Source of the DNA: a virus
Taxonomy: Duplodnaviria > Caudoviricetes
DNA: 64,000 bases
Direction: 5' to 3' (one strand)
IMG/VR virus record: IMGVR_UViG_3300045391_006539
The stretch's first letter is position 1. The number at the start of each line of letters is the position of its first letter. Both the position numbers and the translations under genes were made by a program. Shown here piece after piece: positions 1 to 64,000 of the stretch. Under the pieces are notes generated by a model, which was not told where the DNA came from, ran no database searches, and worked only from the letters and a program-made list of their open reading frames with translations.

Positions 1-2165
1 CAACCGGAGCCACTGGCGCGACAGGGGCAACCGGACCTACTGGCCCTACAGGGCCCACTGGAGCAACTGGCGCAACTGGCGCAACTGGCGCAACTGGCGC
101 AACTGGCGCAACTGGCGCAACGGGTCCCATCATCACGGTCAATCCGGGTGAGTCACTGGGTCTCAGCATCACGGCGGGTGCTCCCGCCTCCGCCGTGGCA
201 CTCACGGGTCTGCAGCAGGGCTCCAATCTACGCCTCGATACTTCGGTGGGTGACACCACGAGCTCGGGCTCGATTGCCACCTACACGGTTGCGGCCGACA
301 CCAACAGCCTGACGTTCAACAGCGTCACGGTCACCATCCACGGTTTCAGCGTTCCTGCGAACCGAGGCCAGATTCTGTTCGTCCGCCACATCGGTGCTGG
401 GTCTTGCTCACTCGTGCAAGAGAGCTCGACGGCCACTCTCACCACCGAGCGCATTGGTCTGGGTGATGGCATTCCCAGCAACAGCGTAGGCCTCATCCTG
501 GGCTCGCCGGGTGGCACGTTCAACCGCTCGGCGCTGTTCATCTACACCGGGTCGCGCTGGCAGCGCATGGATGATGCCGTCAACGCTTCATCAATCTTCA
601 ATTCCCAGCTCGCCACCATGGTTGCGGGGCGGCTCAAGGGTGTGCCCATCGGTGGTGGGACTACGAATCCGAGTGACCTCACGGCTGCTCAAGTCAACAC
701 CATCGTCGGGTCTGCAGATTTATCGCTCGCCAATGCGCTGTTCCTATCGACGAGTCAAGTCGTCACGGGCTCCCTGCCACTCAACATCTCGCTCAGCGCG
801 GCGACGACGCTCTTGCTCATCAACATCGCCGGTGATGGCGACATTACCGACATGACCACGGCCGCTGCGGGTCGCATCGTGGTCATGCAGAGCATTGCAT
901 CTGGCACCAAGCGCATCATCCATCAGTCGGGCGGGGCGGGCGCCACCAAGTTCTTCTGCCCACTCAATACCGACTACTACCTCGGTCCGCGTGACAACGT
1001 CCTCTTCTTCGGTATCGGCGCTCAGGGCTGGTTCGTCATGCCCATGGGCGGTAGTTCGGCAACTGCAGAAGGCACCATTCGTGGTCGGGCTCTCGGAGCG
1101 GGTACGGGCCCGCTCACGGACCTCACCAGAGCTCAGCTCTACGCCATTTTCAGCGCAGCAGGTCTACAGGGCCCGCCCGGTGAAGACGGCGAAGATGGAG
1201 AAGACGGTGAGCAGGGCCCACCCGGCAATCCGGGTCTGGAGGTCGTCCAGCGCTTCACGACGTCTGGGACGACCAATGACCTCGTGCTCGACCCCACGAC
1301 GACCACATTGACGGTCGACACGGGCAACAGCGACTGGCTCATCACGGGTTTCGCTGGCGGCTACGCTGGTCGGCGCCTGATTGTGATGAACGCCAGCAAC
1401 TCTGGCTCTCGTGGTGGTTTCGGCAACTCGGGGTCTGCTGCCGAGAATTCCATACTCCTCACGGGTACGGGGTCTACGAGGACGGGTCGTCGTTACAGCG
1501 CCCTCCTCGAGTACGATGGGCTCGACAGCATCTGGCGCATCATCGCCGACACGCCCACTACGCCCTTCGACAACATCAGCAACATCGCTGGTGACTACAT
1601 CGAGCACGATGGGACGGACTGGGTCTCTCGAACTGCAGCGTCTGGGCCTGGTACGTATGGCCTGGGTGTGGTCGTGGGCCTCGGAGCGACCAATCCGACA
1701 GCGACGAACGCCACCACGAACCTGTCGGCGGGTGCTTACACCATCGTGGCTAACACGGCTCGTGTGGGGACGACGTACAAAGCCGTCATCCACTTCGCAT
1801 TCGTACATGCAGCAGGTGCAACGCCCACGATAACTGCTGAATGGGTGCTCACGGGAGGCACGCCCACAGGCCTTGCCTCATTCGTCATCACACCAACGAG
1901 TACGGGCGGCACCTATCGGGGCACCATCGAGGGACTCCTGCGCTTCCAGACCATCGGCGGTTCTGCTGGCGGTATCAGCACCGTGCGCACGTGCAACTCT
2001 TTTGGCAATACTGGCAATGACTCGACGGGTGGTGTCGACGGTGGATTCACGGGCTCTGACACGACTGTCACCCAGACCATCGAGTTCCGCATCCGCATGA
2101 CTACTGCGGTGGCGAGCAACACGCTCACCGTGCAGCAGGCCTACATCGAACGGGTCCTATTCTAA
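1..2165 (+). CDS. Tail fibre / collagen-repeat virion protein (5'-truncated by window edge)
   Basis: The frame of ORF 195-2165 is open back to base 3 and encodes G-A-T/G-P-T collagen triplets. It has an internal [19 protein letters not shown] collagen stretch and repeated beta-rich T/G/S modules. Confidence 0.7.
63..116 (+). repeat. 9-bp tandem repeat (GCAACTGGC)x6 encoding collagen Ala-Thr-Gly triplets
   Basis: Read directly from the sequence. Confidence 0.95.
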
Positions 2166-2198
2166 AATCAATCCCCAACCTCCTGAGGAGACAAACGA

Positions 2199-2528
2199 AT
2201 GGCCAGAATCAACAAGCGACTCTTTTTTACCCCCGCAGATGCCACGGCCGAGACCGTGTACACCAACTCAGCGGGTCAGACGACGGTGCTCAAAAGCCTG
2301 ACGATGGCGCAACCTACGGGTTCGCTCACTACCAATATCCGTCTGTCAATCGGCGCTGATGGCACTGCAACGCGGGTCATCGATTATCCGGTGCCTGCGG
2401 GTGCTGGCACGTACATTATCTACCCCAACATCACACTCAGCGGTACAGAGACGTTTCAGCTGTCTTCGACTGCCACAGATGACGTCGTCGTGGTGACGGG
2501 TAACGGAACCGTGGACCTCTCGGCGTAA
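2199..2528 (+). CDS. Small beta-rich virion/tail-fibre-associated protein
   Basis: GAGGAG RBS, T-rich beta-sandwich-like composition, lies in the fibre operon. Confidence 0.6.
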   Translation: MARINKRLFFTPADATAETVYTNSAGQTTVLKSLTMAQPTGSLTTNIRLSIGADGTATRVIDYPVPAGAGTYIIYPNITLSGTETFQLSSTATDDVVVVTGNGTVDLSA

Positions 2529-2538
2529 AGGTGACTGA

Positions 2539-2859
2539 ATGATTATCTCTAACGACTTGACGAATCCGAGCGCCACGGACCTCATCGTCCAAGCAACGGT
2601 TCCAGCAGATGGTTACTACCGAGTTCGCTTCTTCGTATCAGCAACGGCTGATGCACAAGTAGAGGCCTCGGCGGGTAACCCAATTACTACTGGTTCCATC
2701 GTCATCAGGGTTCCAGCGTCGTCGAGTTTCCTCCTAGACCTGGGTACCTACCTCTTTGCGGCTTCTGCAACCGTCTCTCTTCGGATGCACGCCAATCTCA
2801 CGGGTGTAGTCGACGGCAGCGTCTTCCTCGACCCAGTCTCATACAGCCCAGTTGCGTAA
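2539..2859 (+). CDS. Small putative virion protein
   Basis: AAGGTG RBS, operonic with the fibre genes. Confidence 0.55.
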   Translation: MIISNDLTNPSATDLIVQATVPADGYYRVRFFVSATADAQVEASAGNPITTGSIVIRVPASSSFLLDLGTYLFAASATVSLRMHANLTGVVDGSVFLDPVSYSPVA

Positions 2860-2872
2860 AGGAGGCGCGGGG

Positions 2873-3475
2873 GTGGAACAACTCAACGTCCTGCTCTACT
2901 TCTCCCGAGACGAGTTTCTACAACTCTCGGGAGCGGTCTCGCGTCAGCTCTTCCTCACGCATATCGAGGACATCATCACGCCGTTCGGCATCCAAGACGT
3001 CACGGTCTTGCCCAATGCCGGTATTCGTGTAGACCTCACTGACACGCTAGACTCGACGCAGCGGCAGACACTGCGAGACCGGGTGGCGAGCTTCGCAGGG
3101 GCCACGCTCATCGAGAAGCCCACCGTCCAATCCGTGGCAGGTCCCATCTTGGCGACGAACGGCACACTCGTGGACGTCATCGACTTCACGACGCCGCAGC
3201 TCACGGGTGGGACCTATCAAGTGGGCTGGACGAGCAACTTGCGGCTGACTGCGAACGCGGCCAATACGGGCGCGCGAGCGCTGGCCACCATCAATGGACA
3301 GACCCAGCCGACGCACTGGGACCGCAACTTGGTGGTGGCCTTCAACGGCATGGTCACGCTCGACCGCACGGCGGGGCAGACTATCCACTTCCAACTCCAA
3401 GTCTCCAAGGTCGGCTCGGGCGCAGCAGATGCGGAGGTCACGAACGCGAGGTGCACCATCGACAAGATAGGATGA
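2873..3475 (+). CDS. Putative virion protein (C-terminal beta-jelly-roll-like domain)
   Basis: GTG start after AAGGAGG, operonic, beta-rich C-terminus. Confidence 0.55.
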   Translation: MEQLNVLLYFSRDEFLQLSGAVSRQLFLTHIEDIITPFGIQDVTVLPNAGIRVDLTDTLDSTQRQTLRDRVASFAGATLIEKPTVQSVAGPILATNGTLVDVIDFTTPQLTGGTYQVGWTSNLRLTANAANTGARALATINGQTQPTHWDRNLVVAFNGMVTLDRTAGQTIHFQLQVSKVGSGAADAEVTNARCTIDKIG

Positions 3476-3492
3476 GGGTCGCGTAGACCCCC

Positions 3493-4980
3493 ATGGCCTT
3501 CGAATTCCTAGACGTCGTCCCGGCCGATTCGACCAACATCGGCCGGGATGACACCCTGAGCTTCGACATCCGCTCCAGTGAGGGACTCGGGCAAATCACG
3601 CTGGCCGTCAAGTTCCCACGGCTCGGCCACATCGAGCTCATCTGGGTGGGCAATCCCGAGGAAGCGCGCGACCCCGAGGGCGAGGACGGCTTCATGCCGC
3701 CTTACAAGACCCTTTCGACGGTGGAAGAGGTCTCGGACCCTGGCTTTCATCGCTTCCGCTTCTCCATCCGCCGGCGGATAGTTCACTCGGATGGCACCGA
3801 GACGGGTTGGCTCGGCAGCCCACGTATCATCGCCTCGAGCGACGGGGGTGGCGAAGATGTACCAGGTCCTACGGGGCCCACCGGTCCCGAGGGTCCTCAA
3901 GGCCCAACGGGGCTTGCTGGCCCTACCGGACCAACGGGTCCAACGGGACCCACCGGTCCCACGGGTCCGGCGAGCTCGCTCACGCTCATTCGTACCGAGA
4001 CTTTCACGGCAGACGGCACGTGGACCATTCAGAGCGATGGCTCGGTCTACCGAGTCGTCGTCGTGGGTGCGGGCGCCGGCGGCGCGAGTGGGTCTGCCGT
4101 CGTCACCGTTGGCGCCACCCTTCGTATCGGTGGTCCGGGTGCGGGCGGAGGATGCTGGCAAGAGGGTTGGTACGACCGAGCCACGATGGCGGCTCAGTCT
4201 CCAGCTGCCGTCATCGTGGGCGTGTCGGGTACGGGTGGTGCTGCACGCACGGGCACGATTGACCAAGCTCCGGCTGCAGGCGCGGCAGGCACACACAGCG
4301 CTTTCGGAACGCTACTCGTAGCGTTTGGTGGTGGTCCAACGACCATCACCAATACGAGCACGACTACGACTGGGTCTGGGGGTGGCGGGAACTATAGTCA
4401 GGGTGGCGCGAGCGCCTCGGCTGCAAACCAAGGCGGTGAACCCAATACGGGCACGGCTGGTCTGAGCGGTATCGATGGGGGCGGCGCTGGGTGCACGACG
4501 GCGCTCTCGCGCGCGGCCGAGCGGGGCGGTGGTTCTGGCGGCCCAGCCATCACCAACTCGATAGGAATTGGTGGCGGCAACAGCCGGAGAGGTGGCGGCG
4601 GCGGCGGTTCTGGGGGTGGTGGCCGTAACGATACGAATGCCGCCTTCGATGGTGGTGCTGGGGGCTCCTCTGGGCCTCGCGTCGATGGCGCGCAACGAGG
4701 TACTGGCGCCTCGGCAGGCCTCGGGTCTACGTCGGGTGCAGCTACTGCTGGCGCCGCTGGCGCCCCAGGAACTTCACATCATGCCGGGGGCGGAGGTGGT
4801 GGGGGTGGCTCGAGCCGCGGCACCGCAGCCGTGGGCGGCGATGGCGGCAATGGTGGCGTGCCCGGCGGCGGCGGTGGTGGTGGAGGTGCTGCACTCCGCT
4901 CGAGCGGCACGGGTTCCATCTCGAGTGGCAAGGGCGGTGATGGCGGCCGCGGCGAAGTGACCGTCTACACATACCAGTGA
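3493..4980 (+). CDS. Collagen-repeat, glycine-rich fibre/spike protein
   Basis: (GPT)n collagen repeat followed by a phage Gly-rich domain ([12 protein letters not shown] ... [14 protein letters not shown]). Confidence 0.75.
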
Positions 4981-4992
4981 AGGAAGTCTGAC

Positions 4993-6819
4993 GTGCCTCC
5001 CATCCCAGGACCCACAGGTCCTTCAGGCCCGCAGGGGTCTACGGGCCCGACTGGACCGGAAGGACCAACGGGTCCAACGGGACCCACGGGCCCTACTGGA
5101 CCAACGCCACCACTCGCGCTCATCAGCGTCGAGACCTTCAGCGCCAATGATGCCTGGTCGACGCAGAGCAATGGAGGCCGTCTCTATCGCGTCGTCGTCA
5201 CGGGCGCGGGTGGCTCGGGTGCGGGTGCGCGCGTCTGTGGCGCCGGACTCACCATTGCTGGTCCTTCTGGGGGTGGAGGCGGCGCTCGGGAAGAAGAGTG
5301 GTTCACGCGTGAGGACCTCGACGATGCCATCCACTGGTGGTGGCATGGCGGCAGCGACCGCATGTTCATGGGTGACGTGCTCAACAAAGAGCGCACGGAC
5401 ACCTTCTCGGCCTTTACATGGTATCGCTCGGTCTACGCCGCCTCTACGACCTGCCTCTTTGGCAAACAGCTCGATGCGGTGAGCTCGGGCTGGCGTTTGC
5501 TCATCGGCTCGCTCGTACAGGACTTCGTGATGTTCGGGTCTGCGGGACCCACGCGCTTGGCCGTCAACGCCAACCCACCGCCGCTCATCGATGGGCGCCG
5601 GCACCACTATGGTTTCACGAAGACCACGAGCGCCACGGCTGCAGGCGTCACCTTCTACTTCGATGGCGTTGCCGTCGGGAAGATAGTCACCGAGGACACG
5701 CTCGCGCACACGACGCTGAATGCGGGACAGGACTTCCAAGTCGGTCTACGTGGTTCGACGTTGCCCTTCATCGGCGGGCAGAACGACCTCTCTATCTGGA
5801 ATCGCGTGCTCACGGCGCCGGAAGTCGCCGAAATCTACAACGCCGGTGTGCCGCCGGACCTCACGACGGTCTCTTGCGCCTCCGCGCTCGAAGCGTGGTG
5901 GCCCCTCGACGACAGTGACACCACTGGTTCGGGCAACATCATCGACCACGGCCCCAACGGCTATGACGGGACTGCTTCGGGTCCCAGTAAGGGCATGCAC
6001 AACGTCATCGTGGCTCCAGGGACCTCGGGAGGCCTCGGAACGACGAGCACGGTCACGGCCATCAGCCCCAATGCGGCAGGAGCGACGGGTGGCCCCTCGT
6101 CGTTTGGCTTTTTGCTCTCGGCCTATGGGGGCGGAGCGGGTGGCAACACGACGGCGATTGGTACGGGTAACCACGTCGTGGGTGGTTCTGGAGGCGGTCT
6201 CATGGGCCCCGGCGCTGCTTCCACGGGTACGGGGACTACCAATGCGGGTGGTGAGCCCTCTCTGGGCAATGGACTCGCCGGGTTCGGTGGCGGTGGCTCG
6301 GCGAGCCCCACACCGGCTTTCGTCACAGCCAACGACCCGGGAGAGGGGCGCCCCGCCATGTGGGGCGGTGGCGCTGGTGGCTTCGGTCTCGCAGGCGGCG
6401 CCGGTCGTGGTGGCGCCCAGTCTCGCAAGGGCGGCGGTGGCGGTGGTCCTGGCGGGGGTAGCTCGGGCGGTCAGAACGGCAATCGAGGTGGGGCTTCGGG
6501 TTGGGAATCGGGCCGTACTCGATTCTTGGTCGGTGAGGGAGGCCTCAACGGTGACGGCACGGCTGCGACTGGTAGTCCCATCGGTACGGACGCTCAAGCC
6601 GGGGCCGATGGGGACGATGACCACGCAGGTGCGGGTGGCGGCGGTGGCGGCGCGGGTGATGGTATCGGCGCTCGCGGAGGTCGAGGCGGCAACGGTGGTA
6701 TCCCCGGAGGCGGTGGTGGCGGTGGTGGTTGCGCGCGCTACGCGTCGGGTGCTGCAGTGACCTCGGGGGATGGCGGTGATGGCGCGCGCGGCGAAGTGAC
6801 GGTGTACACGTACGGCTAG
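4993..6819 (+). CDS. Collagen/Gly-rich fibre protein with inserted LamG (concanavalin A-like) domain
   Basis: (GPT)n start, paralogous to the previous gene. The insert has LamG-3 motifs ([44 protein letters not shown]). Confidence 0.75.
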
Positions 6820-6863
6820 TCGGTGCTAGACCCTCGATAGTCCCCAACGAAAGGGTCTACGAA

Positions 6864-7247
6864 ATGTCAGAGCAGACTCAGGGTCCCGAAGGCCCCACCG
6901 AAGGTGTATCCAGCAATCTATCGTCGTCCGAGAACCAGCAAGCGGGTACGAATACACTCACGCCGGAGCCAGGTACTGCTGGCGCCGCCGGCGCTCCTCA
7001 CTTCGTGGCGCCCATCGTGGCTGCTGCCGAGATTGCTGCACGCCAAGCCCACGAAACTGCCAGTAAGTTTGGTTGTGGTGCGCTCGTCATCATCTTCGAC
7101 GCCACGGGCGCCTATCAGTTTCGCACCGATGGTCAGGTCAACGTGACCAACGTCATTGGCATCCTGCACCGCATCACGCTCGGTCTACACTCGGCGGCTG
7201 CGAACCAGACGCCATTCTCAGCGCCCAATACGCCGAATCGAGGTTGA
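6864..7247 (+). CDS. Hypothetical protein
   Basis: ORF sits between structural genes with plausible codon usage. Confidence 0.55.
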   Translation: MSEQTQGPEGPTEGVSSNLSSSENQQAGTNTLTPEPGTAGAAGAPHFVAPIVAAAEIAARQAHETASKFGCGALVIIFDATGAYQFRTDGQVNVTNVIGILHRITLGLHSAAANQTPFSAPNTPNRG

Positions 7248-7281
7248 GAGCTCTCGGGCCATGTCCCCAGTAAGATGGGAC

Positions 7282-10200
7282 ATGACCTCGCAGAGCCTGA
7301 CCTGGTTTCTCGACGTTGCAGAGCCCACGCTACCGGCGGCGCCCCCGGTAGTTCCCGCCGATAGCAACTACACGTCCACCGAGATTGCGGTGGCGGTCGA
7401 CAAACTGGTCCAGGGCGCCATCCGTCGTCCCTACGGAGCGCTCGGCGAGCGCCAGACGGGCACCACTTTCGATGACACCATGGACGCTGCCGCCGGCGTC
7501 TTCATCCTGACGCCCGAAGCGCCTTTCTACGTACTGCTCCTGGGCTCTCGGCGCCTGTCCGAGCTCGTCACCAGCTTGCTCGATGACAGCCAGAAGCTGG
7601 TGGCCGCCATCGATGCCACCGGTAGACGGGTCAAGCCAGTCGAGAACCTGACCAACCTGGGCAATGCGCGGACGGCGCTGGCGGCTCTCGAGAGCGCATC
7701 CAACGTGCGCGACTCGGTCTTCGAGGACATCGAGACCACCTCTGCCTTCCAGCGCTTCGACCTACACACGAGCCGCTTTCTCGACCAGAATGCGAAGAAC
7801 ATCCGGGTGGGTCAGAACATCGTCGAGACCCCGCAAAAGGCGCGCAAGAGTCTCGGCGAGCTCGTCTCGGCCGTCACCGAGGGCCTCGCCGAGGTGCAGC
7901 GGCGAGTGGGTCTCCTCGCCGCGGGTATCGACGACTACAACGCCATGAACTTGCCGGCGCTGTTGGCTCGTGGGGTCATCAGCCGTGCGCGCGGGGTCAT
8001 CGACGACCGCATCACTCAGATGGAAGCGCTGACGCCCACGGCGCGGCTCGAGGTCTTGCGCGAGACCGTGCTCGATGTCCTGGCCAGCAAGGCCGTGGTC
8101 AAGGGCTTTGGGTCTCTGCCCAAGAGTGGCACCTTCGCCGATGTGGACGGTATCGCCGTGCCCTTCGCCGACGCAGACCATCTGGCCACTCCAGCACTCG
8201 TATCCTCGGACCTACTCGACCCTTTCATCATCATCGCTGGGCAGGACACGCTCACGTTCACGGTAGAGGGAGGGCCGACCACCGTCAGCATCCCCCTGCA
8301 GCGTTCGTTCCTCGCGCGCATTCAGGGCACCATCGCCGAGCCCTACGAAATCGTGAACAGCGTCAACGACGAGCTCTCCATCGTGCTCGACCCGGGCAAT
8401 GACTTCGTGGTCAATCTGACCACGGGCGCGGCGCGTACGGCGCCACAGATAGTTGCCGATATCAACGCTGCCATCACGACCCAGCTCATCGTGGCCGAGA
8501 GCTTTCTCGCTCCCGAGAAGTTCATCGGCATCGTGAACATGACGGGCACCGACCCCAACATGGTCTTCACGGTCAGCGCAGGCACCAACTTCTTCCAGCT
8601 CAGCGTCGACGTGGGCGATGCCGTGCTCATCACGACGGGAGTCTACAACCAGGCTTACTTCACCATCACGGCGGTCACGACGACGACCATCAGCGCCACC
8701 CGCTCGGGCGGCTCGGCGGTGGCGGCAGCGACCAACGTCTCCATCAGCGTGGGTCCGCCAGACCGCTTCGTGCGGGTGCGGGTCTCGGATGGAGACGAGG
8801 CAGAAGCGCTCGAGGACTCCATGACTATCGAGGCCGAGGCCAATGCGGGGGACCCCTCCGCTTGGGCCACGCTCGGCATCTTCCCGGGTTCGGTGAGCCA
8901 GTGCCGGCGTACGCGCGCCGAAGAGGTGGCGCTCTCCATCAACTCGAGCGCCAGCGCCGCCGTGGCGGGGGTCGCACGCGTGGCGGCCGCCGCCGTCTTC
9001 GTGGGTGGGGGCAGTCTGGCGGGCCGGAGTGAGCCCACCGACCCGTTCAAGGTGATGAGCAGCGTCTTCCGAGCGCTGGCGGACATCATCGACGATGGCC
9101 CCACGCCGGCGCGCTTTGCCATCTCGGGCGCCGCGAGCGCCGGGGTGGTCGTGGGGGACCGGGTCACGCTCCGCAGCGCAGCCCTGTCGAGTCAGGTGGG
9201 GCTGCGGGGGACCATCACCCTGGTCACCGACACCGAGATTCGGGCCAACATGCTCGGCCTTCTGACCGTACAGACGGGTGTCGACCTCGAGGTGGGCAAG
9301 AACCTCGATGCCCAGAAGGACCAGGTGGTGGTCATCGCCGCCCCGAGCCCGGCTGCGGGGGTCTATCGAGTCATCGAAGATGCGCAGAACGTTACGGAAA
9401 TCACTCTCGATAGACCCCTCCCCAACTATTACACGTTTGGCTCGCGGCCGCTGACTTTCAGCTTCGAGCTCGGCGCCAACCGGGTCGACTTTCAGAGCCT
9501 GTCGACCTCGACTTCGAGCCGCATTGCCGTGAGCGGCAATGCCCACGACGTCTTCTTCGATGAGAACCCCGACGAGGCCGTGGGGGGTAGTGCCTTCGTA
9601 CTGCTCGCCGAAGACCCGAAGACCCTGGGCTTCGGAGACCGCTTCGAAATCTACACGGGCCAGTACGACGTGCCCGAGCACTCCTTTGCCGTCATCGGCT
9701 TCGAGCAGGGTCAGCAGCTCATCGAGCTCGATGGCGACGTGCCCCTGTCCTTCACCCAGCTCGACTTCTCGCGCGAGACGCCGGCGCCCTTTGCCCGTAT
9801 CCGCAAGGTAGCTCGCAACAACTACGACGACTTCAAGGTGCAGCTCGGGCTCTGGCAGGTGCTCTCCGTCAACGAGCAGTCTTGGACTCGAGACCTCAAT
9901 CGCTTCATCAATCCGCTCATCGTCAACGAGAACCCGACGCTCGCGGCGACCAACACGGCCAAGCTCCACGTCCAGACTCTGGTGCAGGCGCTCGGACAGC
10001 TGCAGACCATCATCGCAGGCTACGAAGTCGATACCGTGCCTAGAGTAGACACGCTCGTCGATAGTTTCCTCTCACGGGGCAGCGACCGCGCCGTAGATAC
10101 GCTGCTCGAAGGACGCTTTCAGGACTTCTTTGGTTTCACCAGCGAGGAGATGAGCTATCTGGGCAATGCGCTCGAGCGCCTGCGGGAAGTGAGCCGCTTG

Positions 10201-10365
10201 GATTTGCCAGTGCGCAAGACCCAGCGCAAGGAGATGCGGGAACAGGAGTTGTCGATGGGCGAGTTCGAAGACGCGAACTACGAATTCGATTTCTCGGACA
10301 TTCAAGATGTTGTCGAAGTCGACATCCCAGGCAGCTTCTTGCCAGTCCCCAACAGCAATCCATGA
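7282..10365 (+). CDS. Large putative structural (baseplate/tail-associated) protein, ~1030 aa
   Basis: Long ORF with 'IVADINAA' and 'VGDAVLITTG..Y.I' modules shared with the 58773-62768 baseplate protein. The start is uncertain (7261 or 7282). Confidence 0.6.
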   Translation: MTSQSLTWFLDVAEPTLPAAPPVVPADSNYTSTEIAVAVDKLVQGAIRRPYGALGERQTGTTFDDTMDAAAGVFILTPEAPFYVLLLGSRRLSELVTSLLDDSQKLVAAIDATGRRVKPVENLTNLGNARTALAALESASNVRDSVFEDIETTSAFQRFDLHTSRFLDQNAKNIRVGQNIVETPQKARKSLGELVSAVTEGLAEVQRRVGLLAAGIDDYNAMNLPALLARGVISRARGVIDDRITQMEALTPTARLEVLRETVLDVLASKAVVKGFGSLPKSGTFADVDGIAVPFADADHLATPALVSSDLLDPFIIIAGQDTLTFTVEGGPTTVSIPLQRSFLARIQGTIAEPYEIVNSVNDELSIVLDPGNDFVVNLTTGAARTAPQIVADINAAITTQLIVAESFLAPEKFIGIVNMTGTDPNMVFTVSAGTNFFQLSVDVGDAVLITTGVYNQAYFTITAVTTTTISATRSGGSAVAAATNVSISVGPPDRFVRVRVSDGDEAEALEDSMTIEAEANAGDPSAWATLGIFPGSVSQCRRTRAEEVALSINSSASAAVAGVARVAAAAVFVGGGSLAGRSEPTDPFKVMSSVFRALADIIDDGPTPARFAISGAASAGVVVGDRVTLRSAALSSQVGLRGTITLVTDTEIRANMLGLLTVQTGVDLEVGKNLDAQKDQVVVIAAPSPAAGVYRVIEDAQNVTEITLDRPLPNYYTFGSRPLTFSFELGANRVDFQSLSTSTSSRIAVSGNAHDVFFDENPDEAVGGSAFVLLAEDPKTLGFGDRFEIYTGQYDVPEHSFAVIGFEQGQQLIELDGDVPLSFTQLDFSRETPAPFARIRKVARNNYDDFKVQLGLWQVLSVNEQSWTRDLNRFINPLIVNENPTLAATNTAKLHVQTLVQALGQLQTIIAGYEVDTVPRVDTLVDSFLSRGSDRAVDTLLEGRFQDFFGFTSEEMSYLGNALERLREVSRLDLPVRKTQRKEMREQELSMGEFEDANYEFDFSDIQDVVEVDIPGSFLPVPNSNP

Positions 10366-10400
10366 GGGGCTAAAAGAAGTGGACCCTGAGGCCCACTTCT
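10364..10400 (-). terminator. Terminator hairpin closing the Cas7-like gene/array transcript
   Basis: AGAAGTGG/CCACTTCT stem followed on the minus strand by TTTTAGCCCC. It lies at a convergent junction. Confidence 0.65.
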
Positions 10401-10414
10401 CCAACCTCCAAAGA

Positions 10415-11393
10415 GGTTTCCTTGCCCTGCCTCACCGCGCTGCGCATCGCCTGGCAGAGACTCGCATCGCACAGCGACGAACCTTGCCGAGCCACGCCGT
10501 GCACGGCGATACCACGCCTTGCCAATCCACGCCATGCCCGGCATTGCCTTGAACCTTGCCCTGCTTGGCACCGCCAGGCCTTGCCACGCCTAGCCTTGCA
10601 GCGAACCTTGCCGTGCAGAACTGCGCCCTACCAAGCCTTGCCGTGCAGAGCCAAGCCGAGAACCTCGCCCAGCCGTGCAGAGCCATGCAACGCACCACCG
10701 CACCATGCCTCGAACCTAGCCACGCCTTGCCTCGCCCTGCATCGCCAAGGACGGCCTTGCCGTGCCTAGTCATGAACCTTGCAACGCCGGGCAGAGCAGT
10801 GCCTAGCATCGCACTGCCGGACCATTCCTAGCATCGCCGCGAACCTTGCCTTGCTCTGCATAGCCACGCTGCGCGTAGCCGTGCATCGCCATGCCTCGAA
10901 CCTTGCCGTGCAGCACCTCACATCGCCATGCCAGGCCTCACTATGCCAGGCCACGAACCTTGCCCTGCCTGGCAGAACCCTACCCCGCCTAGCCCGGCCC
11001 AGCCAAGCCACGAACCTTGCCTCGTCATGCCGAGCCTTGCCGAGCACCGCCTTACCGAGCCATGAACCTCGCCTCGCATAGCCTGACCTAGCGCCGCCGT
11101 GCCGCAGCTCACATCGCCACGACAGGAACCGCGCTGCGCCGAGCCTTGCCATGCAGGACCGTGCCACTCGATGCCGGGCCACACCATCCCGAACCTCGCA
11201 GAGAACCTTGCCTTGCCATGCCGAGCCTGGCCTTGCCATGCCTGGCCATGCCACTCGGTGAACCTTGCCGAGCACCGCTCTGCCATGCCATGCCTGGCCT
11301 CGCCATGCCACTCGGTGAACCATGCCTCGAACCTTGCCTCGCCGGGCACCGCCTTGCCATGCCGAGCCTGGCCTCGGCACGTACCTTGTCTTG
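10415..11393 (-). ncRNA. Pentamer-periodic guide-like array ([NN-GGY]n-GGTTC units, ~16 full units), VIPR-like vrRNA array
   Basis: On +, units begin with GAACC at 10479, 10551, 10603, 10660, 10712, 10774, 10841, 10898, 10955, 11012, 11064, 11126, 11191, 11203, 11260, 11317, 11329. Spacings are almost all 5n+2, and the interiors alternate GCC/GCA/ACC triplets with variable dinucleotides. The array lies directly 3' of the Cas7-like gene. Confidence 0.85.
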
Positions 11394-12068
11394 CTAGACC
11401 TTCTTCGTTTTCTTGCTCACATGCTCCTTGTGCGGACGGTGTTCCACCCATTTTGTCACACGAAACGTCCCGAACGGCCCGCGTTTCTCGGGTCTGAAGT
11501 CACCGATGCCCACCTGAGTCCCAGCCTCCACGAGTAGTTGCTGGCAGACCTCGGTGCTGATGAGGTCGGTGCTCACCTCGATATCGAACTTGAGGCTCCA
11601 GTTCTCGTACTTGGGTCTGTAACGCATGATGCGACCCTTGGTGGCGGGGATGACCACGGGTCTTGCGTCTACGATGACATCCTTGTCCTTGGCGACCTTG
11701 CTGCCGATGTAGATGGGCAAGGTCCCATCTACCGTCATTATGCGTACGGCGCTCGGTACGAGATAGCGCAAGCTCTTGCGCGTGCCCCTCTGCTTGTGGT
11801 TGCCACCCGTCGTAATCATCGCGTTGACGATGGCGAACGCCGAGATGTAGTGGCTGCCGTCACTAGCGACATTGGCCGCGCTCAGTGCCTCTGCGCGTGT
11901 GTCTCGAATTTGCTTGTGCTTCGCCGTCCGCGTCTCTTTGGGCTGCTCGTTCTCTTCCCGGAAACGTTGGATGAGAAGTGGATTGATACCAGTCACCTCC
12001 ACCGAGATGGACTGGACGTTGGTCGCGCTCAGAATGCCGATGTCGGTTGATTTACGCTTTGCTGCCAT
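11394..12068 (-). CDS. Stand-alone Cas7/RAMP-like RNA-binding protein (Vipr-like)
   Basis: RAMP-like N-terminal strand (ISVEVTGINPLLI), 'RIMRYRPKYENWSLKFDIEV' and a C-terminal G-rich loop (AGTQVGIGDFRPEKRGPFGTFRV). AAGGAG RBS. No other cas genes nearby. Confidence 0.8.
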   Translation of the reverse strand: MAAKRKSTDIGILSATNVQSISVEVTGINPLLIQRFREENEQPKETRTAKHKQIRDTRAEALSAANVASDGSHYISAFAIVNAMITTGGNHKQRGTRKSLRYLVPSAVRIMTVDGTLPIYIGSKVAKDKDVIVDARPVVIPATKGRIMRYRPKYENWSLKFDIEVSTDLISTEVCQQLLVEAGTQVGIGDFRPEKRGPFGTFRVTKWVEHRPHKEHVSKKTKKV

Positions 12069-12451
12069 TGAAAGAATTACTCTCCTTGCTCTGTTTATCC
12101 CCGGTTTTCTCGCGGTCTTTCAGTCTCCTTGAAAGGAGTCGACCAAATGAGAGATAACCAGTTCGGAGGAGAACTATGCAAAGTGAAACCCTGACGCTCA
12201 GATTGAGGAAGTGGTGAGCAAGCCCATCATCCATCAGATGAGGCAGGACAACCTCAACATACATCCCTACTGCGTCTGTGACGAGACGCCTTGCCCGCCG
12301 ACCATGTCGCTCAGCAAGATGTCGCTCGGCAAGCTCAAGGGCCCATTCAACCGGGCGACCTTCTTCGTCTATAAGGCAACTAACGGCCGCTTGTATACAT
12401 ACATGCCCGAGTTCGTGACGTGCGAGCAATGCATCGCGAGGCAGTCCAGTA

Positions 12452-12820
12452 ATGAAACCCGATGACCCCAAGCACGTCGTGCGGATGTTCGAGGACCTCA
12501 GCGACTACCTCGGCTCCGCTCGCGCCATACTCGAGGTGCTCGAGCTCAGGTCCAATCAAGGACTCTTTCCCATCTGTGAGTTCGGTGAGCGAATGGAGGT
12601 CGACCTTCACGCGGCAAATGTCATACGAACACGACTCATGCGATTGAGCAGTACGGCTGAGCAGCGTCAAGGCATCGACATGCTCAGGAAGATGGACGCT
12701 CAGGTGACTGCCGACAGAGAACAGTTTGGCGCTGATGGTAGTTGCCTATTCTGCAAGAAAGACGTGAAGGGTGACCGCACCCATCGCTGTTGGATTGAAT
12801 GGCCCAAGGAGATACCGTGA
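12452..12820 (+). CDS. Hypothetical protein with C-terminal CxxC-HxC Zn motif
   Basis: CLFCKKDVKGDRTHRCW tail; ORF coupled to its neighbours. Confidence 0.55.
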   Translation: MKPDDPKHVVRMFEDLSDYLGSARAILEVLELRSNQGLFPICEFGERMEVDLHAANVIRTRLMRLSSTAEQRQGIDMLRKMDAQVTADREQFGADGSCLFCKKDVKGDRTHRCWIEWPKEIP

Positions 12821-13993
12821 ATAATCGAGTAATGAAGAAGAAAGTCGAGAAGAAGCCCAATACCAAGAAAGTCAAGCCTGCCGCTCCCGTCGAGAAGAGT
12901 CTCTGGGGCGAAGCCGATGATGCCATCGAGCGCATGATGGAAGTCATTGACGGCGACGACCAAGCAGGCGGCAGTGTGCCTCGCAGCATCACCGTTTACT
13001 ACTACCGAGGCATCATCCAGACCTGCGAAGAGCGTATCGAGACCATCCAACAAGAAGCCGAGGATGCAGGAGAGAGTGTGGACGAATGACCATGGACAAA
13101 GACAAAGAGAATGAACTGAGACTCATCGACGAGGCCGTACAGGCCGCGTTCGATGAGATTCTCGGCAGCAACATCATGGCCGATGGTGTATTGCGCAGGA
13201 AGAAGCTGCTCTTCCTCTCAAAGCTGATGACGCAGCTAGCTGTACTCGGTAAGAATATCTGCATCGAGATGCTCGATGCTGGAGAGTCGGCGTGAAGGTC
13301 GAGCTCACGAAACTCCAGAAGACGGAGCGTCGGGCACTCGGAGGTGACAAACATGCCATCGCCGAGGTCGTCTCGGCGCTCCGTCAATATCGAGACGCTT
13401 GCCAGATTCTCGCCCTCGAGTTCAAACGGGTCCATCTGGCCGAGTACAAGACGCCCATCGAGCACGCGCTCATTCGCTTCTCCAATGCCGTCGAGGACAT
13501 CGAAACGGGTGAGCCCTGATGACGAAAGGATACTACTTCGTACCTCAGCCTGCGCCAAATCCGGGTAGGCTGGGTGAGGAATTGCCTATCTCCCATGAAG
13601 CGTATGTGAAGGCGCAGAAGCTCGTGGATGAAGGCTATTCACAAAAGTCGCGTAGATATCGGCAGGTATGGAAGACGTTTGACGAGAAGACGACGTTGAA
13701 GCTCGACCATGAGACCTACGCCGCCTTCCGCGAATTACACCCAGACATTCAGCAGTGGAAGGAGATACGGGAGAGGTGGCAACTGAATCGGCAGAACCCA
13801 AAGAAATGACCGAGAAGCGAAAGGCCGCCATCGAGAACATCCAGTTCCCGCCCAATCGGCCCTTCTACAAGATGGTTTTGAGTCACTTGAAGGAGAATGG
13901 CATCTACGGCTATCCCGACTACGAGGAGGTATTCACGCGTTCTGAGCTCCAGCAGCTCATCGATGAGGCAGAAGAGAAGGAGAAGGACACTAA

Positions 13994-14551
13994 ATGAGCC
14001 TGTCACGTCGAATGAAACGTCGACTGAAGGTAGTGATGCCTCAGTTCGACATGGAGAAGCTCGAGAAGGAGCTCGATGAAAACCTCAGAACCCGCGTTTG
14101 TGGCGAGTGCACGGCTTGCTGCACCGTCATGGGCGTGGAGGAAATCGAGAAGCCGGCAGGCGAGCCCTGTCAGCACATCTGTGACAAGGGGTGCGCCATC
14201 TACGGTTCGCACCCCAAGGCATGCCAGGACTTTCTCTGTGCCTGGAAGACTGGTTTCGATGAGATGGCGAGGAGGCCAGACAAGTCTGGCCTCGTTGGAG
14301 ACATCATGCGCGAGGATAGTCCAGCACATCCAGGCGTCATCTTCAGAGAAGTTTGGCCGGGCGCCTTCGACGAGAACAAGGAGCGTATTGACGAGCTGGC
14401 GTCCAAGGTCGTCGTCTTTCTCGTGCGGGGCAATCTACCTCGCAAGATGCTCGGCCCAGAACATCGGATGGTCGCCATGCGCAAGTACATTGCGCAAATC
14501 AAGGCAGCAGTCGCGAAGGAGAAAGCCAATGAAGAAGGTCATGCTCGGTGA
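13994..14551 (+). CDS. YkgJ-family (CxxCxxCC) cysteine-cluster protein
   Basis: CGECTACC ... KPAGEPCQH ... GCAIY ... PKACQDFLCAW. Confidence 0.8.
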   Translation: MSLSRRMKRRLKVVMPQFDMEKLEKELDENLRTRVCGECTACCTVMGVEEIEKPAGEPCQHICDKGCAIYGSHPKACQDFLCAWKTGFDEMARRPDKSGLVGDIMREDSPAHPGVIFREVWPGAFDENKERIDELASKVVVFLVRGNLPRKMLGPEHRMVAMRKYIAQIKAAVAKEKANEEGHAR

Positions 14552-15481
14552 GTACGAGTACCTGGCATTCAACGACGAGTGCGAACTCGTTTTACCGCTC
14601 AAGGGCCACGGGAGCATCAAGGTCGTAGGCTGGGACATCCCCATGCAATGGGCGGTCGACTCGGCCAACAACCTCTACGGCTCGTTCGATGCTCATGGTG
14701 GGTACCTCAAGCCAACGACACGGGAGGAGCTCTTTAAAGAGATGCGGGATGAGGGAGACTATGGTGGCGAGCAAACGGTTCGCAGTCTACTCGGGTTGAA
14801 GAAGAGCCCTAACCACTGGATGCGAGAGGCCAAGAAGGCCGGGTGGACTCCTCCAGCCAACTTCAAAGAAGATGCTTATGATTGGGAGTGAGGACGCCGA
14901 TGAGGATGACGATAGTGACGGTGATGACGACGTAGAATACGACAGTGGGCCGCTCTGCCGGCACTATGACAACCCCGTCAATTGCACGCTCAAGTGCAAA
15001 CGTTGTGGTCACTCCTGCTTATTCCATCCGAGTTGGCGCTCACCCGAGCCAGATATCTGTGAGTACAAAGGATGTGCGTGTGGTGACTTCATCGACGAAG
15101 ACTAGTTGTGAGTATGAGACCTGGAGGCAGGTCGTGACCGAGCGCGAGCGGGGTGAGTACGTCTTGCATTGCACCTGCAGTGATTGCAGCAGGACTCGTG
15201 CGTTACTCGCGTTCGGGTCTAGGCCCGTGTCTCCAGAACTCCTCGAGCGCTGGAATGCCCTGAATCACGGAATAACAGGAGGGAAGGAGAAGACATAGAT
15301 GACGAAAACAGAATTGCGCGAGGAGTTCTTCGAATGCTCGCCGAGCTCAAAGTGATTGCAGAAAAAACCGTGCCCAGTACCTGGGATGACTATGAAGAGG
15401 ATGCACCTCTCAAGAAGGAGGCCTTCTTCGCCTTCGTAGAATACGTGGGTAGGTTCGGACACTATCCATGATGGTGGGGAA

Positions 15482-15985
15482 GTGAGGCGGCTTCATCACA
15501 TCACACGTCTCGACTATGGGCGGACTCACGCTTGGTGGGTTCGCTTTCAGCGCACGGTAGGTGGCAAGCGCAAGGTCATCGGTACGATGTTCTCTGATGG
15601 CAAGTTCGGAGGTCGAAGCAAGGCTCTCGAGTGTGCCATCCGCTGGCGAGACAAGAACATCGATAGTCATCCACCAGGGCGGCCTCAAGGCGGTGGGCGC
15701 CGACACGCGCCCATTGGACATGCCATCATCTGGATACACCAGAGCGGCAGGCGCTACGACGTCAACGCCTATATCAAAGTCTCGACCGAGGAACGTCTGA
15801 AGCAGTTCCGGGCATCCATCTTGAAATACGGCAAGCGCCGAGCCTGGGACATGGCCGTCAGTTGGGTCTTGGCCGAGCGCAAACGACTACTAAAGAAAGG
15901 AGTACTGGCCGATGAAAGAACCCTTAGAGAATATGGCATTCGTCTGCGACGCGTGCGCGCCAAAGCCAGGGCGATACGCGGGTGA
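15482..15985 (+). CDS. AP2-like DNA-binding protein
   Basis: WWVRF...FSDGKFGGRSKALECAIRWRD plus a second repeat (SILKYGKRRAWDMAVSW); very basic. Confidence 0.6.
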   Translation: MRRLHHITRLDYGRTHAWWVRFQRTVGGKRKVIGTMFSDGKFGGRSKALECAIRWRDKNIDSHPPGRPQGGGRRHAPIGHAIIWIHQSGRRYDVNAYIKVSTEERLKQFRASILKYGKRRAWDMAVSWVLAERKRLLKKGVLADERTLREYGIRLRRVRAKARAIRG

Positions 15986-16277
15986 GAAACCCGAGCGGTT
16001 CGTAGGTAAGAGCGTCCAGCTCGGATTTCCCACTGGCCTGGAAGACGGAGACAAGGAGCACATGTGGGTGTCTGAGGTCGTACTCTGCACGCGCGAGGGT
16101 GTCGAGGAGAGACTAGAGGGCCGCCTCGACAACGACCCCATCATAGTTCACTGGCTCACGTACGGCGATGTCATTGCCTTCGACGGCGAGGAGATAGAAG
16201 ATGTCGATGGTCTGAGCCCTCTCCGAGCCATAATGGCCGAGGGGGTTTCGACCAATGACATCCCATGCGCGGAATAA
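15912..16277 (+). CDS. DUF2314-like protein
   Basis: EHMWV...GRLDNDP...GDVI motif. Confidence 0.55.
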   Translation: MKEPLENMAFVCDACAPKPGRYAGEKPERFVGKSVQLGFPTGLEDGDKEHMWVSEVVLCTREGVEERLEGRLDNDPIIVHWLTYGDVIAFDGEEIEDVDGLSPLRAIMAEGVSTNDIPCAE

Positions 16278-16884
16278 CACCATCGAAGCTCAGATGACCC
16301 TGCTCACCAAACACTGTCTGATGTGCGGGGAGACATTCACCAACTGGCCACATCGCTGCTCGAGTGACGTGGCCAACGAAACCAGCAATATGAAGCTAGA
16401 AGACTGGAAGGTAGGAGACGAATTCACCAGTGCCCAAGGTCAAAAACGCTGGCGTGTCACCGACATAGGCCAACGCGTGCTGATAGCCATAGAGCTCACG
16501 GACCCGGTTGCCAAACGAGACCCGACCTGGCTCCATGGACCACCCTACGCCATCGCCGAACGTGTCTTCGACGAGTACGACCAGGAAGGTATACACAAGT
16601 GTCTTTCACCATCGAAATCGGATTCTGGAGGAGCGGCCCCTGGGTCCTCGCCGCGCGTTCTGAAGGCACGAGCTTCCTGAAGGCGCGGGAGAAGGCCTGG
16701 GAGTACCGCATCCTTCTGCCCAACGTCTGGTGCCGCCTCATCCGCGACGGGGACGTAGAGACGGCGACATGCATGAACCCGCCACTTCGTGTTCGATACA
16801 CGGGTGAGGGGCCACCCAAACCAAGAGCAAAGATGACGGTGGAGGACTATCTCACGGTCTTCCGCTTTTTCTACGGAGCAAACT

Positions 16885-17367
16885 ATGCTGGCCTTTGAAC
16901 ACGTACGTAAAGCCATCGCAGACGAGACCTTCAAGAACAAGTCTTTCGATAGACGCGAGTTCTCCAGACTGCTCTCTTTCATTCCTCTCGAAGAATGGGC
17001 GTCTCTCGGATACAGGCGTTCGGAAGACCCATCGCTCAAGTATGAGCCACACGTCATCAAGGAGTGGAGCCGAGACAACGTCCTCGCCCAGCTCGGGGAA
17101 GACCTCGCCTTTGCCTTCGAGAAGGCGCTCGGTAGGCGGGGCATCTCCTCACACTCCATGTACTGCGTCGTGAAGATGTGGATGTGGATTCTCGAAGAGC
17201 CAGAGCTCTCGAAGTACACACTGGACGAAGATGGAGAGAACAAGTCGCCCAACGATGACTACACCTACTACGGACTGCCCTTCTTCAAAGCGGTTGCCCT
17301 CAAGTTCGGCCTGCCCAATCCCATTGGTGACGACACGGGCAGCGAAGAAAGCTACAGCGACGAATGA
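16885..17367 (+). CDS. Conserved hypothetical phage protein
   Basis: DLAFAFEKALGRRGISS...YGLPFFKAVALKFG motif, recalled from other phage hypotheticals. Confidence 0.55.
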   Translation: MLAFEHVRKAIADETFKNKSFDRREFSRLLSFIPLEEWASLGYRRSEDPSLKYEPHVIKEWSRDNVLAQLGEDLAFAFEKALGRRGISSHSMYCVVKMWMWILEEPELSKYTLDEDGENKSPNDDYTYYGLPFFKAVALKFGLPNPIGDDTGSEESYSDE

Positions 17368-19535
17368 GAGAATCTACCTACTTTCACGCCAGCACCTTGC
17401 AGGCGCAGTATGGCTGGTGGCACTACAAGCACGTCAAACAACGTGGCATGGTGACGACGCCCTACGATGACCCTGGTCATCCCTCTGGGCAATGGACGGT
17501 GGAGCTCACCTGGCTCGGGATGACCGGGCATGAAGACGTCGAGAACGTGCTCGTGGGCGTCGATTTCCTCGCTTCGGAGATTGCCGAGAAGCTCCAGATT
17601 GGTGACGAGCTCATCTTCTTCCAGGCACCGAGTCAGAAGCGCGCTCGCATGACGATTTCCAGCACGCCGGCGAGTATGAACCCGAGGGAAGCCCACGAGG
17701 ACGAAGAGGCCAACGTTCGTCGTGGGCAGATGGCCGTCCTCTCCCAGGAATCTGCGCAGGGAGTGCAGGAGAGGAAGGACTTGCTCCTCGAGATGCGGTC
17801 ACTTCTGCGTCGGATGGCAGATGACTGCATGGCACTTTACGTCAATGCTCACGACCTGCTCGCGAGGCTGAAGGGAAATCCGTCGTTGGTGACGCAGGCC
17901 AATGCCGATGTCTTGGGGATAGACCGAGAGAGTCTCGTTGCGATAGAGGAGCGCCTGCACCGACTGAAACTGGAGCTGAAATGACAACTGAGGTAGGACG
18001 CCTCCGAGAAGCGTTGGACAAGGCCAATGCCCGCGTTGATGGCAAGGAGATGGCGCTCGAGGTACTACGCGTCAAAGTCGAGGACCTGGAGAAGGAGATA
18101 GAGAGGCGCATCGGCAGTGGTGCAGAGCTCCTGGCCGAGATTGGGCGTCTTCGAACGGCTCTCGAGGGGTCCCAGGAGAAAGTCGAAGAGCTGGAGCTCG
18201 CGCTCGAGGCTCGGGAGAAGAGCTGGCGGATGAACGAGGAGAGTGTCCTGCGCCTCCTCGTGAAGACCCAGGTCAGCTTGGCTACGGCCAACACCCGACT
18301 GTTCCAGGTCCTCGGTGGCCCTCATGCCTATCTGGGCGCAGGTCTCGAAGAGTCCATCCGCGCGCATCTCGGAGGAGAGAGGCTCGACACGGACGAAGTT
18401 GCCAATCTCCTCTGCAACATGGCTCGTATGAATGGTCTCACCCTCGTCCACTACAAGCTGGAGGTGTTGAGGCCCGAATGGAGGTGTGGTTCATGCCGAG
18501 ATACAGGATTGTGGGAGAGCGGTATCCAGTGCCCGGCTTGTGGCGGGACGCCGAAGACATGAGTGAGCCCATCCACATTCACTGCCCGACGTGCAAGAAC
18601 GGCTGGGTCTTCCAAGATGCTCGGGGCGGCTACGAGTGCTCCGAGTGCGACCAGCGCTTCCTCATCGATGCGAGCCACCCCAACTCCTACGGTGGTCCAC
18701 AGGGGCCGCTCAGCTGGCTCGAGAAACTGCGCACGTACATCGGTCGAGCCATCCTGCCCGGCAAGCAGTTCGTTCTGGCCAATGAGCGTCCTATCATCAC
18801 GACACACTGGAGAGAGTTGTACTTCGAGGAGTGGCATGGACCCAAAAGCGCAGAAGTGGATGTTGGAAAACTTCCGCATGCCCAAGTCGGTGAGCCCAGC
18901 GGTGTGTCCTTCGTGCCCGTCGGCGTGCCCGTGTCCAGACCCGGGTCTCGCCGACCTTCTCGTCAGTCGAAGAAGACGCCAGGTTGAGGAAGTGCCCATC
19001 TGTGGCTGGGACTCCGAGTGGCGGCACTGCCGTGGCTACTGCAATCGAATCAAACTCACGGAGGACGAACTATGGGAGCTGAACGAGAGCCGACGGAAGA
19101 CGTGAAGACCCGCACTGCCCCGAGTCTGCAAGAGATTCGCCTCGCGGCAATGCAGGAAGACCGCATCGAGCGACGTGCGCGGAAGCGGCGTAGAGTCAGA
19201 GTCGGCTACGCGGCAGCCGCAGCCGCATCGACGTTTTGGGTAATGGCCATGGTCAGCCTGTACATGGAACGACCTTGGCAAGAGATTGCGGCGTTCGTGG
19301 GCATGGCTGCCCTGGTGCTAGTTCTCTACATCGGATGAACAGATATGGAAAACAAGAAAGAAGCAACACTGTGCGCGACGACTCTCTACACCTCGCGCAC
19401 GGAGAAGTATCCCGTCGAAATCAAGTTCCCAGCTGGACTAGGTGACGAAGACCGCAAGCAGATAGACGAGGCGCTGACCAAGACCGTTCGAGAACTCGGC
19501 TTCAACGCCGTGTGGGTTCCGCTCTGGTGAAAAGT

Positions 19536-19563
19536 GGAGGGCCTTCGGGCCCTCCTAGACCCC
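19536..19563 (+). terminator. Terminator hairpin GGAGGGCC-TTCG-GGCCCTCC followed by TAGACCCC
   Basis: Perfect 8-bp stem with a UUCG loop just after the stop of 19345-19530. Confidence 0.75.
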
Positions 19564-19613
19564 ATGTCTTTTTGCTCCGAAAAAGGGAATAACTATCCCG
19601 AAGGAGAAATCAC

Positions 19614-20675
19614 ATGGGAAGACTCACCGTGGCTGACGCCCAGCGCGCCACCGAACTACTGAAGCAAGCGGACCCCGGCATATTTGCGCGGGACGTTACC
19701 AAGGAGATGCTCGTCACCATAGGTCAGCTTCTCTGGTCTCATACGTACAAACTCTCTCAGAACGACTACGACGTCAATCCCAACATCCTCGATTACATCG
19801 AGACAATGGCCATTCATGACCCCGTGAAGGCGCTGATTTTCGGTGAGTCGCTCAAGATTCCCGACCAACAGGTCTCGACCTTTGCGGCTGCACGCTGGGT
19901 CGACCAGGGACTGCCCATCATCCGTCTCGGGCACAAACGCGCTGCCGCCTTCATGGCCACGACCATCGGTGAGGAGAACGTCGAGTTCATCAAGCCGCCA
20001 TTCAAGGCTTTCTACATCGAGATGCCCGACCAGCTGCTCATGCTGACGGGCCACGATGGTGAGCAGGTATCGGTCAAGGGCGTGCTCGTCCACGTCATGA
20101 ACCTCAAGGGCATCCCCATGGAAGATGGGCAAGGAGACGTCTACACCGAGGATGCCGAGCGCTGGCGCTGGATAGCCATCACGGACACCAGTCTCGTTCA
20201 ATGGGAGTTGAACCGCAAGCTCGAAGAGCTCGCTGGCTACAACGTGCGCGAGAACAACTGGGATGGCGTGGGTTTGCCCATCGAGGATTACGACCAGAGA
20301 CTTTCTATGCTCGTTGGACGGCTCATTTGCTCAGTCTGCCTGATGATGAGCAGTCCTGGAGACCTGAAGGTCAAAACGCAGGCAGTGTCCAGGAACAAGA
20401 ATGGAAAACGCCCACTTTCGGATGCGCCGAGTTATCGCATTTTCATGGAGAGCAAGCCCATCTCCATCGACGTGCGCCCAGCCATTCGCAGCTACCTACG
20501 CGGTGACCGAGACAGCCCGAGCGTCCGTCTGCTAGTACGCGGGCATTGGAAGAATCAAGCGCATGGACCTGGCCACTCCTTGCGTAAACACATTCACATC
20601 GAACCCTACTGGCGTGGTGGTGTCGATGGGGACCCCATCATGCAGCGTGTGTACAACGCCGAAGGAGACACCTGA
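19614..20675 (+). CDS. Conserved phage protein with C-terminal VRGHW...IEPYWRG motif
   Basis: The motif VRGHWKNQAHGPGHSLRKHIHIEPYWRG is common in phage hypothetical proteins. It has its own promoter motif and AAGGAG RBS. Confidence 0.7.
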   Translation: MGRLTVADAQRATELLKQADPGIFARDVTKEMLVTIGQLLWSHTYKLSQNDYDVNPNILDYIETMAIHDPVKALIFGESLKIPDQQVSTFAAARWVDQGLPIIRLGHKRAAAFMATTIGEENVEFIKPPFKAFYIEMPDQLLMLTGHDGEQVSVKGVLVHVMNLKGIPMEDGQGDVYTEDAERWRWIAITDTSLVQWELNRKLEELAGYNVRENNWDGVGLPIEDYDQRLSMLVGRLICSVCLMMSSPGDLKVKTQAVSRNKNGKRPLSDAPSYRIFMESKPISIDVRPAIRSYLRGDRDSPSVRLLVRGHWKNQAHGPGHSLRKHIHIEPYWRGGVDGDPIMQRVYNAEGDT

Positions 20676-23600
20676 TGCTCATCCTCCTCAATCTCAACGA
20701 AATCGTGCACGTCAATTTGACGGAACGCGGCGTGGCGGTCTGGAACGAGTATGCCAGCGGACATCCTGGACTGCAGTCCAGCACTCGTGGCTACATTACC
20801 GTCGCACTCCGAGACATCATCGCTGCCTTTGGGTCCTGTATCAATGATGAGTGGCAGTACTTCGAGAACGGCAGTCTCTATGTTGGAAAGGTGCCAGATT
20901 ACAGATGATGTTCAGCAAGCTGAAGTGGTTCTGCAACTGCTGCGGCAAAGAGAAGGAGACCATCCCGCATGCTGCCATCGGCAGGAAGTGGCGTGTCTGC
21001 AGCATGACCTGCTTCCGCGAGATGGAGTGGCGGGACACTCTCTCCATGCTCGGCAAGCCCTACACCCCACAGCCGCGCACTCAACTCATCGAGAACGCGC
21101 GCAAGGACGGCGACCACGAATCGGCGGACGCTCTCCAGTTTGACGAGAGTGGCCGCTGCAACCTTTGTGAAAAGTCCGTCAAGGCAGACCGCAAGCATCG
21201 CTGCTGGTCGAGGAGCATGGCTCTGTGAAGAAACTGCGCTGGAAGTACTGTGAGTGTGGTTGCAAGTGCTACGTCGCACCCGGAACCGCATTCCACATCT
21301 ATTGGGACCTCAAAGACAGCTACTTGCTGTTCGAGGGTCATCACCACGAGAAGGAGGCCAATTTTGGAAGCTACGAAGACGCACAACGAGAAGCCCAGCA
21401 GCGATACGACCAGCGCCGGCGCAGAGACCTGCAAGGCGGAACTTCACATCGGTGATGACTATGGAGACAACCGCGCCACCATGAAGTGTCAGGGGAAACT
21501 CGGGCATGAGGGGAAGCACTTCGAAGACTGGGATAACGAAGACATGATTCAGGATGACAGCATAGCCCACAATTGCCGTGTCGAGTGGGAGGGGGACGAC
21601 CGAAATGCTGGTCTCGGTGCCGGTGCTTTCCTCTACGATTCTCTCGAAGAGTGCATCGAACATGGCTATCACCTGACGGACCACGACGACGATGGGTATT
21701 GCAATGGATGCGGACACCAAGACGGACCCGGAGAGGAGAGTGAATGAATATCTGGCTAGAGCTGGCGATTGAGCAACTCAAAGCGACGGCAGTCATCGGG
21801 CTGGGCATGCATGCTCTGTTCAAAATGGCCTGCGCGTCCATCAAACTCATGGAGCGCATCGGTGAGCGACGAAAAACCAAAAAAGACACCTGAGCAAATC
21901 TTCATGGAGATGATGACCAAGACATGGGCCATCACCGACAAGCTGAACAAGAACGAGAAGCTCACGGACGCAGAGCGCGAGTACGCGCTTCTCGCCATGA
22001 GCCACTACGTCGGCGCGTACCTGCACGACATGGTTTTCAAAGGGAGAGTGATGCCAACGGTCTTGGAGAACGCACAACCGGGCTCTCGCTGACATGGATG
22101 AGAAGACCTTGACCTTCCCCATCATCCAGGAGCGAATCCTGAGCAAGCTCTCTGCCAACCCCGCTCTGCCGCTCACCGAGGCGGAGCGTCAACTCGTGGC
22201 GTTCGGGCTCGAGCGAGTTCGCTTGCTCCTGCAAGATGCTCTACTCTCGGTCAAGGTCTACGACATCGTCCAAGGATGCATGCGTGAGAAAACTGGCTGA
22301 CACGGCTTCGGGCCTTCTCTACCTGCTCGTGTTCTGGGTTTGGGACACCCGGCGCGTGCTGTTCTTCTTTCTGGCAGTCTACATGGCCTACAAACTCGGA
22401 TGGTTTCAATGAGCTACATCGGAGGAAACTTCACATTCGGTTCTTCCAATGCCGGCGACCTCAGGGCCAAGGGTTGGGACGTGGCCATTCACAACGACTA
22501 TCGCCTTCATGGTGTGCGTCATACTTTTTGGCTTCTCACACGGAAGCTCAAGTGCGGCATGACCGTGGCTGTGGTGGGTGAAGGGGATGATGACGATGAC
22601 GCGCTGGACAAGATACGCCAGCACATCATGGACCGCTTGGAGCGTTTCGAGGCGCTCGACGTCGAGTATCTGTTCACGACCGGCGTCCTGGGGAAGAAGA
22701 CATGAGCAATATCTGTAGCGAGTGCCTGGAGGAAGTCGGCGACGATGAGTATCTCCCAGACGAAGATGTCTGCCTCATGTGTCAGAACTTCTTCCTCGAC
22801 GAGGATGTCATGCGCGACGACGAATTCACGGAGAGTCTGCGAGCAAACTCTGCAGTGCCAGAGGGCGTGGACATCGAGCAATGGGAGGCGGAAGACACTG
22901 ATGACGAACATGGAGATGCGTGAACTAGAGGGCAGAGTCTCGGCATTGGAGGAGTTCCTCTACGTGCGCATGGAAGAGACCAAAGACGAAAACCAGATTC
23001 TCGTCAATCGAGAGGCGGTCTACCTCAAACAGGTCCAGAAGCTGATACACAAGTACCGGCGCCTCCAGCACAGCTATGCATTGCAGCTCATCGATGATTG
23101 GCGCTGGGCCATGAACGAGGGCAGCCGAGACGACTTCGAGTCCTTCCTCGATGGTCTACCTCAACAGCCCTCGGATACCACCATCTTCGAGCTCGCCGAG
23201 AAGTTCCAAGCGCATGTCGTAGGGCTCTGCGAGGTCTGTGGGACACGGGCGCCACTCCGAGATGGTCTCGACCCGCACGGGAGTAATAAGTCTGTGAGAC
23301 TCTGTGCTTGGGACACGGGATGCGAAACGGGGGAATGAAATGCTGACAGCGCGCGTCGACAATATCATCATCATCGGACTCACTCCCAATGACATCACGG
23401 GGATGCTGCAGCCCAAGATGGTCCAACACATCAAGGGTGAAGACGTAGGCACGGGTTACGACATCATCGTCATGCTCGACGCAGACCATGAGAACATCGC
23501 CAAGCGCATCGAGAGACAGTTTGGAGTCTCCGTCCCCAGAACACCGAGTGGCACGCTCGAAGATACCGTACCAGAGACTCCACTCGAGTACTACCGCGTA

Positions 23601-24887
23601 CTCGAGAAGGAGCTCGCCGAGGTCACTCTAGCGGGCAACCAAACCGAGCGAGAAAACGAGATAAGAACACTGATGAACAAGCTCTGGTTCAAGTTCAGTG
23701 CAGATGAGCTGTCTCGTTTCATCAGTGAGGAGGAGCGGAAGACGAATGGAAGAACAGCGAGCTGAAACAGACTGTGAGGTCTGCCACAAGCCTATCCCAC
23801 CCCATCGGCAAGGTCAGCTGAGGAGCAAGACTCAACCACGAACCTGTGGCATCGAGTGCACCAGGACCTGGTTGGATGCGAGAGCCAAACGAGAAATGGA
23901 GCAGATGGTAGAGCCCGCATCCCAGTCAGCCGAGGCAACCGCCCATGAAAACAAGTTGACCCGCGTCGAGCGTGAGCTCATGCGCCTCAGTCTCGAACTG
24001 TCTGACCGCAATGAAGAGAACTACAAGCTGACGTCGGAAGTCAACGAACTCCGAGAGATGGCCGAGACCACCGAGAGAAAACTCAGCCAATCGGAGGAGG
24101 CTCGCGAAGTCCTGCGGAAGGAGAATGAACGGGTCCAGGCTCAGGTCGAGGAGCTCGAGGCCAAGCTCGACGAGAAGGATGCGTTCGTTGCCAGTCACAT
24201 CTCGGAGTGGCTCAACGAGCAAGCCGATGACCAGTACGGGATTTTCAAGACGGATAGCTCACGAGAACTCCTCGGCATCATTGCAAAGATGATTGATGCC
24301 GAGTGCTACAAAAAGGATGGCTGATGTGTCCGACGAAAACGACAACAAATACCGCTTCGAGTCGAAGCAAGGCACCAAGGTCATCGTCAGCAAGGACTGG
24401 AAGCGCGTTTGCCCGGACTGCCGGAGGGCAGTGAGTATCGAAGAGTTCGGTCTGCGCGAGATGCCGCCCGACGTTCGAGGCAACGTGGTAATCAGAGACC
24501 AGCCCAAGTGCGGTCAGTGCCGACACGAAAGGAAGGAAGCGCCATGACGACACCCAAACCAAGACTACCCAATCGCTGGGGATGCAGGACGGAGAACGGA
24601 AAGTGCAAGATTCACAACGAGAAGAGCCTGTGTGCCCACGGGTGCAAGCATGCGAAGGAGCATCAGTGCTCGGGCAAGACGAGAACCCCGTCGCACGACG
24701 CGGCCGCGTCTACACCCGCAGCGGCGGAGTAGCCCTCTTCGACTACGACATCGACCCGGACGGGGCCACGACCGTTCGCTTCCTACGCGATTGGCCAGAC
24801 CCCGTCCGGGTTTCCCCAGGGAAGTACGTCACGTTCGAAATGACGACCATGAACGGTCGCGTTCATGGTCGCAGCGTGACTCGAACA

Positions 24888-25049
24888 CTACCCGACGCTG
24901 ACAGTCGAGCCCGACAATCGGAATGTCAGGACAAGACTGCCACAGAAGAATAGAATCCGCCCAGCTTCGGCGAGCTTGGGGTTCGAGGCAAAAACCCACA
25001 ACAGCAAGCCGATGATGGCGATGACGAATGGGACGATGGCTACGACCAT
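24888..25049 (-). CDS. Small two-TM membrane protein (53 aa)
   Basis: MVVAIVPFVIAIIGLLLWVFASNPKLAEAGRILFFCGSLVLTF; AAGGAG RBS on the minus strand. Confidence 0.6.
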   Translation of the reverse strand: MVVAIVPFVIAIIGLLLWVFASNPKLAEAGRILFFCGSLVLTFRLSGSTVSVG

Positions 25050-25110
25050 GTGTGCTCCTTCCGTGGACTCATGGTCGTAGCACGACCCACGAAAGGAAGA
25101 GAATAGACCC

Positions 25111-26235
25111 ATGAAACTCATCTCGGTCACTTTGGCCAATGATGATTCGAAGGACATCATCAGAGCAGCACTCGATAGTGTCGCCGGCATCGTCGACCAC
25201 CACCTGGTCATCTTCACCAGTGAGACATCATCACATGGCATGGCGAGAGCGGTTGCTGATGTTGGTGAGGACAGGCTCTGGACACACGCTTGGTCCTGGC
25301 AGAACGACTTCTCACTCGCCCGCAACACAGCGCTCGAGATAGCTCGCAAGTACTGTGATGACGACTATCCGGGTGAGGTCTGCTTCGCGCTGATGCTCGA
25401 TACCGATGAGCGCATTCATCAAAATGGGGAGAACATCAGCGAGTTCATCGAGGAGGACTACCTCTTGAAGGAGGCCTCTGGACAGCGTACGGGTGTCTAC
25501 TTGATGGAAGACCAGAGCCATCATTACGCCAAGGAGAAGGTCTTCCTGCTACCAGCAGTCGACGTCTATACGGGTCCGACGCACGAGGCTTTTCCCTCGC
25601 ACAAATACAACCCCGTGAAGTTCCCGAAGGCCTACTTCGAGGAGTTGCCCAAGTCACCCGAGCAACTCAAGACCAAGTTCGAGAGAGACTTCGCCATTCT
25701 CAGCAAGCATCTGCTCGAGCATCCCAAAGACCCGCGCTGGCATTACTACCTGGGCGACACTCTGAAGAATCTCGGCTACCCCACCAAGGCCATTGAGAGC
25801 TACGAGGCTTGCGCCAACCTCTGGGGCTGGCCTGAGGAGGCTGCCTGGGCTTGCTACCGCGCTGCAGAGTGCCACCTCGGCCTCAACCAACTCGAAGCCG
25901 GCATTGACAAATGCACGCGTGGGCTCGCTCACCATGCGGGCATTGCCGAGCTTTACTGGATGGGTGGATTCCTCTCATACAAGCTCGGTCGCTACGACCA
26001 GGCCGTGTATTGGTCGGAGGCCGCTGCTCACTATGGGGCCTACAATGGCTCGTTCGAGCGCATTGGGCGCATCGGCTTCCGCTTCGTTCCAGCGCTCTGG
26101 GAGAAACCCTATGACACGCTGCGCTTCGCTTACAAGGAGCTCAAAATGCTGACGGAAGCGTCGAACGCGGAGGCTCACTACAGGGCGGCCAAGAACTTGC
26201 GTACGGGCACGGAGCTGGGAGTGAGTTCGGTATGA
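25111..26235 (+). CDS. Glycosyltransferase family 2 with TPR repeats
   Basis: WQNDFSLARN, LMLDTDE (DxD), YTGPTHE, DPRWHYYLGD and a TPR-like C-terminus. Confidence 0.85.
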   Translation: MKLISVTLANDDSKDIIRAALDSVAGIVDHHLVIFTSETSSHGMARAVADVGEDRLWTHAWSWQNDFSLARNTALEIARKYCDDDYPGEVCFALMLDTDERIHQNGENISEFIEEDYLLKEASGQRTGVYLMEDQSHHYAKEKVFLLPAVDVYTGPTHEAFPSHKYNPVKFPKAYFEELPKSPEQLKTKFERDFAILSKHLLEHPKDPRWHYYLGDTLKNLGYPTKAIESYEACANLWGWPEEAAWACYRAAECHLGLNQLEAGIDKCTRGLAHHAGIAELYWMGGFLSYKLGRYDQAVYWSEAAAHYGAYNGSFERIGRIGFRFVPALWEKPYDTLRFAYKELKMLTEASNAEAHYRAAKNLRTGTELGVSSV

Positions 26236-26705
26236 TGCTCGGACGGTGCCGAGGCGACGCAAGGAGGTAGACGTGTACGACAAACCCCTAGGCGTCGAGT
26301 ACCGAACGCACCGCTTCGACTGTTCCGAGGGGGTCTATAAAGGCGTACGTTTCGAAGTCGAGACCGTGCGTCTCACAGGGGCTGCAGAAGAAGCTGCCAA
26401 GTGGCTCGCCGTGCGGCGTGGTCTGCACCAGCATCTCTGTCTCGAAACGGGCTGGTCCTGCAATCTGCACGTACGCGTGCACAAGGTCGGCAGGAAGCCC
26501 CAGTACCTCATCCGCATGTGGTGGGAACCAGCCACTGACGAAGACCGAGCCAATCCACCGAAGTCCATCGAGGACGTCTTCCTCGAATGGGTCAAAGAGC
26601 TGGACCCTCGAGCGTAGACCCACACATTTCGGTGGGTTGTGTAGACCCCGGCCGTCATCCGAGACGCGCCGGGGTTTTTGCGTTATGGCGAACGAAAGGA
26701 GACTC

Positions 26706-27257
26706 ATGCCCACCGAGAAACGCACGGTTCCGACTGACCCCATCAACTTCAAGGCAGGCGCCTATCAGCACTTCAAGGGCGCTTTCTACAGCGCGCTCTT
26801 CATCGGCTGGGAGCACGAGTTCGTCCCGCAAGGCTGTTTGCTCGTGGCCTATGTGAGCATGACCACTGGCAAGATTCACTTTCGACCGTGGTGCCTGCCC
26901 GAGAAGGACTCGTGGACGGACGAGGTTCTAGTCAATGGTGTCTGGAGACCTCGCTTCAGGCAAGCAGCAACGGCGAGTTTGCATCCCTATGAGATGACCA
27001 CGCCCGAGACAATCGTCGAGCTCATCCAGTCTTTCATCGGTAATACATCGATGGACGACGACACTTACCGCAATATGTTGGCAAAGGTGTGTAACCATCT
27101 GCGCCGCTTGCCCGAGCCCAATGAAGCTCTGCTCGGGCTCTACTACCGCACACAGAATCCCGAACTCAGACACGTCTGGTTTCGGGCAGCCATGACAGCG
27201 CTGCTCAGTGACACGCTCGATGATATGCAGGCTCTCATCGAGGAGATTTCACAATGA
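26706..27257 (+). CDS. DUF1653-domain protein
   Basis: GAYQHFKG.FY ... LVAY ... RP ... PRF motif. Confidence 0.65.
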   Translation: MPTEKRTVPTDPINFKAGAYQHFKGAFYSALFIGWEHEFVPQGCLLVAYVSMTTGKIHFRPWCLPEKDSWTDEVLVNGVWRPRFRQAATASLHPYEMTTPETIVELIQSFIGNTSMDDDTYRNMLAKVCNHLRRLPEPNEALLGLYYRTQNPELRHVWFRAAMTALLSDTLDDMQALIEEISQ

Positions 27258-27639
27258 CCCAGTTCATGCAAGTCCAGTCACCTGGTCTACTCGCCGTTTT
27301 CGAGATGCTCGACTCGACGGGTAGGTCTACAGGCGCTCTTGGAAAGGCGCCCGTCGTCGGGTATTTCGTGAAAGACGACGCCCACTCCGAAACTCGCGAG
27401 TTCTACGTTGCCGTAGTCAACGGCGATGGCAAGGTCGTCCGAGCTGACAACTTCGATGCGAGCGCGCGATTCGTCTCCGTTGATTGGGCGCAAGACCCGC
27501 TCAACACGTTTCAGCGAGTCCTCAGTGGAGTACGCAGACACATCACGCCCAGTGACGATAGTCCAGACGCAAATTTAGATTGAGTAGTGAGATAAGCACT
27601 CTGGTGAAGCATCACCAAACGGAGAAGAAAGAAAGAACA

Positions 27640-29172
27640 ATGACTACGCAACGAGAACTCGAGAAGAAGGGCATCCGTAAGCCGAGCCACCGCGATGACA
27701 AGAAGGTCGTCGAGGACATCCGGCGGGTGATGGTCGAACGCAAGGGCAACAAAATCATCCTGCCCGAGGACATGGAATTCGCCACGGTCGTCGAGGTGAT
27801 GAATCTGAAGATTGCCGAGGAGGAGAAGAACGTCGAGCTCAACTTCGACTTCAACTTCAAGCTCACCGTGCCGGAAGGCGCGCTGCGGCTCTTCAACGTG
27901 CTCGATGACATGTACGGCTTCATCAGCCACATGAAGACGCCCGGGTTCTTCGGAGATACTCCTCCGCAGCTCATGACGGTCAACACGTCACGCACCGAGA
28001 CCCAGACGATTCCCTGGGGTCGCTTCCGCATCCCAGGCATCGAGGGCTACCTCTCGACGGACGTGACCTGGAAAGGAGAGATGCCGTACTTCTGCTTCAG
28101 TGCCGTGGTGCAGGGCAAGTACAAGGACGAAATCCTCCGCATCGCCGATGCCGTGCTGGCCCGGACCGATAGCATCTACAGGGGCAAGACCATCAGCCTG
28201 AAGTTCATCAAACCTTCGCTGGTGACGAGCGTCCACGACTTCTTCCCGCGCTTCATGGAGCTCCAGGAAACGGAGAAGGATGCGCTCGTGCTCTCCAATG
28301 ACGTGGAAGAGCTCGTCGACGTGGCGCTCTTCACCCCCATCGAGAAGACCGAGTTTTGCGAGAAGTTCCGCATCCCGCTCAAGCGCGGCATCCTGCTCGA
28401 AGGCCCCTACGGCGTGGGCAAGACACTGACGGCCACCATCACGGCGACGCTCAGTGAACGCAACGGCTGGACCTTCATCCATCTGGCAGACGTCGCCGAC
28501 CTGGCCAAGGCCTACACGTTCGCGACGACGCACCAACCCGCCATCGTGTTCTGCGAAGACCTCGACCAGGCTCTCAAGGAAGACAAGGGTCGAGACGACA
28601 AAATCAATGCCATCCTCAACTCCATCGACGGTATCGAAAGCAAGGGCGTTCGCATCATCACCGTCCTCACCACCAACAACGTGGACAAAATCACTCAGGC
28701 CATGCTGCGGCCTGGGCGCATCGACACGGTCATCCCCGTGCGACCGCCGAACGCAGAAGCTGCAGAGCGCCTCGTGCGCAAGTACGCAGCCGAGAAGCTG
28801 CCCGAGAGCGAAGACCTCACGCGGGTGGGTCAGTTGCTCACGGGCAAGAACGCGGCCGTCGTCCGGGAGGTGGTCGACCGCAGCACCCTCTCGGCCGTCC
28901 GTCGCCTCACGGACCTTGACCAGCCCATCGTCCTGACTGCCCACGACATCGAGCTCGCGGCACTCGGCATGGACGCCCACAACAAGCTGCTCGAGCCCAA
29001 GCCCCGGGACGAGCGGAGCCCCATGGAGAAGGCGGCAGACGCCCTGGGTGGGCACCTGCGCGCCATCGCGGCGGGCGGGCACCAGACGCCCAATGGGCTC
29101 ACCCGTGGGCTGCCCACGGGCGTCGGCGAGCTGCCGGCGGCCTCGGTGGCGGGTTCTGTCGTGAGCTCCTGA
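27640..29172 (+). CDS. AAA+ ATPase (classical clade, FtsH/CDC48-like ATPase domain)
   Basis: KRGILLEGPYGVGKT (Walker A), IVFCEDLD (Walker B), TTNN sensor 1, AMLRPGRID second region of homology. Confidence 0.92.
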   Translation: MTTQRELEKKGIRKPSHRDDKKVVEDIRRVMVERKGNKIILPEDMEFATVVEVMNLKIAEEEKNVELNFDFNFKLTVPEGALRLFNVLDDMYGFISHMKTPGFFGDTPPQLMTVNTSRTETQTIPWGRFRIPGIEGYLSTDVTWKGEMPYFCFSAVVQGKYKDEILRIADAVLARTDSIYRGKTISLKFIKPSLVTSVHDFFPRFMELQETEKDALVLSNDVEELVDVALFTPIEKTEFCEKFRIPLKRGILLEGPYGVGKTLTATITATLSERNGWTFIHLADVADLAKAYTFATTHQPAIVFCEDLDQALKEDKGRDDKINAILNSIDGIESKGVRIITVLTTNNVDKITQAMLRPGRIDTVIPVRPPNAEAAERLVRKYAAEKLPESEDLTRVGQLLTGKNAAVVREVVDRSTLSAVRRLTDLDQPIVLTAHDIELAALGMDAHNKLLEPKPRDERSPMEKAADALGGHLRAIAAGGHQTPNGLTRGLPTGVGELPAASVAGSVVSS

Positions 29173-29265
29173 GTGACGCTCCCGGACGGCCTGGCCACCT
29201 TCACTGGTGGCCAGGCCTCCTGGCCCACTCATCTACTACTGGATTACAGGAAGGTTCAAATACCC

Positions 29266-30042
29266 ATGTCCCAGCCCATGACGAAAGACCGGCTCGAGCG
29301 AGTGCTCGGCAGTCAAAGCCTGGACGTCGAGAAGCTGCATCAGATGCTCGAGCAGATGGTGCTCGAGACCACAAACCCCGAGCAACTGCGTCAGCAGACC
29401 GTGCAAGCGTACGAGAAGAACAAAGAGGGCGCGAACAAGGAAATCGTGCGCTGCGCGGAAGCTGCCATCAGCATCCTATCGAGCATCACGGGGGATAACG
29501 TCGGCGTATCTCTGCTGGCGCTCGAAGCCGCGCAGCGCCTGCTCATTCGCAGGCACGACCTCTCAGAGGAGTACGGCAAGCTCATGACGATGGCCGACTC
29601 ACTTTGGAAGGACATCGTCAGCGGCAAATTCGACGAGGTCACCGATGGCTACAAGGTCTTGAACGTCCCCGACAGTGTCGCCTCGGAACTCGGCAAGGCC
29701 CTCGCGCTGAAGTCTCTCAGACCCGAAATCGACCCCGATGAGTTTCACAGGGCCAAGTTCACGTTCGGTGACGTCAAGCCATCGCTCGAGGTGGTGAAGA
29801 AGATGAGCCGAAATGATGGCATGCGTCTCGTCCTCCAGCATGTGTTGGGAAACTGGGGACGTGTCGACGATGAGAACGACATCGAAGTCAACAACTTCAA
29901 CATGGGGGCGGATGAGGGCACCATCTTCTCCATCCACGTCATCGACGAGAGCAAAGACCACGCCGACACGGACAATCAGGTCTACATCATCACCAATCCA
30001 GAACACACCGAGACCCGAGTCATCCTGCCGGAGGAGTATTGA
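29266..30042 (+). CDS. Hypothetical protein with C-terminal 'H..GxWG...IIT...T.VILPEEY' domain of plasmid/phage origin
   Basis: C-terminal motif recognised from conserved mobile-element hypothetical proteins. Confidence 0.55.
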   Translation: MSQPMTKDRLERVLGSQSLDVEKLHQMLEQMVLETTNPEQLRQQTVQAYEKNKEGANKEIVRCAEAAISILSSITGDNVGVSLLALEAAQRLLIRRHDLSEEYGKLMTMADSLWKDIVSGKFDEVTDGYKVLNVPDSVASELGKALALKSLRPEIDPDEFHRAKFTFGDVKPSLEVVKKMSRNDGMRLVLQHVLGNWGRVDDENDIEVNNFNMGADEGTIFSIHVIDESKDHADTDNQVYIITNPEHTETRVILPEEY

Positions 30043-31199
30043 TGAGCGGCTGGGGGCACTGGTATGGCAAGCTCGCGGGTGACATCGCCAAGTCCCTCAC
30101 CTGCGCCGTGCTCACAGCCACGTTCTTCTTCCTGACCACGGTCGGACTCGTGGTCATCCTGGTGCTCCGATGAGGATGCAGGACTGGGCGGACATCATCA
30201 GTGACGAGCTGATGGACAAGGTCCGTGATGCCGAGGACGATGACACCCTTCGTGATGCCATCGCGCAGGAGCTCCGCAAGGCGCTCCTGTACGGGCTCGA
30301 CGAAGTGCCCGTGATGAAAGTCATGTATGAGGACTCGAAGCACGGCAACCAACACGTCTATCAGTGGAGCGCCAAGGTCACTGACGGAGAGAAAGCGAGT
30401 GACGAGCAATGGCTGATGAAGAACGGGAGGAAGACGTGGCTGAGGAGGCTGAAGTAGACCTCGACTGCTGTCAGTTCATGAAGCAGGCCCTCGACTACTC
30501 GGACCGCAAGAAAGACTCGGGCAGCTCCCATCACACGGCTGGGCTGGTCGTGGGCCACCTCTTCAACGCCACCTCCGGCAAGCACACGCGCTCGAAGGTG
30601 GTCTACTACATCCCAGCCGTCGGCAAGGGCAAGGAGAGAACCAAGCCGCTCAACGTCCTCATCAACTTCTGCCCGTTCTGTGGGAAGCCTCATGGTGAAG
30701 AAGCAAAAGCGAGTCGCGAGAAAGAAAACAGTTCGGTCTGGAGTGACGAAGTCGAAGAGCCCGTCCACCTCTGGTACTACTCGGAAGATGACGGCTGGGA
30801 AGGGCCCATCGTCGGACACATCAAGTTCCGCCATCGAGACTCGGAAGACCACATCACCAGCATCACCGACGAGGGCTGGCGCAAAGGGCTTGGCTGGGAA
30901 AACGGTAGACCTCTTCAAATTCTTGCTAGGAGAGGAGACCCAGCCCCAGCCAATCCCAGAGATGGTTACTACTGGACCCCCGTGGGTACCAGGCCCTGAG
31001 TACCGCATCACGGAAACCGTGACGAGCGTCTGGTTCTATCATCTATCGGACAAGGACCATCCCTATCGGTCTCTCTGCACGAGAACCACGATGCAGACCC
31101 AGATTCCCAACTCGTACTGGAGGAGGACCCCAGAGAACTACCACATCCCCGAGAAGTGGTGCTGGAGGTGTGAAGAGCTCGCTCGAGCTGGGGTGTAGA

Positions 31200-31560
31200 G
31201 ACCGTTTTCAGTGAAACACAGGGAGAGAAATTCGTAGACCCGTCACTGGGTCTACGAACTCTCGATTTCGAGTTTTTAGGGGTACCTCTCGCTGGGAGGG
31301 AGAACACCCCAAGGGCATTCTCGGAGTCACTATATAAGTATCTCTAGTTAGTAGTATATATATGTTCAGTGTTTTATATTTAAGGACTCCCGAGAACATC
31401 CCGCATGGAGTTGGCGGGTTTTCGAAGAGGTACCCACCTCTCGATTTTTCGAGTTGGTAGTCCTTCGTAGTCTTTTGGGTGTTCCATCACCAAAACTCCC
31501 GACTCGTGAGAAGCCCAGCCTGAATCCGGAATAACTACAGCGAGAGGAAGACCTCTCGGT
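31200..31560. other. AT-rich non-coding region with inverted and direct repeats (candidate replication origin / regulatory region)
   Basis: AT-rich core (TATATAAG...TATATATATG...TTTTATATTTAA) flanked by GGAGTC/GACTCC, a CGTAGACCC/GGGTCTACG inverted repeat and a duplicated CTCTCGATTT(TT)CGAGTT. Confidence 0.5.
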
Positions 31561-34500
31561 AGAAGGGGACAGGAATGCTGAAAGAGAGAATCGTCCAGTT
31601 GTTGAAAGAGGCACCCGAAATCTGGGAACCTGGATGTGACGGACTATCTACGAGTCGAGGTTACCCGGAATTCAATCTGCAAGGACTCATTCTGAAGGCA
31701 GCGGGCTATCACTTGCAGAGCCCAGACCGCACGTACTCATCGACGCCAAAGCTGCCCTTGAATGCACCCCAGCTCTACAAGACCTGGGCGCATTACGAGA
31801 TGACACTCAAGGTTCTCGGCCCAGACCTTCTTGTCGCGCCTCTGGCGCGACAGGTGTGGGCGGAGGAGTATGGAGACCAGGTAGCCCAGGAGCTGCCGTT
31901 CTATGACGAGGAGGACTATCTCGAGGAGAAGCTCGGGTCTTTCGACGACTACGGCAATCGAGCCTACGACGGGTCAGATACGACCGAGTGGTTCTGGGAC
32001 GACCTCGGCAGCGTCTCTCCAGACGACGTCATTGAGCTCTTCGAGACGGGTCTAGCGGACGGGCTCAACAAGTGGGAGAAGCGCAAGCATGACAAACGAA
32101 AACGATGAGTTCGACAAGACCGGGCGAAAGTTCACGGCACTGCTCTCGCCCTGGAACGTCCGGCAAGTCCTGATGGTCATCCGTTTGTGGTGGCCTGACT
32201 CCCAGTTCATCAGTGCCGATACGGGGACGACTCTCAATCCGTTGCTCTTCTCCGTTTCGGGGAAGGTCATCGTCTACAAGTCGGCGACGGTCAGGGTCCT
32301 CGAAGAGATGGGGCAGCTCGACCCCAAATGTAGCCGCAACGTCTTCGATATCGAATTCTCACCCAAGAGCGTCGAGATGGAAGTCGGTGCTCCCCTGGAA
32401 AACAACGAGCTGCACCAGCTCTGGTCTGAAATCACCAACTTTCTGAGATACTGCCAATGACTTTTCTGGACATTCTCGACAAGGTCTTCGAGAGGGAGAA
32501 CGTGCCGCCCTCTGAAGACCAGGACGGCAAGTACTACGAAACGCGAGGACTCGTCACACGGGTCCGTTTCGACGTGTTGTCTTCCGGCTTCACCATCACG
32601 GCGCGGCTGACTGAGTTCGCGCACATGACCGAGGTGCGTTACTCGCATAGTCTGCCTTGCCCACGGGTCGGGTACGACGTGGTGGTGCGCCTCTATGCCA
32701 TACGCCATGGGACCCAGTCGTCGTATCGTCCTCCGCCACGCATCGTTGCTTGGGAAGAAGTCGAGTGAAGCAGCATTATCCCAAGCATCCCATTCGAGAG
32801 GTCCTTCGGCTCATCGTGGGCAAGCGACCTCCCGACTTCGTTCAGGGTTACTCGCTCAAGACGCTCACCGACCAACAGTACTTCGAGCTCCAGCAGTGGT
32901 GCCTCAACAACGAGCCACTCGGTTGGCTCACGGGGTCGGGCATCATTGAGGTTGCCGAGACGCTCGTCGGTGAGGCTGTGGGCAACGCCAATATTCCTAG
33001 AGAGGAGGACAATCCTCGTGCAAAGAAACGATAGACTTCGGGCAAAAAGAAGAGTGAGAGGCCTGACCGTCGACGGGCTCATCGTCATCTTGGTCATTCT
33101 GACGGGTGTGGTGGCACTCGTTGCCGCGGTTGCCATTCGCAAGAAGCGGTCCAGTCTCGACGCCATGGAGGACTCGGCGCGAGACTGGGCCCGGCAGAAC
33201 GGCTATGTGCCACTCGCAGCGACGTGCTCTGGAATCTCAGAAGATTTGTTCATGCGCTGCACGGCCAGGGTGGCCAATCGAGATGAGCCCTTCGGGCTCG
33301 AATGCAGCATCATCAATGGCAACTGCGTGCTGATGCGAAATGTGAGGAACTGACATGGGTGAGAAAACACGCGAACGTAACTGGCAAGCCATCACGCTTC
33401 TCCAGGCAAAGTTGACGAGCGTCAAGCAAGGAGCCATAACACTCGACCGCATCAGCAAAGACCCTGACTCACTCACGTACAAGGCGGCTCAAGGAGCCAA
33501 GTTGGAATACAACGAGGCCGTCAACGAGATGCGTGACCTCATTCAGTGGCTCTTCGATGCAGACAACGTGCTCGACGAAAAGGATACGGTCTTCAATGAG
33601 ATAGAGGCGGATGCCGCCGCTGGCCGTCTCGAGAGATGGTCTCACGGTGAGGACCCTGCGAAGTAATGGCTCGCGGCAAGTACATGCGGAATGGCGTGCT
33701 CGTTCGTTTCGAGTGCACCAAGTGCGGAGGCGGCACCTATGGCAGTCGCTGGCTGGACGCCAACGCCAGCAACAGCGAATCACTCTTCCGGCATTGCAAT
33801 ACACCGGGCTGCCAGACGGACTTCCCGTTAGCCGACGACTACAAGTACTTTTTGGTCGAGGGGAAGTTGTTGCCCTCTCGAGAGGCCTATGAGGAGGCGG
33901 TCTACACTGATAACTATGACGAGGCCTCCGTACAAGTCGCGACGGTGGTCTTCTCTACTTAAAGGAAACCCATGAAGCCCAAGAGCCTCCTGCACCAACA
34001 ACTGTCACATGCGGAATGGGTCATTGCCTGTGCGCTGGCTTTCGCCGTTCTCCTCGTGGGCTTCTTCATCGTTCGGGCTTGGGTGCAGAGCGTCATCCGC
34101 CGGCGCGGGTTCGAGCGCCTGAGCCGCATCCCAGACCCGCCGGAGTACGACCCTTTCGATTTGAAGCGACCGAGTCAGCTGCCGCCGCCTCCCGTCATCC
34201 CCATACCCATGCCCGAAGGGGTGCGGCGGCAAGCCATGCGGACGCTCACCGGTCTCGGGCGTGGTGGGCTCATCGAGCCGCCCACGCGAAGGACGTCTCG
34301 AATTCATGTCTCGCCAGCGACACAGGTAGGTGTCTGCTTGTCGGACTCCGACGCCTGGCGGCTCACGGGTGAGGCGCTGAACTCGCTTCGAAACGGAACA
34401 GGCGGCATGTCGACGAGCGACGACTCCAGCCACGGCGGTCGCTTCGGAGGTGCAGGCGGCTCTGATAGCTGGGACCATGACCTGGATGTGTCTGGAGGTG

Positions 34501-35493
34501 AGGAGTGACTGACCATGGTTCGGATTCGCAGAGTTTGACTCTCGAGGAGGCCAAGCAGTGTTTGGAGCGCCTGGCCTTCGAGGCGGAGAAGTATCGGGTC
34601 ACGAGTGACCGCGTGGTGACTCATCTCTCGGCGCTCGTCGCTCGGAAGGAGACGGAAGTCATCTCATTGAGGAAGCAGGTTCGGAACCTCGAGCGGCGCG
34701 TCGGGACGCTGGAGAAAGTGCTCGATGAGAAGGAAATCCCTTTGCCCGATTGGGAAGGCGGAGATGAACGAGATAAGGCTGTACCACCATGAACTCGAGA
34801 GCATGCCCGAGTACTCGCGCTCGGTCCCGTCAGGACCGACGCTCTTCAAGATGTGGAAGCGCTTCACGGGGTGGCATGGTGAGCCTTGGGTGGTCGGACA
34901 GTACGTGCCGCCACATCGTACGTTCAAGGAGTTGGACGTGATGATTCGTTGGTATCGGGTCGTGCTCAGACATGGCCCGATGCCTCCGACTTGGCAAGTT
35001 CCAGATTGGGGTAACTTTCAGCGCTTCGCGCGCGTGGGGTTTGGCAAATGAGGAAAGACGTAGAGGAGAAGCTCTGGGCTTGGCTTCATGACAAGGAGTT
35101 CTACGAGTTCATGCAGCGCTATCGACATGCTCCTTCTGGAGACCAACGAGGAGTGCAGCAGAGCTTTGATGCTGTGAAGGGCCACATTGCAGAGAAGTTC
35201 ATCGAGCTCACACGAGAGGAGAGGTGACGGAGGCCGAGAGGAAGCTCATGGGCCCCGAGAAAAGACTCGAGTGTTAATCGAAAGGATGAGCGAGAAATGA
35301 ACGACCTACCTTCTCGTGTGAAGGTGCGCGGCTGGGATGGTGTTGCTCTCACCGTGCTCGAGGAAAGAGACGGACAATGGCTCGTACACATGGTGGGTGA
35401 TGACAGAACCTACCTCGTGGACCCAGAGGAATGTACCCCGCTCGATGCAGATGACTTCTGCCCGAGTTGTGGGCAAACGAGGTGTGGACATCG

Positions 35494-35844
35494 ATGATTA
35501 ATAGACTCTGGCAAGTCGACAAGCAGTGCGACGAATGCCCCTGGAGGAGAGACGTTCCTCCCGGGGCATTTCCGCTCCATAGGTTCGAGGCTCTTCGAGG
35601 CAGCGTCGAGCAAGGCTTCGGCACCCTGTTCGCCTGTCATAAAAGCAAGGAGGAAAACAAGAAGGCGTGTGTCGGGTACGTCCTCAATCAAGTCAATAGC
35701 GTGCGAGGACCAGAGAACTTCAACTTGCGGAAGCTCCTGTCTGACGGGAGGATAGACCCCGACCGGATGACCCTGGTCGGACTCCAGTACGACAACTACG
35801 ACGAGATGGTCGAGGCGAACCGCCTCGTGGAGGAAGGACAGTAA
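35494..35844 (+). CDS. DUF6283-like Cys-rich protein
   Basis: CDECPWRRD..PG.F ... FACHKS ... CVG. Confidence 0.6.
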   Translation: MINRLWQVDKQCDECPWRRDVPPGAFPLHRFEALRGSVEQGFGTLFACHKSKEENKKACVGYVLNQVNSVRGPENFNLRKLLSDGRIDPDRMTLVGLQYDNYDEMVEANRLVEEGQ

Positions 35845-36080
35845 ATGGCGAACGTCACGGTGAAGGTCGCGCAGAGACCTTTGGGCCAGGAGGTGTATGA
35901 CCCTGAGCTCACCATCAACTTCTATCCGGGCCAGGAGCTCCCGGGTGTCGTGTCGGAGCTCAGCTGGGACAACTCCGCTGTTCAGGATGGACTACACCGG
36001 GCCTTCGGCAAGCGCGAAGGAGAGGTGCTCGTCGGAGTCATCATCACGGCTAAGGGCATCAAAGGCCACTTCAGGAAAAG

Positions 36081-36938
36081 GTGAACGTCATGGAAGAGCA
36101 GCAACAGGAAGTCGAGAAGACGGACGGGCGCATGTGCATCAAAGACCTCTCACTCGTCGACACCAAGGGTTTCATGCCCGTCATCGAGCGCAACGAGGCG
36201 GGTGAGGAAGTCGTCGCCATGCTGCCTTCCGTGGGCCACGACCTCATCGTCATGGCTCGAACGCCGGCGCAGCTCGACCAGAGCCGCGAGCAGGTCAAAG
36301 ACTGGTTGCAGCTGAAGCTTCGGTCTCTCCGAGCTGCAGAGCAGAATGCCCAAGAGAACTTGGATGCCGCCATTCAGGCCAAGGTCAAGACCTCGGCTTG
36401 GAAGGCGGTCATCTATAGAGAACGACGCCGCATCAAGTACTACGAAAAGCTCTACGCTGCTCTCGAGGCGGGCTACTACATCGTGCCTGATTTTCCCATC
36501 AACGTCATTGCCGTACGGACCAAGAAGACCCGCCCGACGGTTGGAGGTACCGAGTACAGATGGGCGAGCGACGTGCGGGATGAACCCCACCAGTTCTTGC
36601 CCGTCGGTGAAGGTGAGTACGTCAACCCCGACATCGCAGCTTATCCAGTCCAGCGCAACGTCCAGAACAGTGAGGGCAAGACTGAATCCGTCACACGGCA
36701 TCAGGCCGCCTTCGAGTTCGACGAAATCGACTTCCCGCTACGGGTCATTCGTCCTCAGATTCTCAAGGACTTCTCCAAGGCCGTGCAGGCCAAGATATTC
36801 GACGAGATTGGGGTCTTGCCAGACACCCGCCGACGTCAGGACCCGGTGGTCGTTGGACGCATCGAGCTCAAGGAGGGTTATACGAGGAAGAGCTGCTCCT
36901 TCATCATCAGCTGGTGGATTCCGACCTCGAGTCTCTGA
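36081..36938 (+). CDS. Conserved hypothetical phage protein
   Basis: 285-aa ORF; C-terminus IFDEIGVLP...DPVVVGRI...FIISWW. Confidence 0.6.
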   Translation: MNVMEEQQQEVEKTDGRMCIKDLSLVDTKGFMPVIERNEAGEEVVAMLPSVGHDLIVMARTPAQLDQSREQVKDWLQLKLRSLRAAEQNAQENLDAAIQAKVKTSAWKAVIYRERRRIKYYEKLYAALEAGYYIVPDFPINVIAVRTKKTRPTVGGTEYRWASDVRDEPHQFLPVGEGEYVNPDIAAYPVQRNVQNSEGKTESVTRHQAAFEFDEIDFPLRVIRPQILKDFSKAVQAKIFDEIGVLPDTRRRQDPVVVGRIELKEGYTRKSCSFIISWWIPTSSL

Positions 36939-37110
36939 CCCGTATAATTGGAGGCGTGACTATCGAAGGCGCTCCCAAAGCGGCAGTGCGTCTGGTGTTC
37001 GGCGCGGCTTGGTGTTCCCTGCTGCTCGGTGGCATGGTAGCAGGGACCCTCTTCGTCAGGCTGGGGTCTGCGCTCGGCCGCGCTGAAGACTGGTGTGAAA
37101 GGAAGCTCGT

Positions 37111-37557
37111 GTGAAGAGAGTCGATTTGGCGTGTATCGATGAGGACTTCTTTGGACTCATCTTCCCGATGTCCGAGGGTGCTCTCTGGACGAGTCAAGTG
37201 GGCGGTACGGCCAATGGGCATCCCGAGGTGCCCGGCATCTTCGTGCCACTACCCATGAACCTCCCCGACCAGGGAGATGACCCGTTACGCAATCACTATG
37301 TGACGGGCCGTGGGAGCAAGGACTATCCACGCCATCTGGTCGAGGCATTTTTGAACTCGGAGGAGTGGCTCGAAGACTATTTCGAGCCACTCGATAGCTG
37401 GGATGACCTGCCCATGTGTGTACCCTGGGTCGTGGCCGAGGCCTGGGTCCCAGTCCGAGTGCGCCGCATGCCTCTCGGGGAATCTGCAGGGGCTCGAGAC
37501 CTCCTCTTGCCTTTCAGCGGGCAGGTGGTGATTCTCGTTTACACCAACAGCGACTGA
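37111..37557 (+). CDS. DUF6210-like protein
   Basis: QVGG...HPEVPGIFVPL ... EAWVPV ... YTNSD-stop. Confidence 0.55.
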   Translation: MKRVDLACIDEDFFGLIFPMSEGALWTSQVGGTANGHPEVPGIFVPLPMNLPDQGDDPLRNHYVTGRGSKDYPRHLVEAFLNSEEWLEDYFEPLDSWDDLPMCVPWVVAEAWVPVRVRRMPLGESAGARDLLLPFSGQVVILVYTNSD

Positions 37558-38080
37558 GCAATTTTGTTGTCTCTTCGGAGATAACCAATTCGGAGAGAGA
37601 ATGGACAATGTCACGACGATGCCAGAGCCCGACTCGTTCGAGTGGGCTGGACTCAAGTTCAAGCGCCGCGGCGCCGAGTATCATTGCGAGAGGGGCGCGT
37701 TCGAGTGGGAAGTCGACGCGCGACCCAGTCCTGTCGCCGACCACGCCACACCCGAGCATTTTGCTCGGGTCTACTTGAGAGGTGTGAAGCTCATCATGTC
37801 GACGGGCAAGACACGGTTCGCGGCACTCAGCGATGCGCTCGAGAAACTCAAGACGCTCGAGGCGCTCGTCAGCACGGAGATTCATGAGAGAAGGCAAGGG
37901 AAGCAGAGGCCTTCTACTCGGAGGTGAATGACCATCAACAAAGAAAGGAATGAGGGACGATGAAACAAATACTCGTGCATGAAGGGGCGAGGAGATGCTC
38001 CTGCATGACCTAGTTGACGAACGGCTTGGGATAGATGCTGAATTTGAATTGCTCGTTTGTTCGGAATGGCAGCGAGCATG

Positions 38081-38149
38081 CAGTCCATTGCTCAGAGGGT
38101 AGCGTCCCCGATACGTCGGGTAGTTTCGGTTCGAGCCCGAGTGGACTAC
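38081..38149 (+). ncRNA. tRNA-like RNA with a 4-nt (UACG) loop in place of the anticodon loop
   Basis: Acceptor (C)AGTCCA/TGGACT(A), D-arm GCT-CAGAGGGT-AGC, CCCGA-TACG-TCGGG arm, T-arm TTCGG-TTCGAGC-CCGAG. No encoded CCA. Confidence 0.6.
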
Positions 38150-38216
38150 GATTGTTTGGCTAGTTTGAAATCTCGTCGTCTGGGTGGGGCTAAAGCCCCA
38201 CCCGCAGACTAGCCCC

Positions 38217-38453
38217 TTACTTCTTCCTGCCCCCTTTGAGGGACAACACGGGCGCGGTGGGCTTCGCCGCCGGCTTGTTCTTGGCTGGCTTCTTGCGCGT
38301 CTTGTTGTCGAACCAGGTCTCTACGAGCTGGCTTTGCTCGTTGCCCTTGGCTTGGTGCTCGACGACGAAGTCCTTGAGCGAGATGGATTCACCCCCAGCC
38401 ATGCGCTTGTGATGCAGTCTCTTGATTTGCTTACTGACGGATTGTGTATTCAT
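38217..38453 (-). CDS. Small basic hypothetical protein
   Basis: GAGGA RBS; Lys-rich tail. Confidence 0.55.
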   Translation of the reverse strand: MNTQSVSKQIKRLHHKRMAGGESISLKDFVVEHQAKGNEQSQLVETWFDNKTRKKPAKNKPAAKPTAPVLSLKGGRKK

Positions 38454-39675
38454 TGTCCTCGGATGCTGTCAGAAGAGCGGCGGCAACGAGAAGGGTGGGG
38501 ATGCATTCCACCTTCGAGGGCAGTTTCGGTCACCCATGAACTCTCTCGGTAGCTGAGAAGAAAGGAGCAACGCGTTGCCGCCGCACTTCCGACAGTATCT
38601 GATGGCAGTTCTCTTTCACCAAACTCTTTATCTCGGAATTCGTCTGGTCTTTGCGGGATAACCCTTTTGGAGGGAAGCATGATGAGCAATCTCTATACGT
38701 GGATGGTCCGCATGGGCATCCTCGTGTACCTGTTTTGGAAGGACTTCTTCGACCCACTAGTCACGGCCGTGCCGTGTGGGTGCGGTGAGCTCTATCCAGC
38801 GGGTAACTGTGTGCGTTGTCATGGCACGGGACTCAGGCATAGACCAGCGAGAAGGGTGACGATGTGGAAGCAGAAAAATCAGAAGTAGACGATGACTGGA
38901 TGAAGGACCCTGCCGAGGCATGGGCGGGCGAGATACCGCAGCTCGTTCCTGGTGAGCCATTCAGTCCCCAGACCAAGGCACGGCTCGAGCACATGCTCGA
39001 GCAGATGCGGTTCACGGCGAATGAATTCTATTCGTCTGCCGTGCGCATCGGGCAGCACACGTTCATCGAATTCAATGGAATGCTGCTCGAGTACATCAAG
39101 GGTTGCCAGAACATGTACTTGGCAGAGGTCGACTTCACGATGAACAATCAGAGGCCGACCGAGGAAGAGCTGCATTACATTGGCGAGAAGTTCGAGTGCA
39201 TCTGGGGTCACTGCATGACGGACCCGCGTCTCCGGACGGCGTTCGTGGCTGGGGTACTGGGCGCCCAGCTCCCGGTCGTGTATGACAAGGTCATCCAGCT
39301 CGAGCTGGTGGACGAGGAGCCGCCGTCCGAGGAGGAGTGGTACTCGGCGAGCGGCTGAGCCGCTGCCAGGCGCGTGTTGGGATGGGGACGGCCACGGCCG
39401 TCCCCGGCTCCCACCCGGCGCTTCCTAGCCCCTCTTCCGGGGCGTTGTGGGGTGGTGGCCTATTGGTGGCCTGTCGCATAAGCCTCGGCGGCGCAGGTGC
39501 ACCGGTGGTGCGCGCGCACCGGGTGCGCGTTTTGGTTCGGTTGGAAACCTCAATGATTACCGATAACTATTCGACGGTTATCGTAAAGTGAGGCATGTCT
39601 ATAAGCGTCATAAGGGGCTAGGAGCAGCCTGCAGCGCGCCGGCGGCGAGCTTTGGCCCGCCGCCGTATCGGCCAC

Positions 39676-40194
39676 TCAGTCGAAGACCGGCTTCGCGTAG
39701 CACTGCTGCAGGTGCTCGCGGTTCTCGTGGGTGGTGTTGCTCGCGTTGGGGCAGCTGGTATCAACGGAGTTCTTGGCGGCTGCCCTGGCGCGCTCGAGAC
39801 GACGTGCTTCCAGCTCCTCCTTCGACCGAGGTTCTGGAATCTCGGGTATGACTACGGACTCGGCAGCAGCGAGGTTGGCGTAGGCGAGACGCTCGACGTT
39901 GGTCCGCATGAACTCTCGTCGCCACTCGTCGTAGCGTTCATGGTCGTTCTCTCGAAGCGCGTTGGCGCGGTTGGTCTGCTCGTAGGTCTTCAGTGGTCGA
40001 TTCTGGATGCGTTCGATGGCCTCGCGCAGGGCCATGAACGCCATGTAGCTGCGCTCGCTGAGGACCTCCGCTAGATAGTTGACGCGAATCTTGTAGTGCA
40101 GGTAGTCGAGCGTGCCCGACTTGAAGCGCTCACGGGCCTCTTTACGTACGGCGAAGTAGTGTTCGAGTTCCTTGCGTGCCTTTGACTTTTCCAT
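39676..40194 (-). CDS. Hypothetical helical protein
   Basis: Likely ATG start (MEKSKAR) after a GAGGT RBS; last gene of a minus-strand operon. Confidence 0.55.
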   Translation of the reverse strand: MEKSKARKELEHYFAVRKEARERFKSGTLDYLHYKIRVNYLAEVLSERSYMAFMALREAIERIQNRPLKTYEQTNRANALRENDHERYDEWRREFMRTNVERLAYANLAAAESVVIPEIPEPRSKEELEARRLERARAAAKNSVDTSCPNASNTTHENREHLQQCYAKPVFD

Positions 40195-40601
40195 GAGTAC
40201 CTCGAAGTAGCGGGCGACGGGGGCCCATCCTATGGCCCCCGTCACCAAAGTTCACTCAGAGTTCGGCGTGAGCTGCGAGGACGTCGAGCCAGGCGTGAGC
40301 CAAGGAGCGACGCGACTTGATGTAGAGCTCGGTGAAGTACGGGCGGCAGCCGAGACTGCTGGACATGGCGAGGCACTGGACCCGGGCGTATTCGATGGCC
40401 TCGTGAGCGAGCGAATTGTTCTGCTCCAGCTTGTCGAGAGCGGGCATCTCGACCGTGCGCCGTTGTCCCGTCTCGACCGAGCCAAACTCGCGGGCACTGA
40501 ACTCGAGGTAGGCGTCGAGAGCAGCTCTGGCATCCTTCACCATGTTCATCATCTGTGTGTTCATTCTGACTTTCCTTTCTTCTCGTGACCGCGTGAGAGA
40601 T

Positions 40602-40988
40602 TCACACGGGTACGTCTTTGGTCTTGAGACTCTTCACCCGCGCTTCCTCGACTTCGAGAAGGAACTCATAGGTCGCATAGGTGAACATGCGGGCTTTGTC
40701 ATCGATGGCATTGACGAGCGCGTGCATCCCAGGACTGAGTGGACTTCCTGGTGGTCCAGCGTGGGCTGACACTTCGCCGAGGATGCATTGAGCGACGTGT
40801 GTCAGTGCTCGATAGGCCCTCTCGTCTCGGCGTTTCAGGTCATCGTCGAGATGCTTCTTGATGTGGAGGAATTCGAGTACTGCTCGGAGACCCGCCGACG
40901 TCGTGGCGTTCGCCTCGTAGTTTCGGAGAACGGTCTCCCTCACGCCTGCCCGAGCAGCCCAGTACCAATCGAGGTCTGCTTTACTCAT
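40602..40988 (-). CDS. Hypothetical protein, tandem paralogue A (MSKADLDWYW...)
   Basis: Shares its N-terminus and a YEFL motif with the adjacent gene. Confidence 0.65.
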   Translation of the reverse strand: MSKADLDWYWAARAGVRETVLRNYEANATTSAGLRAVLEFLHIKKHLDDDLKRRDERAYRALTHVAQCILGEVSAHAGPPGSPLSPGMHALVNAIDDKARMFTYATYEFLLEVEEARVKSLKTKDVPV

Positions 40989-41328
40989 CCCTCTTCCTCT
41001 TGATGTCGTTCACTCTCTCGAGGAACTCGTAGATGTGTCCTGAGACCTCTTGCATGAGAGCGATGCTGGTGAGGCCTGTGATGAGGCTTTCGTTCTCTTC
41101 TATGACCCTCGCATCTTCTGGTGTCCCTCGACATGGGTTACCACCAGAGAGTCGTGTCAGTAAGAGGCCCATGGCACCGTCCACGGCTTCTACGCCCAGT
41201 TGGTTCTCCCTACGCAGGTCTCGATACAAGTCGAGTCTCATAGTGGCAGCCTCCTTTTTACTGAGGCTCGAGTCGTAAGTGATGGCCCGGCGCTTCTCCC
41301 AATACCAATCGAGGTCTTCTTTGCTCAT
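40981..41328 (-). CDS. Hypothetical protein, tandem paralogue B (MSKEDLDWYW...)
   Basis: Shares its N-terminus and a YEFL motif with the adjacent gene. Confidence 0.65.
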   Translation of the reverse strand: MSKEDLDWYWEKRRAITYDSSLSKKEAATMRLDLYRDLRRENQLGVEAVDGAMGLLLTRLSGGNPCRGTPEDARVIEENESLITGLTSIALMQEVSGHIYEFLERVNDIKRKRDE

Positions 41329-41426
41329 TTTTCTTTGACACCTTCCTGCCCCGGGTTATCATCTGGACATGGCTTGACAGTCAGCGCTTCGCGCAACTCC
41401 TTCGGCGACTGTTCATTGCCATCATT

Positions 41427-41503
41427 GCGCTGGTAGCTCAGCCTGGTAGAGCACTGAAGCTCAAGCAACTTCAGAGTCGTGCGTTCAAATCGCACCTGGC
41501 GCG
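41427..41503 (+). tRNA. Atypical tRNA with enlarged anticodon arm (6-bp stem, 9-nt loop CTCAAGCAA; nominal anticodon CAA)
   Basis: Acceptor GCGCTGG/CTGGCGC, canonical D-arm TAGCTCAGCCTGGTAGAGC, T-arm GTGCG-TTCAAAT-CGCAC. The anticodon arm is 4 nt too long. Confidence 0.75.
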
Positions 41504-41510
41504 CTCGTTA

Positions 41511-41620
41511 CTCGCAGTAGCTCAAGAGGAAGAGCGTCCGAAATTCCGAGGGTTACGCTTCGGCGATTCACCCAGTTGGGGAGTAGGGAGATGGTCACTC
41601 GAGGTGACCCTGCGGGACCA
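41511..41620 (+). ncRNA. tRNA-like RNA (110 nt, CCA end) whose anticodon arm is replaced by a long hairpin capped with C-UUCG-G
   Basis: Acceptor CTCGCAG/CTGCGGG-A-CCA, D-arm GCTC-AAGAGGAA-GAGC, T-arm GGTCA-CTCGAGG-TGACC, central GGGT..CGC-TTCG-GCG..ACCC. Confidence 0.7.
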
Positions 41621-41680
41621 AGACTTGGGGGCGAGCCCCGCCCCTCCCACCAGAGCTTGTCGGGGCCCGCCCTCTCGCTT

Positions 41681-42358
41681 TCATCCGGCTTGGTAGATGG
41701 TGCCGAAGAGCTCGGAAAGCGTCCCGTTACTGTAGGCATGTAGCGGGTCGAGTAGTATTGGGAAGATGTGGCTCGCCTTGCGCGAGCTCTGAAACTCGCG
41801 CTCGTTGCAGTAGTCGAAGACCTCTTTGATGGCCATCGCGTGCAGCGCGAGCATGGTCTTGCCCGAGTACTCGACCCACTTGTCCGTGAAGTCGAACAAG
41901 AGAGCGAGTTCGATGAGGACCTCGTCTTCTTCAACGTCGAGTGCCGGCAGCCGCGAGCGCATCTCCTCGAGCCAGTGCACGCCAGACTCGGATGGACTCA
42001 TCTGCGCCTGAGCATTGAGGAAGCCATCGCTCGTCGAGCGTGAGGAAGTCTTCGGCTTCTCCTCCTCTTCCTCCTTCTCCTTTTCGGCATGGAAGGCCTG
42101 GTATGTCTCCGAGGTGACTTCTAGCGAGACGTTGTGCTCTTCGCTGAGCCATTCTCGGACCTCTTTGAGGTATGGCTTGATGAGTTGTATGGTGGTCTTG
42201 TTGGCTGGTGTCTCGAGGAGGCGAATGACGGCTCCGTCGTACTGACCATCGGAACGAATGCCGATGATGATGTCTTCATAGGTGATGGTGTGATTGCGGT
42301 AATCACCACCTCCCGTTGGGTCTTCGAGGTAGGCGAGATTTTCGATATCGAAAGACAA
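41681..42358 (-). CDS. Hypothetical protein
   Basis: Likely TTG start after AAGGAG and a promoter motif at ~42380. The longer ORF-track call overlaps the PTH2-like gene. Confidence 0.55.
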   Translation of the reverse strand: MSFDIENLAYLEDPTGGGDYRNHTITYEDIIIGIRSDGQYDGAVIRLLETPANKTTIQLIKPYLKEVREWLSEEHNVSLEVTSETYQAFHAEKEKEEEEEKPKTSSRSTSDGFLNAQAQMSPSESGVHWLEEMRSRLPALDVEEDEVLIELALLFDFTDKWVEYSGKTMLALHAMAIKEVFDYCNEREFQSSRKASHIFPILLDPLHAYSNGTLSELFGTIYQAG

Positions 42359-42472
42359 GATGTGTCTCCTTCCTAGTCGGTTATTCCTCTTCGTCCGCGT
42401 CCTTTGCAGGACCGCGAGCGGGGCGGCGTCCACTTGGGACGCGTGAACAGTTTCTCTTTGGAGGTTGGTTTC

Positions 42473-42796
42473 ATGGACAAGATGTATGTGGTGGTTCGTC
42501 GCGACTTGAATCAGGGTCTTCAGATAGCCCAGGCCGTGCATGCGGGCGTGACGTTTGCTCTCACGTACGAAGAGCGGGAGAACGTGATAGTCAAGCATGC
42601 GCCGAATGAATCGGCGGTGAGCGAGCTCGTGCTCCGGGCCCGACAGCTCGGCTACCCAGCTCTGACGTTCTCCGAGCCAGACCTGGGTGGGCAGGTCACG
42701 GCGGCGGCACTCGGTGGCGAGGCGAAGAAGCTCGTGTCGAACTTGCCGCTAGCCTTTCGCCCCGAAGATGGAGAGCATGCGATGCGCGTTGGATAG
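42473..42796 (+). CDS. PTH2-like peptidyl-tRNA hydrolase
   Basis: KMYVVVRRDL..G.QIAQAVHA ... F.EPDLGGQVTA.A ... LVSNLPL motif; GGAGG RBS. Confidence 0.8.
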   Translation: MDKMYVVVRRDLNQGLQIAQAVHAGVTFALTYEERENVIVKHAPNESAVSELVLRARQLGYPALTFSEPDLGGQVTAAALGGEAKKLVSNLPLAFRPEDGEHAMRVG

Positions 42797-44331
42797 CGCC
42801 CGTCCCATCTGGTACATGTTCCCTTCGGTCACTCGAGGGGCGTGGTCGAACTCCCAGCCCGTATCATCGAAGTGGATGATGAAGAGCTCTTCTTCTCCTT
42901 CCAGGCCGGCGTAGGCCTTGAAGATGACGCTCGCGCCTTTGCCGTTGAACTCGATGACGCAGCCGTATGTTCTTTCAATGGCCGTGCGAAGGTGCTGGAG
43001 AACGGTGAGCGGGGGTAGTACACGTTCCATTGTTTCTCGAAGAGGGTGAGGATGACGTCGACGCGGAATCGAACGGACTCGAGCCGCATGGCTTTGCGAA
43101 CTGCACGCCCGAAGCGCTGGAAGCTCTTCTTGTCGCGGGCGTTGTAGAGCTCCGTGTTGTCGGCAGCGCTCTCGAGTAGTTTGTAACTCGGGAACCAGAT
43201 GCCGAGTCGGCGCGAGACGAGTAGCTCGATGGCGAGCGCATGAATCTCGTGCAGGTCTTTGATGAAGTTGGGCTTGCCAATGAAGTGTGAGTCGACTTCG
43301 TTGGTCGCGTACCTCATCCGCCCAATCGAGAAGGTGTACTTGGCAGGTAGGAGTGTCTGATGGGCGAGTTCATGGAGGACTATCTCCATGTCGTCGATGT
43401 CCAGGTCCTCATAGGGCGAGTCTTGGACGGGTGGTATGGAGCGAACACCCCATATTTTCCTGAAGGTCTGGATGGTCATCTGCCGGCGTGATTTGGGCCG
43501 GGTCTTTCCTGACATGGGTTCTCCTTCATGTCGGTTATGCCCTAGACCCCAGACGATTTGAAGGGCTAGAGAAAGAGCCCCTGGTGGAGGCTCTTTCCCT
43601 GGCCTTTCAGGCCGTCACGAAGCTGGCGAGCTCGAGGATTTCGTCTCGGCGAATCGAAGCGTCGAGTGCCCCAACGTCGTCATGTTCTTGCCTGCAACAC
43701 AGCATCTGCTTGTGGTGCATGAGCGCCTCGGCGAGGTTGAGCGAGTGTATACTGCACTCGAGACAACCGCATTCGAGACCCTGTTTGAGTAGGACACTTA
43801 CGATGCGCTCCGTGCGCTTCATGTCGTTGGCGACGTAGCGTAGGATGTTCTTGGTCTTCTCTGGCGACTTACAGAGCCCCGTGCAGCTGCCCGTGCAGAT
43901 GGTCGTGACGATGGCGGAGACGCTGCTGGGTGCCCGCTCGCTGAAGGGCGCGTCGGTGGTCATGATGTTCATTTGGTTCCCCCAATTTTCTGAGTGGTGT
44001 TCGGCTTGATGGTTCGGACGAATGAATGTGGAGGCGGGGCGCTGATGGGCTCCGCGAAGGTCTGGTCGAACGAGGCATCGACCTCGAGGTAGAGTCGGAA
44101 CTCTTCGGCCTGGCGCTGGCGGTTGCGAGCGACCAGGTCGGGATTGACGAAGCTATAAGAGCCACTCGGCTTCTTGTAGCCGGCGGTGATGCCCAGCGGC
44201 GTTCGGATGGCGTCCTCCACGGCATGTGCCGTGATTGGAGTGGCGCTCTTTCTGTCGGCGCGTACGTGCTCGGGCTCGCTCGCGGTGGGTGCGGTGATGC
44301 TCCAGATGCTCATTGATTTTCCCCTTCAAAG

Positions 44332-44504
44332 ACGAACGGCGCAGTGCGAGTCTGTACGCCTTCGTGCCCCCGGCGAATTCCGGAGGACATGAAAACAGAC
44401 CCACACTGCGCCGTTCGTGGTGCAGTAGATGCGGTAGTCTAGGACGAGTCCACGACGTGGAAGATAGGAAACCGCGGTGTCGTAGACTCGTTCTGGACTA
44501 CCGT
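44332..44504. other. Two adjacent long hairpins (candidate ncRNA or regulatory leader)
   Basis: ACGAACGGCGCAGTG/CACTGCGCCGTTCGT perfect 15-bp stem (44332-44418) and a 26-bp imperfect stem (44431-44504). Confidence 0.55.
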
Positions 44505-45710
44505 ACGGTTTCAGGCACTGAGCCTCTTCTTGAGGCGCTCGAGGAAGCTCTGCGGCGGTTGCGCAGGTTCCTCGTCATCACCCGTGATGCTCTCCACGGG
44601 TGCGTAGCCCGGCATTCTGCCGAACTTGGGGTATGTCACCACGAAGGACCTCAAGTGTCCTTTCATGGAGAGTTGGTCGAGGCGTTCGAGGTAGTCCTTC
44701 GCCGTATCACCAAAGTCGGTGAGGTCTAGTGGTGGAATGGTCAAGCGCGCCTCATCACTCTGCGGATGGCACGACTCGCCTTCACGGACGTGAGATTCAT
44801 CTTCGTACGCCATACTGCCAAGCTATTGCAGGAGTTTGGCGGCGCCTCATCACTCGACTCCGCCCGGTCTTTCAGGACGGAGTCGAGATGAGCGACGGCC
44901 GCGCGCATCTCCCTGGTACTCGACGGAGTACCGCGCGTATTCTTCTTTTCGGTCTTCATGGTGGTTCCCTTTTTGGCGCCACCATGAAAGTGGCGCCCTT
45001 AGATTGCTTCCTTAATATTTATTCCGGAAACAACGGGATTTTTGCCACCTTGGCTGGCCTCATCGAGTCGGTCCATGATGCAGTGACGGTGCAGGCTCGA
45101 GATGAGCGTGGCCGTCTCGCGCCAGCGCATCGCTTCCTCGCGCAGGAGCTCGGAAGGCACCTCGGAGAGCGACGTCATGGAGTCGATGAGCAGCTGCTCG
45201 TAGAGCTTGAATGCGGCGTCACCGACGGCGCCGAGCTCGCTGATTTTGCGGAAGTCGGTCAGGTCGCTGGAGGCGTCGTTGAGCATGCCCCAGACGGTCT
45301 CCCACTTGGCGGTCTCCGCTTTCCACCAGGCTTGTGCGGGCTTCTCGAGCGGTTCGTGCTTTTGAGCGTTCGCGTGCGTGAGCCCCAGCATGACACCCTT
45401 GGTCACCTGAACGCGCGCGGCCTTAATCATCTCTCGATGGGCACGTCGCCGCGACTCGACGCGGCTGACGGGAAAGCTGTCCTTCAGCTTGCTGAAAAAC
45501 CCCTTGTTCTTGGTCAATAGCCCCTACTTGTGGTGTCTTACGACGAGTAAAGAGTGTAGCAAAATTCGGCGCGGCGTCTTTCACCTGGGATGGTGAGCGT
45601 ACCCCTCGCGTCGGTCACTCACCGGGCGCTCAGTGTGTCGATAACAATCTCATTTCACCCGTCGTCGACACGCTGTCGGTACGGTCTGTCGGAGCTCCGG
45701 TGTTGCACCG

Positions 45711-45757
45711 TGAGGCTAAAAATGGGGCGTTCCGCGACATTGTCGGAACGCCCCATT
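45711..45757 (-). terminator. Terminator ending the Tas-TIGR transcript
   Basis: AATGGGGCGTTCCG/CGGAACGCCCCATT 14-bp stem followed on the minus strand by TTTTTAGCC. Confidence 0.75.
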
Positions 45758-45763
45758 CAGGGA

Positions 45764-46009
45764 CTACTTCGTAGTCCTACCGTGCTGCTCGTCGTAGAGT
45801 CGGCCGATTTCCCGACGCTGTGCGGCTGCCTCGTCCTCGGTGAGGTCGGGTAGTCCACGGCAGGCACGGGAGAGGACCATCTCTCCATAGACCCAGCTGA
45901 TGGCTTGTTCACGCCGGTGCCGGGCTTTCTCCTCTGGAGTCAGGGCCTCGAAGGCCGCGATGGCCTTCTTCGCTAGTTCTCGTAGTTCGGGTCTGTCACT
46001 TAGAACCAT
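45764..46009 (-). CDS. Small hypothetical protein immediately downstream of the TIGR array
   Basis: Its ATG overlaps the last array repeat; sequence includes LTPEEKARHRREQAISWVYG. Confidence 0.55.
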   Translation of the reverse strand: MVLSDRPELRELAKKAIAAFEALTPEEKARHRREQAISWVYGEMVLSRACRGLPDLTEDEAAAQRREIGRLYDEQHGRTTK

Positions 46010-55189: not shown

Positions 55190-55989
55190 TACATGACTAT
55201 CCCTCCCGTCCGAAGCCGCGGTGTCTACACCCTAAATGGCGAGAAGCTGCCCAATAGTACGCTCGAGCGCATTCGAACCCATGCGCAGGAGTACGAGGAA
55301 CGTCTGCGGCTTCTGCGGCTCGAGCACACGTTCAAGGTCAACACCATCGCCACCGAGATGCTCGAGGTCTACAAGGACTATGTGGGTCTACTCGAGAATC
55401 GAGTCCAGGAGCTCGAGGCTCAGCTCGCAAGGTCAGGGAGGTGGGTGCCGCCCGTTTCTGGGTCTACGAGTCCACCCGAATTGATGAGAAGGAGCCGCGC
55501 CAATGAATCTGTGGCACACGAAGGAGGAGGAACCGGAGCGAATGCTGAGTCTGAACCAGGCCGTGCAGATGCTGGCGAAGCCCAAGCCGAACAAGCTCCT
55601 GCAGGAGACCGTCCAGGTTCTGAAGGAGGACCTGAGGGAGGTGGTGGCGGAGAGGGACGCACTGCGCCAGAAGGCGCTGAGTCACGATAAGCTGGTGGCG
55701 CAGCTCACACGCGAACGGCAGGCTGCCTACGCGAACAATGACGCCCTCATCGAGGCCGTGTTCCTGCTCGCGGAGTGCGTCACCAACGACAACTATGAGG
55801 GCAGGACGTGTCGAGAACGCGTCCGGAAGTTGCTCGAAGCCCAGGGCATTCCGCCGCCATCTACGCTCGGTAGTTCGAGAAATCGACCCAAGAGGGGCAA
55901 GCGACTGCCGCCAACGCCGGAATCTACTTGACGACTAGTTCTCGGGTGACCATGGTAGTTCCCGACGCTTCCCTCAGGAGCACTCTACA

Positions 55990-56041
55990 CGGCCCGGTCG
56001 CTCAATCCCTGAAGGCGACCGGGTCGAACGCTTTTTAGCCC
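55990..56041 (+). terminator. Terminator hairpin followed by TTTTTAGCCC
   Basis: GGCCCGGTCGC/GCGACCGGGTC stem then a U-tract. Confidence 0.7.
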
Positions 56042-56068
56042 TGAATTCGGGTTGCTAGACTGGGGCTC

Positions 56069-56722
56069 GTGGCCGTCGATTTTCAGACCATCTCGCCGCA
56101 GGAGCTCGTTCAGCTCAACCAGGTTCGGGTTCTGCCCGGTCCGCCGCGCTCCGTGCTGGTGCTGGGCGAGGACTTCCGCTCCGTCGACGAGGTGCTCATC
56201 AACCAGGTGCCGTCCCCGGACGTGGTCGTCCTCGACAAGAACCGGCTGATGGCGCAGGTCCCAGCCTTCGGCCAGCTCGACCGGGTGCACACGGTGCAGG
56301 TCCTGTCCAAGAAGTTGGTGCTCTCCGAGCGCAGCCAGCTCAAGGTGCGGATTGGTCGTACCCCGGGGCGGGTGACGGGCATCCTGCGCCTCATGCAGCT
56401 CTTCATCAAGCTGCTCTTCACCACTCCGGGCCGGGACATCTTCAGCCCCCGCCTCGGCGGCGGCGCGCTGAAGAACGTGGGCGCCACCTTTGGCTCGAGT
56501 CAGGGCGGTGACATCGTCAACGACTTCGTCATCGCGGTCGACAACACCAGCCGGCAAATCATCGCCATTCAGGGGCGTGACCCGTCCATCCCACGCGATG
56601 AGCGTCTGCTCGGAGCGCGCGTGCTCAAGGCCCAGTTCAACAAGGGCATGGGCGGCATCGATGCCGTCATCCAGCTCACCAGTCAGGCGGGCAAGGAAGC
56701 GACGACGACCGTGGGTTTATGA
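56069..56722 (+). CDS. Baseplate wedge gp25/GpW-like protein with N-terminal Ig-like domain
   Basis: GILRLMQLFIKLLFTTPGRDIFSPRLGGG gp25-like motif; lies near the baseplate J-like gene. Confidence 0.6.
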   Translation: MAVDFQTISPQELVQLNQVRVLPGPPRSVLVLGEDFRSVDEVLINQVPSPDVVVLDKNRLMAQVPAFGQLDRVHTVQVLSKKLVLSERSQLKVRIGRTPGRVTGILRLMQLFIKLLFTTPGRDIFSPRLGGGALKNVGATFGSSQGGDIVNDFVIAVDNTSRQIIAIQGRDPSIPRDERLLGARVLKAQFNKGMGGIDAVIQLTSQAGKEATTTVGL

Positions 56723-57800
56723 GGGGCTAGAGAAAGACCTTTCGTGGTCTTTCCGGGACTCAGTCCCGTGTGCTCGCGTTCACGGCGGCTTCGACTGCGT
56801 CCCAGCCATCGAGGATGCGTTCGATGGCCTCGTCGAGTTTCTTCTCCTCCTCGACGAAGGCGCCGAGATGTGGGGCAGCTGCTGCACGCTTGTCGTCGTT
56901 CTTGAGTCGAAGACTGTAGCGCATGCGGGCGAGCGCCACGGCGCCGCGCGCCCGCATCAGCGCGCGGATGGCTTCGTCCATCTCTTCGTTCATCGTCCCT
57001 CCTTCTTTCGTTTGATTTCTTCTTGCCAGTCCATGAACGTCTTGATGTCCAGTGCGATGCTTCGGAAGTCTTGCTTGAAGCTCGAGGTGGAGAGCTGGTC
57101 ATCACGCTCGAGGCTGTAGAGCATCAGGTTGAGCGCATCTAGCTTCTCCTTCGTCCTATCCATTGCCGCTTTCTGCTCCACAGTGTAGTCCGGGCTCAGC
57201 TTCTCGGCAGCGAGGCGAATGAAAAGCCGTGTGTTGGTGCGACGGGCGGCGAGCAGTGCCTCGTTTTCGAGCACTGGTCCGTTGTTGTCAGACACCGAAG
57301 ACTCCGAAGACGTGCAAGCCAGTAGCGACTGCACAGAGCACGAGCGTGACGAATGCGTGGTATTTGAGGCTGTTTTTGTCCATGTCAGACGGCCTTTTCG
57401 AGGTGCATGGTGGAGCGCACGGCATTTACCGGTGCACCTTCCGGGAATGTGTCGAGGGTTGCCGAGACCTTGACGAGGTCGTTGATGATGAGCTCCCTCG
57501 ACGATTCGTCGTTCTGTAGGTCCTCGTCTGTCTCGAAGAGGAAGATGAGCTCGGCGGTGCCGCCGAGGAAGGTCAGGCAGTCCTCGCGAAGTTTCTTTTG
57601 CTTGTCCGTCAGGGTGAGGCGCCGAGCGCGTTGGATGCGGGTGAAGAGGCGAGCGATTTCCTCGCGAGCGGTGGTGAGTGTGATTGTCTTGTTGATGATG
57701 AGCATGTAGTTGTCCTTCTTTCCATCTCTGTTATTCCCGAATCGGGCATGGAATTGAGGGACTAGAGAAGAGCACCCAGGGATGGTGCTCTTCAGGACCG

Positions 57801-58394
57801 TCAGTTCGGGAGGTTGCGGACCTCCTTGGTGTAGCGGTGCAGGGAAAGTGTCTGTCCAGCTGCAGAGGCCTGAGCTCGTAATGGTTGGGCGAGCTCTGCT
57901 TTCTCTGCCTCTAGTCGGCTGAGGCGCTCTTCCATCTTGGCGTTCTGTTCCTCGAGCTTGTCGTAGTGAATCTTGAGCGCCATGTATTCCTCACGACTGA
58001 CCATGCTCTCACGAGTCTGCTGGATGATGAATGCGAAGTAGGACTGGTTCAGGTTGATGGCTTGTTCGCTTTGCACGTGTGCTGAGAGATAGAGAAAGTC
58101 AGCATCTGTTAGCAGACGCACGTCGGACCTGGTGTATTTGAGACCTAGTGCCTCTTTGAGGTCCTTGAGGAAATTGGGGGACATTTTGTCTCTCAATTTC
58201 GTAGAGGGACAAGATGTCCCTGTTGCCCACTTCGAGAGCCCGGCGGCATGCCGAGTTACTTGTCTTCTCAACGTCTGCTCAGAGCAACCGAGTGCTCCCG
58301 CTGCTCCCTTCATCGCTATGAGCCGTGTTCCCTCGTCGAGCTTGGCCATGGGAAGGGGAATCCCACTCGGTAGTGTCCAAACGATGCGGTCCAT
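57801..58394 (-). CDS. Antirepressor-like DNA-binding protein (N-terminal HTH, C-terminal coiled coil)
   Basis: MKGAAGALGCSEQTLRRQVTRH HTH-like segment and a C-terminal heptad repeat. Confidence 0.45.
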   Translation of the reverse strand: MDRIVWTLPSGIPLPMAKLDEGTRLIAMKGAAGALGCSEQTLRRQVTRHAAGLSKWATGTSCPSTKLRDKMSPNFLKDLKEALGLKYTRSDVRLLTDADFLYLSAHVQSEQAINLNQSYFAFIIQQTRESMVSREEYMALKIHYDKLEEQNAKMEERLSRLEAEKAELAQPLRAQASAAGQTLSLHRYTKEVRNLPN

Positions 58395-58772
58395 CAGTTG
58401 ACCTTCTCTTTCTCTATCTCTGCTAGGGCAGTGAGTTCCACCTTCTGAAGTTCTGATAGCCTGGCGTTTCCTTCAATCTCATTTACGTCTCCTCCCTCGG
58501 ACCATGTACTTGTTCCTTCCATTGGCTTGCCATGTACCTTCTCGTACATGGTGCGCATGAAGTGCTTGGCTTCCTCCCTGTTCTTGAATCGAAGAACATC
58601 CTCTGGATGCTCTCGTAGTCGCTTCTTCACCTTCTCCACTTTCTTCCTGAAGCTTCTATCTATCCGCTTTGTGAGACTTCCCATTGCTGTTTACCTATCT
58701 CTGGGCGTGTGTTCCCATCGTGGTAGTTATCCCTGTAATCGCCCTCCTTTCGCGTCTGGGTAGAATGGGCCA

Positions 58773-61700
58773 ATGGCGCTCAGGGACCTGGAAGCATTCC
58801 TCCGACAACGTGCTGCTGTCTTCGACCCCAATCTGGACACCAATCCCGGTAGTCCCTTCGATACTTCCGTCATCCAGCCCCTGCTGCGGCGGATAGGCCC
58901 AGACCCGTTCAGCGTGGACATGACGACGTTCCTCGCCGAGCGGCTGCGTCAGGCCTATCCCGACATGGCGCTTGGGGATGGCGACGCCATCACGGACTTG
59001 CTGGTGAAGCCGGCGACGCTGCTCTGGGACCCCATCGTGCGCGAGGTGGCCCGCATCAAGCGCGGGCAGTCCTTCCGAGACCCCAACAGCCTCACCGAGG
59101 ACGATGCCGAGGCGCTCGCTGCGAACCTCTTCGCCGAGCGCGCCAAGGGGTCACTCGCTCGGGGCACGGCGCGGCTCTACTTCGCGCAGGCGCAGAACGT
59201 CTCGCTGTCTCCCGTCAACTTCGTCACCAGTCGCAGCGGCCTGCACTTCTTCCCCACGGAGACCCAGGGCATCCGCGTCGAGGAGATGCTGCAGAACGTC
59301 GACGACAACAACCTCTTCTACTTCGACGTCACCGTCGTCGCCGAGAATCCGGGCGCGGACTACAACATCGGTCCCGACGAGCTCGTCTCCATCGCCAACG
59401 TGGACTCGGCAGTCCAGGTCAAGAACATCCGCAAGTTCGACAGCGGCGACGATGCAGCGACGGCGGCCGAGTTCATCGACAAGACTCGCCAGGAACTCAC
59501 CGAGCGGAGCCTGGTCACCATTCGGGGCATCGCGGCCAAGGTGACGGCGAGCTTCCCCGAGGTCACGCGTCTCAATGTCGTCGGTTTCAACGACCCCGAG
59601 ATGCAGCGCGACGTGCTCACGGGCGGCGGCCTCGGCCCGGCGCTGGTCGCGGGTACGCAGGGCGCCACCATCAGCGACCTCGTGGGCTCGACCTTCACTC
59701 GGCGCTTCCAGGTGTCCGACACCGTGGACTTCACCGTCACCGTGGGTCCGACGGGGGTCGACCCCGAGGGTTTCGTGCTCGAGGTCTTCGGCGCTTTTGG
59801 TCCGAGCACGCCCGTGCGCGAGCTCGCCGTCACCCGGGTCGTCTCGAGCACCACGCTCGAGGTCGAGACCCAGGAGATGATTCATGGTCTGACCAACTTG
59901 CGTTGGAGCGTGCGCCGGCGTGTGTTGACGCTGAGCGGCATCCCGGGCGGCATCCTCTTTCCCGATGGCCCCCTCGGCACCGTGGACGTCGAGAGCGACC
60001 GGGTGCACATTGGTGGCTGCACCGACGTCTATGTGCGTGGGCAGAGCTTCGACGAGGCGAGCCTCGTCATCGACAATCTGACCGACGACGCCCCTGAGCT
60101 CTCGGGGCTGGCTGCCGAGTTCGACTCTGTGGACGACACGGCGGTGACGCTCGGCGAGCTGGTGCTCGGCACGGACTACGTCATTGGAGACGCGACCTAC
60201 GAGCTCTTGTCGCGCGCGGGGCGCGACGCACTCAGCCTGCAGGTGCTCGAGGGGCCCAACGCGGCGCTCTACCGCATCCTCTCGGTGGACCAGAGTGGGG
60301 CATCCCCCGTGCTCACGGTCACGCCGGTGGTGGGCACCCCGGGCGCGGCCGCGGCGCGCTGGCGGCTCTTCGACGCCATCGACGTGGCGCTCTATGACGT
60401 GAAAGAGACTCGGGTTTCCGGTGACGACCTCATCACCGCTCAGAACTCGAACGTGGTCTCGACGGCGAGCGGGGTCGACTTCGACGCGCTCGGGGTCGCT
60501 GGCGGCGACGTGGTGCGGGTGCTCGAGGGACCCGACGCCGGCGACTACCGGGTCACCGAGGCGCCGCTCGCGCCCGGCTTCACGCAGTTGCGGGTGGACG
60601 CCACCTTCAAGAGCTCCCAGAGCGCCCTGTCCTACACCGTGTTCCGGGCCAACGAGGCCGGTGACGTGGTGATGCCGCTCGTGCGCATCCGCTCGGTGGA
60701 GCTCCTCGACAGCTCGAGCCAGCCGCTCGGCACCCTCGTCCCCTACGCGCGCCCGGTGGACGTGCAGAGCCGCGCCTTCCAGAACTCGGCCCGGGGCATC
60801 AAGCACGACGTCACCGACGCCATCCTCGGCATCGTGAGCCAGGCAGCCACGACGTTTGCCGTGGGCGGCCTTCAGCTGCTCTTGCAGCATGTGGGCGGGA
60901 CCCTCACTGTCAACTTCTCGGTCGGCCCGAACCTCAGCCTGTCTACGGTCATCGCCGAAATCAACGCGGCGGCCGAAGTCATCAGCGAGGCCCAGGTGGC
61001 GCTGCAGGTGGGCTCAGACCGCTTCGGCATCCGCCCCTTCGGGCAGGGTGGGGTGGTAACGGCAACGGGCTCTGCGGCGGCGCTGGTGGCCCTGTTCGGC
61101 AACAACGACGTGCGCTCGACCCGGGACATCCGCAGCGCGACCATCGACCAATGGGCGAGCGCCGAGCCGGCCATCGACCTCGAGACCGGTCTCGACGTGG
61201 TGCAGCTGCTCGACGGCCACCAGGTCGGACCAGTCCCCGGCCCCTACGTGCTCGGCACGCCGCGCGCGCTGCGCGTCGAGGAGACCCGGGTCTTCTCACC
61301 GGAGGCGGGGGTGCACCTGCAGGTCGGCGCGCGCTCCATCGGCTCGGCCCGGGTCTTCTTCCTCGACCCCACCTCCTTCGAGGTGCGCTCGGGGGAGACC
61401 TTCTTCGAGCTCGAGACCGGGAGTGGCACCCTGCGCTTCACCCCCGACCCGACCCTTTCGAGTCAGCGCATCCCGGCGCCGCCGGGTGGCGACAAGCCCA
61501 TGGACGGCGAGAGCGCCGATGGCGGCTCGGTCTTCGAGAGCGTGAGCCAGGACTTCATCCTCTCTGCCATTCAGCCCGGCGACGAGCTCGTCATCGACTA
61601 CCACCCCATCGCGGGTGACCAGGCCCTCTCGGACCCCATGCCCAACGTGGCGGGGACGACGCTCATCTTCTCGGTCGATGGTAGTCCCGACAAGACCCTG

Positions 61701-62768
61701 ACCTTCTTGCGCGACGACGTGACGCTGGAGCCAGACGAGGTCACGCGCCAAGGCATCGTCGACCAAATCAACGCCGCTGCCGGCGTCGACATCGCGCAGA
61801 TTACGAGCAGCAACACCCTCGAGTTCGAGGCGGACGCAGCCATCGTCATTCGCGGCACGGGCACGGCCAATGCCGTCATCCTGGACGGACTCGACGGCAC
61901 GGCGCTCTCGTTCGTCGGCTTCGACCAGCGCAACACTGCGCCGCATGCGGGTACGTACGTCATCGCCAGCGTCGACCAAGACGAGCTCGGTATCGAAGGC
62001 AGCTTCTCCGTCACGGGTGGTCCCTACACGAGCCCCTACACCCGCCAGCAGTTCAAGGTCTACCGCACCGGCGTCCAGCGCATCAGCACGAGCGCCATGG
62101 CGAAGAACACGGCAGAGGCGGGTCTCTACTACTTCGACGTCGAGCTCGTGAGCGAAGGCACCGGGGACCAGTATAACATCGACGCCAGCGAGCAGCTCAC
62201 GGTGAGCGGCTATCGCTCGGACGGTTACTATCTCACGACCGAGGACGAGAACCTCACCTTCAGTGTGCTCGAACGCCCGCGCATGGTCATCAGCAAGACC
62301 GTCCTCGAAGATGGTGTGGATGACGACCCCGTCAATGCGAGGACCCTCACGGGTGAGAACATCCTCATCACCTACGACCGGAGCTCGCTGGTCGAGGACG
62401 TGCACAACTTCATCTCCAGCGAGACGGAGCGGGTGACGAACAACTCGCCGCTCGGTCGTCACCTCATTCCGCACTTCGTGCGCTTCGACTTGACCTACAC
62501 GGGCGGCTCGAAGGAGGACGTGGTCGTCCCGGACGTCGAGGACTACCTCATCAAGCTGGCGCCGGTGGAGGCCTTCGAATCGAGCGACATCCAGAAGATT
62601 GTGAGCGACCGGGGCGCCACTAGCATCGAGAATCCCATCGACCTCATCGCTTTGGTGCATGGCGTCGACCGCAGCATTCAGGTGGCTCGCTCCCAGAATC
62701 GATTGACGACGGGCAGGCTGGCTGCTTTCATCCCCGATGTGCTGAACATCAAGCGGAACATCACGTGA
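58773..62768 (+). CDS. Baseplate J-like large structural protein (1331 aa)
   Basis: N-terminal J-like region (GDAITDLLVKP ... ALAANLF.ER..G..ARGTARLYF ... VVAENPGADYNIGP), followed by repeated beta modules. Confidence 0.75.
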   Translation: MALRDLEAFLRQRAAVFDPNLDTNPGSPFDTSVIQPLLRRIGPDPFSVDMTTFLAERLRQAYPDMALGDGDAITDLLVKPATLLWDPIVREVARIKRGQSFRDPNSLTEDDAEALAANLFAERAKGSLARGTARLYFAQAQNVSLSPVNFVTSRSGLHFFPTETQGIRVEEMLQNVDDNNLFYFDVTVVAENPGADYNIGPDELVSIANVDSAVQVKNIRKFDSGDDAATAAEFIDKTRQELTERSLVTIRGIAAKVTASFPEVTRLNVVGFNDPEMQRDVLTGGGLGPALVAGTQGATISDLVGSTFTRRFQVSDTVDFTVTVGPTGVDPEGFVLEVFGAFGPSTPVRELAVTRVVSSTTLEVETQEMIHGLTNLRWSVRRRVLTLSGIPGGILFPDGPLGTVDVESDRVHIGGCTDVYVRGQSFDEASLVIDNLTDDAPELSGLAAEFDSVDDTAVTLGELVLGTDYVIGDATYELLSRAGRDALSLQVLEGPNAALYRILSVDQSGASPVLTVTPVVGTPGAAAARWRLFDAIDVALYDVKETRVSGDDLITAQNSNVVSTASGVDFDALGVAGGDVVRVLEGPDAGDYRVTEAPLAPGFTQLRVDATFKSSQSALSYTVFRANEAGDVVMPLVRIRSVELLDSSSQPLGTLVPYARPVDVQSRAFQNSARGIKHDVTDAILGIVSQAATTFAVGGLQLLLQHVGGTLTVNFSVGPNLSLSTVIAEINAAAEVISEAQVALQVGSDRFGIRPFGQGGVVTATGSAAALVALFGNNDVRSTRDIRSATIDQWASAEPAIDLETGLDVVQLLDGHQVGPVPGPYVLGTPRALRVEETRVFSPEAGVHLQVGARSIGSARVFFLDPTSFEVRSGETFFELETGSGTLRFTPDPTLSSQRIPAPPGGDKPMDGESADGGSVFESVSQDFILSAIQPGDELVIDYHPIAGDQALSDPMPNVAGTTLIFSVDGSPDKTLTFLRDDVTLEPDEVTRQGIVDQINAAAGVDIAQITSSNTLEFEADAAIVIRGTGTANAVILDGLDGTALSFVGFDQRNTAPHAGTYVIASVDQDELGIEGSFSVTGGPYTSPYTRQQFKVYRTGVQRISTSAMAKNTAEAGLYYFDVELVSEGTGDQYNIDASEQLTVSGYRSDGYYLTTEDENLTFSVLERPRMVISKTVLEDGVDDDPVNARTLTGENILITYDRSSLVEDVHNFISSETERVTNNSPLGRHLIPHFVRFDLTYTGGSKEDVVVPDVEDYLIKLAPVEAFESSDIQKIVSDRGATSIENPIDLIALVHGVDRSIQVARSQNRLTTGRLAAFIPDVLNIKRNIT

Positions 62769-63127
62769 GTTATCGTAAAATCATCTGTGTCGACTTCGAT
62801 GGTGTTCTACACAGCTACAAGAGCGGCTGGAAGGGAGTCGACGTCGTCGCAGACCCACCGGTCGAGGGCGCGCTCGCCTGGCTGAGCCAGCTCTGCAACG
62901 ACCCCGACCTGCAGGTGATGGTCTACTCCTCGCGCTCGAAGGCAGCGAGTGGCATCTACGCCATGCAGCGCTGGCTCGAGAAGTATGGCTTTGACTCCAC
63001 CCGTGTGGAGTTCCCGACGGAGAAGCCAGTGGCCTTCCTCACCATCGACGACCGGGCTTGGCTCTTCACCGGGACGTTTCCAGCTCTCGAGGAGATTCAC
63101 TCCTTCAAGAGTTGGGTGAGTCGCTGA
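62765..63127 (+). CDS. HAD-superfamily phosphatase (polynucleotide/nucleotide phosphatase-like)
   Basis: ICVDFDGVLH (DxD), VYSSR, EKP...IDDRA. Confidence 0.85.
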   Translation: MSYRKIICVDFDGVLHSYKSGWKGVDVVADPPVEGALAWLSQLCNDPDLQVMVYSSRSKAASGIYAMQRWLEKYGFDSTRVEFPTEKPVAFLTIDDRAWLFTGTFPALEEIHSFKSWVSR

Positions 63128-64000
63128 AGCGGCGCATCTTGTCCACGGTGGTCTTTTCGTCCTCGGGCTCGATGCGCATGGCCACGCGCAGGAACTCGTT
63201 CCAGTCGGTCGAGTCGACGCGCAGCGTTCCTTCATAACTGCCGTACTTCACGGTCAGTGTCGTTCGAGTCTCGGCATCGGGTCGGAAGAGGACGGTCTCT
63301 CCATCCTTCCTGATGCTTTGAAAACCACGACTCACTTCGACTTTGACGATGGCGAGATTGAGGATGTCGTCCATGGCTGTCCTTTCGGTAGTTGGTGGTC
63401 ATCTTTACACATGACCTTGATTTAGTTGGCTAGTGAGAACCGCGGGGTTGCCCCCGCTCCCTTCCTAGCTTTCGCTGCGCTATCGCCCTACCCAAGTTCT
63501 CTCAACATGGTTATCCCCTAAAGTTATGGGAATTTGCAGCTAAAAGTAGAGGGGTGGTGATACTCCCCCTCTACTCATGTTCATGCTGCTTCTGCGTAAT
63601 CGTAGTCGTTTGCTGCCTGGCGTCGACCACCACGTCTATCACGGCTTGAGTATTCTTCCTCACGCGCTTGTGACTTCTTATCTTTGCCCGTGACCCAATC
63701 CCAAGCAGCGTCCGCGGCTGCTTTTATGAGAATGTCCCAGGCAGCCTTTGCAACTTTCTTGGCTACCGACCCGAGAAAGCCCCAAGCTGCTTTTGCCCAA
63801 CTCATCTTTCTTTTCTCCTCGTTTGTTTCCCTCAGGAGAGTTATCCCGGCGGAGCTTCAGTAATTGCCGACCATCTTCCTTCCGGGTTGGATGATGGGGC
63901 TCGACTCGACCTGCATCTTCCCAGCATTGCCGCTCTCCAGCACCATGCGGGTATGAGGTTCGACGAGGTAGCCACAGTTGCCACAACGCAAGAGACTGCG

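What the first reader, a model, noticed from the sequence alone, without database searches (positions are those of the whole stretch)
10364..12102. Stand-alone Cas7-like gene with a 5-nt-periodic [NN-GGY]n array: a non-CRISPR RNA-guided system using a gapped dinucleotide code (VIPR-like)
Seen: a self-contained minus-strand unit of promoter motif (12095-12102), RBS, a 224-aa RAMP/Cas7-like protein, a ~1-kb array and a terminator. The array has no CRISPR repeat-spacer structure. Each unit is ~10-14 pentamers of a near-constant triplet (GGC/TGC/GGT on the transcribed strand) plus a variable dinucleotide, ending in (AA)GGTTC. Delimiter spacings are 72,52,57,52,62,67,57,57,57,52,62,65,12,57,57,12,52, i.e. 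5n+2 in all but one case. Example on + (10955): GAACC tt GCC ct GCC tg GCA ga ACC ct ACC cc GCC ta GCC cg GCC ca GCC aa GCC ac. Established: Cas7 proteins polymerise along guide RNA with a fixed nucleotide step. Inference: one subunit binds each pentamer and holds the GGY, while the NN pairs jointly specify a non-contiguous target. With no nuclease, Cas1/2, Cas5 or Cas6, it probably acts by binding and repression against competing phages or host genes. From memory this matches the recently reported VIPR (viral interference programmable repeat) architecture, which should be verified.
Basis: partly seen in the sequence, partly recalled or inferred. Interest (0 to 1): 0.96.

Follow-up and report, generated by a model that had tools for sequence, protein, structure and literature searches.

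The report
Phage VIPR guide-RNA system
This is a real example of the VIPR system first described in 2026 preprints: a small Cas7-like protein gene followed by about 19 guide RNAs built from five-base GGY-NN repeats, carried by a large uncultured soil phage, so it is a new member of a known kind rather than a new kind.

Summary
On the minus strand, a 224-aa gene (11394-12068) is followed 8 nt later by a ~970-nt tract of NN-GGY pentamers. GGT(T/A)C junctions cut the tract into 19 units, and a strong terminator hairpin closes it.

The protein is a true Vipr:
- It matches the solved SUSP1 Vipr protein by sequence (PDB 36pp, E 1.5e-7; profile comparison 98% probability over 171 columns).
- It keeps the GGY-contact residues R151, D190, F191 and R192.
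- Its model matches Cas7/Csm3/Cmr4 folds.

Of 88 related loci, 86 carry a same-strand GGY/NN array abutting the gene.

VIPR is already published (bioRxiv 10.64898/2026.04.26.720920, .720927 and 2026.10.15.759431). This scan has noted VIPR-like arrays before on other DNA (214 notes in at least 158 genomes).

Particular to this locus:
- No vap accessory gene.
- No structured 3' tail. Guides abut through a 7-nt junction that shifts the pentamer register by +2, a layout shared across this Vipr clade.
- The same phage also carries a TIGR-Tas-like array.

Natural targets were not found. Eight exact 1-nt-skip scans, local searches and 401 genomes gave nothing. NN composition fits codon positions 1-2, as the published rule predicts.

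The parts
12095..12102 (-). GGGGATAA motif 27 nt upstream of the vipr start; candidate phage promoter element (inferred)
   Evidence: There are 5 copies in the window against 0.52 expected, and no shuffle of 100 reached 5. The site at 47810 shares the longer ACCGGGGATAA and also precedes an ATG. No sigma-70 match was found.
12082..12087 (-). Ribosome-binding site AAGGAG, 13 nt before the ATG
   Evidence: Read from the sequence.
11394..12068 (-). vipr gene: 224-aa Vipr (RAMP/Cas7-like) protein P0001, stop TAG at 11396-11394
   Evidence: PDB 36pp 'SUSP1 Vipr protein' E 1.5e-7. hhalign to SUSP1 Vipr gives 98.2% probability, E 2.7e-14. phrog_4652 E 2.8e-20. AF2 pLDDT 81.6. Foldseek top hits are Cas7/Csm3/Cmr4 at E 3e-6.
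11381..11387 (-). First unit boundary AAGGTAC, 8 nt after the stop codon; it sets off the first guide from the vipr mRNA
   Evidence: The same arrangement occurs in relatives L006 and L050.
10419..11380 (-). vrRNA array: 19 head-to-tail units of NN-GGY pentamers joined by GGTTC junctions. Sixteen units have 7-14 NN and three are 2-3-pentamer remnants
   Evidence: It is the only such tract in the window. It shows no coding periodicity, has no Pfam hit for its ORFs and no Rfam family.
11331..11380 (-). unit 1, 10 NN (GT.GA.CA.TC.AT.AA.GG.CC.GA.AA)
11319..11328 (-). unit 2, 2 pentamers (remnant)
11262..11316 (-). unit 3, 11 NN
11205..11259 (-). unit 4, 11 NN
11193..11202 (-). unit 5, 2 pentamers (remnant)
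11128..11190 (-). unit 6, 12 NN; register variant that starts directly with GGY (spacing 65 = 5n)
11066..11125 (-). unit 7, 12 NN; several degenerate triplets
11014..11063 (-). unit 8, 10 NN
10977..11011 (-). unit 9, 7 NN
10957..10974 (-). unit 10, 3 pentamers (remnant, out of register)
10900..10954 (-). unit 11, 11 NN
10843..10897 (-). unit 12, 11 NN
10776..10840 (-). unit 13, 13 NN
10714..10773 (-). unit 14, 12 NN
10662..10711 (-). unit 15, 10 NN
10605..10659 (-). unit 16, 11 NN
10553..10602 (-). unit 17, 10 NN
10481..10550 (-). unit 18, 14 NN (the longest guide)
10419..10478 (-). unit 19, 12 NN; terminal unit ending GGAAAC instead of GGTTC, as in relative L006
10403..10418 (-). Small hairpin AACCUC-UUUG-GAGGUU directly after the last unit
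10372..10402 (-). Intrinsic terminator: 13-bp hairpin followed by UUUU
   Evidence: Fold of 10364-10482: -58 kcal/mol, z -3.35, and none of 200 shuffles folded as well. The rule-based scan missed it because the U run has only four U.

Best explanation
The locus is a stand-alone VIPR (Viral Interference Programmable Repeat) system of a large uncultured soil phage.

Proposed sequence of events:
1. vipr and the array are made as one transcript that ends at the hairpin at 10402-10372 (inferred: only 8 nt separate the stop codon from the first junction, and no other terminator was seen).
2. The transcript is resolved into up to 16 usable vrRNAs of 7-14 NN-GGY pentamers.
3. By homology with SUSP1 Vipr, one Vipr protomer binds each pentamer. 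The thumb and glycine-rich loop hold the GGY bases, using R151, D190, F191 and R192 (R138, D177, W178 and R179 in SUSP1).
4. The NN dinucleotides are presented to pair with double-stranded DNA that reads NN-x-NN-x-NN, skipping one base.
5. The bound filament blocks transcription of the target. The likely targets are genes of competing phages, satellites or other mobile elements in the same host.

Specific to this clade (inferred): guides have no structured 3' tail and no ribozyme. Each boundary is a 7-nt step (GGT + T/A + C + 2 nt) that shifts the pentamer register by +2. This shift should interrupt the Vipr filament and expose a short linker for trimming.
For: Shown here:
- Direct sequence homology to the solved SUSP1 Vipr (E 1.5e-7; 26% identity over 82% of the protein; hhalign 98.2%, E 2.7e-14, 171 columns).
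- The GGY-contact residues named in 10.64898/2026.04.26.720927 align to R151, D190, F191 and R192, which are invariant in 46 relatives.
- The AF2 model (pLDDT 81.6) has an RRM core, a beta-hairpin thumb (132-154) and a Gly-rich loop (183-200). All of the 50 Foldseek matches listed are CRISPR RAMPs, mostly Cas7-type backbone subunits: type VII Cas7, the type III-A Csm backbone subunit, Cmr subunits and Cas7-11.
- Array statistics.
- 86 of 88 related loci have a same-strand GGY/NN array abutting vipr.
- The closest viral relatives, L006 and L050, have the same GGTWC, 5n+2 layout with entirely different NN.
- A +2 register jump is the commonest junction in the clade: 92 of 182 junctions.
- NN composition fits codon positions 1-2 (-3.97 bits per NN) better than positions 2-3 (-4.47), positions 3-1 (-4.82) or genome dinucleotides (-4.16). 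This is what a wobble-skipping code predicts.
- No self-target in the window, as reported for published VIPRs.
- Viral context: tail-fibre PHROG hits, a contig of up to 200 kb and 128 relatives in IMG/VR.

From the literature: filament formation, the 1-nt skip, dsDNA binding and repression were shown for SUSP1 and P. fulva VIPR.
Against: - No expression, processing or binding data exist for this locus.
- No natural target was found.
- H17 of SUSP1, which contacts G1, is Q34 here, although it is H in the clade consensus.
- About 29% of triplets depart from GGY (24 TGC and 21 others), and three units are too short to guide. Part of the array may be decaying.
- The protein is only 26% identical to the characterised Vipr, so the skip length and DNA preference rest on homology and on the composition test alone.
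- No vap gene is present, whereas the paper calls a vipr-vap pair typical.
Confidence: 0.9

Rival explanations
1. A genuine VIPR system whose guides are aimed mainly at the host chromosome (host take-over or regulation by the jumbo phage), or at the phage's own late genes outside the window, rather than at competing mobile elements.
For: - No viral target was found in eight exact scans of viral and metagenome collections.
- The host is unknown.
- The published work shows that VIPR can silence any dsDNA target without a PAM.
- Satellites are reported to redirect VIPR to host sites (abstract).
Against: - Published natural targets are overwhelmingly satellites, prophages and other VIPRs.
- There is no self-target in the 64-kb window.
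- The exact-match scans were insensitive, so their emptiness says little either way.
- One guide with up to 3 mismatches found nothing in 401 genomes of one candidate host phylum.
Confidence: 0.12
2. A decaying or inactive VIPR remnant: the protein or the array no longer works, and the tract persists as neutral repeat DNA.
For: - 29% of triplets are not GGY.
- Three units have only 2-3 pentamers and two junctions are out of register.
- Q replaces the G1-contacting His.
Against: - The ORF is intact, and all 40 clade-invariant residues are by construction present in P0001.
- G at pentamer position 4 is kept in 96% of units while NN stays near maximal entropy. This is a signature of selection, not drift.
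- An identical copy occurs in at least two samples or assemblies.
Confidence: 0.05
3. The tract is a protein-coding gene for a repetitive Gly/Ala/Arg-rich protein. Gene callers place a 185-aa ORF there, and ORFs of 204 and 177 aa are open.
For: Long open frames exist at 10766-11380 and 10918-11451. A public gene call covers part of the tract.
Against: - There is no period-3 signal (0.22, against 9.9-56 in real genes of the window), and the repeat period is 5 with +2 shifts.
- Frames are open in several phases on both strands.
- There are no Pfam hits.
- 'Homologues' of these ORFs are simply other arrays hit in mixed frames and strands.
Confidence: 0.01
4. An unusual CRISPR-Cas remnant: a solo Cas7 of a type III or type VII system with a degenerate CRISPR array.
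For: The best structural matches are Cas7-type backbone subunits of type VII and type III complexes.
Against: - There is no repeat-spacer organisation. Units are only 60-75% alike, and that likeness is due to the GGY triplets alone.
- No other cas gene or Pfam/PADLOC/NCBIfam cas model was found.
- Sequence homology is to Vipr, not to any Cas7.
Confidence: 0.01

Closest known systems
Type II VIPR system of Escherichia phage SUSP1 (Vipr + vap1 + vrRNAs; bioRxiv 10.64898/2026.04.26.720920, structures in 10.64898/2026.04.26.720927, PDB 36pp)
   Same: - Homologous Vipr protein over its full length, with conserved GGY-binding Arg, Asp, aromatic and Arg residues.
- Guides made of GGY/NN pentamers, 7-14 per unit here against 9-16 there.
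- Phage-encoded, with no cas genes and no CRISPR array.
   Different: - Only 26% identity.
- No vap gene.
- SUSP1 has four separate ~100-nt vrRNAs. Each has its own leader and a ~40-nt pseudoknotted tail, as read in the SUSP1 locus. Here 19 units abut through 7-nt GGTWC junctions inside one apparent transcription unit, with no structured tail.
- The triplet is GGC-dominated here (GGT in SUSP1), and W178 is F.
'Staggered vrRNA arrays' of other VIPR types (fig. S18 of 10.64898/2026.04.26.720920)
   Same: [quoted passage not shown] That fits head-to-tail units without tails.
   Different: The figure and data tables are not held, so I could not check three points: whether the published staggered arrays use the GGTWC junction, whether they show the +2 register shift, and to which of the seven types this Vipr clade belongs.
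Vipr-array loci of uncultured viruses IMGVR_UViG_3300005829_000016 (L006) and IMGVR_UViG_3300017780_001774 (L050)
   Same: Vipr is 59% and 51% identical. Unit layout is identical (NN-GGC ... NN-GGT-T/A-C, spacings all 5n+2), and the terminal GGAAAC is also found in L006.
   Different: These loci have fewer units (5-8). The array lies upstream of vipr in L050. The NN content is unrelated.
Class 1 CRISPR backbone subunits (type VII Cas7 8yhe, type III-A Csm backbone subunit 6ifn, Cmr subunit 6s6b)
   Same: RRM core, thumb and glycine-rich loop fold (Foldseek E 3e-6 to 1e-4, TM about 0.5). Both polymerise along a guide with a fixed step (literature).
   Different: - 8-15% identity.
- No crRNA repeat handle.
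- A 5-nt step with three bases sequestered, instead of a 6-nt step with one base flipped.
- No partner Cas proteins.

Membership tests
VIPR system | Vipr protein homologous to the founding Vipr family | tested here: met
   phmmer to PDB 36pp_D 'SUSP1 Vipr protein' gives E 1.5e-7. tblastn to SUSP1 and SUSP2 gives 26% identity over 82% of the protein. hhalign gives 98.2% probability, E 2.7e-14.
VIPR system | Minimal RAMP fold: single RRM core, thumb and glycine-rich loop | tested here: met
   AF2 pLDDT 81.6, pTM 0.76. All of the 50 Foldseek PDB hits listed are CRISPR RAMPs, mostly Cas7-type backbone subunits, each at probability 1.00. The Gly-rich segment 183-200 has invariant G183, G187, G197 and G200 (G189 nearly invariant).
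VIPR system | Residues that read the GGY motif (SUSP1 H17, R138, D177, W178, R179) | tested here: met
   R151, D190, F191 (aromatic for W) and R192 are aligned and invariant in the clade. H17 aligns to Q34, which is H in the clade consensus. That is four of five kept or conservatively replaced.
VIPR system | Adjacent non-coding tract of at least 4 tandem YNNGG/GGY-NN pentamers with conserved GGY and hypervariable NN | tested here: met
   157 in-phase pentamers, GGY in 71%, position-4 G in 96%, NN entropy 1.9 bits each. It is the only such tract in 64 kb.
VIPR system | Protein and array co-occur across relatives | tested here: met
   86 of 88 related loci have a same-strand array within about 0-90 nt of vipr.
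VIPR system | Not associated with a CRISPR array or cas genes; viral or proviral context | tested here: met
   No Pfam, PHROG, PADLOC or NCBIfam cas hits for the protein or its neighbours. Tail-fibre genes flank the locus, and there are 128 IMG/VR relatives.
VIPR system | vap accessory gene in an operon with vipr (typical, not universal) | tested here: not met
   No same-strand neighbour exists: a 1069-aa gene converges and a divergent operon lies upstream. No neighbour of the window's vipr recurs in 88 related loci, and no accessory family is present in more than 20 loci. The paper itself lists stand-alone vipr genes.
VIPR system | Structured invariable 3' tail (a pseudoknot in type II) or ribozyme between guides | tested here: not met
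   Units are separated only by GGTWC junctions. No Rfam family, including hammerhead, was found at E up to 1. The SUSP1 tails were read for comparison. This is a type-specific feature, not a family-defining one.
VIPR system | Targets read by the 1-nt-skip rule (NN-x-NN) | tested here: inconclusive
   NN composition fits codon positions 1-2 best. No natural target was found: 0 exact hits for 7 guides, and local best matches equal the shuffled background at every skip length.
VIPR system | vrRNAs expressed and bound by Vipr; repression of targets | not testable with these tools
This needs sRNA-seq, pull-down and reporter assays.
CRISPR-Cas (class 1) | Repeat-spacer array with a constant repeat of 25-40 nt, plus further cas genes | tested here: not met
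   TRF finds only periods of 5, 10, 12, 15 and 20. Units are 60-75% alike through GGY alone. There are no cas genes.

The most novel reading that the evidence does not exclude
This Vipr clade may use a tail-less 'register-break' way of defining guides. The only boundary signal is a 7-nt GGT(T/A)C step that shifts the pentamer register by +2. This step is conserved in the window and is the commonest junction in relatives (92 of 182). The break in the Vipr filament, rather than a structured tail, ribozyme or dedicated nuclease, would then set the length of each vrRNA and allow about 19 guides in one transcript. In addition, this jumbo phage pairs VIPR with a TIGR-Tas-like array, which would make it a virus armed with two unrelated RNA-guided DNA-recognition systems.
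Probability: 0.3. Interest if true: 0.55.

Novelty: new member of a known kind. Interest (0 to 1): 0.3.

Why it matters
VIPR is a very recent discovery: a noncontiguous RNA code for DNA recognition, proposed to be older than CRISPR.

This locus adds a well-preserved, divergent example. It is 26% identical to the characterised protein and comes from a ~200-kb soil phage. It has a lone vipr gene and one of the larger guide sets, 19 units.

Its compact array, with 7-nt junctions and no tail, is shared by many uncultured relatives. If processing works as inferred, this would be the simplest known multiplexed guide array, which is of practical interest for multiplex VIPR tools. A TIGR-Tas-like locus 34 kb away suggests that large phages stack RNA-guided systems.

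None of this changes the known picture of what VIPR is.

Tried and rejected
1. Natural targets by exact scan. Exact 1-nt-skip patterns of units 18 (13-NN and 11-NN core), 13, 14, 11 and 12 in viral contigs, and of units 18 and 16 in metagenome contigs, all gave 0 hits. Exact matching is far less sensitive than the published 80%-NN criterion, so this is not evidence against targeting.

2. Natural targets by local search. Gapped searches at skips 0-3 with shuffled-guide controls covered the 64-kb window and 640 kb of related loci. Best matches (65-85% of NN bases) equalled the background.

3. Natural targets in genomes. Unit 18 with up to 3 mismatches found nothing in 4 MAGs that carry relatives, nor in 401 genomes of the phylum of one of them.

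4. Overlapping guides. I asked whether guides tile one target (units 7 and 11 share CT.xT.GA.GA.GC.AC; units 3 and 4 share AC.GT.AT). Shared NN runs are no longer than in shuffles: a maximum run of 4 has P = 0.19. Rejected as unsupported.

6. Known RNA families, including hammerhead: none.

7. Close relatives of the whole phage. megablast of 24 kb against 50,697 phage records gave no match. A first peptide-pattern scan with the single protein found nothing; the alignment-based scan then worked.

8. Type assignment (I-VII). This was not possible, because the paper's figures and data tables are not held.

9. The weak blastn hits of the array to Mycobacterium cluster-F-like phages proved to be their own GGC/NN array next to a vipr-like gene in BobaPhett, not homology of guides.
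Full report
**What is in the sequence**

Read on the minus strand, the region holds these elements in order:
- a GGGGATAA motif (12102-12095);
- an AAGGAG ribosome-binding site (12087-12082);
- a 224-codon ORF (12068-11394, protein P0001);
- a first AAGGTAC junction 8 nt after the stop codon;
- about 960 nt built from pentamers of a variable dinucleotide plus GGC, GGT or TGC.

GGT(T/A)C junctions divide the tract into 18 units, and a 19th unit ends GGAAAC. Two hairpins follow, the second a 13-bp stem with a UUUU tail at 10402-10372.

In the 16 units that keep register I counted 157 pentamers. The triplet is GGY in 71% and [G/T]GY in 88%. Position 4 is G in 96% and position 5 is a pyrimidine in 97%. 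The two variable positions carry 1.86 and 1.90 bits.

Sixteen of 18 junction spacings are 5n+2, so each junction is a 7-nt step that shifts the pentamer register by +2. Otherwise its description is accurate.

**More than chance, and not coding**

A scan of both strands of the whole 64-kb window for 50-nt stretches with at least 6 of 10 in-phase GGY returns only this tract.

The tract has no 3-nt periodicity: power is 0.22, against 9.9 in vipr and 56 in the neighbouring 1069-codon gene. It has strong local 5-nt periodicity instead.

The long ORFs that gene callers place in it have no Pfam match. They 'match' other arrays in mixed frames and on both strands. Tandem Repeats Finder sees only periods of 5, 10, 12, 15 and 20. 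Units are 60-75% alike, and that likeness comes from the constant triplets alone. It is therefore not a CRISPR repeat-spacer array. No Rfam family matches.

**The protein**

Pfam, NCBIfam and PADLOC give nothing. PHROGs gives phrog_4652, of unknown function, at E 2.8e-20.

Against the sequences of solved structures, the only significant match is 36pp chain D, 'SUSP1 Vipr protein', at E 1.5e-7. tblastn finds the SUSP1/SUSP2 gene at 26% identity over 82% of the protein, and a Pseudomonas phage gene at 30%. A profile of 46 relatives aligns to SUSP1 Vipr over 171 columns with 98.2% probability and E 2.7e-14.

The structure paper names the residues that hold the GGY bases: H17, R138, D177, W178 and R179. 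They align here to Q34, R151, D190, F191 and R192. The last four are invariant in the clade, and position 34 is His in the clade consensus.

An AlphaFold2 model (pLDDT 81.6, pTM 0.76) shows the beta-alpha-beta core, a beta-hairpin thumb and a glycine-rich loop. All of the 50 Foldseek matches listed are CRISPR RAMPs, mostly Cas7-type backbone subunits, at E 3e-6 and above: type VII Cas7, the type III-A Csm backbone subunit, Cmr subunits and Cas7-11.

**Relatives**

The protein family is large. There are 897 proteins at E up to 0.001 in the 5.8-billion set, the nearest at 66% identity. There are 128 relatives in IMG/VR. Six loci were found in GTDB genomes, all Verrucomicrobiota or Planctomycetota MAGs.

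In 86 of 88 fetched loci, a same-strand GGY/NN array abuts the gene, upstream, downstream or both. The nearest viral relatives (L006 at 59% identity, L050 at 51%) have the same unit layout as the window, with GGTTC or GGTAC junctions and every spacing 5n+2. Their NN content is unrelated, and L006 shares the terminal GGAAAC. Across the clade, +2 is the commonest register jump between successive in-phase blocks: 92 of 182 junctions, and the commonest jump in 35 of 60 loci. Other relatives, such as L074, use a conserved AT-rich element between guides instead.

No neighbouring gene of the window's vipr recurs in the relatives, and no accessory family is found in more than 20 of 89 loci. This clade is therefore mostly a lone vipr gene plus arrays.

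**What is known**

VIPR was reported in 2026. The main points are:
- Vipr is a minimal RAMP, found mainly in phages and proviruses.
- vrRNAs consist of 9-16 YNNGG repeats.
- The NN dinucleotides pair with dsDNA while skipping one base.
- Binding represses transcription.
- Natural targets are satellites, prophages and other VIPRs.
- Seven types differ in array architecture and vap genes, including 'staggered' arrays in which one vrRNA ends where the next begins.

This scan has also flagged VIPR-like loci many times on other DNA: 214 notes in at least 158 genomes.

**How it most likely works here**

The steps below are inferred by homology unless marked otherwise.

1. A single transcript runs from upstream of vipr to the terminator at 10372. 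No internal terminator or promoter was detected, and 8 nt separate the stop codon from the first junction.
2. Vipr protomers load one per pentamer and clamp GGY through R151, D190, F191 and R192.
3. The +2 step at each GGTWC junction breaks the protomer-to-protomer register. Each unit then forms its own filament, and the exposed linker is trimmed. This step is my inference and is untested.
4. Each RNP scans dsDNA for NN-x-NN-x-NN and silences transcription.

One test done here bears on step 4. The NN dinucleotides resemble codon positions 1-2 of this phage's genes (-3.97 bits per NN). They resemble positions 2-3 (-4.47), positions 3-1 (-4.82) and bulk dinucleotides (-4.16) less well. This is what a wobble-skipping code aimed at coding DNA of similar composition would give.

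**Targets**

I could not find any target.
- Local gapped searches at skips 0-3, with shuffled-guide controls, gave only background in the window and in 640 kb of related loci. Absence of self-targets agrees with the published systems.
- Eight exact-pattern scans found nothing: six of IMG/VR and two of JGI metagenomes, covering seven guides.
- One guide with up to 3 mismatches found nothing in 405 genomes.
- Exact matching is much stricter than the 80% criterion used in the paper, so these blanks are uninformative.
- An apparent overlap between guides was no better than shuffles.

**Context**

The window shows tail-fibre genes upstream and no close relative among 50,697 phage records. The same protein occurs on contigs of up to 200 kb, and in a JGI soil metagenome contig that is identical over 6 kb. 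Earlier notes on this genome describe it as a large uncultured soil phage with a single-chain RNA polymerase.

The same window also holds a 36-nt periodic array next to an IS110/Tas-like gene at 45.9-47.8 kb.

**Verdict**

The locus is a genuine, apparently intact VIPR system. It is a new member of a known kind.

Three features are particular to it: a lone vipr gene, 19 abutting guides with 7-nt register-shifting junctions and no structured tail, and a TIGR-Tas-like array in the same jumbo phage. These are worth a note, but part of them is probably covered by the 'staggered arrays' of the original paper, whose figure I could not see.

Noticed in passing
window 45988-46643 (-) and 46642-47778 (-): A second candidate RNA-guided system lies in the same phage. 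The motif AGAGACCCR recurs on the minus strand at steps of about 36 nt, with 14 matches at up to 1 mismatch. It sits directly downstream of a 378-aa gene that hits phrog_4285 'transposase' at E 8.9e-39. TRF does not detect it.
   Followed up: partly
window 12095, 29491, 47810, 49544, 63511: GGGGATAA occurs 5 times against 0.52 expected. The copies before vipr and before the gene at 47835 share ACCGGGGATAA followed by an RBS and an ATG within 30 nt. A similar GAGATAA-N-GGAGG-ATG lies on the + strand at about 12160-12178. This may be a phage-specific promoter, given the phage's own RNA polymerase noted elsewhere in this genome.
   Followed up: partly
L001 (Mycobacterium phage BobaPhett, NC_051636.1 37842-38833): This cultured cluster-F-type mycobacteriophage has a ~240-nt GGC/NN pentamer tract directly upstream of gene 52. 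Gene 52 is annotated as hypothetical and its product ends in a GDWRP motif like the Vipr G-loop. One annotated 'gene 51' lies inside the pentamer tract and is probably spurious.
   Followed up: partly
L004 6778-6900: A relative's contig has a second short GGY/NN array followed by an uncalled ORF that begins MKSIEVKIKGINPLL. This looks like a second vipr copy 1.2 kb downstream of the first.
   Followed up: no
L076 (IMGVR_UViG_3300012971_000018, 112-kb contig): Eight separate GGY/NN arrays are spread over 8 kb around one vipr gene, several of them kilobases away. They may be 'solo' vrRNA arrays like those described in the October 2026 preprint.
   Followed up: no
window 10419-11380 (NN positions): GG is under-represented among the NN dinucleotides: 6 observed against about 15 expected from codon positions 1-2. 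This would avoid creating out-of-register GGY triplets.
   Followed up: no
window 41427-41504 (+): A single tRNA-Leu (anticodon AAG) gene lies in the phage window.
   Followed up: no
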